In this document: positions 1 through 64,000 of the stretch, one piece after another
Position numbering within the stretch: position 1 is the first letter of the stretch
How the letters are laid out: the number at the start of each line of letters is the position of its first letter
Source of the DNA: an uncultured Gemmatimonadaceae bacterium
GTDB lineage: Bacteria; Gemmatimonadota; Gemmatimonadetes; Gemmatimonadales; Gemmatimonadaceae
Length of the DNA: 64,000 nt
Assembly: GCA_963761305.1 (NCBI GenBank)
Contig: CAVXGK010000001.1
Location: 1,536,001 to 1,600,000 of the forward strand
Direction of reading: 5' to 3'
The notes under the pieces: generated by a model
Database searches by the model: none
What the model saw: only the letters and a program-made list of their open reading frames with translations
Told to the model about the DNA's origin: nothing
Position numbers and translations under genes: made by a program

Positions 1-92
1 TGCACCTCGGCCCGCTCGTAGTTGTGGGCCAGGATGACGGCGTTGCGGTCGCGGGCGAGACCCTTGATCTCGGCGCTTAGGGCGTCATGCAT
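1..92 (-). CDS. nadA: Quinolinate synthase, 5' end only (runs off the window edge)
   Basis: Manual translation from the ATG at 92 gives MHDALSAEIKGLARDRNAVILAHNYERAEV, which contains the NadA N-terminal VILAHNY motif. It lies downstream of nadB on the same strand and is not in the ORF track. Confidence 0.85.
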   Translation of the reverse strand, partial: MHDALSAEIKGLARDRNAVILAHNYERAEV

Positions 93-141
93 CCGAGAAA
101 GATATGAGCTTCAGCGGAGCGTGGACTGATGGGGATCGCGT

Positions 142-969
142 CTATCGCTCGCGCGTCCAGAGCAGCAGCACACCACACGGGTTGTTCATCTGGCTGATCC
201 ACGCCGGATAAGTCGCGGGACCGGCATAAAACTCGACTCCGGCGTACGCGTCGACCTGGAGCCTGTCGAAATCGGGAGGCGGCATCTTCCCGCCCGTTTG
301 ATAGAGAAGCACTCCGTTCTCGTAGACCGAGGCATTGCAGTTCAAGCCGGGCTTGGCGGACCGCAAGACGGGGCCGCTCGACGACGTCCTGGTCGAAACG
401 AATCGACCGTCCCTGAGCGTGCCTCCCGGCAAGCGTCGGAGAGCAATCGACAGAGGATCGGCGTCCATCTTTCGAAGCGTGGAATCGTCGATGAAATAGC
501 CGCCGCGTCCCGCATGCATGCGTTCTTCGAACCCGTTCAATGCGGGCGAGATGTAGCGGCGCGCCGAGTCCTTGGTGATCACCGCCGGCAGCTCCTGCGC
601 GTTTCGCTTCATCACGACGGTGATCGGGATCGTGTCGATCGGCGAGATCGTGACGTTCATCGTGAGCGGGGTGAATCCGAGCTTGCGGAGGCGCAGCAGC
701 GACACGCCGTCGGGCAGGAAGAAAAGCGGCAGCGTGCCCGCCCTCGTGGTCAGCGCCGTGGTACCCGACGCGACGTCCATCACCTCCACTCCGTCGATCG
801 GATCGCCGCTCTGCTCGTCGAACGTCCCGAGCAGTCGGAGCTTGTAGCGCGCGATCGGCGCCGACGGCTGTTTCGAGGTCGCAGAATCCTGCGCGCTCGC
901 GGCGGTTGCCGCCAGCAAGGCCACCGCGGCGCTCCATCGCCACAAACGTGCGGCAACGACGTTCCTCAT
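142..969 (-). CDS. Secreted protein with a carboxypeptidase-regulatory-like domain and a TonB-plug-like C-terminus, no barrel
   Basis: Signal peptide ending ASA-Q. LRLRKLGF beta-sandwich pattern. C-terminal VYENG...GVEFYAGPATYP...CGVLLLWTR resembles the end of a plug domain. Confidence 0.6.
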   Translation of the reverse strand: MRNVVAARLWRWSAAVALLAATAASAQDSATSKQPSAPIARYKLRLLGTFDEQSGDPIDGVEVMDVASGTTALTTRAGTLPLFFLPDGVSLLRLRKLGFTPLTMNVTISPIDTIPITVVMKRNAQELPAVITKDSARRYISPALNGFEERMHAGRGGYFIDDSTLRKMDADPLSIALRRLPGGTLRDGRFVSTRTSSSGPVLRSAKPGLNCNASVYENGVLLYQTGGKMPPPDFDRLQVDAYAGVEFYAGPATYPAWISQMNNPCGVLLLWTRER

Positions 970-978
970 GCGAGAACG

Positions 979-2487
979 CTACAACTCGATGTGCCGCCCC
1001 CGCCAGCTCGTCTTCGCGCGCGGGTAGTCCACGCGGTAGTGCCCGCCGCGAGACTCGCGCCGCCGCACAGCCGCTTCAGCCACGAGATGCGCCGTCTGCA
1101 GCATGTTCGCCTCCTCGGTCGCGCCGACTGGAAGTCGCGCGCCGATCTCGTCGAGCCGCTCTATCGCTTCGCGCAGCCCGCGCGCCGTGCGCACGATGCC
1201 GGCGAAGTACCACATCACCATCCGAATCGAATCCGCGCCCACCTGCGCCGCGCCGCGATCGGTGAGACGCGGCACGTTCCACGTCTTCTTGGGCGGCAGC
1301 GCGGTGAGGCGCGGGTTCTCCGACAGATCCCGCGCCACGCGCTCGGCGAACACGAGACCCTCGAGCAGCGAGTTCGACGCGAGACGATTCGCGCCGTGCA
1401 CACCCGTGCGCGCCACCTCGCCGACCGCGTACAACCGCTTGGCACTCGACTGCCCGCGTAGATCGGTGACGATGCCGCCCATCATATAGTGTGCGGCCGG
1501 CGTCACCGGGATGAGATCCTTTCGCGGATCGATGCCGCGCGCCGAGCACAGCGCGAAGATCCCCGGAAATCGCTTGGCAAACCGCGGACCCAAACGCCGA
1601 GCGTCGAGCGACACGGGGCCGAGCCGCTGCTCGCGGAAGATCGCGCGCGCCACGACGTCGCGCGGCGCCAGCTCGGCGAGCGGATGCACGCGCCGCATGA
1701 ATCGCACGCCGCGCGCGTTGACGAGAATCGCTCCCTCGCCGCGCACCGCCTCCGACACGAGCGCGAGCGGATTCTCCGGGGTCGCCAGCGCCGTCGGATG
1801 AAACTGAACGAACTCCATGTCGGCGAGCGTCACGCCGGCGCGGTGCGCGATCGCGTAGCCGTCGCCCGTCGCCACAACGGGATTTGTAGTATACCTATAA
1901 ATCTGGCCGCAGCCGCCCGTCGCCAGTACCGTCGCGTCGGCGATGATGTCCGTCGCGCGACCCTTCACGCTGGCGCGCACGCCGACGCACGCGCCGCGCC
2001 ACATGATCAGCTCGAGCACGCGCGTCTTCTCGAGCACGCGGATCTGTTTCGCGGCGCGCACGCGCGCGATGAGTGTGCGCGCGACCTCGGCACCGGTCTG
2101 GTCGCCGTGCGCGTGCACGATGCGGTTCTTCGAGTGCGCCGCCTCGCGGCCGAGCGACAGCCGCCCGTGCGGATCGAGATCGAAATGCGCGCCGGCCGTC
2201 TGCAGCTCGCGCACGCGGGCCGGCCCTTCCTCGACGAGCACTTCGACCGCCGCCGCGTCGCACAACGCGGCGCCGGCGGCGAGCGTGTCCTGCCGATGCA
2301 GCGCCGGCGAGTCGCCCGCGCCGAGCGCCGCGGCGATGCCGCCTTGCGCGTACGCGGTGGCGCTGTCGAAGAGCGACTGTTTCGTCGCCAGAATGACGTC
2401 GCCGCGCTCCGACGCGCGCCACGCCGTGTGCAGCCCCGCCACGCCGCTGCCGATGACGAGAAAGCGGGTGCGAATGCGATCGGTCAT
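979..2487 (-). CDS. nadB: L-aspartate oxidase
   Basis: GSGVAG FAD motif, AQGGIAA, EAAHS, MEFVQFHPT, SEAVRGEG, ELAPRDVVAR, HYMMGG, GVHGANRLASNSLLE and RRESRGGH. Adjacent to nadA. Confidence 0.95.
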   Translation of the reverse strand: MTDRIRTRFLVIGSGVAGLHTAWRASERGDVILATKQSLFDSATAYAQGGIAAALGAGDSPALHRQDTLAAGAALCDAAAVEVLVEEGPARVRELQTAGAHFDLDPHGRLSLGREAAHSKNRIVHAHGDQTGAEVARTLIARVRAAKQIRVLEKTRVLELIMWRGACVGVRASVKGRATDIIADATVLATGGCGQIYRYTTNPVVATGDGYAIAHRAGVTLADMEFVQFHPTALATPENPLALVSEAVRGEGAILVNARGVRFMRRVHPLAELAPRDVVARAIFREQRLGPVSLDARRLGPRFAKRFPGIFALCSARGIDPRKDLIPVTPAAHYMMGGIVTDLRGQSSAKRLYAVGEVARTGVHGANRLASNSLLEGLVFAERVARDLSENPRLTALPPKKTWNVPRLTDRGAAQVGADSIRMVMWYFAGIVRTARGLREAIERLDEIGARLPVGATEEANMLQTAHLVAEAAVRRRESRGGHYRVDYPRAKTSWRGRHIEL

Positions 2488-2550
2488 GAGGCGTGAAAGC
2501 TATCAGCCATCGGCCTTGCCGCGCCCGCGTACCATGGGACAGGTTTGCGC

Positions 2551-3588
2551 ATGCGAAAGTTGATGATCCTCGTGGGCGCGCTCCTCGCTGCCCACGTGGT
2601 GCTTCTATTCGTTCGTCCCGCAGCCGTCGGACACGCCGCCTCCGCCGATGCCGTCAAAGTCGGCATCGTGCTCGACGTCGGCGGTTTGGGCGACAAGTCG
2701 TTCAACGACGGCGCCTATCACGGCGCCCAACTCGCCGAGCAGAAGCTCGGCGCAACGATCCGGCTCATCGAGCCCGGCGAAGCCACGGATCGCGAGGCCG
2801 GGCTCCGCGTTCTCGCCGCCGAGCACATGGATCTCGTGATCGGCGTCGGCTTCATCTTCACCGACGACATCACGCAGCTCGCCGAGGAATATCCGAACAC
2901 GAACTTCGCCGACGTCGACTACGCGCTGTCGACGGACAAGGAAGGGCGCCTGATTCCGCCGCCCCCCAACGTCGCGGCGCTCAAGTTCAAGGAAGAAGAG
3001 GGCTCGTTCCTCGTCGGCGCGATCGCGGCGATGGTCGGAAACTCGAAGAAGGTCGGCTTCGTCGGTGGCATGGACGTGCCGCTCATCCAGAAATTCGAGG
3101 CGGGCTACAAGGCCGGCGTGAAGAGCGTCTGCGCGGACTGCGAGGTCATCGTGCAGTACGCGGGCGTCACGCCCGAGGCCTTTCGCAACCCCGGCAAGGG
3201 AAAAGAGCTCGCGCTCAACCAATACCAACAAGGCGTGAACGTCATCTATCACGCATCCGGATCCACGGGACTCGGCGTGTTCGAGGCCGCGCGACAGACG
3301 GGAAAGTACGCGATCGGCGTGGACGCGGACCAGTACAGCGAAGCGCCAGGGCGAATCGTTACCTCCATGGTCAAAGGCATCGACGTCGCGGTCTTCGACA
3401 TGATCAATCGCGTGAAGCACGGCACGTTCAAGGGCGGCGTCTACACCTACGGGCTCCCGGAGAACGGCGTGGGATACGTCTACGACGAGCACAATCGCGC
3501 GCTCATCCCCGACAGCGTGCGCGCGCGGGTCGAACGACTCAAAGCCGAGATCATCGCCGGGCGCATCGTCGTGCCGAGCACGAGGTGA
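2551..3588 (+). CDS. BMP-family ABC substrate-binding protein (nucleoside-type)
   Basis: GGLGDKSFN, FKEEEGSFLVG, GFVGGM and AIGVDADQ motifs. ATG at 2551 chosen as the start. Confidence 0.9.
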   Translation: MRKLMILVGALLAAHVVLLFVRPAAVGHAASADAVKVGIVLDVGGLGDKSFNDGAYHGAQLAEQKLGATIRLIEPGEATDREAGLRVLAAEHMDLVIGVGFIFTDDITQLAEEYPNTNFADVDYALSTDKEGRLIPPPPNVAALKFKEEEGSFLVGAIAAMVGNSKKVGFVGGMDVPLIQKFEAGYKAGVKSVCADCEVIVQYAGVTPEAFRNPGKGKELALNQYQQGVNVIYHASGSTGLGVFEAARQTGKYAIGVDADQYSEAPGRIVTSMVKGIDVAVFDMINRVKHGTFKGGVYTYGLPENGVGYVYDEHNRALIPDSVRARVERLKAEIIAGRIVVPSTR

Positions 3589-3590
3589 GC

Positions 3591-5165
3591 ATGGCGGAGC
3601 CGACGCGGTCTCCCGCCGTCAAACTCACCGACATCCATAAATCGTTCGGCCCCGTGCTCGCGAATCGCGGCGCGTCGCTCGAGGTCGCGCGCGGCGAGAT
3701 CCACGCGCTTGTCGGCGAGAATGGAGCCGGCAAGTCGACGCTCATGCGCGTGCTCAGCGGGATGTACTCGTTCGATGCCGGCCGGATGGAAGTAAACGGT
3801 CGCGACGTCACCGGCTGGTCCACCGCCGACGCCATCGCCGCCGGACTCGGCATGGTGCACCAACACTTCATGCTCGTGCCCACGCTCACCGTCGCCGAGA
3901 ACATGATGCTCGGCCGTGAACGCACGAGGGGCGGGCGGCTCGATCTTGCGCGCGCCGAGCGGGAAGTCGCCGAGTTGAGCGCCACGACCGGACTGGCCGT
4001 ACGGCCGAAGGCGATCGTCGCCGATCTGTCGGTCGGCGAAGCGCAGCGTGTGGAGATTCTCAAGACGTTGTACCGCGGCGCGACGACGCTCGTGCTCGAC
4101 GAACCGACGGCCGTGCTCTCGCCGCCGGAGATCGACGAGCTGTGGACCGTCTTGCGCGGGATGCGCTCGCGCGGCGGAACGATCGTTCTCATCACGCACA
4201 AGCTCGACGAAGTGATGGCGATCTCCGATTCGATCACCGTCATGCGGCTCGGCCGCACCGTCGACCGCCTGCGCACGGCGAACACGAGTCCAGCCGAGAT
4301 CGCGAAGGCGATGGTCGGCCGCGACGTCCGCCTGGCCATGGAGTTCGTCGTCGACGAGCAGGGCGGCGCGCCGGACGGCGTGATGGGAAAGAAATCGCCG
4401 CTGCCGGCCACGCCGCTCCTCGAGATCCACGACCTCACCGTCGACGACGCACGGCGTCTCACCGCGGTGCACGGCGTCACGTTTTCCGTCGAGCCGGGCG
4501 AGATCCTCGGCATCGCGGGCGTCGAAGGCAACGGACAAACCGAGTTGATCGAAGCGATCGCCGGCTTGCGACCGGCGCGCGGCGGGACCGTGAACGTCGC
4601 CGGCCGCGACGTGACGCACGCGTCGGTGAAGACGCGCGGCGACGCTGGGCTGTCGCACATTCCGGAGGACCGTCACGCGCGCGGACTCGTGCTCGACTAC
4701 AGCGTGGCCGAGAATCTCATTCTCGGCCAGCAGCACCACTTCACGCGTGGCATGCGCCTGGATCAGGACGAGATTCGCGCCAACGCGGCGAAGCAGATCG
4801 AAGCGTTCGACATCCGCCCCGCCGATCCCGCCCGCGCCGTGCGCGCGCTGTCGGGTGGCAACCAGCAGAAGGTCGTCATCGCGCGCGAAATGCAGCGCAC
4901 GTTTCAGGTGCTGCTCGCCGCGCAACCGACGCGCGGCGTGGACGTCGGCGCGATCGAGCTGATTCACGGACGCTTGCGCGAAGCGCGCGACTCGGGCAAA
5001 GCGATTCTCCTCGTCTCGGCTGACCTGGCGGAGATTCTCGCGCTCTCCGATCGCATCGCGGTGATGTACGGCGGCCGGTTCGCCGCGGTGATGCCGCGTG
5101 CCGAAGCGAACGTGGACGTGCTCGGCCGGCACATGACGGGCGCCGCCGGCGCCAGCGCCGCGTGA
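3591..5165 (+). CDS. ABC ATP-binding protein with two ATPase domains (nucleoside/sugar type)
   Basis: GENGAGKST, LVLDEPT, LSGGNQQK and QPTRGVDVG. The start is taken as the ATG at 3591 (MAEPTR); the 890-aa track ORF is over-extended. Confidence 0.9.
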   Translation: MAEPTRSPAVKLTDIHKSFGPVLANRGASLEVARGEIHALVGENGAGKSTLMRVLSGMYSFDAGRMEVNGRDVTGWSTADAIAAGLGMVHQHFMLVPTLTVAENMMLGRERTRGGRLDLARAEREVAELSATTGLAVRPKAIVADLSVGEAQRVEILKTLYRGATTLVLDEPTAVLSPPEIDELWTVLRGMRSRGGTIVLITHKLDEVMAISDSITVMRLGRTVDRLRTANTSPAEIAKAMVGRDVRLAMEFVVDEQGGAPDGVMGKKSPLPATPLLEIHDLTVDDARRLTAVHGVTFSVEPGEILGIAGVEGNGQTELIEAIAGLRPARGGTVNVAGRDVTHASVKTRGDAGLSHIPEDRHARGLVLDYSVAENLILGQQHHFTRGMRLDQDEIRANAAKQIEAFDIRPADPARAVRALSGGNQQKVVIAREMQRTFQVLLAAQPTRGVDVGAIELIHGRLREARDSGKAILLVSADLAEILALSDRIAVMYGGRFAAVMPRAEANVDVLGRHMTGAAGASAA

Positions 5166-6292
5166 CGGCCATGCGAACGACGGGGCGACCAACGCTGCGC
5201 GCGAACATCGAAGAAGCCGTGCTTCCCGCCGTCGTGGCGCTGCTCGTCGCCGCCGTCGTCGGCGATGCGTTGATCCTGATGTTCGGTCAGAACCCGGGCA
5301 CTGTGTATCGCTTGCTGTTCGAGGGCACGTGGGGCAACGCGTACGGCCTCGGCCAGGTGCTGTACAAGACGACGACGCTCACGTTCACCGGACTCGCCGT
5401 CGCGATGGGACTGCGCGCCGGCTTGTTCAACATCGGCGCCGAGAGCCAGCTCGCTGCGGGCGGATTCGCCGCGGCGCTCGTCGGACTCATGCTCCCGGCA
5501 GGGCTCCCGGCGGTCGCGACGCTGCCGGTGTACATCGTGGCGGCGGCGCTCGGCGGCGGCGCCGTCGGTGCTCTTCCCGGCGCACTCAAAGCGAAATTCG
5601 GCGCGCACGAAGTGATCACGACGATCATGCTCAACTTCATCGTCCTCGCGCTGCTGAACTATCTCACGGTCTCGTACTTCAAGGTCGAAGGCACGCTGCA
5701 CACGGCGGAGATTCACGCCGGCGCGCTGCCGCGACTCTCGCAGTTCGTGTCCGCGTTCCACGGCTCGGCGGCCAACGTCGTGCTCTTTCTGGCGATCGCC
5801 GCCGCGCTGGTCGCGTGGTGGTTTCTCTTCCGCACGCGCGCCGGATTCGAGCTGCGCGCGACCGGCCTCCAACCCCGCGCCGCCGAGTACGGCGCGGTGA
5901 GGGTGACGAGCGTCTGGTGGCGGGCGATGTCCATTTCCGGCGCCATCGCCGGGATCGGCGGACTCAATTTCGTGCTGGGTTACAAACACTACTATGAGGA
6001 ATCTTTCGCGTCCGGCGCCGGATTCCTCGGCATTGCCGTGGCTATCGTGGGGCGCAACGATCCCATCGGCGTCATTCTGGCCGCCATCGTGTTCGCGACG
6101 ATCTCGCAGGGCGGCTTGGCGGTGAACGCGGTCGTTCCCAAGGAGATCGTCGACGTGCTGCAGGCCGTCGTCATCATTGCCGTCGCCGCGTCGGTGCCGG
6201 GTGTTCGCGCCGCGTTGCGCAAGGCGCGCGCGTCGGCCGGCCATGCGCCGGCGACGACGGTCGCCGCCGCGCAGGAAGGAGTGACGGCGTGA
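5162..6292 (+). CDS. ABC permease (nucleoside type)
   Basis: GLFNIGAESQ, HEVITTIMLNFI and GFLGIAVA motifs. Multiple TM segments. GTGA overlap with the upstream ATPase. Confidence 0.9.
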   Translation: MTAMRTTGRPTLRANIEEAVLPAVVALLVAAVVGDALILMFGQNPGTVYRLLFEGTWGNAYGLGQVLYKTTTLTFTGLAVAMGLRAGLFNIGAESQLAAGGFAAALVGLMLPAGLPAVATLPVYIVAAALGGGAVGALPGALKAKFGAHEVITTIMLNFIVLALLNYLTVSYFKVEGTLHTAEIHAGALPRLSQFVSAFHGSAANVVLFLAIAAALVAWWFLFRTRAGFELRATGLQPRAAEYGAVRVTSVWWRAMSISGAIAGIGGLNFVLGYKHYYEESFASGAGFLGIAVAIVGRNDPIGVILAAIVFATISQGGLAVNAVVPKEIVDVLQAVVIIAVAASVPGVRAALRKARASAGHAPATTVAAAQEGVTA

Positions 6293-7170
6293 TCCTGCTG
6301 GCCTTCCTCGTCCAGACGCTGCGGATCGCGATTCCGTATCTGTTCGCGGCGAGCGGTGGCGTCGTATCGGAGCGCGCCGGCCTCATCGGACTCGGCCTCG
6401 AGGGCTACATGCTCGGCGGTGCGTTCTGCGCCGCGCTGGCGAGCTACTACAGCGGCAGTCCGTGGATCGGGTTGCTCGGCGCGCTCGCCGGTGGAGGAGC
6501 GCTCGCGCTGCTCTACGCGGTGACCGCCATTCGCTACCGCGCCGATCAGGTCGTCGTCGGGATCGCGGTGAACCTGCTCGTCATCGGCGCGACTCGATTC
6601 TTTCTGCGGCTCGCCTTCCATAGTTCGGCCAACTCGCCGCGTGTGCCCGGCTTCGGCGCCGAGCAGTCGGGCACCGGACTCGCGTCGCTCGTGGCGAACC
6701 CGCTGGTGCCGATCGGCGTGATCACGGTCGCATTCACCGCATGGCTTCTCTATCGAACGCCGTTCGGACTGCGTGTGCGCGCGGTCGGAGAGCATCCGGC
6801 CGCCGCGATTTCGGTCGGCGTGCCGGTGGGGCGCGTGCGATACACGGCGGCTGCACTCTCCGGGATGCTCGCCGCGCTCGGCGGCGCGTATCTGTCGCTC
6901 GACCAGCATCAGTTCAGCGCGGAGATGACGGCGGGTCGCGGGTTCATCGCCCTGGCGGCGACGATCTTTGGCCGTTGGGATCCACTACGCGCCGCGCTTG
7001 CTTGCCTGTTGTTCGCCGCCGCGGAGACGCTTCAGATCCAGTTGCAAGGGTCGCAGGCGATTCCGTCGCAATTCGTCGAGATGATTCCGTACGCGCTCAC
7101 CATCATCGCGCTGGCGGGCGTCGTCGGGCGGGCTGTTCCGCCCGCGGCACTCGGCCGGGTTGCCGAGTAG
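6289..7170 (+). CDS. ABC permease (nucleoside type)
   Basis: SERAG..GLEG, GLRVRAVGEHP, AGRGFIALAA and MIPY motifs. Confidence 0.9.
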   Translation: MILLAFLVQTLRIAIPYLFAASGGVVSERAGLIGLGLEGYMLGGAFCAALASYYSGSPWIGLLGALAGGGALALLYAVTAIRYRADQVVVGIAVNLLVIGATRFFLRLAFHSSANSPRVPGFGAEQSGTGLASLVANPLVPIGVITVAFTAWLLYRTPFGLRVRAVGEHPAAAISVGVPVGRVRYTAAALSGMLAALGGAYLSLDQHQFSAEMTAGRGFIALAATIFGRWDPLRAALACLLFAAAETLQIQLQGSQAIPSQFVEMIPYALTIIALAGVVGRAVPPAALGRVAE

Positions 7171-7368
7171 GCCGTTCCACCGTTTGGATTTGATCAGGGG
7201 CGTTGCCAGTCCGGTTGGCGCGCTCGCTATTTAGGCTGGTCGCGACCACGCCGGGAACGCGTTCTTTGGGTGGGGACAGAAGTTGGTCCCCAGACGAGAT
7301 TTCGAGGCGCGTGACGTCAGGCGTTTCCGCGCGCGACCCTCGCTTCGTAAACGGCTTCTCCTCTCCTC

Positions 7369-8661
7369 GTGCCGAATCGCAACAGCGCCGACATCGCAAA
7401 ACTGATCGTTCTGATGATCACCGCGTTCATCGACATGGTCGGAACGCTGATGATCATTCCTCTGCTGCCGTTTTACGCCAAGAATTTCGGCGCGAACGGG
7501 CTCGTCGTCGGCTTGCTGGTCTCGTCGTTCGCCGTGGCGCAGCTCCTCAGCGCGCCGATGTGGGGACGGTTCTCCGACCGCTACGGGCGGCGGCCGGCGC
7601 TGATCGTCGGCATGTCGGCGTCGGCGATCGCGTACGTGGTCTTCGCGTACTCGAACACGCTGTGGCTGCTGTTCCTCTCGCGCCTCATTCAGGGATCGGG
7701 CGGCGGCACGGTGAGCGTGATTCAAGCATACGTCGCCGACGCGGTCGAACCGGAACAGCGGGCCAAGGCGTTGGGCTGGCTGTCCGCGGCGACCAACGCC
7801 GGCGTGGCGCTCGGTCCCGTGATCGGATCGCGTTTCGTCACGTTCGGGCCTCACGCGCCGGGCCTCGCCGCGGCCGGACTTTGCGTGCTCAACATCCTTT
7901 TCGCGCTCCGCTATCTGGTGGAGTCGCGCGACATGGTCGAAGCCCGTTCGAGTGTCCACAGGAAAGGCAGGTCGCGGGACGCGGTGCTGCGGGTGATCAC
8001 GCGATCGAGCGAAGCGCCTTCGCGTTTGGTTTGGATCTACGCGATCGGCATCGGGGCTTTTCAGGGTTTGAATGCGATTCTTGCGCTGTTCCTGGCGTCG
8101 CGCTTCGGTGTGACGTCCAACACGATCGGATATTTCTACACGTACATCGGCGTGATCTCGGTGTTGACGCGGGCGGTCATTCTCGGGTGGGCGGTCGATC
8201 GTTTCGGCGAGGCCAAGCTGTCGCGCGTGGGACAGTTGCTGCTCGCGACGGGGCTCGCGACGATGCCGTTCATTCATCGCCTGCAGGATCCAGCGTCGGT
8301 GGCGGCGAGGTTGGGGGGCCTGCTTCCGGTCTCAGCCGTAGCGCTGCTGCCGTTCCTGCCGCTCGCGTTGGCGGTTGCGCTCTTGCCCCTCGGCACCGCC
8401 TTCACGTTTCCTTGCGTGACTGCGCTGCTGTCCCGGGTAATTCCGAGCAGCGAACGCGGTTTGTACATGGGCGTCCAGCAGACGTTCGGCGGAACGGCGC
8501 GGGTGGTGTTTCCGATCCTCGCGGGCCTGGCGTTCGACCGGAATCAGGCGCTGCCGTTTCTGGGTGCGGCCACCCTCGTGGCCGGCACGATTTTCTTGGG
8601 GCTGGGTATGGAGGAATTCACCCGCCCAAAGCACGAACCTGAGCCTGCGGCGGCGGCTTAG
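7369..8661 (+). CDS. MFS transporter, TetA/DHA1-like
   Basis: Motif A (GRFSDRYGRRP), IIPLLPFY and AYVAD. About 12 TM segments. Confidence 0.85.
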   Translation: MPNRNSADIAKLIVLMITAFIDMVGTLMIIPLLPFYAKNFGANGLVVGLLVSSFAVAQLLSAPMWGRFSDRYGRRPALIVGMSASAIAYVVFAYSNTLWLLFLSRLIQGSGGGTVSVIQAYVADAVEPEQRAKALGWLSAATNAGVALGPVIGSRFVTFGPHAPGLAAAGLCVLNILFALRYLVESRDMVEARSSVHRKGRSRDAVLRVITRSSEAPSRLVWIYAIGIGAFQGLNAILALFLASRFGVTSNTIGYFYTYIGVISVLTRAVILGWAVDRFGEAKLSRVGQLLLATGLATMPFIHRLQDPASVAARLGGLLPVSAVALLPFLPLALAVALLPLGTAFTFPCVTALLSRVIPSSERGLYMGVQQTFGGTARVVFPILAGLAFDRNQALPFLGAATLVAGTIFLGLGMEEFTRPKHEPEPAAAA

Positions 8662-8713
8662 TCGTCAGTCCAGGTGGGCGCTTCGTCGCGAAACCATTGG
8701 GAGGGGAAATACA

Positions 8714-10744
8714 ATGTTGGTTGGTCGTTCTCGGGCAGTTCTCGTGTTGGCGGCCGGCCTTTGGGGGGCGGCTTGTGGCGGGTCGGACTCCACGGGCACC
8801 ACTAGCACGACCACCCCGTCCGGTCTGACGATCGTCAGCGGAAACGGGCAGGTCGGGCTGATTGGGACGGCGCTCGCCCAACCGCTGGTGGTAAAGGTGA
8901 CGGGTGCAACGGGCGCTCCACTCTCCGGCATCGCGGTGCAATTCAGCGTCGCGAGCGGCTCGGCGACAGTCTTGCCGTCGACGGCGGCGACTGACGTCAC
9001 GGGCCAGGCCAAGGCCGTGGTGACGCTGGGCACGTCGGCCGGAAACGTCTCGGTTCTCGCGGCGGTGGTCGGCACGAACCTCGCGGCGTCATTCGTCGTG
9101 ACCGCGGGGACCACATCGCAGACCCTCGCGTGCACGAGCAACGCCGCCCAGACGCCGGCGGTCGGAGGAGTTCTGCCAGGCATCAGCGGGACCGGCATTT
9201 GTCTGGGTGCGGGCGCCGGAGGGTCGGACTACGCGCTCGTTGCCTTCTTCGGCAATCCTGATCCGAGCATTCTCGGCCAGGTGAATGTCACGGCGAGCGG
9301 GGCGACGGCGTTGTCGACGCCCGACGTGGCGCCGCTAGCCAACGTCTTCGCCACGGCGCCAAAGCCGGGCTTCTCGATGCGGACGTCAGACGTGCAGGAG
9401 CAATTCGACCTCAAGCTCCGCCGCATCGCGCAGAAGGAGCTCGCTCCGCTCGTGCCCGGCGCGCGCGCCGCCATGCGCAGCCATGCGCTGTTCAACGCGA
9501 TTCCGAGTTCGCTCACGGTGGGGCAGATCGTCACGCTTAACGCCAACGGGACGGATGGCTGCACGAACGCGATCAACGTCGGCGCGCGCGTCGTGACGAT
9601 CTCGAATACGACGTATATCCTGGCCGACACGGCCAACCCGACCGGCGGATTCGCCGACTCGGACTACGCAGCGTTCGCGACGATGTTCGACACGCTGATC
9701 AATCCGCTGGACGTGCAGACCTTCGGGCAACCGACCGACATCGATCACAACGGCAAGGTCGTCATCCTCTTCACGAAAGAGGTGAACAAGCTCACGCCGC
9801 GCGGATCGAACGGCGTGGTGGGCGGTTTTTTCTTCGACCGCGACTTGTTCCCGACGACGTCCAACGCCGAGTTCGAAGGATGTCCGACGAGCAACGTCGG
9901 CGAGATGTTCTACGTGCTGGTGCCCGACCCCAACGCCGTGTTCAGCGACAAGCGCACGGCGTCGGACGTGCTCTCACTCACGCCGGGCACGCTCGCGCAC
10001 GAGTATCAGCACCTGATCAACGCCGGCCGGCGCCTCTACGTGAACACGACCGCCGACTACCCGGAAGTCGTGTGGCTCAACGAAGGACTTAGCCATATCG
10101 CCGAAGAGCTGTTGTTCTACAAGGCGACGCAACTCGCGCCGCGGCAGAACATCGACTTGAACGCGGCGCGCAATGTGTCGGCGCAGTTCTCTCAGTACCA
10201 GGGGAGCAACTTCGGACGCTTCAACGAATTCATCACGAATCCGCCGCAGACGTCGCCGTACGCCGACAACGACGACCTGAACACGCGAGGCGCGACGTGG
10301 TACCTGCTTCGCTATCTCGCGGATCATCATGGCACGAGCGACGGCCAGACGTTTTTCCAGCTGACCAACGGCCCGGACACCGGCCAGGTCAATCTGTCGC
10401 ACGTCTTCGGCCCCGATTATCTGACGCAAATCCGCGACTGGGCCACGGCGGTATTCAGCGACGACGTCCCCGGCGTGACCGACGCGCGATTCCTGGCGCC
10501 GAGCTGGAACATGCGCAGCATCTTCCCGGGACTGGCGAACAGCAGCGGCGGAGCGTTGGGCAAGTACCCGCTCGCGGTCGTTCCGCTGTCCGACGCGACT
10601 CCCGCGAGTCTCCTCGTGAACGCGGGCGGCGTGGCGTATCTGCGGTTCACGGTTCCGACGGGAAGTCAGGCGTCGATCGACTGGACGTCATCCGGGTTGC
10701 CGGTGAGTCCGTTCTTCCAGTTCACCATCGTTAGAACTCGCTAA
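8714..10744 (+). CDS. Lipoprotein with an Ig-like domain and a zinc metallopeptidase domain (M30-like)
   Basis: ATG at 8714 after GGAGGGG. Lipobox GAAC. SGNGQ...PLVVKV Ig-like segment. TDIDHNGKV, HEYQH and WLNEGLSH (gluzincin pattern). Confidence 0.75.
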   Translation: MLVGRSRAVLVLAAGLWGAACGGSDSTGTTSTTTPSGLTIVSGNGQVGLIGTALAQPLVVKVTGATGAPLSGIAVQFSVASGSATVLPSTAATDVTGQAKAVVTLGTSAGNVSVLAAVVGTNLAASFVVTAGTTSQTLACTSNAAQTPAVGGVLPGISGTGICLGAGAGGSDYALVAFFGNPDPSILGQVNVTASGATALSTPDVAPLANVFATAPKPGFSMRTSDVQEQFDLKLRRIAQKELAPLVPGARAAMRSHALFNAIPSSLTVGQIVTLNANGTDGCTNAINVGARVVTISNTTYILADTANPTGGFADSDYAAFATMFDTLINPLDVQTFGQPTDIDHNGKVVILFTKEVNKLTPRGSNGVVGGFFFDRDLFPTTSNAEFEGCPTSNVGEMFYVLVPDPNAVFSDKRTASDVLSLTPGTLAHEYQHLINAGRRLYVNTTADYPEVVWLNEGLSHIAEELLFYKATQLAPRQNIDLNAARNVSAQFSQYQGSNFGRFNEFITNPPQTSPYADNDDLNTRGATWYLLRYLADHHGTSDGQTFFQLTNGPDTGQVNLSHVFGPDYLTQIRDWATAVFSDDVPGVTDARFLAPSWNMRSIFPGLANSSGGALGKYPLAVVPLSDATPASLLVNAGGVAYLRFTVPTGSQASIDWTSSGLPVSPFFQFTIVRTR

Positions 10745-10771
10745 CGCCGCCCGACAGGATTCAACGATGAA

Positions 10772-10802
10772 AACGGGGCGCCACAGTGAGTGGCGCCCCG
10801 TT
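10772..10802 (-). terminator. Intrinsic terminator hairpin between convergent genes
   Basis: Perfect 13-bp inverted repeat AACGGGGCGCCAC-agtga-GTGGCGCCCCGTT, with a T-run on the minus strand. Confidence 0.75.
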
Positions 10803-10825
10803 CGGCATTCAGACTCGCGGCTTGG

Positions 10826-11449
10826 TCAGGCCTTCTCGCGCGCCGGCTCGCCCGCCAGACTCGGTTCGCTCGCCAGCACCGCGCGCGCGATGTCGACCAT
10901 CGGCACCGACCGGTCCTGACTCGTGCGTTGCAGGATGCGATACGCCTCCTGCTCCGACGAACCCGTGCGCCGCATGAGAATTCCTTTCGCGCGCTCGATC
11001 GTCTTGCGATTCTCCAGCGCCTGTCGCGCCGACTCGGCGTCGTGCCGCGCCGACGCGAGCTCCTTGGCGCGCGTGGCGGCGAGACGAATCGTCGAGTCGA
11101 GCACCTTCGGCGGTGCCGGCTTCGGCAGGAACGCGATCGCCGCCGTCGACGTCACCTCGCGATCGCTCAGCGTCAACGTGTGATCGCCGCTGAACAACAC
11201 GACGGCGATGCCGGGAATCGCTTGCGTGATCGCCTCGGCGGCTTCGATGCCGGAACCGTCGGGCATGTGCACGTCGAGCAGCACCACGTCCGGTGCGACG
11301 TCCTTCGAGCGTTCAAAAGCCTCGCGGCCAGTCGACACCTCGGCGACGACGGTGTGACCGAGCGTGCTGAGAAGGTCGGTGAGGAGCGAGCGGGCGTTGT
11401 CGTCGTCTTCAGCAACGAGCAACCGGATTCGCGGAGCGGCGTCTGTCAT
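10826..11449 (-). CDS. Response regulator with receiver and ANTAR RNA-binding domains
   Basis: LVAEDD, LLDVHMP and FLPKP receiver motifs. RKTIERAKGILM...EQEAYRILQRTS ANTAR signature. Confidence 0.92.
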   Translation of the reverse strand: MTDAAPRIRLLVAEDDDNARSLLTDLLSTLGHTVVAEVSTGREAFERSKDVAPDVVLLDVHMPDGSGIEAAEAITQAIPGIAVVLFSGDHTLTLSDREVTSTAAIAFLPKPAPPKVLDSTIRLAATRAKELASARHDAESARQALENRKTIERAKGILMRRTGSSEQEAYRILQRTSQDRSVPMVDIARAVLASEPSLAGEPAREKA

Positions 11450-11501
11450 CGGAAGCAATTTGGGGACGCGTCAGAGGTGGCGCCAGCGGCGAACGGGGCT
11501 G

Positions 11502-13520
11502 TCAGCTCTCGGCAGCCACGTGCGCGAGCAATTCGGATGTTCTAACGGGCTTGCGCAAAATGAAATCTCCGTCGTTGCCGCCGCCGACACCGCTCGGTTC
11601 CCAGCCGGTCACGACTCCGATTCGAATCGACGGCCACCGTTCACGGACGGCGGCGATGAGCTCCCAGCCGCTTCCATCCGACAATCCGATGTCCGTCACC
11701 AGTACCTCGTAATTCGCGTCCGAATGCTCGAGCCGCCGCAGTGCCTCACCGACGCCCGCCGCCGCGTCCACGCGATGTCCGTCGGACTCGAGCAGCGCCT
11801 GCATGAACTCGCGACTGTCGATGTGATCTTCGACCAGTAACACGCGGCGCGGCGTCCGTCTTCGGACGTCAACAGCCGAGCCCGCCGGCGACGTAGCCAT
11901 CTGCGACGACGCGACCGGGAAGATCAGACGGATGGTCGTTCCCTTCCCCAACTCGGACGAGATCTCGGCACGCCCGCGATGGCGTTTCACGATGCCGTAC
12001 ACTTCGGCGAGCCCCAGTCCGGTGCCCGCGCGCCCTTTCGTCGTGAAGAACGGCTCGAACGCGCGTTCGCGAACCTCCGCCGTCATGCCGGTCCCCGAGT
12101 CGCTCACCTCGAGCCGCGCCTCGGCGTTCTCGAGCGCCGTACGAAGCCCGAGCGTGCCGCCGTGCGGCATGGCGTCGAGCGAATTCTGCACGAGGTTGAG
12201 CAGCGCCTCGCGGATCTCGCCGCCGAGTCCGCGGATGACCGCGCCGCGTCCGAGCTCGCGCTGCAGCTTGACCGTGCCGCCGCGGGCGCGTTCCGCCCAC
12301 AAGGGCCGCGTCATCGCCACGACCTCGTCGCAGACGAGCGAGAGATCCACGACTTCCTCACGGCCCGGTTGCAGCGGCTCCTGCCGAATGAACCGGCCGA
12401 CGCGCGCCGCGGTCGCCGCGCCGGTCTCCGCCGCCTTGGCGATGCGCACCGCATAGTCGCGCACGGCAGCGGGGTTGTCCGCGTTCGTTTCGAGCAGATA
12501 CGCGGCCGCCATGATCGGATTGAGCGCATTGTTCACGTCGTGCATCACGCCGGCGGCGAGTTGGCCGACGGCGGCGAGCCGGCGCTCGCGCGCGCGCGCT
12601 TCCTGGAGCGCGAGCAGCTCGGCGGTGCGCTCCTGCACCATGCGCTCGAGCCGCTCGGCTTCCGTCGAGACGCGCTCGAACAGCTCGGCCGTGCGTCGCG
12701 CTTCTTCCTCGAGGGCCTTGGCGAGCTGCGTCTTGGCGGTGACGTCGCGCTCCACGGTGACAGCGCCGCGAATCTTTCCCTGCTCGTCGTAGAGCGGATT
12801 CGAGTTGACCTCGATGATCACCGACGCGCCCTCGACGCCGCGACGCACCGACAGCGTCTCGCCGCGCACGCGTTCGCCGCGCAGCGCTCGCGCCGTCGGA
12901 TGCTCGTGCATGAAGAGACTCGTGCCCTGCATGGTGCGCGGGCGGTCGAGCTGCCACACCTCGCGAAGCGTGGACGGCTGCATTCCGCCGTCCGCGTGGT
13001 CCTGCAGCGCCTGCGTATTCGACCGCACCGTGCGGCCGTCGATGTCCACGACGCGCACCGAGTCCGGAATGACGTCGAAGATCGACTCCAGCTGCGCGAC
13101 GCTGCGCCCCAACGTGCCGCGCAGCTCTTCGCGTTCGCTGACGTCGGTTCCCGCGAACAGAATCGAGCGGCTGCCGGCGTCCTCGCCGATCGCGGTGAAC
13201 GTCGTCTCGATCAGCCGCCGCCCGCTGCGATAGTGAAACGGCACTCGCTCGGCGGCGCGCCCGGTCACGCCTCGAACGGCGGCGTCGATTTGCTCCGTGA
13301 GGTCGGCGAGCGCGTTGGGAAACGCGTCGTAGATCGACAGACGGGTGGATGCGGGTGCATCGACCCCGGTGAGCTCGCGATAGCGCGTGTTCGCGCTCAA
13401 CAGACGAAGCTCGCCGTCGAAGATCGCGATCGACAGCGGAATCGCCTCGAACAACGCCTCGAATCGCACACCGGTCAGCCCGATGTGCGCAAACTCGACG
13501 CCGGTCGATTGCTCCGTCAT
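11502..13520 (-). CDS. Cytoplasmic PAS-PAS hybrid histidine kinase with a C-terminal receiver
   Basis: GVMHDVNN H-box, NLVQNS, DSGTG, FFTTK, GTGLGL and receiver motifs LLVED/TDIGL/LRKP. No TM segments. Confidence 0.92.
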   Translation of the reverse strand: MTEQSTGVEFAHIGLTGVRFEALFEAIPLSIAIFDGELRLLSANTRYRELTGVDAPASTRLSIYDAFPNALADLTEQIDAAVRGVTGRAAERVPFHYRSGRRLIETTFTAIGEDAGSRSILFAGTDVSEREELRGTLGRSVAQLESIFDVIPDSVRVVDIDGRTVRSNTQALQDHADGGMQPSTLREVWQLDRPRTMQGTSLFMHEHPTARALRGERVRGETLSVRRGVEGASVIIEVNSNPLYDEQGKIRGAVTVERDVTAKTQLAKALEEEARRTAELFERVSTEAERLERMVQERTAELLALQEARARERRLAAVGQLAAGVMHDVNNALNPIMAAAYLLETNADNPAAVRDYAVRIAKAAETGAATAARVGRFIRQEPLQPGREEVVDLSLVCDEVVAMTRPLWAERARGGTVKLQRELGRGAVIRGLGGEIREALLNLVQNSLDAMPHGGTLGLRTALENAEARLEVSDSGTGMTAEVRERAFEPFFTTKGRAGTGLGLAEVYGIVKRHRGRAEISSELGKGTTIRLIFPVASSQMATSPAGSAVDVRRRTPRRVLLVEDHIDSREFMQALLESDGHRVDAAAGVGEALRRLEHSDANYEVLVTDIGLSDGSGWELIAAVRERWPSIRIGVVTGWEPSGVGGGNDGDFILRKPVRTSELLAHVAAES

Positions 13521-13535
13521 CGAACTGCCGCCCCG

Positions 13536-14774
13536 TCAGTCATGCGAAATGAGACGCGCGCCGCGTTGATACGTGAAGAAGGAATACGCCCACTCCAGCA
13601 GGACGACCGCCCGGTTGCGGAATCCGGCCAGATACATGATGTGCACGAAAAGCCATGTCCACCACGCCAGCCAACCCCTCAAATGCTTGCCAGCGACGAC
13701 CCCGACCGCCTTGTACCGCCCGATCGTGGCCAGCTCGCCCTTGTTGACGTACCGAAAGCGCTCCCGCCCCTCGCGCCGAATGGTGTGGAGGACGTTGCGC
13801 GCCGCCGCCTTTCCGCTCTGGATTGCGGCCGGGGCGATGGCCGGCACCGGCCGCCCCTTGGTGTGCAGTACAGCCAAATCACCCACGACGAACACGTCGG
13901 GCAAGCCGGGGACGCTCAAGTCGTCCGCCACCTGGACTCGTCCCATCCGGTCCATCGGCGCGCCGAGCGACTTGCCGAGCGGCGAGGCGGCATTGCCCGC
14001 GGCCCAGAAAATCGTTCGCGCCTCGATTCGCTCCCCTTCCGCCTCCACCCAGCCGTCGCCGACGTTCGTGACGCGCACACTTGTGCGCACCTCGACGCCG
14101 AGCTCGATCAGGTCGCGGCGTGCCCGTTCTCCGAGGTCCTCGGGCATATAGGGCAGGAGCCGCGGTCCCGCCTCGAGCAACAGTACGCGCGCGGTGGCCG
14201 TGTCGATGTGACGGAAGTCTCTTGGCAGCGCGAACTTCGAGATCGTGGGCAGCATGCCCGCCAGTTCGACGCCGGTCGGCCCGCCCCCCACGATGACGAA
14301 CGTGAGTTGGGCGCTTCGTTCGGCTTCATCGGTCGTCCGGTCGGCCCGCTCGAACGCGAGCAGCCACCGGCGCCGCAGCTCGATCGCGTCGGTGGCGCTC
14401 TTGAGGCCCGGCGCGAACCGCTCCCACTCCGGATGGCCGAAATACGAATGGCTGGCCCCGGCGGCGACGATGAGGTAGTCGTACTCGAGATCCTGACCGT
14501 CGTCGCAGTGCACGATTCGGCGCGCCGGGTCGATCGATTCGACTTCGCCGAGGATGATGTCCGTGTTGCGCTGCTTGTGCAGGAGCCAGCGAATCGGCGT
14601 GCAGATGTCGGTCGGCGCGAGCGTTGCCGTCGCGACCTGATAGAGCAGCGGCTGAAAGACGTGGTGATTCGTGCGGTCGATGATGGTGACGTCGACGGAC
14701 GCGTCCTTGAACGTCCGCGCGGCATACAGGCCGCCGAATCCGGCGCCGATGATGACGACGCGCGGGCGAGTCAT
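13536..14774 (-). CDS. ndh: Type II NADH dehydrogenase family FAD oxidoreductase
   Basis: GAGFGG, FQPLLYQVAT, GGGPTGVELAG, WAAG and VFVVGD motifs. Confidence 0.88.
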   Translation of the reverse strand: MTRPRVVIIGAGFGGLYAARTFKDASVDVTIIDRTNHHVFQPLLYQVATATLAPTDICTPIRWLLHKQRNTDIILGEVESIDPARRIVHCDDGQDLEYDYLIVAAGASHSYFGHPEWERFAPGLKSATDAIELRRRWLLAFERADRTTDEAERSAQLTFVIVGGGPTGVELAGMLPTISKFALPRDFRHIDTATARVLLLEAGPRLLPYMPEDLGERARRDLIELGVEVRTSVRVTNVGDGWVEAEGERIEARTIFWAAGNAASPLGKSLGAPMDRMGRVQVADDLSVPGLPDVFVVGDLAVLHTKGRPVPAIAPAAIQSGKAAARNVLHTIRREGRERFRYVNKGELATIGRYKAVGVVAGKHLRGWLAWWTWLFVHIMYLAGFRNRAVVLLEWAYSFFTYQRGARLISHD

Positions 14775-14778
14775 CGGC

Positions 14779-16386
14779 TCAGCGCGATTCGGGAACCGGC
14801 GGGCGCTCCGGTTCGGAACCGAACACGCTCAGGACGAGCCCCACGGCGAGCACGACGACGACGGCGATCAGGTTGTGCCAGAGGAACGACACGGCCGGCG
14901 CTCGGAAATTCACGAGACTCACCGCCGCGAGTCCGGTGATCATTCCGACGAACGCGCCGAACGCCGTGGCGCGCGGAATCATCGCCAGCAAGAAGACGCC
15001 GAGAATCGACCCATAGAAGAACGATCCGAACCGGTTCACGACCTCGATGAGCGATCCGAGGTTGACGGCGTAGTGCGCTACGATGCACGCGAATATCCCC
15101 CAGAATACGATCGACGCGCGCGACACGACCATATAGTGGGCGTCGGTCGCCTCGGGCTTGATCCATCGTCGATAGATGTCGATGACCGACGCGCTCGACA
15201 ACGACGTGAGCTCGCCGGAGATGGCGTTCATCGCCGCGGCGATGACGGCGGCGATGAAGATCCCCGCCAACCCGAGCGGGAGATGATCGACGACGAAGCG
15301 CGGGATGATGTAGTTGGCGTCGCTGCCCGACGTGTGCGTCAATCCGCGCGCGTACTCGAGCGCCTGGCCCCGCAGCGCCTCGCGGAGAAGCGGTGAGCTC
15401 GCCGTGTCGTAGCGCGCCTGGAGGTCGGCGAGAAACTGCGGGAACGCCGCGCGCATGGCGCGCTCGTGCTCCGGATTGAAGAGGATCGGACCCGTGTGGT
15501 ACTGGTAGTACACGAACACGAGCACGCCGACCAGCAGCACGAGCGCCTGGAGAGGAATCTTCCAGTAGGCGCTCATGAGAAGCGACGATCGCGCTTCGTC
15601 CACCGACTTGGCGGCGAGGTATCGCTGCACCTGGCTCTGGTCCGTTCCGAAGTACGAGAGCATGAGGAACGTGCCGCCGATCATCCCCGACCAGAACGTG
15701 TACGTGTTGGTGAGACTGAACGAGAAATCGAACACGCGCAGGTGGCCCGCCGCGCCGGCGACATGCAGCGCCGCCGATGGCGACACCGGAATCTTGATCA
15801 GCAGCGTGATGACGACCGCGAGCAGCGCGCCGACGATGAGGAACATCTGCTTGACGTCCACCCACGTCACCGCCTGCACGCCGCCGACCATCGCGTAGAG
15901 CACGGCCGGCACACCGATCAGCGCCACGCACCACCAGAGATTCCATCCGAAGATCGTCGAGAAGACGACCGCCGGCGCCGCGATGATCGTGCCGCACGAC
16001 ATGCCGCGCGACAACAAAAAGAGAAAAGCCGTCAGCGAGCGCGTGCGCGCGTCGAAGCGCCGCTCAAGGTACTCGTAGGCGGTGTACACGCCGGCGTTCT
16101 TGAGCAGCGGCACGAGCGTCACGCCCAGGATCACCATCGCCAGCGGCAATCCGAAGTAGAACTGGATGAACCGCATGCCGTCGGTCGCGCCCTGCCCCGT
16201 GGTGCCGATCATCGTCACGGCCGAGAGCTGCGTCGCCATCACCGACAACCCGACGGCCCACCACGGCAGGCTGCGGTGGGCGAGGAAGTAGCCGTCCATC
16301 TCGGACGTGCCTGTCGAGCGGCGCAGCCCCGTGGCCACCACGTAGGCCAGCCACGCCACCACGATCACCCAATTCAGTGGATTCAT
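14779..16386 (-). CDS. Sodium:solute symporter family (SSS)
   Basis: YFLAHRSLPWW, TAYEYLERRF and GTDQSQVQRYL motifs. Multiple TM segments. Confidence 0.92.
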   Translation of the reverse strand: MNPLNWVIVVAWLAYVVATGLRRSTGTSEMDGYFLAHRSLPWWAVGLSVMATQLSAVTMIGTTGQGATDGMRFIQFYFGLPLAMVILGVTLVPLLKNAGVYTAYEYLERRFDARTRSLTAFLFLLSRGMSCGTIIAAPAVVFSTIFGWNLWWCVALIGVPAVLYAMVGGVQAVTWVDVKQMFLIVGALLAVVITLLIKIPVSPSAALHVAGAAGHLRVFDFSFSLTNTYTFWSGMIGGTFLMLSYFGTDQSQVQRYLAAKSVDEARSSLLMSAYWKIPLQALVLLVGVLVFVYYQYHTGPILFNPEHERAMRAAFPQFLADLQARYDTASSPLLREALRGQALEYARGLTHTSGSDANYIIPRFVVDHLPLGLAGIFIAAVIAAAMNAISGELTSLSSASVIDIYRRWIKPEATDAHYMVVSRASIVFWGIFACIVAHYAVNLGSLIEVVNRFGSFFYGSILGVFLLAMIPRATAFGAFVGMITGLAAVSLVNFRAPAVSFLWHNLIAVVVVLAVGLVLSVFGSEPERPPVPESR

Positions 16387-16432
16387 TCAGGGCGAAAGCG
16401 CAGAGGAAGACGTCGCCGCCGAACGCGCGGCG

Positions 16433-16594
16433 TCAGTGCGAGAAGTGCGACTGCAGCAGCCAGAGCAGCACGAGCGTGACGACTTGAACTGCGAGCACGC
16501 GGACGAGCGTCTTGCCGAATTGCCCGCTCGCGCCCGTCGCCGCGGGCTGGCGAGTCTGGCGTTGCGCGCCGCGCGATTCCTTCGGCGGACTCAT
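16433..16594 (-). CDS. Small single-TM membrane protein (53 aa), not in the ORF track
   Basis: MSPPKESRGAQRQTRQPAATGASGQFGKTLVRVLAVQVVTLVLLWLLQSHFSH*. ATGA overlap with the PIG-L stop. Fills the gap before the SSS gene. Confidence 0.75.
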   Translation of the reverse strand: MSPPKESRGAQRQTRQPAATGASGQFGKTLVRVLAVQVVTLVLLWLLQSHFSH

Positions 16595-19236
16595 GGACGC
16601 ACCGGCTCCGAGGGCGGATGCGGCGGACGATTCGCCGCCGCGGCCGTGGCCGACAACAGATTCACGAACAAGCGCGCCGCTCCCGGATTGCCGGCCGGCA
16701 GCTCGCGGAAGAACGCGAACGTCGTGTAGACGTACGTTCCCTTGCCCACCGCCGCGACGAGCACGGCGCCGTCCTGCGGCGGATCACCCTTGTCGTTCAT
16801 CGAGAACACGGTGCGATACGCGGGATCGAACGTGCGCGGCATGTACAGCGCGCGCTCTTGCACCCAGTTCGCAAAATCCTCCTGGCCGATCTTGTTCGGG
16901 CGCGAGAGCAACGGCGAACCGGGATCGAGAACGCGCACTTGCGCCGTCTCGTCGGTCACGCGATCGGTGGTGCGCGGCGCGGTGAGCGGGAACGGCAGAA
17001 TGCCGGGCCGGCCGTACGCGCCCTGACCGTACTGCGTGACGATCGTGCCGCCGTTGCGCGCGAACGCCATCAGTACGCCGTTGTTGGCGACGAGCGCGGG
17101 ATTCGCCTCGTACGCTCGCGGCCCGACGACGATCGCCGAGAATCCAGAGAGCTTGATCTGCGGCAGCGTGAGCGGGTCGAGTTCCGCCACCGGGATGCCC
17201 AACTCCTCGAGCATCGGCATCACGTTGTCGCCGACGCCCTTGATGTAGCCGACCTTGATGTTCGCATAGGTGACGTTCACCGCCTGCAGGGTCACCGTCG
17301 AGCTCCTGTAGAAGCGCAGCGGCCGGATGTGCGAGTACTCGACCGGCACGAAGCCGAGGGCGAACGTCCGCACCGCGTCGTTCTCGCGCAGGCTGGCGGT
17401 CGCCTTGATCTCGTGGCGTCCCGCCGCGAGCACGCCGCGCACTCGGAAATACAGATGCGCGTCGCCGAACGGTTCGAGCGACACGTGTCGCGTCGCCGTG
17501 TCGGCGTGGAGCCCTTCGGGCACCTGCAGCGCGACGTCCACCTGCCGCGGCACGCCGTCGGCCGAATGGACGTACACGAGCATCGTCCGGTCGAACGGCG
17601 CGCCGGCGCGCGCGTACTCGACTTCGTGTTGCAGGAGAACGGAAATCTCTGGCACGACGGCGATCGGCCGGCGCACTTCACCGCGCGCCGGATCGGCGAA
17701 CCGGTAGACGATCGGCCCGTCGCGCACCACCACCGGCACGTCGTCGATGCGCAGCCCGACCTCGGCGCCCGACTCGAGCCGCCGGTCCTCGCCTTCGATC
17801 ATCTCCGCGCGCGGCTGCACGAACATGTCGCCGGCGGGCTGCTTCCGAAGCCACCACGGCAGCGAGAGCACGATCGGCGCGCGATACGTGAGCTGCTCGA
17901 CCGCGCTGCTGTCCGGCGGAATCACGTGCGGCCGCCGCGACACCATGCCCAGCGCGTTGATGAAGGCGATGCGGCCGAGGTCGACGGTCGACTTGCCGCC
18001 GTTGTACACGCGCACGGTGACCGGCACCGTGTCGTTCTGCGCGATGAGATCGCGCGGCGCCGTGATGTCGATCGACACGCCGGCCGCGGTGAGCAGCGCG
18101 TGCGTCACGCGATCATTCGTCGTCGACAACGACGACCACAAGTCGCGCTCGGCGGCCGAACACGAATGATCGTCGACGCCTTCAGCCGGAGAAAATCCGC
18201 ACGCCCTTCCGCTCCACGCGCGTGTCACGAGTCGCTGGTACGTCGCGAGCGGCGCGACCATCGCCGACGGGTCGACCAGATTCTCGACGGCGCTCACGGC
18301 CGCTTTCGCGCCGCGCAGCGAATCGACCGCGCTGCGGATCGAATCGGCGAGCGGCACTGACTTGAAGCGCGACCACGTCGTGTCGATGCCGTCGAACAGC
18401 CCGGTCTCGGGCGCGTTCACGTCGGACACGCGCGAGACCTCGAGGCGCACGCCGCTGAACACGGGTCCCTTGCGCGGCAACGCGCCCTGTCCCTGCGAGC
18501 GGTGCTGCGAACGGCTTTCCGTGGCGATCTCGGAGTACGACTCGCCGAGCAGCGGCGAATACTCGCCGGCGTCGAAGGCGAGCGTCGAACCGGCGCCGTT
18601 GCGCCGCAGCCGGTAGAACTTGAGCGGCGCCCAGGCGTCGAGGCCGGACAGCCGATTCGGCGGAAAGCGAACCGTATCGGCGGCCGCGTCGAACGCCTCG
18701 CGCGAGACGACGCCCGAGTATTGATGATGCCCGTGTCCGTCGGCCGGCGTCCCCGACCACACGGAGATGATGACGTGCGGGCGGAACGCGCGAATCACCG
18801 ACACGACGTCGGAGAGAATCGAATCCTTCGGCCAGTGCTCGAGCGTTTCCTCGAGCGTCTTTGAAAATCCGAAGTCGTAGGCGCGCGTGAAGTATTGATG
18901 TCCGCCGTCGATGCGGCGCGCGGCCAGCAGCTCTTCGGTGCGGATCATCCCGAGCGCGGGACCGAGCTCGTTGCCGATGAGATTCTGGCCACCGTCGCCG
19001 CGCGTGAGCGACAGATACGCGACGTCGACGTGCCGCGCCTTGGCCAGCCACGCGATGAGCTGCGTGTCTTCGTCGTCGGGATGCGCGCCGATCATCAGCA
19101 CGCGCGCCGTCGTGCCGAGTCCGGCGATCTCCTCGCCGAGCGTCGCGGCGTCGGGGCGTTGCGCGAACGCGCTCGACGCCGGGATCCGCAGCGCCAGACA
19201 CATGCAGGAGACCAGCGCGAGCGTTCGTTTCATCAT
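16591..19236 (-). CDS. Secreted PIG-L/LmbE-family deacetylase with large C-terminal extension
   Basis: Signal peptide from MMKRTL (ATG 19236). GAHPDDED, TRGDGGQN, RAYDFGFSK and DGHGHHQ metal-binding motifs. Confidence 0.88.
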   Translation of the reverse strand: MMKRTLALVSCMCLALRIPASSAFAQRPDAATLGEEIAGLGTTARVLMIGAHPDDEDTQLIAWLAKARHVDVAYLSLTRGDGGQNLIGNELGPALGMIRTEELLAARRIDGGHQYFTRAYDFGFSKTLEETLEHWPKDSILSDVVSVIRAFRPHVIISVWSGTPADGHGHHQYSGVVSREAFDAAADTVRFPPNRLSGLDAWAPLKFYRLRRNGAGSTLAFDAGEYSPLLGESYSEIATESRSQHRSQGQGALPRKGPVFSGVRLEVSRVSDVNAPETGLFDGIDTTWSRFKSVPLADSIRSAVDSLRGAKAAVSAVENLVDPSAMVAPLATYQRLVTRAWSGRACGFSPAEGVDDHSCSAAERDLWSSLSTTNDRVTHALLTAAGVSIDITAPRDLIAQNDTVPVTVRVYNGGKSTVDLGRIAFINALGMVSRRPHVIPPDSSAVEQLTYRAPIVLSLPWWLRKQPAGDMFVQPRAEMIEGEDRRLESGAEVGLRIDDVPVVVRDGPIVYRFADPARGEVRRPIAVVPEISVLLQHEVEYARAGAPFDRTMLVYVHSADGVPRQVDVALQVPEGLHADTATRHVSLEPFGDAHLYFRVRGVLAAGRHEIKATASLRENDAVRTFALGFVPVEYSHIRPLRFYRSSTVTLQAVNVTYANIKVGYIKGVGDNVMPMLEELGIPVAELDPLTLPQIKLSGFSAIVVGPRAYEANPALVANNGVLMAFARNGGTIVTQYGQGAYGRPGILPFPLTAPRTTDRVTDETAQVRVLDPGSPLLSRPNKIGQEDFANWVQERALYMPRTFDPAYRTVFSMNDKGDPPQDGAVLVAAVGKGTYVYTTFAFFRELPAGNPGAARLFVNLLSATAAAANRPPHPPSEPVRP

Positions 19237-19258
19237 TCTGGAATCGGAAAAGCGCGCG

Positions 19259-22027
19259 CTATCGCGCGGCCGGCGTTTTGCGCCGGCCGGCCGGCGAATA
19301 GGTGAGCGCATCCTTGAGGATGCGCGTCTGCTCTTCGTCGTGCGCCGGCTTGTGTCCCTCGGCCGGGCTCGACCGCTCGGGTCGTCCGATGTAGCGCATC
19401 GTCGTCACGGTCCCGATCGACGCGCGCAGGCGCGGTTGCACGAACGTCCACGCTCCCATGTTCTTCGGCTCTTCCTGTGCCCACACGACTTCGTCCACGT
19501 TCGGGTATTGGTCCACGATGTCGCCGACCTCGCGCGGCCACGGCGCGATCTCTTCGATGCGGATGATCGCCACGTTCGACGGGTGCTCACCCGCGGCCAC
19601 CAGGTCGTAATACAGCTTTCCGGTACAGAAGACCAGACGCTGCACCGCATCCCGCTGCTGCGACGCGACCGGGTCGTCGATCACTCGGCGGAACGTGCCG
19701 CCGGCCAGGTCCTCGAGCTTGGAGAGCGCGGCGGTGAGGCGCAGCAACGACTTGGGCTGCATGAGCACGAGCGGCCGCCTGGGCCGCTTGAGCGCCTGGC
19801 GCCGCAGAATATGGAAGTACTGGGCGGGCGTCGACGGGTAGGCGACGACCATGTTTTCTTCGGCGTACAGCTGGAGGAACCGCTCGAGCCGCGCGCTCGA
19901 GTGCTCGGGGCCCTGTCCCTCGTACCCGTGCGGGAGGAGCAGCACGAGGCCCGACTCGTGGCGCCACTTGGCGCGCCCCGCCGAGATGAACTGGTCGAAG
20001 ATCGGCTGCCCGACGTTGGCGAAGTCGCCGTACTGCGCTTCCCACAGGACGAGCTCGTTCGGCGTCGCGATGCTGAAGCCGTACTCGAACCCGAGTACGG
20101 CGGTCTCCGACAGCGGGCTGTTATAGATCTCGAATTCGCCGCCGGCCTGCGGCAGGTGCGCGAGCGGTGTGAACGTCTCGCCGGTTTCCACGTCGTGCAG
20201 CACCGCCTGGCGATGCGAGAACGTTCCGCGCTCGGCGTCCTGGCCCGTGACGCGTACGCTCACGCCCTCGGTGAGCAGCGACGCGAACGCCAGTGCTTCG
20301 GCGTGGCCCCAGTCGATGCCGCCGCTGTTGATCGCGCCGCGGCGGCGCGGCACGGTGCGCTGCAGCGTCGGATGAAGCTTGAACGTCGACGGCCACGCCA
20401 ACAATTGCTCGTTGAGCGCGACGAGTCGCTCCGGGCGCACGGCCGTCGCGGCCTCGCGCGCGTTCGAGCGGGTCGCGTCGCCCTTCGCTGTTGCCGGGGG
20501 CGCCGCCGGCGCGGCCTCGTGCTTGAGGTCCTGATAGATCTGCTGCAGCCGAGCGCCGACCGCGGCGTCGGCGGCCTTGACGTCGTCCTCGGTCATCACG
20601 CGCTCGGCGACGAGCCGCGCGCCGTAGACTTCGCGCGCCGTGGGATGCGCCGACACGACCTTGTACATCATCGGCTGCGTGAACGCCGGCTGGTCCGCCT
20701 CGTTGTGTCCGTGGCGCCGGTAGCCGACGAGGTCGATCAGAAAATCCTTGTTGAACCGCTGGCGATACGCGATCGACAGGCGCACCGACTGGACGCACGC
20801 CTCGGCGTCGTCGGCGTTCACGTGCACGATCGGAATGTCGTAGCCCTTCGCCAGGTCGCTCGCGTAGTGCGTGGAGCGGCCGTCGATGGCGTCGGTCGTG
20901 AACCCGACCTGGTTGTTGACGATGATGTGCAGCGTGCCGCCCACGCGATACCCGCGCAGCAGCGACATGTTGATCGTCTCGGCGACGATTCCCTCGCCGC
21001 TGAACGACGCGTCGCCGTGGACGACGACCGGCAGCACCGACGACTCGGCGCGCGTGTTGGGCGCGGTGCCGTTCACGCGCTGGCGCGCCCGCGTCACGCC
21101 CTGTGCGACCGGATTCACCAGCTCGAGGTGGCTCGGGTTCGACATCAGCTCGACATCCACCAAGCCGCCGCCGGCGACGTCCACCTTGGCGGTTAAGCCC
21201 ATGTGGTACTTCACGTCGCCCGTGTCCGACTCGTTCGCCATCGGCACGGGACGGTCTTCGAATTCCTCGAACAGCAGGCGGTACGGCTTCCCCATCACGT
21301 GCGACATCACGTTCAGGCGTCCGCGGTGCGCCATGCCGATCACGACGTGCCGCGCACCGGCATCCACTCCGCGCGCGATGGCTTCGTCGAGCATGGGGAC
21401 GAGCGCGTCCACGCCCTCGATCGAGAAACGCTTCACGCTTACGTACGCGCGGCCGAGGAACCGCTCGAGCGCGTCGACGGCGGTGAGTCGTTCGAGCAGA
21501 GTCTTGCGCTCGTCGGCGTCGAGCGGTGCGGACGCCACGCCCGACTCGATCGTCGTGCGCAGCCACTCCCGCTCGGTCTCGTCGCTGACGTGGTCGAACT
21601 CGTAGCCCATCCCGCCGCAGTAGAGCTCGCGCAGGCGGCGCACGACGTCGGCCGCGGTTCCGCCGCCCCGGCCGAGCGCGCCGGCGGGAACGTCGGCCAG
21701 ATCGGCTTCCGAGATGCCGTGGAATTCTGGCTCGAGCTCAGCGGCGCCCGGAGGCGCAGTACCCAGCGGATCGATTTGGACGGCGAGATGTCCCAACCGC
21801 TCGATCGCGGCGACCAGACCTATCGCGCCGGCAGTCTTGCGGAGAATGCCGGCGTCGTACGTGCCGGAGGGGGAGCTCGGCGCGGCATCGGCGCGCCCCA
21901 GCGACTCAGCGAAACGAAAAAACTGGCGCCACGACTCATCGACCGACGACGCGTCGCGTCGATAGGCATCGTAGAGCTCGGCGATGTAGCCGTCGTTGAA
22001 CGCACTTGTAGTGGGAAGTCCAGACAT
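19259..22027 (-). CDS. sucA: 2-oxoglutarate dehydrogenase E1 component
   Basis: KRFSIEG, GMAHRGRLN, GDVKYH, NPSHLE, HGDASFSGEG, NNQVGFTT, WEAQYGDF and GQGPEHSSARLER motifs. Confidence 0.97.
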   Translation of the reverse strand: MSGLPTTSAFNDGYIAELYDAYRRDASSVDESWRQFFRFAESLGRADAAPSSPSGTYDAGILRKTAGAIGLVAAIERLGHLAVQIDPLGTAPPGAAELEPEFHGISEADLADVPAGALGRGGGTAADVVRRLRELYCGGMGYEFDHVSDETEREWLRTTIESGVASAPLDADERKTLLERLTAVDALERFLGRAYVSVKRFSIEGVDALVPMLDEAIARGVDAGARHVVIGMAHRGRLNVMSHVMGKPYRLLFEEFEDRPVPMANESDTGDVKYHMGLTAKVDVAGGGLVDVELMSNPSHLELVNPVAQGVTRARQRVNGTAPNTRAESSVLPVVVHGDASFSGEGIVAETINMSLLRGYRVGGTLHIIVNNQVGFTTDAIDGRSTHYASDLAKGYDIPIVHVNADDAEACVQSVRLSIAYRQRFNKDFLIDLVGYRRHGHNEADQPAFTQPMMYKVVSAHPTAREVYGARLVAERVMTEDDVKAADAAVGARLQQIYQDLKHEAAPAAPPATAKGDATRSNAREAATAVRPERLVALNEQLLAWPSTFKLHPTLQRTVPRRRGAINSGGIDWGHAEALAFASLLTEGVSVRVTGQDAERGTFSHRQAVLHDVETGETFTPLAHLPQAGGEFEIYNSPLSETAVLGFEYGFSIATPNELVLWEAQYGDFANVGQPIFDQFISAGRAKWRHESGLVLLLPHGYEGQGPEHSSARLERFLQLYAEENMVVAYPSTPAQYFHILRRQALKRPRRPLVLMQPKSLLRLTAALSKLEDLAGGTFRRVIDDPVASQQRDAVQRLVFCTGKLYYDLVAAGEHPSNVAIIRIEEIAPWPREVGDIVDQYPNVDEVVWAQEEPKNMGAWTFVQPRLRASIGTVTTMRYIGRPERSSPAEGHKPAHDEEQTRILKDALTYSPAGRRKTPAAR

Positions 22028-22085
22028 GATGTGTGAAAGTTAGCCGCGGCCCCCTAGTACGAGAGCGCCGCGAAAGCGCGCCGGA

Positions 22086-23495
<1,410 letters not shown>

Positions 23496-24037
23496 GGTAA
23501 CACGTTCGGCGGGTTGATACGGCCGCGCCGCTGCCGCACGGCGGAGAGCAGTCGCTGAGCGTCTTCGCGCTCGAGGGTTGGCAAATACAGGAATCCGGCG
23601 ACGCCGTTCGTGTCGAGCAGATGCGCATCGCCGGGGTGGCGCGTGAGGCTCACGGCGATCAGCGGAATGCCCGAACGCAACGGGTCGCTCTCCCAGCCGG
23701 CGAGCGGCGTGGCCGCCAGCAAATCGTAATCACAGATCACAGCGTCGAGATCGCTCGTCGCGACCAGAGTCATCGCTTGCTCCATGCCGACGCACGGAAC
23801 CGTTTCGGCGCCGAGGTCGTCAAAGTAGCGGCACAAATGCTCGGTCAAAAACGGATGTCTGGCGACGCACATCACACGCATGGGTCGAATATACCGAACG
23901 CGGCTCGCGCTCATCAGAGGGCATCGAAACACAACAGGTGCGTGATAGGTGTCACCGCATGAACCGCTCGCGATACCACGCCGAACAGCGTACTGTTCGA
24001 GCCGCCATGACCCTTCGTCCAACGAGCAAGGCCGCCG

Positions 24038-24853
24038 TTGCCGAGTAACCCGTTCGATCTCACGGGAAAAACCGCGCTCGTCACCGGCGGCTATGGCGTG
24101 CTGGGCGGCACGATCGCCACCGGACTCGTCGCGGCCGGCGCGCGCGTCGCGGTGCTCGGCCGCCGCCACGACCTCGCGGCCGCGAAGGCCGACGAGCTGC
24201 GACAAACGGGTGGCGACGCGATGCCCGTCGTCGCCGACGTGCTCGAGCGCGACGCGGTTGGCCTGGCGAGCGACGAAGTGCAGCGGGCGTGGGGGCGGAT
24301 CGACATCCTCGTCAACGCGGCCGGCGGCAACGTCGCGCGCGCACGCAACGATTCGCGCAGCATCTTCGAGGTGCCGATCGACGCGTTCGACGAAGTGTTG
24401 CGGTTGAACCTTCACGGAACCGTGATACCCTCGCTGGTCGTCGGCGAGGCGATGGCGCGCGTCGGTCGCGGATCGATCATCAACATCTCGTCGATGGCGG
24501 CGATTTCGGCGATCAGCGGCACGCTCGGATACTCGGTGGCCAAGTCGGGCGTCGACTCGTTCACGCGATGGTTGGCGATGGACCTCGCGCGCAAACATGG
24601 CGACGGCGTGCGCGTGAACGCGGTCGCGCCGGGTTTCTTTGTGTCGGCACAAAACCGCGCCGTGCTGGTGGACGACGCGGGCCAGCCGACGCTCCGCGCC
24701 CGCACCATCATCCAACGCACGCCGATGGGCCGTTTCGGCCGGCCCGATGAACTCGTGGGCGCGGTCCGGTGGTTGGCGAGCGACGCGGCTTCCTTTGTAA
24801 CGGGCGTCGTGATTCCCGTGGACGGAGGATTCAGTTCGTTCAGTGGGGTCTAG
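24038..24853 (+). CDS. SDR oxidoreductase resembling UxuB-type D-mannonate oxidoreductase
   Basis: TGGYGVLG, NAAGGN, YSVAK, VRVNAVAPGFF..QNR, TPMGRFG and DGGFSSFSGV motifs. Confidence 0.8.
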   Translation: MPSNPFDLTGKTALVTGGYGVLGGTIATGLVAAGARVAVLGRRHDLAAAKADELRQTGGDAMPVVADVLERDAVGLASDEVQRAWGRIDILVNAAGGNVARARNDSRSIFEVPIDAFDEVLRLNLHGTVIPSLVVGEAMARVGRGSIINISSMAAISAISGTLGYSVAKSGVDSFTRWLAMDLARKHGDGVRVNAVAPGFFVSAQNRAVLVDDAGQPTLRARTIIQRTPMGRFGRPDELVGAVRWLASDAASFVTGVVIPVDGGFSSFSGV

Positions 24854-24966
24854 TCGGGCCACTCGTGCCGCTCATATCGATGGGGCACTTCGACTTGCTG
24901 TCACCGGCGCCCCGTTCGCGGTTCGTCCGCTCGCCATCGTCGGTCGCGCAAAACGATGACGAATGC

Positions 24967-25021
24967 TTGACAGACCGCGGTGAGAGCGGCCAACATAGCA
25001 GAGATAAGGTCAATTGATCTT
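24967..25021 (+). promoter_or_regulatory. Candidate sigma70 promoter and palindromic operator for the enolase-GH67-xyl operon
   Basis: TTGACA at 24967-24972. The -10 is weak. Near-perfect palindrome AAGGTCAATTGATCTT at 25006-25021. Confidence 0.55.
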
Positions 25022-25071
25022 TCGCTAAACCTTCAGGCGAGAGGCATTCCATTGCTCGCCCGCGCCGCCGC

Positions 25072-26316
25072 ATGAAGATCATCGACGTCCGGACTACGCC
25101 GGTCAGTGTCCCCCTGGCCGCGCCCCTTCGCCACGCGAACGGGTGCCACTGGGGTCGCTTCGTGCGCACCATCGTCGAGGTAGAAACCGACGACGGTCTC
25201 ATCGGGCTGGGCGAGATGGGCGGCGGCGGCGAAAGCGCGTCGGCGGCCTTCGCGGCGCTCAAGCCCTACGTCATCGGACACGATCCCGCAAAGCTCGAAG
25301 AGCTTCGCTTCAAGATCTCGAACCCCACGGCGTCGCTCTACAACCATCGCACGCAGATGGTCGCGGCGCTCGAGTTCGCGTGCCTCGACATTCTCGGCCA
25401 GGCGTGGGGCGTCCCGGTCTCGGAAATTCTCGGCGGCCGGCTGCGCGATCGCGTGCCGTTCGCGTCGTACCTCTTTTTTCGCTACCCAAGCTCGGCAGAC
25501 GGATCGGGCGAGGTGCGCACGTGCGAGCAGCTCGTCGCCGAAGCCAAGGCGCTCAAGGCGAAGCACGGCTTCACGACGCACAAGCTCAAGGGCGGCGTGT
25601 TCCGCCCGGAGTACGAGCTCGAATGCTACCGCGCGCTCGCCCACGAGCTGGCCGGCGATCGTTTTCGCTTCGACCCGAACGGCGTCTGGTCCACCGAACA
25701 GGCGATCTGGTTCGGCCGGCATATCGAGGATCTGAATAACGATTATCTCGAGGATCCGGTGTTCGGGCTTCACGGCATGCGGCGCGCGCGCGAAAAGCTG
25801 CGCCTGCCGCTGGCCACGAACACGGTCGTGGTGAACTTCGAGCAGCTCGCCGCCAACGTGCTCCAGACGGCGGTCGACGTCATTCTCCTCGACACGACGT
25901 TCTGGGGCGGCATCCGCTCCTGCGTGAAGGCCGCCGCCGTGTGCGACACGTTCCAGCTGGGCGTCGCGGTGCATTCGTCCGGCGAGTTGGGCATCCAGCT
26001 CGCCACCATGCTCCACCTCGGCGCGGTGATTCCGAACATCACCTTCGCGGCCGACGCGCACTACCACCATCTCGCCGACGACGTGATTCAAGGCGGGAAG
26101 ATGTCGTACTGCCGCGGCAGCATTCCGGTCCCGAAAGGCCCGGGCCTCGGCGTGAAGCTCGATCGCGACCGGCTCGGCATGTATCACGAGGCTTTCTGTC
26201 GGCTCGGCAACTATCCGTACGATCAGGATCCGCTGCGCCCGGGCTGGGCGCCGTTGGTGCCGAACACGGATTGGGCCGACCCTCTCGACGCGCGGGCCCC
26301 CCAGATTCCGTTCTGA
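25072..26316 (+). CDS. Enolase-superfamily acid-sugar dehydratase, glucarate dehydratase-like
   Basis: HKLKGG (KxK), FDPNG, YLEDP, LATNT and VHS match the glucarate dehydratase subgroup ligand pattern. PKGPGLGV at the C-terminus. Confidence 0.8.
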
Positions 26317-26329
26317 GTCGAGCGCCTTC

Positions 26330-28579
26330 GTGCGACGAACTCCCGTGTCGCGTGGCGCCGCCGTTTGGCGGGCTGTGGCGTCGCTCGCGCTCGTCGCGTC
26401 GTCGGCCGCGGCGCAGCGCACACCGCCGTCCGAAGACGGGTACGACCTGTGGCTCCGCTATCGCCTCGTCGCCGACGCGCCGCGTCTCGCCGAGTATCGC
26501 GCTGCCATCAGCGCGATTTACATCGACGGCGACTCGCCGACGCTCCAGGCGGCGCGCGACGAGCTGACGCGAGGACTGACCGGTCTCCTCGGGCGCACGA
26601 TTCCCGTTTCGCAGGGAGTGACCGGCGACGGTGTCGTCATCGGCGGCACGCCGAGCAGCTCAGCGGTCGTGAAATCGATGGCGCTCGACGCCGCACTCCG
26701 GCCGCTGGGCGCCGAGGGATTTCTGTTGCGCGCCACGACCGTGCATGGAAAGCGCGCGATCGTGATCGCCGCGAACAGCGACGTGGGCGTTCTGTACGGA
26801 GCGTTCGCGTTGCTGGCGCGACTCCAGCAGTCGATGCCGGTCGCGCGGCTCGACGTGTCGAGCGCGCCGCGCATTCAGTTCCGTCTGATCGACCACTGGG
26901 ACAACCTCGATCGCAGCATCGAGCACGGCTACGGCGGACTATCGCTGTGGGAATGGGCCGCCCTCCCCGATTCGATCTCGCCGCGCTATCGCGATTATGC
27001 GCGCGCCGAAGCGTCAATCGGCGTCAACGGCGTTGCGCTCACGAACGTCAACGCGAACGCCAAGGCGTTGACGGCCGAATACCTGAAGAAAGTGGCGGCG
27101 CTCGCCGGCGTCTTTCGTCCGTACGGCATTCGCGTGTACCTCACGGCGCGCTTCAGCGCGCCGATCGAGATCGGTGGACTCAAGACGGCGGACCCTCTCG
27201 ATCCCGCGGTGCGCGCGTGGTGGAAGGCCAAGGCCGACGAGATCTACTCCGCGGTTCCCGACTTCGGCGGTTTCCTCGTCAAGGCGAACTCGGAAGGACA
27301 GCCGGGTCCGCAGGACTACGAGCGCTCGCACGCCGACGGCGCCAACATGCTCGCCGACGCGGTGGGTGCGCACGGCGGCATCGTCATCTGGCGCGCGTTC
27401 GTCTATAGCAACGAGGTGCCGACCGACCGCGTGAAACAGGCGTACGAGGAGTTCACGCCGCTCGACGGACAGTTCCGCGACAACGTGATGATTCAGGTGA
27501 AGAACGGCCCGCTCGACTTCCAACCGCGCGAACCGTTCTCACCGCTCTTCGGCGCGATGCCCAAAACGCCGCTCATTCTCGAATTCCAGATCACGAAAGA
27601 GTACCTCGGCGAGGACACCCATCTCGTATTCCTCGGCTCGCTGTTTTCTGAGGTACTATCGGCTGACACGTGGGTCCACGGCAAAGGCTCGACGGTCGCC
27701 AACGTGATCGACGGCTCGCTGCACGGTTATCAGCGCACGGGAATCGCCGGCGTCGCGAACACGGGTACGGATCGCAACTGGACCGGATCGCATTTCAACC
27801 AGGCGAACTGGTACGCGTTCGGCCGGCTCGCGTGGGATCCGAGCTTGAGGCCGGGGACGATCGCCGAAGAGTGGGCGCGCCGCACGTTCTCGAACGATCC
27901 GAAGGTCGTCGCGCCGATCGTGCACATGATGCTCGTGTCGCGCGAAGCCGTCGTGAACTACATGGAGCCGCTCGGGCTCGCACACATGATGGGCACGGAC
28001 CACCACTACGGTCCAGCGCCGTGGGCCCGTCTCGCTCGCGCGGACTGGATGCCCTCCTACTACCATCGTGCGGACAGCGTCGGCATCGGGTTCGAACGCT
28101 CGCCCAAGGGGAGCGACGCCGTCTCACAGTATGCGCAGCCGCTGCGCGAGCTTTTTGGCGTCCGTGCGCAAACACCGGACTCGCTGCTGCTCTGGTTCCA
28201 CCATGTCGGCTGGACGGAGCGCACGAAATCGGGACGCACGCTGTGGGAGGATCTCTTCTACCACTACGGCAAGGGAATCGACACCGTCCGCTCGATGCGT
28301 CGCACGTGGCAGTCGCTGGGGGGAAAGATCGACAGCGCTCGTTTTCACGACGTCGACGATTTCCTCGCGATCCAGGAGCACGAGGCCGTGTGGTGGCGCG
28401 ACGCCGTGCTCTCGTACTTCCAAACGTTCTCGAACCTACCAGTGCCGAATGGCTACACGCCGTTCGCGCATCCGCTCTCGTTCTACCGCGCGCTTCGCTG
28501 CCCGGCCGGTCCCCCCGGAGATGTTCGCGCCTTTACGGCACTCGATGCGCGCAAGCCGCGCTGCCCCGCCGTTTACTGA
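26330..28579 (+). CDS. aguA: Alpha-glucuronidase, GH67
   Basis: EDGYDLWLRY, HWDNLD, NVNA, FLVKANSEGQPGP, KNGPLDFQPREP and EFQITKEYLG motifs. Signal peptide. Confidence 0.95.
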   Translation: MRRTPVSRGAAVWRAVASLALVASSAAAQRTPPSEDGYDLWLRYRLVADAPRLAEYRAAISAIYIDGDSPTLQAARDELTRGLTGLLGRTIPVSQGVTGDGVVIGGTPSSSAVVKSMALDAALRPLGAEGFLLRATTVHGKRAIVIAANSDVGVLYGAFALLARLQQSMPVARLDVSSAPRIQFRLIDHWDNLDRSIEHGYGGLSLWEWAALPDSISPRYRDYARAEASIGVNGVALTNVNANAKALTAEYLKKVAALAGVFRPYGIRVYLTARFSAPIEIGGLKTADPLDPAVRAWWKAKADEIYSAVPDFGGFLVKANSEGQPGPQDYERSHADGANMLADAVGAHGGIVIWRAFVYSNEVPTDRVKQAYEEFTPLDGQFRDNVMIQVKNGPLDFQPREPFSPLFGAMPKTPLILEFQITKEYLGEDTHLVFLGSLFSEVLSADTWVHGKGSTVANVIDGSLHGYQRTGIAGVANTGTDRNWTGSHFNQANWYAFGRLAWDPSLRPGTIAEEWARRTFSNDPKVVAPIVHMMLVSREAVVNYMEPLGLAHMMGTDHHYGPAPWARLARADWMPSYYHRADSVGIGFERSPKGSDAVSQYAQPLRELFGVRAQTPDSLLLWFHHVGWTERTKSGRTLWEDLFYHYGKGIDTVRSMRRTWQSLGGKIDSARFHDVDDFLAIQEHEAVWWRDAVLSYFQTFSNLPVPNGYTPFAHPLSFYRALRCPAGPPGDVRAFTALDARKPRCPAVY

Positions 28580-28623
28580 TTTCTCTCGCTGTTTGACCGG
28601 TCTACCGGTCCACCATTTTTCTC

Positions 28624-29790
28624 ATGACATCAGACGCGTACACCCCGCAGCCCGAGCATCATTTCACCTTCGGCTTGTGGACCGTCGGCAACGTCGGCCG
28701 CGATCCGTTCGGCGATCCCGTGCGGCCGCCCGTGCCGCCGACGCGCATCGTGCGTGAGCTCGCCAAACTCGGCGCCTACGGCGTGAACCTGCACGACAAC
28801 GACCTCGTGCCGCGCGACGCGAGCGCCGCCGATCGCGATCGCATCGTCCGCGAGTTCAGGGCGGCGCTCGACGAGACGGGCATGAAGGTCCCGATGGCGA
28901 CGACGAACCTGTTCGGCGATCCGGTCTTTCGCGACGGCGCGTTCACCAGCAGCGACGCCCGTGTGCGCGACTACGCGCTCCAGAAGACGATGCACGCGAT
29001 CGACCTCGGCGTGGAGCTCGGCGCCGAGACGTACGTGTTCTGGGGCGGACGCGAAGGCGTCGAGACGAACGCGGCGAAAGATCCGCAGGAAGCCGTGAAG
29101 TGGTTCCGCGAAGCCATCGACTACCTCTGCGAATACGTCCGATCACAGAAATACGCGCTGCGGTTCGCGCTCGAGCCGAAACCCAACGAACCGCGCGGCG
29201 ACATCTTCTTCCCGACGATCGGACACATGCTGGCGTTCATCTACACGCTCGCGCATCCGGACATGGTCGGGCTCAACCCGGAGATCGCGCACGACACGAT
29301 GGCCGGCCTCGATTTCTCGCACGGCGTGGCGCAGGCGCTAGAGGCGGGCAAGCTCTTTCACATCGACCTCAACGCGCAGAAGCCCGGCCGGTTCGACCAG
29401 GACTTGCGGTTCGGCAGCGAGGACGTGAAGGGCGCGTTCTTTCTGGTGAAGCTGCTCGAGGACGCGAAGTGGCCCGGCATGCGGCACTTCGACAGCCACG
29501 CCTATCGCACCGAAGACGACGCCGGCGTGTGGGACTTTGCGCGCGGCAGCATGCGCACCTATCTCATCCTCAAAGAAAAGGTGGCGCGCTTCAACGCCGA
29601 CGCCGAGGTTCAGGGAATGCTCAACGCGCTCGAGTCGCGCGGCGGTGCGGGGACGCGGCCGCGTTTCTCGCCGGAGGGCGCGCGCGAGCTCAAGACGCGC
29701 GCCTTCGACCTCGACGCGATGCGCAGCCCCGGCTACGCGTACGAACGGCTCGATCAGCTGACGATGGAGATTCTGCTCGGAGTGCGTTGA
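28624..29790 (+). CDS. xylA: Xylose isomerase (short class I type)
   Basis: [40 protein letters not shown] and FDQDLRFG motifs. Confidence 0.97.
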
Positions 29791-29791
29791 C

Positions 29792-31297
29792 GTGACGCGC
29801 TCCACCTTCCTCGGCGTCGACGTCGGCACGAGCGGCGTCAAGGCGATTCTCGTCGACGCTTCGGGCGACGTGCTGGCGTCGGCCGTCACGCCGCTCCAAC
29901 TCTCGACGCCGCAGCCAGGATGGGCCGAGCAGGATCCGGACGCATGGTGGGCGGCGACCGCGGCGGCGATTCGAACCGTGCTTGGCGCGCGGCCGGGTGA
30001 GTACCCCGACGCGGTCGGCGTGTCCGGCCAGATGCACTCGTCGGTCTTTCTCGATGCGCGCGGCGACGTCATTCGGCCCGCGCTCCTGTGGTGCGACGGC
30101 CGCACGACCGCCGAGTGTCGCGAGATCACCGAGCGCGTGGGCGGCGAGCGTCGCTTGCGCGAGCTGGCATCCAATCCCGCGCTCGAGGGCTTCACGCTGC
30201 CGAAGGTCCTCTGGCTGCGACGGCACGAGCCGAACGCGTTCGCGCGCCTCGCGACGGTGATGCTGCCCAAGGATTTCATTCGCTACAAGCTCACCGGCGT
30301 CATCGCCACGGAACCGTCGGACGCGTCGGCGACGTTGATGTACGACACGGCGCGCCTGCGCTGGAGCACCGAGATCCTCGACGCCGTCGGTCTTTCGCAC
30401 AGCATCGTGCCGAACGTGGGTGGATCGTCCGAGGTGCTCGGACGCGTCTCGGTAGAGGGTGCCGGCGCAACGGGCCTTCGGTCCGGCACTCCGGTGGTCG
30501 GCGGCGGCGCCGACAACGCCTGCGGCGCGGCCGGCGTCGGTGCGATTGCGCCGGGTGAAGCGGTGTCGAGTTGGGGGACGTCGGGCACCGTGCTCGCGCC
30601 GATGTCGGAACCGCGCGTCGATCCGACGCTCCGCGCGCACACGTTCTGCCACGTCGCGCCGGGCGTGTGGTATATCATGGGCGTCGTCCTCTCGGCCGGC
30701 GGCGCATTCGCCTGGTATCGTGACCAGCTCGCGCGCGACCTCGCCAGCACCGGCGAAGCGAACGAGCGGCTCAACGCCGAGGCGATGGCGATTCCGCCGG
30801 GCGCCGAGGGCGTGACGTTCCTGCCGTATCTGCAGGGCGAACGCACGCCGCATCGCGACGCGTCGGCGCGCGGCGCCCTCCTCGGCTTGAGCCTCGCGCA
30901 TTCGCGCGCGCACGTCACGCGTGCGGTGATCGAAGGCGTGTGTTTCGCGCTCCGCGACTCGGTGACGATCCTCCAGGAGCTCGGCGTCACGACCGACCAG
31001 ATGTTGTTGACCGGCGGCGGTGCGCGTGTGCCGTTCCTGCGGAAGATGCAGGCCGACGTGTTCGGGCTGCCGGTGTGCACGGTGAATCGCGAGGAAGGGC
31101 CGGCGTACGGCGCGGCGCTGTTGGCGGCCGTCGGGGCCGGCGCGTTTCCCGATGTGGCCTCCGCCGCCGCCGCGACGCTGCGACGGGCGCCGGTCGAACA
31201 GCCGGCGCCTGGCGCGCACGCGGCGTACGACGAGCCGTATCGCCGTTTCCGCGAGTCCTTCCACGCGGCGCATACGGGCGCAGATTCAAGGCGCTGA
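29792..31297 (+). CDS. xylB: Xylulokinase
   Basis: FGGY family motifs GVDVGTSG, SGQMH, WCDGRT, GGADNA and PYLQGERTP. Directly follows xylA. Confidence 0.93.
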   Translation: MTRSTFLGVDVGTSGVKAILVDASGDVLASAVTPLQLSTPQPGWAEQDPDAWWAATAAAIRTVLGARPGEYPDAVGVSGQMHSSVFLDARGDVIRPALLWCDGRTTAECREITERVGGERRLRELASNPALEGFTLPKVLWLRRHEPNAFARLATVMLPKDFIRYKLTGVIATEPSDASATLMYDTARLRWSTEILDAVGLSHSIVPNVGGSSEVLGRVSVEGAGATGLRSGTPVVGGGADNACGAAGVGAIAPGEAVSSWGTSGTVLAPMSEPRVDPTLRAHTFCHVAPGVWYIMGVVLSAGGAFAWYRDQLARDLASTGEANERLNAEAMAIPPGAEGVTFLPYLQGERTPHRDASARGALLGLSLAHSRAHVTRAVIEGVCFALRDSVTILQELGVTTDQMLLTGGGARVPFLRKMQADVFGLPVCTVNREEGPAYGAALLAAVGAGAFPDVASAAAATLRRAPVEQPAPGAHAAYDEPYRRFRESFHAAHTGADSRR

Positions 31298-31316
31298 TTC
31301 GCTCTCGCCAGATCAC

Positions 31317-32369
31317 ATGCGACGTGTCCTTCGACATCTGCTCGGCCTCCAGGAGGCCGGCCTCGTTCTCGTCCTCGTCGCGCTCGCGATCGCATTGACC
31401 GCGCTCGCCGGGTCGCACGTCGATCCGTTGTCCGGGCAGACGGTCAACAACTTCTGGAACTCGTACACGCTGATTCAAACCGCGACCGACGCGACGTTCT
31501 TCGCCATCATGGCGATCGGCGCGACGGTCGTCATCATCTCGGGCGGCATCGATCTCTCGGTCGGTTCGGTCTACGCGCTGTCGGGCGTGTCGATGGCGCT
31601 GCTCCTGCGCGCGCTCGGCCCGATGAGCCCCGGCACGACGACGATCGTCGGCCTCGTGGCGTGCGTCGGTGTCGGGTTGTTGAGCGGGCTGCTGAACGGC
31701 ATGCTCGTCGTCGGGCTGCGCGTGCATCCGTTCATCGTCACGCTCGGCACGATGTGGATCCTGCGCGGCATCGCGTTCGTCGCCACGCGCGCGCTCAGCA
31801 TTCTGGTGCCGCCGGCGCTCACGCACGTCGCCAAAGCGTCGCTCGGATTGCGCGGCGGCCTGTATCCGGTGCCGATGCTGGCGATGCTCGTGTGCGCCGT
31901 GATCGGCACGATCTACCTCACGCGCACCGTGATGGGCCGGCACATCTTCGCGTTCGGCGGCAACATCGAGGCGAGCCGGTTCGCCGGACTCTCGCTGCGC
32001 CGGATTCAGATCGGCGTGTTCGTCGTCGCCGGGCTCACCGCCGGCTTCGCCGCGTTCCTCGGCGCGAGCTTCTACGGCTCGGCGTCGTCGGGCGACGCGC
32101 AGGGCTACGAGCTGTACGTCATCGCGTCGGCCGTCGTCGGCGGCGCGAGTCTCGTCGGCGGACGCGGCAGCGCGCTCGGCGCCACGCTCGGCGCGGTGCT
32201 CATCGTTCTCATTCGACAATCCATACGCACGCTCCACTTCGATCAGAACTACGAATGGATCGTGATCGGCTGCGCGATCATCCTCGCCGTCGTCGTCGAT
32301 CAAACGAGCACCCGATTGACCGCCCGGCGTCTCGCCGGACGCGCAGCCGTCGCAGGCGAATCGTCGTGA
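31317..32369 (+). CDS. Monosaccharide ABC permease (RbsC/XylH-like)
   Basis: ISGGIDLSVGS, PFIVTLG, GGNIEAS and YELYVIASAVVGGASL motifs. ATG at 31317. Confidence 0.9.
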   Translation: MRRVLRHLLGLQEAGLVLVLVALAIALTALAGSHVDPLSGQTVNNFWNSYTLIQTATDATFFAIMAIGATVVIISGGIDLSVGSVYALSGVSMALLLRALGPMSPGTTTIVGLVACVGVGLLSGLLNGMLVVGLRVHPFIVTLGTMWILRGIAFVATRALSILVPPALTHVAKASLGLRGGLYPVPMLAMLVCAVIGTIYLTRTVMGRHIFAFGGNIEASRFAGLSLRRIQIGVFVVAGLTAGFAAFLGASFYGSASSGDAQGYELYVIASAVVGGASLVGGRGSALGATLGAVLIVLIRQSIRTLHFDQNYEWIVIGCAIILAVVVDQTSTRLTARRLAGRAAVAGESS

Positions 32370-33871
32370 GCGGAACCGCCGTCCGGTTCGAGGGAGTCAC
32401 CAAGCGATTCCCCGGCGTGCAGGCGCTCGACGACGTGACGCTCACCGTCGCCGCCGGCTCGTGCCACGCGCTCTGCGGCGAAAACGGCGCCGGCAAGAGC
32501 ACGCTCGGAAAAATCCTCGCCGGCGTCTATAGGCCTGATGCAGGGCACGTATTCATCGACGACCGCGAGGTGAACTTCGCCGGTCCGCGCGACGCGTTCG
32601 CCGCCGGCGTCGGCATCGTGCACCAGGAGCTCGCCTTCTGCGAGAATTTGTCCGTCGCCGAGAATCTCTGCCTGGGCGCGTTGCCGGTGTCACGCGGCCT
32701 CGTCGACCGGCGCGCCGTCGTGCGGCGCGCCCGCGAGATGCTGGCGTCGATCGGCGCCGACCTCGACGTGACGCGACGACTCGGCGAGCTGCCGATCGCG
32801 CAACAGCAGATGGTGCAGATCGCCGTTGCCGTCGGCGGCGGAGCGCGCATCATCGTCTTCGACGAGCCGACGAGCAGCTTGAGCCAGGTGGAAGCCGAGC
32901 GTCTCTACGCGCTGATCGACGATCTGAAATCGCGCGACGTGACCTGCATCTACGTGTCGCATCGCATGGCCGAAGTGTATCGGCTATGCGACACGATCTC
33001 GGTGTTGCGCGACGGCCGACACGTCGCGACGAAGCCCACGCCGGAGCTGAGCGAGCCGGATCTCGTGCACCTGATGATCGGCCGCCCTGTCGCTGTCTAC
33101 TTCGGCCGGCATGGGGACGACGCGACGACGTCGATTCCCGAGCGAAAGGAGCTGCTGCGCGTCGAGCATCTCTCCTCCGCCGGTCGCTTCGATGACGTCT
33201 CGTTCTCGGTGCGCGCGGGTGAAGTCGTCGGGCTCGCCGGGCTGGTCGGCGCCGGACGGTCGGACGTCGCCGAGACGATCTTCGGCGCGCGCGCGCGAAG
33301 CGCGGGACGCGTCACGCTCGACGGCCAGGACGCGAACGTCTCCGATCCGGCCGGCGCGATTCGCCTCGGCATCGCGCTCGTGCCGGAGGATCGAAAACGA
33401 CAGGGTCTCGTGTTGTCGGAGAGCGCGCGTCGAAATACGACGCTGCCGCTTCTCGAGCGCCTGTCGCGCTTCACCTGGCTCAAACAGACGGAAGAGCGCG
33501 CGCTGGTCGAGCGTCATTTCCATATGCTGCGCGTGCGCGCGCCGGACATTGACGCGCCGGTCGCCGGACTTTCCGGCGGCAACCAGCAGAAGATCGTGCT
33601 CGCGCGCTGGCTCGCCGCGAATGCAAGAGTGCTGATGCTCGACGAGCCCACGCGCGGCGTGGACGTGGGCGCGAAGGCCGAGATTCATGGGCTCATTCGC
33701 GAGATCGCCGACAGGGGCGCGGGCGTGCTGCTCATCTCGAGCGAGTTGCCCGAGTTGCTCAGCTTGTCCACGCGCATTCTCGTGCTGCGCGCCGGTCGTC
33801 TGGTCGGCGAGATGCCGGCTGCCGGCGCGACGCAAGACGGTCTGCTGCGGCTCATGGCCGGCATCGGCTGA
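32366..33871 (+). CDS. Monosaccharide ABC ATP-binding protein (RbsA/XylG-like)
   Basis: GTG start overlapping the permease stop. KRFPGVQAL, GENGAGKST, LSGGNQQK and DEPTRGVDVGAK motifs. Confidence 0.92.
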   Translation: MSGTAVRFEGVTKRFPGVQALDDVTLTVAAGSCHALCGENGAGKSTLGKILAGVYRPDAGHVFIDDREVNFAGPRDAFAAGVGIVHQELAFCENLSVAENLCLGALPVSRGLVDRRAVVRRAREMLASIGADLDVTRRLGELPIAQQQMVQIAVAVGGGARIIVFDEPTSSLSQVEAERLYALIDDLKSRDVTCIYVSHRMAEVYRLCDTISVLRDGRHVATKPTPELSEPDLVHLMIGRPVAVYFGRHGDDATTSIPERKELLRVEHLSSAGRFDDVSFSVRAGEVVGLAGLVGAGRSDVAETIFGARARSAGRVTLDGQDANVSDPAGAIRLGIALVPEDRKRQGLVLSESARRNTTLPLLERLSRFTWLKQTEERALVERHFHMLRVRAPDIDAPVAGLSGGNQQKIVLARWLAANARVLMLDEPTRGVDVGAKAEIHGLIREIADRGAGVLLISSELPELLSLSTRILVLRAGRLVGEMPAAGATQDGLLRLMAGIG

Positions 33872-35136
33872 TGATGCCGACAAACGCCGCACGATCACGC
33901 TCTCCGCGGCGACGCTCACTTCTCGCGTGGCTCGCGACACTCGTCGCGCTGTCGTGCGGGCGATTCCACTCGTCGCCCACGAGCGGCGACCGGCGATGGA
34001 TCGCCGCGTGGGAAGCCGCGCCGCAGCTCACCGAACCGAACAACATGCCGCCGGCGCCGGGGCTCCCGGGCAACACGCTGCGACAGCTGATTCGTCCGTC
34101 GCTCGACGGCACCCGATGGCGATTTCGCTTGTCGAACGAGTTCGGCGACGCACCGCTCGTGATCGATGCGGCGCACGTCGCGCGCGCCGGTGCAGTTCGC
34201 GGCGCGATCGATCCGTCGACCGACGTCACTCTCGAATTCGGCGGCAACGCCTCGGTGACGATCGACGCGGGACACGCGGTGCTCTCCGACCCTGTGTCAT
34301 TCGTCGCCGCTCCCTTCTCCGACATAGCGATCACGCTTTCCGTTGCGCGGGCGCCGAGCGGCTTGACCGGACATCCGGGTTCGCGAACGACGTCGTACAT
34401 CGTGCGCGGAAATCAGGTCTCCGCCGCGTCGCTCACCGATACGACGCCCGTCGTGCACTGGTACGCGATCAGCGGCGCCGAGGTGGAGTCCAACGCGGTC
34501 GGCGCGGTCGTGGTGCTCGGCAATTCGATCGCCGACGGACGCGGCTCAGGCACGGACAAGAACGACCGCTGGCCCGACAACCTCGCTCGGAGACTCGCCG
34601 CGGCGGCGAACACACGCGGGAGCGTCGCCGTCCTCAACGCGGGCATCGGTGGCAACGCCGTGGTGCGCGGAGGACTCGGCCCCACGGCGCGGGCGCGATT
34701 CGCGCGAGACGTGTTGTCGCAAGCCGGCGTGCGTTGGCTGATTCTCTCCGAGGGCGTGAACGACATCGGTGGCGCGCGCGGCGCGGACTCCTCGGCGTCG
34801 ATCGCGCGGCAATTGATCGATGCCTATCGCGACATGGTTCGCCAGGCGCGCGAGCGAGGGATTCGCGTGTACGGTGCGACGATTCTGCCGTTCGGAGGAT
34901 CGCAGTATTCGTCGCCCGAACACGAGTCGGCGCGTGCGACGGTGAACGCGTGGATTCGCACCAGCGGCGCCTTCGATGAAGTGGTCGACTTTGACCGAAC
35001 GATGCGCGACCCGGGCGACCCGACCCGCCTTCGGAGCGACGGCGACAGCGGCGACCACCTCCACCCGAACGAGGCCGGCTACCGCATGATGGCCGACGCC
35101 GTGGACCTGTCCTTCTTCGATTTTCGACGCGAATAG
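33871..35136 (+). CDS. SGNH/GDSL esterase lipoprotein, candidate xylan deacetylase
   Basis: LGNSIADG, NAGIGGN, EGVND and GDHLHP blocks. Lipobox ALSC. The substrate is inferred from context. Confidence 0.8.
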   Translation: MMPTNAARSRSPRRRSLLAWLATLVALSCGRFHSSPTSGDRRWIAAWEAAPQLTEPNNMPPAPGLPGNTLRQLIRPSLDGTRWRFRLSNEFGDAPLVIDAAHVARAGAVRGAIDPSTDVTLEFGGNASVTIDAGHAVLSDPVSFVAAPFSDIAITLSVARAPSGLTGHPGSRTTSYIVRGNQVSAASLTDTTPVVHWYAISGAEVESNAVGAVVVLGNSIADGRGSGTDKNDRWPDNLARRLAAAANTRGSVAVLNAGIGGNAVVRGGLGPTARARFARDVLSQAGVRWLILSEGVNDIGGARGADSSASIARQLIDAYRDMVRQARERGIRVYGATILPFGGSQYSSPEHESARATVNAWIRTSGAFDEVVDFDRTMRDPGDPTRLRSDGDSGDHLHPNEAGYRMMADAVDLSFFDFRRE

Positions 35137-35253
35137 ACCATCGTCAAAGGTCCCAACCCGTTGTGTCGAAGGGGCTTCGGACCTTCGCGGTTCGAGGGAT
35201 CGGGCTCAGTTGTTCGGGTTCGATGAGCGTTCGCGAAGCGCGACGGTTCGCTC

Positions 35254-35305
35254 TTGACACGTGCGAGCGCGGCCGTAAAATCGTGTGACCATTATGTCAT
35301 ATGAT
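35254..35305 (+). promoter_or_regulatory. Sigma70-type promoter and candidate operator for the susC operon
   Basis: TTGACA (35254-35259), 16-nt spacer, TAAAAT (35276-35281). GTCATATGAT at 35296-35305. Confidence 0.7.
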
Positions 35306-35495
35306 GACTTTGCGGCTGTATCGGCTCGGCCACAAAGTCAGCTTGGACCCTCGAGGACGCAGCACTCCACCCCCACGGCGTATCCGCAGCGCGCGTTTTC
35401 CCACCGCGGCGCTCGGCCATGGACCTCGTTGCTCCGAGTGCAGCTGCTGTCCGCTCGCCGCGCCGTACGAATTCTCATTCTCGGAGGAACGACTG

Positions 35496-38400
35496 ATGGG
35501 ACGCCGGATTCTCCTTGCGGTCATGTCGCTGGTCGCGACCGCAGCCGTTGCCACGGCACAAACTGGCGGACGGATCGCCGGTAAAGTGACCGCCGTCGAG
35601 GGGCGCCCGCTGCTGGGCATCAACATTTCCGTTTCCGGAATGAACCGCAGCGCGGTGTCGGACACCGGCGGGCGTTTCATCATCGCCAACGTTCCGGCGG
35701 GGCCTCACACCGTCCAGGCGCGCGGCATCGGCTTCGGTTCATCGACCACGACGGTCTCGGTGGTCGACCGTCAGACTGCCTCGGTGACCTTCGCGCTGAC
35801 GGCGACCGCGACCGAGCTCACGCCGATGGTCGTCACCGGCTATGGCGACCAGGAGAGACGAGTCGTGACCGGCGCCTTCAGCACGGTCACGTCGGAGCAA
35901 CTCCAGGACATTCCAACCAGCGACCCGCTGAAGGCGCTCCAGGGGCACGTCGCCGGTGTCGAGATCGTCGCGTCGACCAATGAACCCGGCGCGGCGATGA
36001 ACGTGCGCATTCGCGGCGTTCGGTCGCTCACCGCGAGCAACGAACCGCTCTACGTCGTCGACGGTGTGCCGCTCGGTGGCAGCCTTCAGGATTTCAATCC
36101 GGCGATCATCGAGTCGATCGACGTCCTCAAGGACGCGGCGGCGACGGCGATCTACGGAAGCCGAGGCGCCAACGGCGTCATCCTCGTCACGACGAAGAAG
36201 GGCGGACTGGACGGAATTCACACCCAGTTCACCGCCGACATGTACTACGGCGACCAGCAGCCCGTGCGCCTCGTGCAGATGATGAACCTGCAACAGTACG
36301 TGAAGTACATGCAGGACGGGGCGGCCGCGGTCGGGCAGGACACGAGCATCGCCCACATCTTCAGCACGAAGCAGCAGCTCGCGATCAAGAACGACATCAC
36401 GACCGACTGGCAAAAGGCCGTGCTGCGCACCGGCCTGCAGCGAAGCCTTCAGGGCGGCGCGAACGGCGGGTCGGGCGATACGCGCTACGCGCTCAACGGC
36501 AACTACTTCGGCCAGCAGGGCCTCATCCCCGGCCAGGGTTACACGCGCGGGTCGGCGTTCGCGACGATCGATCACACGTCTGACCGCCTCCGCGTCGGCC
36601 TCACCGCCAACTCGTCGCGCATCATCACCGATCAGGGCGAGGGCGTGTCGGCGTACAACTACGTGCAGGCGATGACGCCGCTCGGTAAGCCGACGAATTA
36701 TACGAATCCTGATTCAGCCGGCTTGCTCGACCCGCGCCCCGACGACGATCCGCTCAACATCAATCCGGTGCTCGAGGCCCAGTCGGTCACGCGCCAGCAA
36801 GTCGTGAACCGCGTGTTCGGATCGGCCTTCGCCGAGTTGAACATCACCAACGGGCTCACGTACCGAATGAATTTCGGGCCGGACTACACGGCGCTCAATG
36901 ACGGCTGCTACAACGGGCCCTGGACGCACGGCACCTGCGCGAACCTCGGCGCGAACAGCTCGAACCAGGGACAGCCGCCGCAGGCTGGTGACTTCAACCA
37001 GGAAGACTTCACGTACACGCTCGACAACATCCTCCGGTTGAACAAGACGATCGGCGGGATTCACCAGTTCGACATCACGGGCTTGTACAGCATTCAGCAA
37101 GATCATTTCACGAAGGATTCGCTCTACGCGACGAATCTTCCGTACACGACGCAGCTCTGGTACGACCTCGGCTCCGGAACGGCGGGCAACGAAGTGAGCC
37201 GGATCTCGCAATGGCAGATGGAATCGTGGATGGGTCGCGTCAACTACACCCTGTTCGATCGCTATTCGATCTCGGCGACCGAGCGTACCGACGGATCGAG
37301 TCGCTTGGCGCCGGGGCACAAATGGGCGGCGTTCCCGTCGGTCGGTCTCGCCTGGCAGCTCGGCGACGAGCCGCTCATGCGCAATCTGAATTGGCTCAGC
37401 GCGCTGAAGCTGCGCGGCAGCGTCGGCACGACCGGCAACACGGCGATCGCGCCGTATCAGACGGAAGGCACGCTGCAGTCGCGCCTCTACACGTTCGGCA
37501 CGACGCGCGTGAGCGGGTACATGCCGGGAACGATCCCGAACCCGGATCTCTCGTGGGAGAAGACGAAGCAGGCCGACGCGGGCCTCGACTTCGCGATCTT
37601 CAACAGCCGCATCTCCGGCACGTTCGACTACTACTCGATGCGCACGTCGGCGCTGCTGCTGACGGAGCTTCTGCCGGTGACGTCGGGCTTCACCCAGACG
37701 CTTCAGAACGTCGGCGCGACGAAGAACACCGGATATGAAGTGTCGTTCACGACGGTGAATCTGCACAACTGGCGCGGCATCAGCTGGACGAGCGACTTCA
37801 ACTGGTCGACGAACAAGAACTCGATCACCTCGCTCGCCAGCGGCGCGACGCAGGACATCAACAACGGCTGGTTCGTCGGACAACCGATCAACATCAACTC
37901 CGATCCGAACCGCCGAGTCTTCTACGACTGGAAGTACGTCGGTGTGTGGCAGTACGCCGACTCGGTGGCGATGAAGGCGTTCAACGCCAACGGCAGCTCG
38001 TTCAAGGTCGGCGACCCGCGCGTGGCCGACATCAACCACGACGGAAAGATCGACGCCAACGACCGCACGATCGTCGGCAACAGCTATCCCGGCTGGACCG
38101 GCAGCATGTCGAACCGCGTCACCTTCCACAACTTCGACCTATCGGCGCTGGTGACGGCGAAGTGGAACTTCCTGTTCATCGACGGTTTGCCGCGGGCCTA
38201 CAACGGCCGCTTCGGCAACATCGCCGACATGGACTACTGGACGCCGACGAATCCGACGAACAAGAATCCGGCCCCGAATGTGGGCGGCACGGATCGTCTG
38301 TACGCGAGCACACGCCTCTACACCGACGGCTCCAACTGGCGCATCCGCAACATCACGGCGGGCTACACGCTGAACCCGCGCGATGCCCAACGGTTCGGGT

Positions 38401-38534
38401 TGCACAGCCTCCGCTTCTACTTCACCGCGCAGGATCCGTACATCAACTCGAGCTACCAGGGCTTCGATCCCGACGTGGGCGGCGCGCTCCCGACGATTCG
38501 CACGCTGCTCCTCGGCACCAACATCGTTTGGTAA
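35496..38534 (+). CDS. susC: SusC/RagA-family TonB-dependent transporter
   Basis: ATG after GGAGG. VVTGYG, IRGVRS, PLYVVDG, IDVLKDAAATAIYGSRGANGVILVTTK, DGSSR, FPSVG and NPDLSWEKT motifs. Terminal W. Confidence 0.95.
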   Translation: MGRRILLAVMSLVATAAVATAQTGGRIAGKVTAVEGRPLLGINISVSGMNRSAVSDTGGRFIIANVPAGPHTVQARGIGFGSSTTTVSVVDRQTASVTFALTATATELTPMVVTGYGDQERRVVTGAFSTVTSEQLQDIPTSDPLKALQGHVAGVEIVASTNEPGAAMNVRIRGVRSLTASNEPLYVVDGVPLGGSLQDFNPAIIESIDVLKDAAATAIYGSRGANGVILVTTKKGGLDGIHTQFTADMYYGDQQPVRLVQMMNLQQYVKYMQDGAAAVGQDTSIAHIFSTKQQLAIKNDITTDWQKAVLRTGLQRSLQGGANGGSGDTRYALNGNYFGQQGLIPGQGYTRGSAFATIDHTSDRLRVGLTANSSRIITDQGEGVSAYNYVQAMTPLGKPTNYTNPDSAGLLDPRPDDDPLNINPVLEAQSVTRQQVVNRVFGSAFAELNITNGLTYRMNFGPDYTALNDGCYNGPWTHGTCANLGANSSNQGQPPQAGDFNQEDFTYTLDNILRLNKTIGGIHQFDITGLYSIQQDHFTKDSLYATNLPYTTQLWYDLGSGTAGNEVSRISQWQMESWMGRVNYTLFDRYSISATERTDGSSRLAPGHKWAAFPSVGLAWQLGDEPLMRNLNWLSALKLRGSVGTTGNTAIAPYQTEGTLQSRLYTFGTTRVSGYMPGTIPNPDLSWEKTKQADAGLDFAIFNSRISGTFDYYSMRTSALLLTELLPVTSGFTQTLQNVGATKNTGYEVSFTTVNLHNWRGISWTSDFNWSTNKNSITSLASGATQDINNGWFVGQPININSDPNRRVFYDWKYVGVWQYADSVAMKAFNANGSSFKVGDPRVADINHDGKIDANDRTIVGNSYPGWTGSMSNRVTFHNFDLSALVTAKWNFLFIDGLPRAYNGRFGNIADMDYWTPTNPTNKNPAPNVGGTDRLYASTRLYTDGSNWRIRNITAGYTLNPRDAQRFGLHSLRFYFTAQDPYINSSYQGFDPDVGGALPTIRTLLLGTNIVW

Positions 38535-38569
38535 CCGGCCTCTCCAACTTCACATACGAGAATATTCAG

Positions 38570-40396
38570 ATGAAACGCATCCTGATCTCGACCGTGACGC
38601 TGGGGCTCGTTGCCGGAGCCGCCAGCTGCACGAATCTCGACGAACATCTGATCACCGGCGTGAGCAGCCAGTACTACTCCACGCCCGACGGTCTCAACTC
38701 GGCCGTCACCGCGAGCTACAGCCAACTGCGCGGCATCTACGGCCGCGAGCAGCTGCTCTCGGTCATGCAGGTCGGCACCGACACGTGGATGGCCGCCGAC
38801 CAGTCCGGGTCGAACAATAAGGATTTCGACAACTACGGCGGTGGTTTGAGCAGCAGCTCGGCGCCGCCGATCGAGATCTGGCAGCCGTCGTATCAAGCGA
38901 TCAATACGCTCAACGCGGTGCTGGACCGCGGACCGAACGCCACGGGCATTTCGACGATCGTCAAGAATTCGCTGCTCGGCCAGGCGCACTTCCTCCGCGC
39001 GCTCAACTACTTCAACCTCGTGCAGCAGTTCGGCGACGTCACGCTGGCGCTCCACGAGAATCAGGGCGTGCAGCAAAGCGCCGTTCGAGACTCGGCGGCC
39101 AAGGTGTACCGCTCGATCATCGCCGATCTCGATTCGGCGGTCACGCTGCTCCCGGTCACGCAGTCCGATCTCGGACGCGCGACACAGGGTGCGGCGCAGG
39201 CCCTGCGCTCGAAGGTGTACCTCACGCGCGCCTACAAGCCGTACTCGCCGAGCGGTCAGGCCGACTTTCAGGCGGCCCTCGCCGACGCGAAAGCCGTCAT
39301 CGGCTCGGGCATGTACAGCCTCGAGCCCGTGTTCGCCGATCTCTGGTGCGTCGCACGGCCGGCCGATCCGGGCCGCACTGGCTTCTGCGAGAACACCGGG
39401 TACCAGCAGAACCACAAAGAATTCATCTTCGCCGTGCAGTTCTCGTACGACCTCACGCAGTACGACGCCGACAACGAGTACAACTATCTCCACCTCGTCT
39501 ACCTCGGACAGTACGACAACAACGGCGTCTGGCAGGGCACGCCGCGTGACCTGAACAACGGCCGTCCGTTCCGCCGTCTCATGCCGACGCCGTACGAGCT
39601 GAGTCTGTGGAACAAGTACATCGGCACGCCCGGCGCGAGCGACATTCTCGACACCCGCTTCGACGCCACGTTCCAGACGACGTGGATGGCCACGGTCGCC
39701 GCGAAGAACGCGGCCGGCACGTGCAATGGCACCACGCAGAACAACTGCACGAGCGGTGCGCAGCTGAACATCGGCGACACGGCGGCGGTGTACTACACGT
39801 ACGGCGTGCCCGTCTCGCAGCGGCAGAGCAAGGCCTACATGATTCTCACGCCGTGCCCGACCGACCAGGTCGCGCAGCCGACCGCCGCGACGTACTGCGG
39901 CGACCGCAACGGCGCGAACGACGGCTACCTCAACTGGCAGCGGTACCCGTCGCTCAAGAAGTTCCAGGACAACCTGCGCGCCAACCTCACCGCGCAGCAG
40001 GGCGGCAAGACGCAGGTGCTCATGCGACTCGGCGAGATGTACCTGATCGCCGCCGAGGCGGACGTGCAGTTGGGCAACACGGCGGAAGCGGCGGCGATGG
40101 TCAACGTGCTGCACCAGCGCGCGGCCAGCCCGGCCCACAAGAACGACTACAACGTCACCGCCGGGCAGATGAACATCGACTACATCATGGAAGAGCGAGA
40201 ACGCGAGCTGGCCGGTGAGTTCAGCCGGTGGCCCGACCTCGTTCGCGTGGGCGCGCAGTACTTCGTGAACCGCGCCTTGAAGTTCAACCCACACGCCACG
40301 CTCGTGTCGTTGAAGAACGCGCTGCGGCCGATTCCGCAGTCGCAGATCGACGGCGTGATCATCGGGCCGAAGTACCCGCAGAACCCCGGGTACTGA
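38570..40396 (+). CDS. susD: SusD/RagB-family surface glycan-binding lipoprotein
   Basis: Lipobox AASC. AHFLRALNYFNLV..FGDV, MRLGEMYLIAAEA, ERERELAGE, RWPDLVR, RPIPQ and QNPGY motifs. Confidence 0.93.
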   Translation: MKRILISTVTLGLVAGAASCTNLDEHLITGVSSQYYSTPDGLNSAVTASYSQLRGIYGREQLLSVMQVGTDTWMAADQSGSNNKDFDNYGGGLSSSSAPPIEIWQPSYQAINTLNAVLDRGPNATGISTIVKNSLLGQAHFLRALNYFNLVQQFGDVTLALHENQGVQQSAVRDSAAKVYRSIIADLDSAVTLLPVTQSDLGRATQGAAQALRSKVYLTRAYKPYSPSGQADFQAALADAKAVIGSGMYSLEPVFADLWCVARPADPGRTGFCENTGYQQNHKEFIFAVQFSYDLTQYDADNEYNYLHLVYLGQYDNNGVWQGTPRDLNNGRPFRRLMPTPYELSLWNKYIGTPGASDILDTRFDATFQTTWMATVAAKNAAGTCNGTTQNNCTSGAQLNIGDTAAVYYTYGVPVSQRQSKAYMILTPCPTDQVAQPTAATYCGDRNGANDGYLNWQRYPSLKKFQDNLRANLTAQQGGKTQVLMRLGEMYLIAAEADVQLGNTAEAAAMVNVLHQRAASPAHKNDYNVTAGQMNIDYIMEERERELAGEFSRWPDLVRVGAQYFVNRALKFNPHATLVSLKNALRPIPQSQIDGVIIGPKYPQNPGY

Positions 40397-40410
40397 CGCT
40401 CATGGAGGGG

Positions 40411-42726
40411 ATGGTCTCCACCGCCAGCGGCGCGCCGTACCAGGACGCGTCGCTGGCGGTGGAACAGCGGGTCGCCGATCTCCTGTCGCGCATGTCGCTC
40501 GAGGAGAAAGCGGCGCAGATGATGTGCGTCTGGCAGCAGAAGGCTACGACGCTCGTCGACGCGCGCGGCGAGTTCGACCTCGCCAAGGCACGCGCGTCGT
40601 TCGCCCACGGGCACGGCATCGGCCAGGTCGGCCGGCCGAGCGACGCCGGCGGCGGACGGACCGCGCGCCAGCAGGCCGATCTCACCAACGCGATTCAGAA
40701 GTTCTTCATCGAAGAGAGCCGGCTCGGCGTTCCCGTGATCTTTCATGAGGAATGTCTGCATGGCCACGCCGCGCCCGGCGCGACGAGCTTTCCGCAACCG
40801 ATCGGGTTGGCGGCGACGTTCAATCCTACTCTGATAACGGCGCTGTACACCATGACGGCGCTCGAGGCGCGCGTCCGCGGAACCCACCAGGCGCTCACGC
40901 CGGTCGTCGACGTGGCGCGCGACCCGCGCTGGGGACGTGTCGAGGAAACGTTCGGCGAAGATCCGTATCTCGTTTCGCGCATGGGCATCGCCGCCGTTCG
41001 CGGCTTCCAGGGCGACGCCACGTTCCGCGACAAGACGCGCGTCATCGCCACGCTCAAGCACTTCGTCGCGCACGGACAGCCCGAGTCGGGCATGAACTGC
41101 GCCCCCGCGAACGTGTCCCTCCGTGTCCTGCGCGAGACGTTTCTCTCCACGTTCGAAGCGGCGATCCGCGAGGCGGGCGCGCTGAGCGTGATGGCGTCGT
41201 ACAACGAGGTCGACGGCGTTCCGTCGCACGCCAACCGCTGGCTCCTGCGCGACGTGCTGCGCGACGAGTGGGGCTTCGAGGGATCCGTCGTCTCCGACTA
41301 CAACGCGATCTGGGAGCTCTCCGATCGCCCCGAGACGCACGGCCACCACGTGGCGCACGACAAGCGCGAAGCGTGCCTGCTCGCCGTCCGTGCCGGGGTG
41401 AACATCGAATTTCCTGAACCTGACTGTTACCTCAATCTCATAGAACTGGTCCGCGACGGCGTCCTCGAGGAGCGCGAGCTCGACGACCTCGTGGCGCCGA
41501 TGCTGCGACAGAAATTCGCGCTCGGCCTGTTCGACGATCCGTACGTCAACGCCGCCGAGGCCGAGCGCGTCGTCGGCTGCGACGCGCATCGGCAGCTCGC
41601 GCTCCAAGCGGCCCGCGAAACGATCACGCTGCTCAAGAACGACGGCGACCTGCTGCCGCTCGACCTGCGCTCCATTCGCACCATCGCCGTCATCGGCCCG
41701 AACGCGAATCGCAGTCTCCTGGGCGGCTACAGCGGCGTCCCGAAGTACGACGTCACCGTGCTGCAAGGCATCCGCGACTTCGTGGGCGATCACGCGCAGG
41801 TGCTCTACGCCGAAGGCTGCAAGATCACGCGCGGCGGCTCGTGGAACGCGGACGAGGTCGTCGCCAGCGATCCCGCCGAAGATCGCAAGCAGATCGCCGA
41901 CGCGGTGAAGGTCGCCAAGAAGGCGGACGTGATCGTGCTGGCGATCGGTGGCAACGAGCAGACGTCGCGCGAGGCGTGGAACCTCCGCCACATGGGCGAC
42001 CGCGCGAGCCTCGATCTCCTCGGCCGCCAGAACGAGCTCGTCGCCGCGATGATCGCCACGGGCAAGCCGGTCGTCGCGCTCGGGTTCAACGGACGCCCGT
42101 TGTCTTTCACGCATCTCAGCCGGACCGTGCCGGCGATTCTCGAGTGCTGGTACCTCGGCCAGGAGAACGGGCAGGCCGTCGCCGAAACGTTGTTCGGCGA
42201 GAACAACCCGGGCGGTAAGCTGCCGATCACCGTCGCGCGTTCGGCCGGACACCTGCCGGCGTTCTACAACCACAAGCCGTCGGCGCGGCGTGGATATTTG
42301 TTCGACGACGTGTCGCCGCTCTACGCGTTCGGGTTTGGCTTGAGCTACACGACCTTCGCGCTGTCGAACGTTCGTCTCGACGCCGACACGATTCATCCCG
42401 ACAGATCGACCACCGTTCGCGTGGACGTCAAGAACACCGGCGAGCGCGCGGGCAGCGAAGTCGTGCAGATGTACATCCGTGACGTCGTGAGCTCGGTGAC
42501 GCGTCCGGTGAAAGAACTGAAAGGCTTCGCCAAGGTGACGCTCGCGCCCGGGGAATCCACCACGGTGGCGATTCCAATCGCGCCGAGCGCGCTGGCGTTC
42601 TACGACATCGACATGCGCCGCATCGTGGAACCCGGTGAATTCCGGATCATGGTCGGCACGTCGTCGCGCGACGAAGATCTCACGACCGTCGTGCTCCGCG
42701 TCGACGGTTCACCCACGCACTCATAG
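40411..42726 (+). CDS. GH3 beta-glucosidase/xylosidase, no signal peptide
   Basis: EECLHG, RDPRWGRVEETFGEDP, KHF, VVSDY, LLKN and GLSYT motifs with a C-terminal Fn3-like domain. The start is 40402 or 40411. Confidence 0.93.
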   Translation: MVSTASGAPYQDASLAVEQRVADLLSRMSLEEKAAQMMCVWQQKATTLVDARGEFDLAKARASFAHGHGIGQVGRPSDAGGGRTARQQADLTNAIQKFFIEESRLGVPVIFHEECLHGHAAPGATSFPQPIGLAATFNPTLITALYTMTALEARVRGTHQALTPVVDVARDPRWGRVEETFGEDPYLVSRMGIAAVRGFQGDATFRDKTRVIATLKHFVAHGQPESGMNCAPANVSLRVLRETFLSTFEAAIREAGALSVMASYNEVDGVPSHANRWLLRDVLRDEWGFEGSVVSDYNAIWELSDRPETHGHHVAHDKREACLLAVRAGVNIEFPEPDCYLNLIELVRDGVLEERELDDLVAPMLRQKFALGLFDDPYVNAAEAERVVGCDAHRQLALQAARETITLLKNDGDLLPLDLRSIRTIAVIGPNANRSLLGGYSGVPKYDVTVLQGIRDFVGDHAQVLYAEGCKITRGGSWNADEVVASDPAEDRKQIADAVKVAKKADVIVLAIGGNEQTSREAWNLRHMGDRASLDLLGRQNELVAAMIATGKPVVALGFNGRPLSFTHLSRTVPAILECWYLGQENGQAVAETLFGENNPGGKLPITVARSAGHLPAFYNHKPSARRGYLFDDVSPLYAFGFGLSYTTFALSNVRLDADTIHPDRSTTVRVDVKNTGERAGSEVVQMYIRDVVSSVTRPVKELKGFAKVTLAPGESTTVAIPIAPSALAFYDIDMRRIVEPGEFRIMVGTSSRDEDLTTVVLRVDGSPTHS

Positions 42727-42740
42727 CCCAAGGTCGCGAC

Positions 42741-44291
42741 ATGGCCGCGTCTCAATCGACGGAGCGACTCGGGTTCATCGAGAAAGCTGGATACAGCCTC
42801 GGCGACGCCGCGGCCAACTTCGTCTTCATGACGATGATTCTGTTCCAGCTGAACTTCTATACCGACACGATGGGCGTCGCCGCCGCGGTCGCCGGCACGA
42901 TGCTGCTCGTCGGCCGGCTGTGGGACGCGTTCTTCGATCCGATGATGGGCGTGCTCGCCGACCGCACCAACACGCGGTGGGGAAAGTTCCGGCCGTGGGT
43001 GTTATGGACCGCGGTGCCGTGGGCCGTCGTGATGGTGCTCGCGTATACCGTGCCCGGTTTCGGCTACACCGGCACGATCGCCTGGGTCGCGATTACGAAC
43101 GTCGCCCTCATGACGCTCTACTCGGCGAACAACACGCCGTATTCGGCGCTGAGCGGCGTGATGACCGGCGATTCGAACGAACGGACGTCGCTCTCGTCGT
43201 ATCGGTTCGTCGCCGCGATGTTGGCGCAGCTGATAGTCGGCGGATTCACGCTGCCGCTCGTCGCCAAGTTCGGCCACGGAAACAATGCGGTCGGGTGGCG
43301 CATGACGATGACGCTGTGGGCGGCCGTGTGCGTCGTCTGTTTCATCATCACGTTCGCCACGACGCGTGAACGCATCCAGCCGCCGCCGCAGCAGAAGACC
43401 GACGCGTGGGCCGACATCAAGAACCTGTTCGGCAACGGACCGTGGATCGCGATGTTCGTGCTGACGCTGTCGCACTTCGTTTTCGTGGCGATGCGCGGCG
43501 GCACGATGTTCTACTACTTCAACTACTACGTCGACCAGGCGCACCTGTTCGACTTCCTGCAGCGCCTCGGCTTGCCGCAAGCGACCGCCGCACAGCCGGA
43601 CGGCGGCCACTATCTGATGAACGTGTTCGGGCTGATCCTCGCCGCCGACCGCTCGAACGTCGCGTCGGTCGGGTTCAGTCTGTTCAACATCGCCAGCCAG
43701 GCGATCACCGTCGTCGGCGTAATCGCGTCGACCTACTTGGCGAAGGCATTCGGCAAGCGCGCCGTCGCGCTGGTGGGCTTCTCGCTGACGACGATTTTCC
43801 TCGCCGCGTTCGTTCTCCTTCCGGCGGGCTCGATCGAAGCGACGTACGGACTGGAGCTCGTACGCGCGCTCGCCTACGCGCCGACGATTCCGCTCATCTG
43901 GGCGATGTTCGCTGACGTCGCCGACTACGCCGAGTGGAAGACCGGGCGGCGTACGACGGGCGTGGTGTTCGCGACGATTCTGTTCGGTCTCAAGACCGGC
44001 CTGAGCCTCGGCGGCGCGATCGCGGGGTGGCTGCTGTCGGGCTACGGCTATCGCGCCAACGCCACGCAGACCGAGCACGCGCTGATGGGCATTCGGCTCA
44101 CGGTGAGCGTGTATCCGGCGCTCTTCCTCTGCGTCGTGGTCGGCTGCCTCCTCTTCTATAGAATCACGCGCTCGATGAGCGAACAGATGGCTACCGAGCT
44201 GGAGCAGCGTCGACGCGCGTACGGCGGTGTGTCGGCGCCTGACACGGCGGTCGGAACGAGCGGAAAGGGTTCCCTTGCCATCCTCAAATGA
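42741..44291 (+). CDS. GPH-family glycoside-pentoside-hexuronide:cation symporter (candidate xylo-oligosaccharide importer)
   Basis: EKAGYSLGD, DPMMG..ADRTNTRWGKFRPW and ADVADYAEWKTGRR motifs. Confidence 0.9.
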   Translation: MAASQSTERLGFIEKAGYSLGDAAANFVFMTMILFQLNFYTDTMGVAAAVAGTMLLVGRLWDAFFDPMMGVLADRTNTRWGKFRPWVLWTAVPWAVVMVLAYTVPGFGYTGTIAWVAITNVALMTLYSANNTPYSALSGVMTGDSNERTSLSSYRFVAAMLAQLIVGGFTLPLVAKFGHGNNAVGWRMTMTLWAAVCVVCFIITFATTRERIQPPPQQKTDAWADIKNLFGNGPWIAMFVLTLSHFVFVAMRGGTMFYYFNYYVDQAHLFDFLQRLGLPQATAAQPDGGHYLMNVFGLILAADRSNVASVGFSLFNIASQAITVVGVIASTYLAKAFGKRAVALVGFSLTTIFLAAFVLLPAGSIEATYGLELVRALAYAPTIPLIWAMFADVADYAEWKTGRRTTGVVFATILFGLKTGLSLGGAIAGWLLSGYGYRANATQTEHALMGIRLTVSVYPALFLCVVVGCLLFYRITRSMSEQMATELEQRRRAYGGVSAPDTAVGTSGKGSLAILK

Positions 44292-44301
44292 GCGCCGTCG
44301 C

Positions 44302-45441
44302 ATGAAGCGCGCGTGGCTGGCGCTGGCCGTCGTCGGCGCCGGGTGCCTGCACCCGAGCACATCGCCGAGTGTCGGCGCGGGGTCGACGACGCTCAAGGGC
44401 GCGTTTGCCGGCTCGTTCCGTGTCGGCGCGGCGGTCAACGAACGCCAGTTCACCGGCACGGATTCGGTCGGCGCGACGCTGGTTCGCCGGGAGTTCAACA
44501 CGATCACGCCGGAGAACGCGCTCAAGTGGGAGAACGTGCACCCGCGACTCGGCGTGTACGACTTCGCGGCGGCCGATCGCTACGTCGATTTCGGCACACA
44601 CAACGGAATGTTTGTCATCGGGCACACGCTTGTGTGGCACAGCCAGGTGCCGCGCTGGGTATTCCAGGATGCCGCCGGCAACCCGGTGAGTCGCGACACG
44701 CTGCTCGCTCGCATGCGCGATCACATCTTCACCGTCGTCGGCCGGTACAAGGGACGAATCAATGGCTGGGACGTGGTGAACGAAGCGCTGAACGATGACG
44801 GGTCTCTTCGCCATTCGCCGTGGTACACGATCATCGGCGAGGACTACCTCGTGAAGGCGTTCCAGTTCGCGCACGAAGCCGACCCGGGCGCGCAGCTCTA
44901 CTACAACGACTACTCGCTCGACAACGCCCCGAAGCGCAACGGCGCCGTCGCGCTGGTGAAACGACTCCAGGCCGCCGGCATTCCGATCTACGCCGTCGGC
45001 TCGCAGAGCCACGACAAGATGGATTGGCCGAGCGTCGCGCAGGTCGATTCGACCATACGCGCGATCGGAGCGACGGGCGTGAAGGTGAACATCACGGAGC
45101 TCGACATCGATGTTCTGCCGCCTGCCACGCAAAATCGCGGCGCCGACGTCTCGCTGCGCGGTCAGGCGTCTCCCGCATCCAATCCGTACGCCGCCGGTCT
45201 GCCCGACTCGGTGCAACGCGCGCTGGCCGTCAGGTACGCCGACCTGTTTCACGTTTTTGCATCCCATCGGGCCGTCATCGACCGCGTTACCTTCTGGGGC
45301 GTAGGGGATGGCGACTCGTGGCTCAACGATTGGCCCGCCCGCGGACGGACCAGCTACCCGTTGTTGTTCGACCGCGGCGACCGCCCGAAGCCGGCGTTCG
45401 ATGCGGTGATGTCGGTGGCCGCCCGCGCAATCGCGCCGTAG
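44302..45441 (+). CDS. GH10 endo-1,4-beta-xylanase lipoprotein
   Basis: Lipobox GAGC. TPENALKW, GHTLVWHSQ, WDVVNE, YNDY and ITELD motifs; both catalytic Glu are present. Confidence 0.95.
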   Translation: MKRAWLALAVVGAGCLHPSTSPSVGAGSTTLKGAFAGSFRVGAAVNERQFTGTDSVGATLVRREFNTITPENALKWENVHPRLGVYDFAAADRYVDFGTHNGMFVIGHTLVWHSQVPRWVFQDAAGNPVSRDTLLARMRDHIFTVVGRYKGRINGWDVVNEALNDDGSLRHSPWYTIIGEDYLVKAFQFAHEADPGAQLYYNDYSLDNAPKRNGAVALVKRLQAAGIPIYAVGSQSHDKMDWPSVAQVDSTIRAIGATGVKVNITELDIDVLPPATQNRGADVSLRGQASPASNPYAAGLPDSVQRALAVRYADLFHVFASHRAVIDRVTFWGVGDGDSWLNDWPARGRTSYPLLFDRGDRPKPAFDAVMSVAARAIAP

Positions 45442-45458
45442 CCGCCGCCCTACTGGAG

Positions 45459-46187
45459 ATGTCCGATATGAGAGACGCATTCGCGCCCGTCCTGAAGCAG
45501 AGCTTGTCCGACAAGCTCGCGCAGCGGATCCGCGGCATGATTCAGAAGGGCGACTACGGCCAGGGCGATCGTTTGCCGCCGATCATGGAAATGGCCAAGC
45601 GGTTCGGCGTCGGCCATCCCACGATTCGCGAAGCGCTCAAGAAGTTGGAGACGATGGGCATCGTCGAGATTCGCCACGGCTCGGGCGTCTACGTGAGCCG
45701 CAGCGACGACGTCTTCGTGCTGGCGAGCCCCGACTACGCCGGCACCGTCACCAAGAAGCTGCTGCTCGATCTCATCGACGCGCGCATGCCGCTCGAGATG
45801 AAGTCCGTGGCCGACGCCGTGAAGAACGCGACGCTCGACGATCTGATCGAGATGCGACGGCTACTCAAATCGGCCGGCGACCACTTCGACAACGATATCG
45901 TGCTGAACGAAACCAACATGGGGTTTCACCGGCAAATCGCGATTGCGTCGGGGAACGCCGTGCTGCTGCAGCTGCTCGACGTGCTGCGCGAGCTCTTCAC
46001 CGAAGAACAGCGCCTGATCCTCGGCATTTTCGGCTCGCGCGAACGCGATCACCGCGAGCACCTCGCCATCCTCGAGGCGCTCGAGAACCGCGACGAGGCA
46101 CTCGGCGTCGAGCGCATGCGGAAGCACCTGCAGGGTGTCGCGGACTCCATCCATCGCTGGGATCAGGAGAACCACCCCGTCTCGTGA
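45459..46187 (+). CDS. GntR/FadR-family transcriptional regulator
   Basis: GDRLP...FGVGHPTIREAL...GSGVYV winged HTH followed by an FCD domain (FHRQIA..SGN, EHLAILEAL). The start is 45459 or 45468. Confidence 0.92.
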   Translation: MSDMRDAFAPVLKQSLSDKLAQRIRGMIQKGDYGQGDRLPPIMEMAKRFGVGHPTIREALKKLETMGIVEIRHGSGVYVSRSDDVFVLASPDYAGTVTKKLLLDLIDARMPLEMKSVADAVKNATLDDLIEMRRLLKSAGDHFDNDIVLNETNMGFHRQIAIASGNAVLLQLLDVLRELFTEEQRLILGIFGSRERDHREHLAILEALENRDEALGVERMRKHLQGVADSIHRWDQENHPVS

Positions 46188-47311
46188 TGAGACGCAAGGC
46201 GATTCTGACGGGCTTGTTGGCGATCGCCGGCTGCGGCGGCCGAGGCGGCGATTCCGCCACGACGCAGCCCGTCGACAAGACCTGCCAACAGGATCCGACG
46301 CAAGCCAAGTGCACCGTGGCCGCGACCACGTTGCGCGGACTCGCCTCGGCGCGTGGACGGTCGTTCGGCGTCGCGGTCGACGCGATCTTCTTCGGCGCCA
46401 ATCCGGCCGCGTACGACACGGTCGCCGCTCGCGAGTTCAACCTGATCGTCGCCGCCAACGTGATGAAGTGGGGCTCGATCCACCGCGATTCGCGTTACTC
46501 CTACCGCTGGACGAGTCCCGACGCGATGGTCGCATTCGCGCAGGCGAACGGCATGAAGGTTCGCGGTCACAATCTCGCGTGGTACCAGCAGAATCCCGCG
46601 TGGCTCACGAACGCGACCTGGGATCCGGAAACGCTCAAGGTCGTGCTCAAGGAGCACATCGACAGCGTCGTTGGACACTACAAGGGAAAGATCATCGCGT
46701 GGGACGTCGTGAACGAAGCCTTCAACGACGGGACCGGTTCGCTCCGCGTGACCGGATCGCCGTGGGCGACGACGCTCGGCGCCGGGTACATCGACATCGC
46801 ATTCCAGGAAGCGCGCGCGGCGGATCCGGCGGCACTGCTCTTCTACAACGACTACAATCTCGAGACGCCGGGCTTGAAGCAGGATTCGGTATTCGCTCGG
46901 CTCAGCAGCATGAAGACGCGCGGCATTCCGATCGACGGCATCGGATTCCAGTCGCACTTTCAAGTCAACGCCGACGCCACCGGTGTGCCGTCCAAAGAAA
47001 CGCTCGTCGCGACCTTCAACCGGTTCGCCGCGCTCGGCATCAAGATTCACATCACCGAACTCGACATCCGCGTCCGTACTCCCGGCGCGAGCGCAGCCGA
47101 ACTCGCGGCGCAGAGTGCGGGGTTCACCGCGGTGACGTCGGCGTGTCTCGCCGTGCCGGCGTGCGAAGCGATGGTGACCTGGGGACTCAACGACGGCGAG
47201 TCGTGGGTGCCGAGCACGTTCCCGGGCTACGGCCAGGCGCTGCTGTTCGATGATTCGTATTCGAGGAAAGCAACGTATACGGCGGTGAGCAACGCGCTCG
47301 CGGCGCCGTGA
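46184..47311 (+). CDS. GH10 endo-1,4-beta-xylanase lipoprotein (second copy)
   Basis: Lipobox IAGC. NVMKW, RGHNLAW, WDVVNE, YNDY, GFQSH and ITELD motifs. Confidence 0.92.
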   Translation: MMRRKAILTGLLAIAGCGGRGGDSATTQPVDKTCQQDPTQAKCTVAATTLRGLASARGRSFGVAVDAIFFGANPAAYDTVAAREFNLIVAANVMKWGSIHRDSRYSYRWTSPDAMVAFAQANGMKVRGHNLAWYQQNPAWLTNATWDPETLKVVLKEHIDSVVGHYKGKIIAWDVVNEAFNDGTGSLRVTGSPWATTLGAGYIDIAFQEARAADPAALLFYNDYNLETPGLKQDSVFARLSSMKTRGIPIDGIGFQSHFQVNADATGVPSKETLVATFNRFAALGIKIHITELDIRVRTPGASAAELAAQSAGFTAVTSACLAVPACEAMVTWGLNDGESWVPSTFPGYGQALLFDDSYSRKATYTAVSNALAAP

Positions 47312-47500
47312 TGACGGGCTCGACCGCGGCAGCCTGACCGTCCCGGGGTACCGGGAAGCGAAACGGGCGACGCTCAGGTCTTCGGAGGTGCGGACCGTGC
47401 CGCTTGCCAAGTTCGATCAAGGCGGTAACGTCTTTGGGCGAAATGGACGGCTCCGTGATTCCGACCGGCGCCGGGAACTCCGCCAGAACGCAAGACACGC

Positions 47501-49453
47501 ATGGGCCACGCGGTCAGAGCGCGACCGGATCACGGCGTACCTCGCAGATTCCAGGCTGCGTTAATCGTAGGTATGCTGGTGATCGGTGCGGCGACGAGCG
47601 ACGCTCAGTCCCCGGTGAAACAGGTCCTGATGCTGCAATCGCTCGAGCGCGGGAACCTGACGCTCGATCACTTCACCGGCGAGTTCCGCATGAGCCTGGA
47701 CCAACACGTCGGGAAACCCGTGAACGTCGTCCAGGTGGTCGTGGGCCCGACAGGGGCTGTCGGCGCGGCCGAATCCGCCGTCCTCGACTACATCCGATCG
47801 ATGTATGCCGATCGTCCGCCCCCGGACCTCATCGTGACTGTCGCCGGCCCTGCGGCTGTATTCGCGCGGAAGTATCGACGGCAGCTTTTCCCCGAGACGC
47901 CGCTCCTTTTCGCTGCCCTGGATCAGCGATGGTTCAGCGGCGCGCAACTTGGCAAAAACGAGAGTGCGGTCGCGGTGGCCCATGACTACCCTCGCCTGAT
48001 CGACGACATCTTGCGGGTGCTCCCCGAAACCAAACAGGTGTTCATGGTGACCGGGTCCGGATCCATCGGACGGTTTTGGCGTCAAGAGCTCGAGACCGCG
48101 TTCTCGCGATTTCGCGATCGCCTGACATTTATCTGGTCTGACGACTTGTCGCTTCCGGATGTCCTGAGCCGCGCCGCCGGCCTTCCGAGCCACTCGGCGA
48201 TCGTCTATCTCAGCTTCGGCACAGACGCGCAGGGCGGGGCGTACGCGAGCGAGCAAGTGATCGCCGGCCTTCACGCCAGAGCGAATGCTCCCGTATTTGC
48301 ATCGCAGACCCCGGAGTTCGGATTTGGAATTGTCGGCGGGTCGATGATGTCGATCGACTCCCTTGCGCGCAGAACCGCCGGCGTCGCCAGTCGAATCCTG
48401 AATGGCGAGCCACCCGAAAGCCTGAGGGTCGCGCCGCAATTGGCAGGTCAACCGATGTTCGACTCGCGCGAGTTGCAGCGATGGGGCATCCCCGACAGTC
48501 GGCTGCCGCCCGGAAGCGTCGTGCGCTTTCGTGCGCCGAGCCTGTGGGCTGAGCACAAGACCACGGTTCTCGCGGCGTTTGGCGCGCTGGTCCTCCAGAC
48601 GTTCCTGATCGCGCTGCTTCTGTATGAGCGTCGCGCACGGCATCGCGCCGAGATCGACAGCCGGCGGAATCTGTCTCTCGCCACCGACGCCAACCGCCGC
48701 GAGACGATCTCGGCCCTGACGGCTTCGATAGGCCATGAGCTCGGGCAACCTCTCACGGCGATCGTGCACAACGCCGAGGCGCTTCAGATGATGGTCACGT
48801 CCGGTGGGGCGGTACCTAACACGACCACGCGGGAGATTTTGGCCGACATCAACGCGGAAGCCGTCCTCGCCACGCAGATCGTCGAACGCCATCGGACGAT
48901 GCTCCGCGGTCATCAACTGCACAAGAAGCCGCTCGACGTCCACTCCGTGATCTATGAAACTCTGGCGCTCGTCGCCCACGACATGAGAGCGAGGCGGATC
49001 GAGACGACCCTCGATTTGTCGTCGACTCCGTGCATCGTGGACGGGGATCAAGTGCTTCTGCAGCAGGTGCTCGTCAACTTGGTCAGGAACGCCATGGACG
49101 CGATGGCCGAGGCACCGCTGGCGGTGCGTCGCATGACGATAGGAACCGCGGCCAGAGCGGGCGACGTCGACATTTCCATATGCGACACTGGAAAGGGATT
49201 GGCGCCGGAAATCATCGGCACACTGTTCACACCGTTCGTCACGACGAAATCGCATGGTCTTGGGGTAGGCCTCACGATCGCCCAGAGGATCGTCGAAGCT
49301 CATGCCGGGACCATCGCCGTCCACGAGAACGTCGATGGCGGGGCGACTTTCACCGTCACGCTGCGCCGCAGCGCGACGTCGGGCGACGCGCCGGACGGCC
49401 GGACATTGCCGGCCCATCGTGAGAGCACCGCGTCCGCCGTCGATCGTGATTGA
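47501..49453 (+). CDS. Membrane sensor histidine kinase with a large periplasmic domain
   Basis: N-terminal signal/TM, ~320-aa periplasmic region, TM, then GHELGQPL, NLVRNA, DTGKG and GLGVGL motifs. Confidence 0.88.
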   Translation: MGHAVRARPDHGVPRRFQAALIVGMLVIGAATSDAQSPVKQVLMLQSLERGNLTLDHFTGEFRMSLDQHVGKPVNVVQVVVGPTGAVGAAESAVLDYIRSMYADRPPPDLIVTVAGPAAVFARKYRRQLFPETPLLFAALDQRWFSGAQLGKNESAVAVAHDYPRLIDDILRVLPETKQVFMVTGSGSIGRFWRQELETAFSRFRDRLTFIWSDDLSLPDVLSRAAGLPSHSAIVYLSFGTDAQGGAYASEQVIAGLHARANAPVFASQTPEFGFGIVGGSMMSIDSLARRTAGVASRILNGEPPESLRVAPQLAGQPMFDSRELQRWGIPDSRLPPGSVVRFRAPSLWAEHKTTVLAAFGALVLQTFLIALLLYERRARHRAEIDSRRNLSLATDANRRETISALTASIGHELGQPLTAIVHNAEALQMMVTSGGAVPNTTTREILADINAEAVLATQIVERHRTMLRGHQLHKKPLDVHSVIYETLALVAHDMRARRIETTLDLSSTPCIVDGDQVLLQQVLVNLVRNAMDAMAEAPLAVRRMTIGTAARAGDVDISICDTGKGLAPEIIGTLFTPFVTTKSHGLGVGLTIAQRIVEAHAGTIAVHENVDGGATFTVTLRRSATSGDAPDGRTLPAHRESTASAVDRD

Positions 49454-49472
49454 CGTCGCCCACGACCGACGC

Positions 49473-52126
49473 CTACTCCACGCGGATCGTCTTCTCCAGC
49501 CGTATGTCAGCCGACGACGCGCCGACTCGTAGGCGAATCGGCTCAGACTCGACAATCCAGCCGTGCTGCTGCGCGTTCCAGTACGCGAGGGATTTTGCGG
49601 CGACCTTGAGCGAGACCGTCTTCGTCTCGCCAGGCGCGAGCGACACGCGCCTGTAGCCGCGCAGATCTTCCTTCGGCCGCTCGACCGACGAGCCCTCGTG
49701 CGTCACGTAGAGCTGAACGACCTCGTCGCCATCGCGAGACCCTGTATTCGTCACGTCCACGCTGACCGTGACTGATCCATCCTTCGGGAGCACGTCGGCG
49801 CTCGTTCGAATGTTCTTGTACGCGAAGGTCGTGTAGCTCAGCCCGAAGCCGAACCGGTAGAGCGGCGTGCCGTTGAAGAACCGGTAGGTGCGACCGGCCA
49901 TCTTGTAGTCGTCGAACGGCGGGAGGTCGTTCACACTTTTGTAAAATGTCACCGGCAGACGGCCGGCCGGGTTGTAGTTGCCGAACAGCACGTCGGCGAT
50001 CGCCGTCCCAGACGCTTGTCCCGGATACCACGCCTCGACGATCGCCGGCACGTGCTCTTGCGCCCAATTCACGGCGACCGCGCTGCCGCTCATCAGAACC
50101 AGCACTGTCGGCTTGCCGAGCGCGACGACCTTCTCCATCAGTCGTTCCTGCGACGCCGGCAGGTCGAGGCTCGTACGATCACCGCCGCGGAAGCCGTCGA
50201 TTTGCACCGGCATCTCTTCGCCTTCGAGTCGGGCGGTGAGTCCGAGCGCGAGCACCACGACGTCGGCCTGCCGAGCGGCGTCGAGCGCCTGCGCCTCGAG
50301 CGCGTCGTGCGGCGCGGACCACAAGAGCTGCAAGTCGGCGAGGCCGTACGTCTCTTCGGCGTCGACGCGAATGCGATACGATCGGCCCGCTTGAAGCGTG
50401 AGCGGCGCGGCCTGCGCAAGCCGAGGGTCGGGAAACTCGCCGTCGTGCGACGGATACACCGACTGCGTGATCAAGCTGTCGTCGAGGTACAGTTGGAATT
50501 TCACCGTGCCGATGAGCCCGAGCCGATACGTGCCGGTCACCGGCGCGCGCAGCGTGCCCGACCAGCGCACCGCGAAGTCGTCCGGATTCATGTCGCCGCG
50601 CGGCGCGCCGTCCCGCCAGTTCACGTCGAGCGTCGAATCCACGCGCGTGAACAGCGGCGTGCCTTGAAGGACGTGCGAGTTGAAGTACTCGCCCGTGAGT
50701 CCCGGCTTGCCGTCGCGCGACGACAGGACGCTCGCCGGCACGACGTCCAGCACCGGAAATCCGTCGGCGAGATCGGATCCGACGGCGTAGAGGACACGCG
50801 CGTGCGGCAAGGCTTCGCGGATGCCGCGGAGCGGCGTGATCGGATCCGACGGATTCCCGTTGTAGTTGCCGACGAGCATGCGCCACTGATCGGCGTTGGG
50901 CCCGATCACCGCGACCGTCTTGAGTGTTTTCGACAGCGGCAGCGTGTTGCCCTCGTTCTTGAGCAGCACGATCGACTCGCGCGCCGTGTGGAACGCGAGC
51001 GCATGATGCGCCGGCGAGTCGAGGTCGCTGATCGGGATGCGCGACCAACGCACCTTCGATTGGTCATCGAACATTCCGAGCTTGAATCGCGCCAGGAACA
51101 ACCGATACACCGACGTGTCGATCTGTGTCTCGGTGATCAGACCTTGCTTGACCGCGTCGGGCAGACTCGGCGTGTACGTCCGCGACGAATTGGCTGAGGT
51201 GATCGAGCACTCGAGGTCCGTGCCGGTCTTCACGCCATCCGCCGCCGCTTCGGCGGGCGTCGCGGCGTACTTGTGGCGGCGATGGATGTCGTCGATCGCG
51301 CCGCAGTCGCTCACGACGTAGCCGGGGAATTTCCACTCGTCGCGCAGAATGTCGCGCAGCAACATGTCGCTCGCGCACGCCGGCTTGCCGTCGATGCTGT
51401 TGTACGCGCACATGAGCGAGTACGCTCCGCCCTCGCGAATCCCCATCTCGAAGTGCGGCAGATAGCTCTCGCGCAAATCGCGCTCGCTCACGACGGCATC
51501 GAACGTGTGGCGCTCCGGCTCGGGACCGCTGTGCACCGCGAAGTGCTTCACCGTCGAGACGGTCTTCAGATACGTCGGATCGTCGCCCTGCAGACCCTTG
51601 ATGAATTGCACGGCCATCGTGCCGGTGAGGTACGGATCCTCACCGTACGTCTCCTGTCCTCTGCCCCATCGCGGATCGCGGAACAGGTTGATGTTGGGCG
51701 ACCAGAACGTGAGACCCTGATAGCGCTGATGGCTGTCGTGCGCGATGTAGTCGTGATACTTGGCGCGCGCCTCGTCCGAGATCACCGTCGCCACCCGCAA
51801 TATGAGGCTGTCGTTCCACGTCGCGGCGAGACCGATCGCCTGCGGAAACACCGTCGCCAATCCGGAGCGCGCCACGCCGTGCAGCGCTTCGTTCCACCAG
51901 TTGTACTCGGGCACGCCGAGCCGCGGGATGGCCGGCGCGACGTCGTTCATCTGCGCGACTTTTTCGTCGAGTGTCATGCGCGACACGAGATCCCTGGCGC
52001 GCTGCTCGAACGTGAGCGACTGGTCGAGGTACGGCGCCACAGCCGTAACGCTCTGCGCATGAATCGCGAGCGGCCACACGAACAGCACCGACGTCCCGAA
52101 CACGCAAAGGGCCGAGCGATGTCGTC

Positions 52127-52130
<4 letters not shown>
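49473..52130 (-). CDS. Secreted GH3 beta-xylosidase with PA14 insertion
   Basis: WWNEALHG, WSPNINLFRDPRWGRGQETYGEDP and VSDCGAI motifs. PA14-like GLTGEYF...FAVRWSG segment. LEGEE. Signal peptide. Confidence 0.93.
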
Positions 52131-53157
<1,027 letters not shown>

Positions 53158-53161
<4 letters not shown>

Positions 53162-56100
53162 GGCGACGCGTAGGCGTACATGCCCAGCATGGTGCCCACG
53201 AACCCGCCCGCGTGCTTGGTGCTCAGGATCGTGCCGTCGGCGTCGCGCAGCAGCGGCAGCCATTCGCCGGCGCGCCGGCCATAGTAGAAGTCGTATCGAC
53301 CACCGCGCGCGGCGATCTTGAGAAACACCGTGGCGTCGTTCGAGAGATGGATAGGCGCGCTGGCGATCACGCTGTCCTTGGCGCGCGCGCCGTCCGACAT
53401 CTCGACCCGCACGACGGTGGAATCCCCGGCGCGCGCCACACCGATGAAGTAGTGGTGCGTCTCGTTCTGAAAGGCGACGAGGCCCGCCTTGTCGCCCGTG
53501 CGCTCCGGAACGAACCGCATCGCCGCCGACGCGCTCGCCGTGATGTGCTGCTGGCGGCGTCCGACGAACGACGGTTGCCCCGGTCCGCTGATGTCGTCGC
53601 TGCGCGCCTGAATCGTGAGCCAACCCGGCGTCGATGCCAGATCCCACCATTTCGTGCGCGTCGTTCGCATGAACGTCCAATACTTCGCGAGCGCCACGTC
53701 GGAGAAATCGTCTCGCACCGAGAAGTTGCCGTCGCCGACGGGAATTGGACTCGATGCGCTCGGAAGCTTGGGACGCGTCGACTCGTACGGCACGGTCGCG
53801 GTGCCGGCAAGAATGACGGGCCATCCGTCGGTCCATCGCACGGGCAGCAGAAACGTCTCGCGCCCGATGTTGTACTTGTCGTCCTCGTAGGGACGCGTGC
53901 CGAGGAAGACGGCCCACCATTCGCCGTTCTGCGTCTCGACGAAATCTGCGTGACCGGTCGACGTCACGGGAAACGGGCGCGAGGGATCGAGATGCCGCTG
54001 CGTGAGAATCGGGTTGCCGCCGTACGGCGTGTACGGTCCCAACGGCGACGACGCGCGGAACACGACCTCCGAATGCTGCTCCGCCGTGCCGCCCTCGGCG
54101 CAGATCAGATAGTACTGCCCCTTCACCTTCAGAATGTGCGGCGCCTCGATCCAGATCGGTTTCTTCGCGAGATCGACGCCGCCGTTCACGAGCACCGACC
54201 TCGGCCCCACCATCTTTTTGCTCGCGACGTCGTACTGCTGCACCCAGATCGCCCGGTGCCCCTCGTACAACGGCGTGCCCACCGGCGGTCCGTTGTTGGT
54301 GATGTACGCTTTGCCGTCGTCGTCGAAGAAGAGCGACGGATCGATGCCGTCCACCTCGTGCAGCCAGATGGGGTCGGACCACGGGCCGGCCGGATCCTTC
54401 GCCGTCACGATGAAGTTGCCGCCGTGGTCGACGAGCGTGGTGATCATATAAAACGTGCCGTCGTGAAAGCGGATCACCGGCGCGAAGATGCCGCGCGAGA
54501 TCCCGGCGCTGTCCACGGGGAGCTGCGACGGCCGATCGAGCACGCTGCCGATCTGCGTCCAGTGCACGAGATCGGCGCTGCGGAAGATCGGCACGCCCGG
54601 GTAGTACACGAAGCTGGACGTGACCAGATAATACTCGTTGCCGGCGCGTGTGATGCTCGGATCCGGATAGAATCCGGCGAGAATCGGATTGAAGAACCGA
54701 TCGGCGCCCGGCGTGAGCGTTTTGTAAACGCTGTCCTGTCCGTCGTACTGGAACCAGTCGAAGCGCGCGACCGGCGTGTTCCGCCGAGCCGCCGCGGGCG
54801 CGACGTCTCCGTCGGCGCTGTCGTCGCCGGAATGATCACCACTCGTCGCCGACGACGACGGCTTGGCCGGCGTCCACCGATCGAAGCTCTCCGGCGGACC
54901 GAGGTAGGTCTGCGGCAACGGACGCGGCGAGATCACGAGCCGTTGCACCACGACGCCCGGGTCCACCATCCAGAACTTGAGCACGTGCTGGCCGGCGCGT
55001 GCGATCGTGTGCGTCGTCACCACGTCGAGAATGTTGTTGGCGACGGCGCGCTCCCACGCGCGCTGCGAGGTGTCCGGCCACGCGTCCACGACTTGCGGCG
55101 GCTCGTCGTCGATCGAGACGGCGTAGCGAAGACCGGTGGCGGCGCCGGTGAAGTTGAGTGTCGGAGAGAGATACGCGTGCACCTGCACCGTACCGCTGTC
55201 GAACATGAACAGGTCGTACTCGAGCCGGGGCGAGTTGCCGCCCGGAACAACGCTCGGCGACGTGACCGGTGCCGGCGTGATGCCCGACGCCGCTTTGCCG
55301 AGATTCGGCACACGAACCCACGTCAACGACCCTCTCCCCAACTCACGCGAGAAATGCTCGGCGTCGATCGCGATCAAGCCATTCGTTTCGATGAATCCCG
55401 AGACGGCGTCGCGCTTGGGTGAGGACGGATAGTCGATCGGTGCCTGGACGACGATGGCGGACTTACGCGGCCCGGTGATCGTGATCGGCACGCGGCTCGC
55501 GCCGAAGGGCGCCTTGGTCCAGTCGACCGTCACCGCGAGCCGGCTCTCCTTCGCGATCGTGCCCTTGGCCGGCGAGACGGCGACCCATGGCTGTGCGGCG
55601 GAGGCGGTGAATGCGAACGACGTCTTTCCTCGATTGTAGACGTCGATGTGATACGTCGGCCGCGTGTACGGATCGAACGGCGGTAACGAGAGCTCACGCG
55701 ACGCGACCTGGCCTCGCGGCGGCGGCGGGCGGTTCTCTTCGACCACCGCGACGCCCATTTCGGCGGCGATGGGAAGCGGAATCGTGTCGACGCGCGGCAT
55801 TACGTTCTTGGGCGGCTCCTGCCAATACGTGTAGCCGATGTGCGTCTGGTCCATCATGTGGTCCCACTTTCCGCCGGCCAGCTTCGTGTTGTAGTAGCGC
55901 GTGATCTCGGCGTCCTTGTCGAACAGGCGGCGCGCGCTGTCGGCGAGGTCGTTCGTCGCCGCGCGCCACTGCGCCGCGTACATGTGATTTCGCGCGGCGG
56001 TGACGTAGAGCTTGTTGAGATTCGCCGCCGCCTCGATCGGATGCAGCACGAGCTCGTAGTAGGCGTCGTGTGTGTTCGGCGCGAGCGTGGCGCCGACCTT

Positions 56101-57786
56101 CGTCGCCACCGCGAGCAACGAGTCGTACGACGCGACGATGCGCTCGGCTTCGCGATAGTTCGCGAGGCTGTACGTCGCCGTGTCGAGGAGCTCCGGTTTT
56201 CGGCGCGCGGCGAAGGTGAGCGTTCGCGTGACGATGTCGGCCACCTCCGTCGAGCGCTCGAACCCGAACTGCTGCGACGCCCACGCGCGCGTGTACGCCG
56301 GCAGTCCCGCGGCGGTGATGCGCGAAGGATTCCACGCATAGTCGAGGAAGAACGAGATCGGAAATTCCATCGGCTTCAGATCGCCGACGTTCACGATCCA
56401 GATGCGGCGCGCGCCGTAGTCGTACGCGAGGTGCATCTGCTCCCAGACGCGCGCGATCGGATTCGTGTTGATCCACTTGTAGTTGCGCGGCCCGCCGACG
56501 TAGTCGAAATGGTAGTAGATCCCGAAGCCGCCGGCGCGCGCTGTGTCGGCGCGCGCGGGCAGCCGCCGGATGTCGCCCCAGTTGTCGTCGGAAAAGAGGA
56601 GCGTGACGTCGTCCGGCACGCGCATGCCCTTGTCGTAGTAGTCCTGCACTTCCTTGTAGAGCGCCCAGACCTGCGGCGTCTGCGACGCCGGCTTCCCCGT
56701 GACCGAGGCGATGATGTCGCGCTGGTCGTGCACGATGCGCTCGAGGAGCGCGACGTTGCTCCCCGTCGTCATCGGCTTGTCGCCGTCGCCGCGCATGCCG
56801 ATCGTGACGATGCTCTCGTGCGTTCCCATGTGGCGAATGCCGTCCGTCCAGAACGCGCGCAGCGTGGAGTCGTTGCGCTCGTAGTTCCACTCGCCTTTGC
56901 CGTAGCGCTTCCATTCCTGCTGCGCGCGCATCATCGGCTCGTGGTGCGACGTGCCCATCACGATCCCGTAGTCGTCGGCGAGTTGCGGGTCGGCTTTGTC
57001 GTCGTCGTTGAACGCGTTGCCCCACATCGCGGGCCACAGATAGTTGCCCTTGAGACGCAGGATCAGCTCGAACACCTTCTCGTAGAACTGGTGGTTGATC
57101 CCGCCGAACTTCTCCTTGGCCCAGCCGGTGAGCGCCGGCGCTTCGTCGTTGAGGAAGATCCCGCGGTACCTCACCGCCGGCTCGCCGTCGCTGTGGGCGC
57201 CCGGGAGCACGTAGAGCGCCGGCTTGTGGCGCACGGGCACGTCGGCCCACCAGGTCCACGGCGACACGCCGATCGCCGCTGAGACGTCGTACAGCCCGTA
57301 GATCGTCCCCCGCTTGTCGCTTCCCGCGATGATCAGCGCGCGATCGATCCCCTCGGTGGGGTGTTCGACAATTTGAATGAGGAATGTCTCCCACCGCCCC
57401 GATACGCGCGAAACGTCCAGCGTGCCCTCGTGCACGAGTCCGTCGATGAACGCGTTGTGCCCGAGCGTTCCGGCCACGATCACCGTGCGCGTCTTTGCCG
57501 GCATCACCGAGTCCACCGTGATGACGGGCGCCCCGGCGCCGCCGGCGACGCGTCCCAGGTCGGCCGCCAGGTCCTTCGCCGCGCGCTGCACTCCGACGAA
57601 ATCGGCCGGACTCACCACGAGCCGAGTCGCGTGGCTGGCGGCGATGAGCGGGAATCGTCCCGCCCCCTCCGCCGGCGTTACATATGAAGGCGTCTGGCCA
57701 CCCGCTCCGAGGCTAGCGCCAAACGCGAGAGATGCTGTGACCAGATGTCTCTTGGAACGCGACAACATGACGTGACCCATTGTCAT
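53158..57786 (-). CDS. GH115 alpha-glucuronidase fused to GH43 beta-xylosidase/arabinofuranosidase
   Basis: GH115 motifs GSDKRGTIYG, YRGIFLNDE, LWPAMW, SHHEPM, GMRGDGD, YYHFDY and NVGDLKP. GH43 motifs NPILAGFYPDPS, GIDPS, WIEAPH and GRETFL. The start is 57786 (ATGA overlap) or 57768. Confidence 0.92.
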
Positions 57787-58259
57787 TGAACGGGATCTAG
57801 TGCTCCTCGTTGACCCGCAGCCATTACCGCGGTGTCCTTCGGCGGCATTGGGGGCGCCGGATCCACTCCAACCGGATGCGTCGAAACGTAGATGACCCCG
57901 GCTGCATGACCGACGCCCCATCGTCCCGTCGCCGCCACCCCATCGAAGAACCGCATGTAGTAGATCGTGTTCGCCGCGATTTCTCGCAGCGTATCCGTCC
58001 CGCCGAGCCGAGTGTTGTCGACGTAGACCAGCACCTCGCTCGGGGTCTGGAAGCTGTCCGTACCGCGGGCCCTCAACCAGTTCGAGCGCAACGACTCGAC
58101 CGCGTCGTACGCCGTGTTGAAATGGTTTTCCGCGATTTGCTCCTTGGTCAACATGCCGTGGTCGCGAACGTCGCCCGTCTTCGGAGCGCCGCGCGCGGCA
58201 CAGCCGTTCACCAAGAATGCAGCAGCCAATACCACGCACCGCACCAATCGTGGACGCAT
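57783..58259 (-). CDS. Small lipoprotein resembling a stand-alone TonB-dependent receptor plug domain
   Basis: Lipobox VNGC. TAYDAV..LR, VYVDN and DGVAATGRWG.GHAAGVIYVST segments parallel the SusC plug motif. Confidence 0.65.
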   Translation of the reverse strand: MRPRLVRCVVLAAAFLVNGCAARGAPKTGDVRDHGMLTKEQIAENHFNTAYDAVESLRSNWLRARGTDSFQTPSEVLVYVDNTRLGGTDTLREIAANTIYYMRFFDGVAATGRWGVGHAAGVIYVSTHPVGVDPAPPMPPKDTAVMAAGQRGALDPVQ

Positions 58260-58376
58260 GACGTGCCTCCGGCCGGGGGGACGCCGGTGATCGGTCGCAA
58301 ACTTGCGGCCGCTCGTCTGAACCTGTCTTGCAGGGCTGTGATCGGCAAGAACTCGCAAGTCACGTGCGAAGCGATC

Positions 58377-59591
58377 TCAGCGAGATCCGAGCGGCGGCAC
58401 CGGGCCGACCACGAACCGCACCGGAATCCCGCCGTTCCGCGTCGCGAAACGCTCGCGCAGATCGAGGCCGATCTGGGCCTCGAGACGCCGCTCCGCGAGC
58501 AGCAGTCCGAGCGTCCAACCGGGAAGCTTGGCCCGGGCGACGTTCCCGATCTGCGCGTACAAATTCCGGAGCCGATCCCGTTCGCCGACCCGCAGACCAT
58601 ACGGCGGGTTCGATACGATCCAACCGCCGCTCCCCGACGACTCGACCGCCGAGATGGGCGCGACGACAAACGCGATGTCCCCGGCGACCCCCGCCCGCTC
58701 GGCGTTGGCGAGCGCGGCGGCGATCGCTCCGCGATCGCGATCGGACGCCGAGATCGGCGCGAGAACGCCGGGTAGCTCCGCCGCACGCGCTTTGTCGACG
58801 AGGTGGCGCCACGCGCCGGCGTCGAACTCCGGCCAGTCGTGAAAGGCGAACCGGCGGTCGCGGCCGGGCGCGATTCGCCGCGCCATCCGCGCCGCCTCGA
58901 TCGCGATCGTGCCGGAGCCGCACATCGGGTCGATCAGCGGCGCGTCCGTCGTCCAGCCGGCGCCGAGGATCATGGCCGCGGCGATCGTCTCGCGGAGCGG
59001 AGCCTTCGCCAACTGCTGGCGGTATCCGCGAAGGTGCAGCAGCGCGCCCGACGCATCGGCGCTCACGGTGCACACGTCGTGGAGCAATCGAACGACGAAC
59101 AACTGGCCGGTCGACTCGACCGCCGACGTTTTCGTTTTCATTTTCGTTGCCGGGGTCGTGTCGTCGGAGTCGTCCACGGTCGGCTTTGCGATTTCGATTC
59201 GAACGCCCGGAACACGGCGAGTGACGGCGTCGGCGAGACGCTGCGCGACGGCATCGCTGTGGTAGAGCTTCGACTTCCGGCACGTCACTCGAAATCGTAC
59301 GATCGACGCCGGAGTGACGAATCGATCCCAGGCGATTCGGCGGGCGGCAGGCTCCAGCTCGTAAAACGCCGTTGCCTTGAACTCGGCGACTCGCACGAGC
59401 ACGCGGCTGGCCGTCCGGAGCCACAGGTTCGCGAGAGCCACCGTCTCGAGAGAACCGCGCCACGCGACACCTCCGTCATCCACCTTGGCCCGCACGCCCA
59501 GCGCGGCCAACTCGGCGGCGCAGATCGCTTCGAGCCCGGGGGCGGTGACCGCGAACGCGTCGGCCTGGTTACGCTGGTGTATGGCTGCCAC
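58377..59591 (-). CDS. THUMP-domain RNA methyltransferase (RlmL-like)
   Basis: APGLE, NLWLRTASRV, SKLYH, LHLRGYR, APLRETIAAA, DPMCGSGT and SNPPYG motifs. The exact start is uncertain. Confidence 0.88.
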   Translation of the reverse strand: MAAIHQRNQADAFAVTAPGLEAICAAELAALGVRAKVDDGGVAWRGSLETVALANLWLRTASRVLVRVAEFKATAFYELEPAARRIAWDRFVTPASIVRFRVTCRKSKLYHSDAVAQRLADAVTRRVPGVRIEIAKPTVDDSDDTTPATKMKTKTSAVESTGQLFVVRLLHDVCTVSADASGALLHLRGYRQQLAKAPLRETIAAAMILGAGWTTDAPLIDPMCGSGTIAIEAARMARRIAPGRDRRFAFHDWPEFDAGAWRHLVDKARAAELPGVLAPISASDRDRGAIAAALANAERAGVAGDIAFVVAPISAVESSGSGGWIVSNPPYGLRVGERDRLRNLYAQIGNVARAKLPGWTLGLLLAERRLEAQIGLDLRERFATRNGGIPVRFVVGPVPPLGSR

Positions 59592-59607
59592 GGGACGAAC
59601 TTATCGC

Positions 59608-60117
59608 GTGCAGGCACGCATCGCCGGACTCGCCGCCGCGCTCACGATTGGCGCGTGCGCACACAACGCGTCCGCGCCGACGAGTCCCTCGACGCCCGTC
59701 GACGCGTTCGGCACGCTCAACGGCGCGCGCATCGAGCTGACCGCCCAGGGCGGAATCGCGGCGCTCTCCACCACGAGGCGTGTCACGCACGACGACCGCA
59801 CGTACGTGTTTTCGATGCGGCAGATCTGCGGCGCGACGTGCGCCGCGCCGATGGACTCCGCCTCGGGCGTGCTCTCGGCCGCCGCCGCCGACTCGCTGTT
59901 CAGCGTTGTGTGGGCGCTCGAGCCGATGCAGTTGCACGACGACTACAGCACGACCGCCAGCGCGGCGGACATGTTCGAGTACACGTTGCGCGTGACGTTC
60001 GATGCGACGACCAAGACGGTGCACGCCGACGACGGAACGATGCCGCCCGCGATGCGCCAGATGCTCGCCATCCTCGCCGGTACGATCGACACGGCTCGGG
60101 CGATCGCCAAGCGCTGA
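59608..60117 (+). CDS. Hypothetical lipoprotein
   Basis: Lipobox IGAC. GGIA and ADMFEYTL segments. Codon usage fits the surrounding genes. The start is 59608 (GTG) or 59581. Confidence 0.65.
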   Translation: MQARIAGLAAALTIGACAHNASAPTSPSTPVDAFGTLNGARIELTAQGGIAALSTTRRVTHDDRTYVFSMRQICGATCAAPMDSASGVLSAAAADSLFSVVWALEPMQLHDDYSTTASAADMFEYTLRVTFDATTKTVHADDGTMPPAMRQMLAILAGTIDTARAIAKR

Positions 60118-60173
60118 CCGCGTCGTCGCGCGCGGCGATTTGAATTATCATTGGTCGTCTCTTCGGCGACCGA

Positions 60174-61286
60174 ATGCGCGCGCTCCAGTACCTGTCCGAC
60201 CTCTACGACTACAACACGCTCCGTGAGTGGATGACGGCGGCGATCGTCGCCGTCCTCGTCTTCGTCGTCGCGATGGGCCTGCGAGCGCTCCTCGTGCGGC
60301 GGCTCGGTGCGCTCGCCGCGCGCACCACGACCCGCGTCGACAACATGGTCGTGGAGCTGATCGCGAAGACGCGCGCTTGGGTACTCGCCGTGTTCGCGCT
60401 GATGGCCGGCGCGGTGCAGCTGGCGCTTCCGGCGGGCATCATTGGGGGCGTCGATCTGCTGGAAAAGCTGGTTTTCCTATGGCAGACGGCGCTCTGGGGC
60501 GCCGCCGCGATCGGCTTCTGGGTCAAGCACTACTCGATCCATCGCACGGCCAGCAACGATCGCGCGAGCGTGACGATGATCACCGCGATCGGCGTCGGCG
60601 CCAAGATCCTGCTCTGGACGCTCGTGGTCCTCGGCGCGTTGCAGTGGGCGTTCGGCTTCCAGGTCGTTGGACTGATCGCCGGCCTCGGCGTCGGCGGCAT
60701 CGCCCTCGCGCTCGCGGTGCAGAACATCCTCGGCGACGTGCTCGCGTCGCTCGCGATCGTGTTCGACAAACCGTTCGACGTCGGCGACTCGATCGGCGTC
60801 GGCGACGTGAACGGCGTCGTCGAGCACATCGGCCTCAAGACGACACGCGTCCGCAGCATCACCGGCGAACAGGTGATCATCGGGAACGCGGACCTGCTCA
60901 AGAGCCGGTTGCACAACTTCAAGCGGATGTACCAGCGCCGCGTTGTGTTTCAGCTCCAGGTGGCATTCGACACGCCGGCCGACGCGCTTCAGCGTCTCCC
61001 GGCGATCCTCGAGCAGATCATCACGGCGCAATCGCCGGTGAGGTTCGACCGCTGCCACGTCGCGGGCTTCGGCGACGCGTCGATCCGGCTGGAAGCCGTC
61101 TACTACGTGCTGGACCCGGACTATAAGCGGTACATGGACATCCAGCAGGCGATCAATCTCGAGGTGCTGCGCCGCTTCGCGTCGGAGAACGTGCAATTCG
61201 CGTTGCCGACGCAGACGGTGATTCACCAGGGGCCGCTCGCGACCAAGCTTGCCGTGACGAGCGCGGAGCCCAAAGAGGCGGATTGA
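60174..61286 (+). CDS. mscS: Small-conductance mechanosensitive channel family protein
   Basis: GLGVGGIALALAVQ, DKPFDVGD, GVVEHIGLKTTR and GEQVII.N motifs. Confidence 0.9.
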   Translation: MRALQYLSDLYDYNTLREWMTAAIVAVLVFVVAMGLRALLVRRLGALAARTTTRVDNMVVELIAKTRAWVLAVFALMAGAVQLALPAGIIGGVDLLEKLVFLWQTALWGAAAIGFWVKHYSIHRTASNDRASVTMITAIGVGAKILLWTLVVLGALQWAFGFQVVGLIAGLGVGGIALALAVQNILGDVLASLAIVFDKPFDVGDSIGVGDVNGVVEHIGLKTTRVRSITGEQVIIGNADLLKSRLHNFKRMYQRRVVFQLQVAFDTPADALQRLPAILEQIITAQSPVRFDRCHVAGFGDASIRLEAVYYVLDPDYKRYMDIQQAINLEVLRRFASENVQFALPTQTVIHQGPLATKLAVTSAEPKEAD

Positions 61287-61288
61287 CG

Positions 61289-61426
61289 GGTGGACAGGTG
61301 GACAGGTGGACAGGTGGACAGGTGGACAGCGAGACGTCTGACGTCTGATATCCGACATCTGACGTCAGACTTCTCCGGCGACGTTCGTCCGTCTTCTCTA
61401 CCCGTCCACCAGTCCACCCGTCCACC
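61289..61426. repeat. Nested short tandem repeat and inverted repeat element between convergent genes
   Basis: Five exact GGTGGACA copies (61289-61328). Six degenerate GACGTCT heptamers (61333-61374). Three NGTCCACC copies (61403-61426), which are the reverse complement of the octamer. Confidence 0.9.
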
Positions 61427-61432
61427 CGCCCT

Positions 61433-62482
61433 CTAGACCAGTCCCGCGTCCGTGACCTCCGGATAGCTCCGCTGCACGCGCGAGATCTCTTCTGCCTGAC
61501 CGGGCGACAGCACTTCGTCGCGATCGAGGCACCAGATTCCGTCGAGCAATCCTTGCCGGCGCAACACTTCGTGAATTCCCGGAATGCACCCGCGGAATCC
61601 GTTGGTCGCGTCGAACACGGCGGCGTTGGCGTCGGTGAGCGCCGCGCCGTGTGACAACAGCGTCGGACCGAACTCGCCCGACGCGCGTGCGTCCTTGATC
61701 GCGGCAAGCAGAGCGACGGCGCCGCGCGTCCACACGGCCCACTGGCCGAGCAATCCGCCGTCGATCCAGCGCAGCACCGTCGTGCCGCCGACATTGATCG
61801 GAAACGGCGTGAGCAAGTCGGCGACGATGTTGTCGTCGTTGCCGGTGTACAGCGCGATGTCGTCGCGCCCCGCTTCGACCACCGCGCGCACGACGTCGAT
61901 CGTCTGGTAGCGGTTGAACGGCGCGATCTTGATCGCCCAGACGTTCGGGATCTCGGCGAACTCTCGCCAGAATCGATACGAGAGCACGCGTCCGCCGACG
62001 GCCGGCTGGAGATAAAATCCGAACAGCGGAAGAATGTCGGCGATGGTGCGACAGTGCTCGAGCAGCTCGTCGTCGCTCGCGTCGCCCAAACCGCCGAGGC
62101 TGAGCAGTCCGGCGTCGTAGCCGAGTGCGGCCGCCAGCTCCGCTTCGCTGCACGCTTGGGGCGTGCGACCGCACACGCCGGCGATCATCGCGAACGTGCG
62201 ATCGCGTTCGACGTTGGCGAGCGCTTCGTCGATCGCCAGCTCGAGCACGGGACGCAGCAGTCCCACACCGGAATCGCGGATCGCGAACTGCGTCGTGTGG
62301 ACGCCGACCGCCACACCGCCCGCGCCGGATTCGACGTAGTAGCGCGTGAGTCCGCGCTGGCGGCGTTCGTCGAGCGAGCGTGACGCGTCGAGCGCGAGCG
62401 GGTGCGCCGGAATCACCTGCCCGGAGCGCAGGTGTTCGCGCACGCTCGGTTTTGAACGTTCGGCGTTCTCAGAACTTTCCAT
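61433..62482 (-). CDS. DHDPS/class I aldolase-family protein
   Basis: IPAHPLA, GVAVGVHTTQF, GFYLQ, AIKIAPFNRY (candidate Schiff-base Lys) and YTGNDD motifs. ATG at 62482. Confidence 0.82.
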   Translation of the reverse strand: MESSENAERSKPSVREHLRSGQVIPAHPLALDASRSLDERRQRGLTRYYVESGAGGVAVGVHTTQFAIRDSGVGLLRPVLELAIDEALANVERDRTFAMIAGVCGRTPQACSEAELAAALGYDAGLLSLGGLGDASDDELLEHCRTIADILPLFGFYLQPAVGGRVLSYRFWREFAEIPNVWAIKIAPFNRYQTIDVVRAVVEAGRDDIALYTGNDDNIVADLLTPFPINVGGTTVLRWIDGGLLGQWAVWTRGAVALLAAIKDARASGEFGPTLLSHGAALTDANAAVFDATNGFRGCIPGIHEVLRRQGLLDGIWCLDRDEVLSPGQAEEISRVQRSYPEVTDAGLV

Positions 62483-63473
62483 CGCGCGTCTCGAATTTCG
62501 TCGGTTTGCCGAGCATGGGGCCGCCGTGCTCCACCCAATCGGCGACGCGATCCCGCATGTCGTCCGCACTCACGGCGGGCGGCGCGAACGACGACGAGAG
62601 CCGCGTCGTGTTGCTGAGCAGCGCGTCGGCGCGCTCCGTGCCCACGAAACGCGGCGGCTTGTTGAACCGCTCGCCGAACCACGTCCCCAGCTCGCGAACC
62701 GACAGCGTCTCGCGCCCGGTCAAGTTGAGTACGAACGGAGGGGCGTTGGCGAGCGGCAGCGATTCGATGGCGATGCGATTCGCGTCGCCCTGCCAGATGA
62801 CGTTCACGTAGCCCATGTCCACCGACACGGGCTCCGACCGATACACCTTGACCGCGATGTCGACGAGCACGCCGTATCGCAGGTCGATCGCGTAGTTGAG
62901 ACGGAGAATCGCGACCCGCGTTCGGTGCGTGCGCGCCGCGAGCTCGAACATGCGTTCACGCCCCACACACGATGCCGCGTACTCGCCGACCGGCGCGAGC
63001 GCGTCGCCCTCGCGTGAACCGCCCGCCTCCACCGGCGTCAGCGCGTAGACGTTGCCCGTCGAGAAGGCGACGATGCGCGACGCGCGATAGCGGTCGGCGC
63101 AGTACGCCGGCACCAGCGTGTTCATCCCCCACGTCATCGCCGGCGCGCCCGTCGTGCCGAACTTCTGGCCCGCCATGAAAATCACGTTCGGCGCGTCGGG
63201 GAGGGCCATGACGTCGTCGTGGTCGAGCAGATCGCACGACAGCGTCTCGACGCCCGCGTCCTCGAGATGCCGCCGCGCGTCGGCCGACGACCACCGTGAC
63301 ACGGCGATCACGCGCCGCGAGTCCTGCGCCGCGCGACGCGCCATGCGCGCCAGCGTCGGTCCCATCTTGCCGCCCGCCCCGAGGACGATGACGTCGCCCG
63401 GGCACGCGGCGAGGGCGGCCTCGGTTTCCGCTCTCGGTGCGGAGAGCGCCGCGTCGAGCTCGGCTTCGGTCAC
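62469..63473 (-). CDS. NAD-dependent epimerase/dehydratase family protein
   Basis: LGAGGKMG Rossmann motif. FSTGNVY, GEYAASC and RLNYA motifs. Confidence 0.82.
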   Translation of the reverse strand: MTEAELDAALSAPRAETEAALAACPGDVIVLGAGGKMGPTLARMARRAAQDSRRVIAVSRWSSADARRHLEDAGVETLSCDLLDHDDVMALPDAPNVIFMAGQKFGTTGAPAMTWGMNTLVPAYCADRYRASRIVAFSTGNVYALTPVEAGGSREGDALAPVGEYAASCVGRERMFELAARTHRTRVAILRLNYAIDLRYGVLVDIAVKVYRSEPVSVDMGYVNVIWQGDANRIAIESLPLANAPPFVLNLTGRETLSVRELGTWFGERFNKPPRFVGTERADALLSNTTRLSSSFAPPAVSADDMRDRVADWVEHGGPMLGKPTKFETRDGKF

Positions 63474-63478
63474 TCGGT

Positions 63479-63940
63479 CTACGCCGCCTCGGCGGCCGCG
63501 CGCTCGGCGTGTCGCTTGATGCGCGCGACCATCGCGTTGAGGCCCACCTCGCGGCCCGAAAGGCCGATGCCTTCCATCACCTGGTGCACGAAATCGCTCG
63601 GGATCGCCAGCGTCGTGGACGGCGGCTGCTCGTTGATGGCCAAGAAGAGGATGGCAAGAAACGCCGCCACGGTCGGGGATTGTTTGACGTCGAGCTCGGC
63701 GTAGAAATGCAGCTTGCCGTCGCGGAATTCCGGAAACAGCTCAACCGCCGTTTGGCACTCGGGCACGGCGAACTGAGCACGATCCAACTCGCGGAAGCGC
63801 GGCGGGACGGGCTCGAGCTTCTTGGAGTAATAGACCAGCGCCTGCATCTTTTCCTCGCGGCTCATCGCGCGAAATCGCGACAGCACGCGCTCGATGCTGG
63901 GCGGAAGCGGGGGGCGGTGCTGCGCTGGAACGTCGGTCAT
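63479..63940 (-). CDS. sufE: SufE-family sulfur acceptor protein
   Basis: Conserved-Cys segment VPECQT, then LHFYA, SPTV..F and LS.R..GL patterns. Confidence 0.75.
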   Translation of the reverse strand: MTDVPAQHRPPLPPSIERVLSRFRAMSREEKMQALVYYSKKLEPVPPRFRELDRAQFAVPECQTAVELFPEFRDGKLHFYAELDVKQSPTVAAFLAILFLAINEQPPSTTLAIPSDFVHQVMEGIGLSGREVGLNAMVARIKRHAERAAAEAA

Positions 63941-64000
63941 TCGTCCGGATTCAATGCCGGGCGTGGGACGGCGTCAAGCCGCGCCGGCGATACCGCCGCC

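Follow-up and report, generated by a model that had tools for sequence, protein, structure and literature searches.

The window, a stretch of 64,000 nucleotides from an uncultured Gemmatimonadaceae bacterium, contains a xylan locus in which an enolase-superfamily gene lies between genes for UxuB and a GH67 alpha-glucuronidase (Table 1).

Table 1. Genes of the xylan locus, in window positions
Feature	Position	Strand	Properties
UxuB, SDR-type D-mannonate oxidoreductase (fructuronate reductase)	24038..24853	+	271 aa; PRK08277 324.9 bits, cut-off 281
Enolase-superfamily enzyme, GudD subgroup; candidate 3-O-methyl-D-mannonate methanol-lyase	25072..26316	+	414 aa; MR_MLE_N and MR_MLE_C
GH67 alpha-glucuronidase	26330..28579	+	Pfam, all three GH67 domains
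Xylose isomerase XylA	28624..29790	+	TIGR02631 above cut-off
Xylulokinase XylB	29792..31297	+	TIGR01312 above cut-off
Sugar ABC permease and ATPase; operon continues, binding protein absent between them	31317..33871	+	
GH115 alpha-glucuronidase fused to GH43	53158..57618	-	Pfam GH115, GH115_C, GH43, GH43_C2

The GH67 gene starts 13 nt past the enolase stop, and is followed by xylA after 44 nt and xylB after a further 1 nt. The end of uxuB and the start of the enolase gene are 218 nt apart, and a promoter scan found no consensus site. Motif alignment and coordinates agree with the initial annotation, which had described a glucarate-dehydratase-like enolase with an intact-looking motif set immediately ahead of GH67, and the UxuB-like SDR that it placed before the enolase scored as a genuine UxuB. 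This is the sole strong UxuB-type SDR found in the genome, its only tblastn match above 120 bits being to itself. The GH115-GH43 fusion is a predicted second source of (methyl)glucuronate within the same locus.

The GH67 protein has a signal-peptide-like N-terminus, as judged from its sequence, and matches PDB 1gqi with an E value of 3.6e-253. The methyl-pocket residues W190, E198, N239-V240-N241 and K318 are present, their positions having been matched by motif spacing to the residues given in PMC8056927. Of the 92 linked GH67 matches, 90 have the NVN pocket, and so does the GH67 of this locus.

The enolase-superfamily enzyme

The enolase consists of the Pfam domains PF02746 and PF13378 (capping domain and barrel). 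A predicted model, used solely for fold search, had a pLDDT of 96, and its top Foldseek matches were all GudD-subgroup chains. The best NCBIfam model was that of glucarate dehydratase, TIGR03247, with 163 bits against a cut-off of 828.7; the ManD model NF043051 gave 76 bits against a cut-off of 550.

Enzymes of the GudD subgroup are characterised by a K-x-K motif, Asp, Glu and Asn metal ligands and a His-Asp dyad. This catalytic set is intact in the enolase, where K171-x-K173, D201, N203, E227, N250, and H301 with D274 align with K205, K207, D235, N237, E260, N289, H339 and D313 of GudD. The residues that we take to be the substrate residues of GudD are changed: N27 is replaced by H21 and N341 by S303, T103 is gapped, and the arginine of R422 is absent, this last position being less certain since the alignment around it is gapped. 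Presumably N341 adjoins the leaving group and R422 binds the distal carboxylate. Serine or glycine also occupies the N341 position in sister clades, so S303 is not specific. The enolase is distinct from GudD and defines a tight, functionally unassigned family. The family is widespread and occurs in several phyla. Databases label its members as glucarate dehydratase.

Gene neighbourhoods and genome profiles

Neighbourhoods of enolase relatives were inspected in 80 genome loci and 80 metagenome loci. GH67 lay at most 1 kb from the enolase in 47/80 and 51/80 respectively, always on the same strand; it precedes the enolase in 44 of these loci and follows it in 54. Recurrence in 98/160 related loci indicates that the adjacency is not due to chance, and bears out the co-occurrence that the initial annotation had proposed as a check; GH67 was adjacent in only 34 of 60 well-flanked loci, and 12 of the 80 genome loci were unreadable, with xylan or uronate genes absent or beyond view. 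UxuB neighboured the enolase in 27 and 19 loci of the two 80-locus sets, and uronate isomerase in 25 and 32. The family is found among uronate isomerase, UxuB, KdgK and Eda genes, as expected for a ManD/UxuA-like role; UxuA itself was in the same locus in 9/80. The neighbours of a basal subclade with identical active-site residues are an SDR that resembles aldose dehydrogenase, a lactonase, and a GH38-like protein or an AGE protein similar to mannose isomerase; GH67 was found with this subclade in 0/6 Rhodothermia. Both the GH67-linked and the basal-subclade contexts point to a D-mannonate skeleton.

Uronate isomerase and UxuA are absent from the window, as first reported, though both are encoded elsewhere in the genome (uxaC at C1:847110 and uxuA at C1:813450), together with kdgK and eda. 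The full UxaC-UxuB-UxuA-KdgK-Eda set is therefore present, and KduI was also found. The suggestion that the enolase and SDR stand in place of uxaC/uxuA must consequently be abandoned for this genome. As UxuA is in addition present in all five Gemmatimonadota carriers, against a background of 24/201, the enolase is here an addition to the isomerase pathway. It accompanied 5/7 genomes with UxuA and GH67 in Gemmatimonadota and 4/11 in Rhodothermia, and 0/17 and 0/21 respectively of those with UxuA only. The enolase is not redundant with UxuA. Only in the Acidobacteriota sample, where 0/6 carriers had UxuA or ManD, was it the sole mannonate-dehydratase candidate found. Planctomycetota and Verrucomicrobiota yielded no profile because only the seed genome's copy was present (1/151 each), and since the genomes are related these counts are not independent.

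Most GH67 genomes were without the enolase (3/8, 5/10 and 11/17). Among 18 GH67 loci inspected in such genomes, ManD was present in five, and four of these five genomes also had UxuA; no substitute was seen in 11, several of which were incomplete. One GH67 operon (L094) has a divergent form of UxuA that resembled a substitute, but this is weak evidence, since relatives of that UxuA occur in unrelated sugar loci and, in L205, next to a set of corrinoid genes.

Candidate reactions of the enolase

Much of the glucuronic acid of wood xylan is 4-O-methylated. We propose, with a probability of about 0.5, that the enolase, acting after UxaC and UxuB, eliminates methanol from 3-O-methyl-D-mannonate, and that it probably dehydrates mannonate as well. 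The predicted GH67 would free 4-O-methylglucuronate from xylan, and the UxaC of the genome and then the UxuB of the locus would presumably process it, both tolerating the methyl ether. In the manner of an ordinary UxuB, the SDR most likely acts ahead of the enolase. The enolase would take the C2 proton of 3-O-methyl-D-mannonate with assistance from Mg, the C3 methoxy group would leave with H301 as acid, and tautomerisation would yield 2-keto-3-deoxy-D-gluconate (KDG) and methanol. UxuA would be restricted to the unmethylated share, and where a lineage has no UxuA the enolase may also dehydrate plain mannonate.

We count in favour of methanol elimination the GH67 linkage in both gene orders, the non-redundancy with UxuA, the mannonate-skeleton neighbours, and the replacement of N341 by S303 with loss of R422. 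To these are added the methyl preference of GH67, which is reported to act on methylated substrate and barely on unmethylated (PMC8056927), and a precedent for cleavage of a C3 ether, the enolase-superfamily 3,6-anhydro-L-galactonate cycloisomerase, which opens it to give a keto-deoxy acid (PMC9706016). Counted against it are the abundance of GH67 genomes without the enolase, a basal subclade without GH67 and with nothing there to indicate a methylated sugar, a URO-D-like methyltransferase candidate beside the enolase in 3/160 loci, and the Acidobacteriota carriers, which fit plain replacement equally well. The enzyme may instead be simply a D-mannonate dehydratase, which would make it a third type convergent with UxuA and ManD, the methyl group being removed otherwise or the methylated acid left unused. 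We regard this as unlikely, but as a serious competitor: the enolase is the sole candidate in 6/6 Acidobacteriota carriers, ManD occupies the same slot in 5/18 loci, the basal subclade has a mannose-oxidation setting for which no methyl group is required, and a corrinoid demethylase-like gene set adjoins UxuB in L205. It sits poorly with the presence of UxuA in the Gemmatimonadota carriers, with the absence of the enolase from all 38 UxuA-only genomes of the two groups, and with the GH67 preference already cited. A further point against it is that no URO-D family match was found in this genome, at 93% completeness. An AcsV-like match was not found either, only a 34% match to a B12-binding domain, and a URO-D or corrinoid demethylase was rejected here. 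Methanol dehydrogenase was likewise dropped as support, none of four PQQ-family matches being above cut-off.

Elimination at an earlier step, from 4-O-methylglucuronate or methyl-fructuronate, with an isomerase and the SDR finishing the diketo or keto-aldehyde acid, seems improbable to us. The tightest link of the enolase is to GH67 itself, a GH67-enolase-Bh0493-type isomerase triple without an adjoining SDR occurs in Pyrinomonadaceae, enolase-type galacturonate dehydratases are cited in PMC6353982, and this genome encodes KduI. However, KduI was beside the enolase in 0/160 loci, which led us to discard a KduI-type route; in the basal subclade, whose active site is unchanged, the enolase comes after an SDR and a lactonase, which yield an aldonate; and the usual substitute is ManD. 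Dehydration of another aldonate, such as D-xylonate, D-gluconate or L-gulonate, is very doubtful. It would suit the xylan context and the FAH hydrolase and SDR that follow the enolase in 3/80 loci, and GudD accepts both C5 epimers, but xylose is already served by XylA and XylB of the same operon, and linkage to GH67 (48/80) exceeds that to XylA (28/80). We give least credence to an aldarate substrate, glucarate or 4-O-methylglucarate, despite the GudD-subgroup fold, the catalytic residues and the database labels. Identity to E. coli GudD is 31%, the TIGR03247 score is far below cut-off, N27, N341 and R422 are lost, the neighbours are isomerase-route genes, and the best match to KdgD in the 93% complete genome reached 99 bits against a cut-off of 374. 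Authentic GudD was rejected on these grounds, and loss of the distal-carboxylate arginine together with the lack of a KdgD above cut-off makes the 4-O-methylglucarate branch of the initial annotation unlikely.

Literature searches, covering main texts mostly from outside subscription journals and theses, found neither a characterised member of the enolase family nor an enzyme or pathway removing the 4-O-methyl group of glucuronate. Pathway descriptions pass the released acid on as plain glucuronate (PMC4194401). If methanol elimination is correct, it would close this gap in the methylglucuronate pathway, give a function to the thousands of family members that now go by the name of glucarate dehydratase, extend the chemistry of the enolase superfamily to loss of an alcohol from a methyl ether, and be of use in microbes meant to consume hardwood xylan in full. 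A plain dehydratase would still be a third mannonate dehydratase family, of modest interest. More tentatively, and at somewhat less than even odds, the enolase family may be a widely distributed group of sugar methyl-ether lyases that need no cofactor and convert 3-O-methyl-D-mannonate to KDG and methanol. One subclade would obtain this substrate from xylan via UxaC and UxuB, and the other from 3-O-methylmannose glycans through the action of a glycosidase resembling GH38, an aldose dehydrogenase and a lactonase; the ManD copies located in GH67 operons might share this activity, and xylan would then be a general bacterial source of methanol.

Comparison with known systems

The enolase and E. 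coli GudD (b2787, PDB 1ec7) have a common fold (TM 0.86) and would share the alpha/beta regiochemistry. They have in common the K-x-K motif, the D-x-N, E and N metal ligands, the His-Asp dyad, and the equivalents of GudD Y150, H32, D366 and H368. The enolase differs, beyond its low identity, in the substitutions at N27 and N341, the loss of R422 and of the T103 loop, and a xylan/mannonate context in place of glucarate genes. The nearest solved relatives are the EFI structures PDB 4it1, 3vc5, 3vdg, 3va8 and 4dye (E 1e-79 to 1e-60, TM 0.84-0.89, 34-40% identity), whose titles carry no assigned function; in 4it1, 3vc5 and 3vdg, unlike the enolase, N27 of GudD is retained and an R-D motif lies close to the C-terminus.

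Pathway position and product are likely to be the same as those of UxuA and ManD. UxuA has a different fold and coexists with the enolase family, whereas ManD, from whose model the enolase is distant in score, fills the GH67 slot in some enolase-less loci. The 3,6-anhydro-L-galactonate cycloisomerase (Vibrio EJY3; SCO3480) opens an aldonate at its C3 ether, forming a 2-keto-3-deoxy acid, as proposed for the enolase, but according to PMC9706016 the ether is internal and no alcohol is released. That enzyme is described there as mandelate racemase-like with Glu as third metal ligand, which sets it apart from the enolase with its N250. P450 demethylation of 6-O-methyl-D-galactose (PMC6292453) also strips a methyl ether from a sugar; that route is oxidative and oxygen-dependent, whereas the enolase would carry out a cofactor-free elimination to methanol.

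The enolase operon and the uronate pathway of the source genome

The SDR, the enolase-superfamily gene and the alpha-glucuronidase gene (GH67) were located where the initial annotation had placed them, and the 13-nt gap between enolase and GH67 and the gene order of the GH67-xylA-xylB operon were confirmed. The SDR, described as UxuB-like, scored above the cut-off of the UxuB model and lies upstream, 218 nt from the enolase gene. GH67 is followed by xylA, xylB, an ABC permease gene and an ATPase gene, with gaps of 44, 1, 19 and -4 nt, and the rest of the window is a xylan locus encoding SusC/D, GH3, two GH10 proteins and a GH115-GH43 fusion. Close homologues of the enolase bear Gemmatimonadaceae names. 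The permease and ATPase genes stand without the binding-protein gene found between them in related loci, to which a match was found on contig C2. The paired DHDPS-like and epimerase-like genes are possibly a further sugar-acid module.

The enolase had been proposed to act in place of uxaC and uxuA. This is not so: a genome search for uxaC, uxuA and kduI, as the annotation had suggested, found all three above their cut-offs on contig C1; uxaC is flanked by members of the KdgK, Eda, UxaA and UxaB families and by a gene for an MFS transporter. The window SDR was the sole strong UxuB-type match. The isomerase pathway is therefore complete in this genome, and the enolase is an addition to it, not a replacement. 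Neither KdgD above its cut-off nor a URO-D family gene was found in this genome (93% complete), which has a CE15-like gene on C2.

Coordinates of features in the window, the source genome (G000; contigs C1 and C2) and related loci (L handles)
Feature	Location	Observation
SDR, UxuB	window 24038-24853	324.9 bits against 281 on D-mannonate oxidoreductase model
Enolase-superfamily protein, 414 aa	window 25072-26316	163 of 828.7 bits on glucarate dehydratase model; 76 of 550 on ManD
ABC permease and ATPase	window 31317-33871	
GH115 fused to GH43, one gene, 1486 aa	window 53158-57618	
DHDPS-like and NAD-dependent epimerase-like pair	window 61433-63473	no model over 1e-45
Match to binding-protein gene	G000:C2:3052351	64%
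UxaC	C1:847110	above model cut-off
UxuA	C1:813450	above model cut-off
KduI	C1:836709	above model cut-off
965-aa protein	L082:7045-9942	replaces GH67 before enolase
750-aa unassigned protein	L070:6485-8737	between GH38-like gene and enolase
Divergent UxuA-family gene	L094:2097-3170	~32% to canonical UxuA, below cut-off; last in GH67-xylA-xylB operon
Other mandelate-racemase-type enolase gene	L099:11482-12777	adjoins GH67
UxuB, divergent UxuA, then URO-D-like gene, corrinoid protein, AcsV-like activator	L205:9147-17352	Gemmatirosa plasmid record
Sinorhizobium meliloti 1021 enolase copy	L112, pSymA 28198-29428	matches in two pieces

Linkage to GH67 and distribution among genomes

Homologue loci were the best 80 of an estimated 2000 or so in the genome collection and the best 80 of an estimated 2900 or so in the metagenome collection. 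The set is thus weighted towards close homologues, most of them from Gemmatimonadota and Acidobacteriota. The neighbourhood analysis proposed in the initial annotation placed GH67 within 1 kb of the enolase in 47/80 genome and 51/80 metagenome loci among these (34/60 and 22/31 where 2.5 kb was present on both flanks). GH67 preceded the enolase gene in 44 of these loci and followed it in 54, and the two genes shared a strand in every case. Also nearby, in genome and metagenome loci respectively, were UxuB (27/80, 19/80), UxaC or a Bh0493-type isomerase (25/80, 32/80), an ExuT-like transporter (26/80, 11/80), UxuA (9/80, 2/80) and CE15 (7/80, 10/80); KduI was found in 0/80 of each.

According to Yagi et al. 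2017 (PMC8056927), a GH67 takes methylated aldouronate and barely the unmethylated form, and its pocket residues are conserved. Residues matching the pocket as given there are present in the window GH67, and NVN occurs in 90 of 92 enolase-linked GH67 matches. A Geobacillus review names the GH67 product simply D-glucuronic acid (PMC4194401). The 965-aa protein of L082 (relatives in L061, L074, L089 and L168), whose locus continues downstream with genes for a uronate isomerase, an SDR, a transporter and a GH2 protein, had no match in Pfam, NCBIfam or PDB and is a candidate new (methyl)glucuronidase. Atlas neighbours of the 750-aa protein of L070 (relatives in L032, L063, L073, L077 and L081) are GH63/GH94/GH116-like glycosidases.

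Each genome sample profiled contains one seed genome, gene-bearing by construction, and kin within samples are not independent. Among 201 Gemmatimonadota genomes the enzyme occurred in 5, GH67 in 8 and canonical UxuA in 24; all five carriers have GH67 plus UxuA, and UxuA genomes carried the enzyme in 5/7 cases with GH67 and 0/17 without. Among 101 Rhodothermia genomes the close subclade occurred in 7 (six with GH67, four with canonical UxuA), and in UxuA genomes it was present in 4/11 with GH67 and 0/21 without. Acidobacteriota (151 genomes, including the unpublished G253, counted nowhere else) yielded six carriers, five with adjacent GH67 and none with UxuA or ManD.

Eighteen of 19 GH67 loci from sampled genomes without the enzyme were inspected. 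ManD was above cut-off in five (L226, L229, L232, L101, L109), four of whose genomes have UxuA elsewhere too; by its setting, ManD of GH67 operons may act on the methylated acid. The other 13 comprised one divergent UxuA, one other enolase-superfamily gene and 11 with no substitute, several of which end early. In the L094 genome, which is without the enolase, canonical UxuA is encoded at another site; the L099 genome has no member of the enolase family studied here.

Substrate skeleton and proposed reaction

An independent line of evidence on the skeleton comes from the basal subclade of the family (62-71% identity), which is not associated with GH67. In six Rhodothermia genomes its gene directly follows an SDR, with a lactonase in five and a GH38-like gene in four; the best model of the one SDR tested was aldose dehydrogenase, below cut-off. 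In Sinorhizobium, genes for a lactonase, an SDR and an AGE protein come before it; the AGE protein matched a single model, D-mannose isomerase, below cut-off. The Nonomuraea gene adjoins a GH38-like gene. A GH38-like neighbour was also seen in 5/80 acidobacterial-type loci (best 80), in one of which kdgK- and eda-like genes come immediately downstream. Since uronate isomerase and UxuB lead to D-mannonate, and oxidation of a mannose-type aldose yields the same acid, the substrate probably has a mannonate skeleton; a mannonate-pathway position of the family is well supported. The two pieces of the S. meliloti 1021 copy fit the frameshift described for SMa0056 (PMC2671204), apparently the same gene; the copies of other strains look intact.

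The established glucuronate route (PMC6353982) runs via UxaC and UxuB. Glucuronate C4 is mannonate C3, so that 4-O-methylglucuronate would be converted to 3-O-methyl-D-mannonate if both enzymes tolerate the methyl group. A GudD-type site would then take the C2 proton, methanol would leave with H301 as acid, and the resulting KDG would pass to KdgK and Eda. Cleavage of an ether at aldonate C3 by anhydrogalactonate cycloisomerase (PMC9706016) is a precedent. We put the probability that the enolase eliminates methanol from 3-O-methyl-D-mannonate to give KDG at about 0.5. That this would be a new reaction is plausible: the literature searched, mainly open-access papers, yielded no enzyme for the methyl-removal step and no characterised family member. 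Enterobacter asburiae JDR-1 fermenting methylglucuronoxylose reportedly yields methanol (a 2009 report).

The six acidobacterial carriers without UxuA or ManD are compatible with plain replacement of these enzymes by a mannonate dehydratase. As a general reading this is rather doubtful, because in two groups the enzyme is added to UxuA only where GH67 is present, whereas a plain mannonate dehydratase would be expected, by tendency, to exclude UxuA. For Acidobacteriota this leaves two options: either the enzyme handles the methylated and the unmethylated substrate alike, or it simply replaces UxuA and ManD. Elimination at an earlier pathway step is improbable; beside the mannonate skeleton read from gene contexts, another aldonate is a very improbable substrate and an aldarate slightly more so.

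Methanol elimination is itself weakened by several observations: nothing in the basal subclade points to a methylated sugar, many GH67 genomes have no visible substitute, sister clades also have a small residue at the position of GudD N341, and a URO-D-like gene adjoins the enzyme in 3/160 loci (best 80 + 80). It is weakened too by L205, where UxuB is accompanied by a gene set resembling a corrinoid demethylase system, since another way of demethylation may exist; from its gene content, this set could possibly remove the same methyl group in a B12-dependent manner. Further URO-D-like genes occur in L020, L068, L106 and L165.

The enolase family and its relation to GudD

The family is real and new, within a known superfamily. 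Among representatives of 50% clusters, the top full-length relative shares 68% identity, and the clean full-length sequences that come after it share at most 46%. The structure model (pLDDT 96) matched EFI structures (TM 0.84-0.89, 34-40% identity), whose titles name no function, ahead of GudD. In a tree of 179 sequences, from which duplicates and matches shorter than 370 residues had been removed, the positions compared with GudD were practically invariant among family members across all gene contexts, which suggests one substrate for the family.

The initial annotation had also raised grouping with authentic GudD; beside its low score against the glucarate dehydratase model (163 of 828.7 bits), the enolase aligned to E. 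coli GudD with 31% identity. Equivalents of GudD K205, K207, D235, N237, E260, N289, H339 and D313 are kept, as are those of Y150, H32, D366 and H368. GudD N27 is replaced by H21, and N341, which lies beside the leaving group, by S303; the T103 loop is missing, as apparently is R422, which contacts the distal carboxylate.
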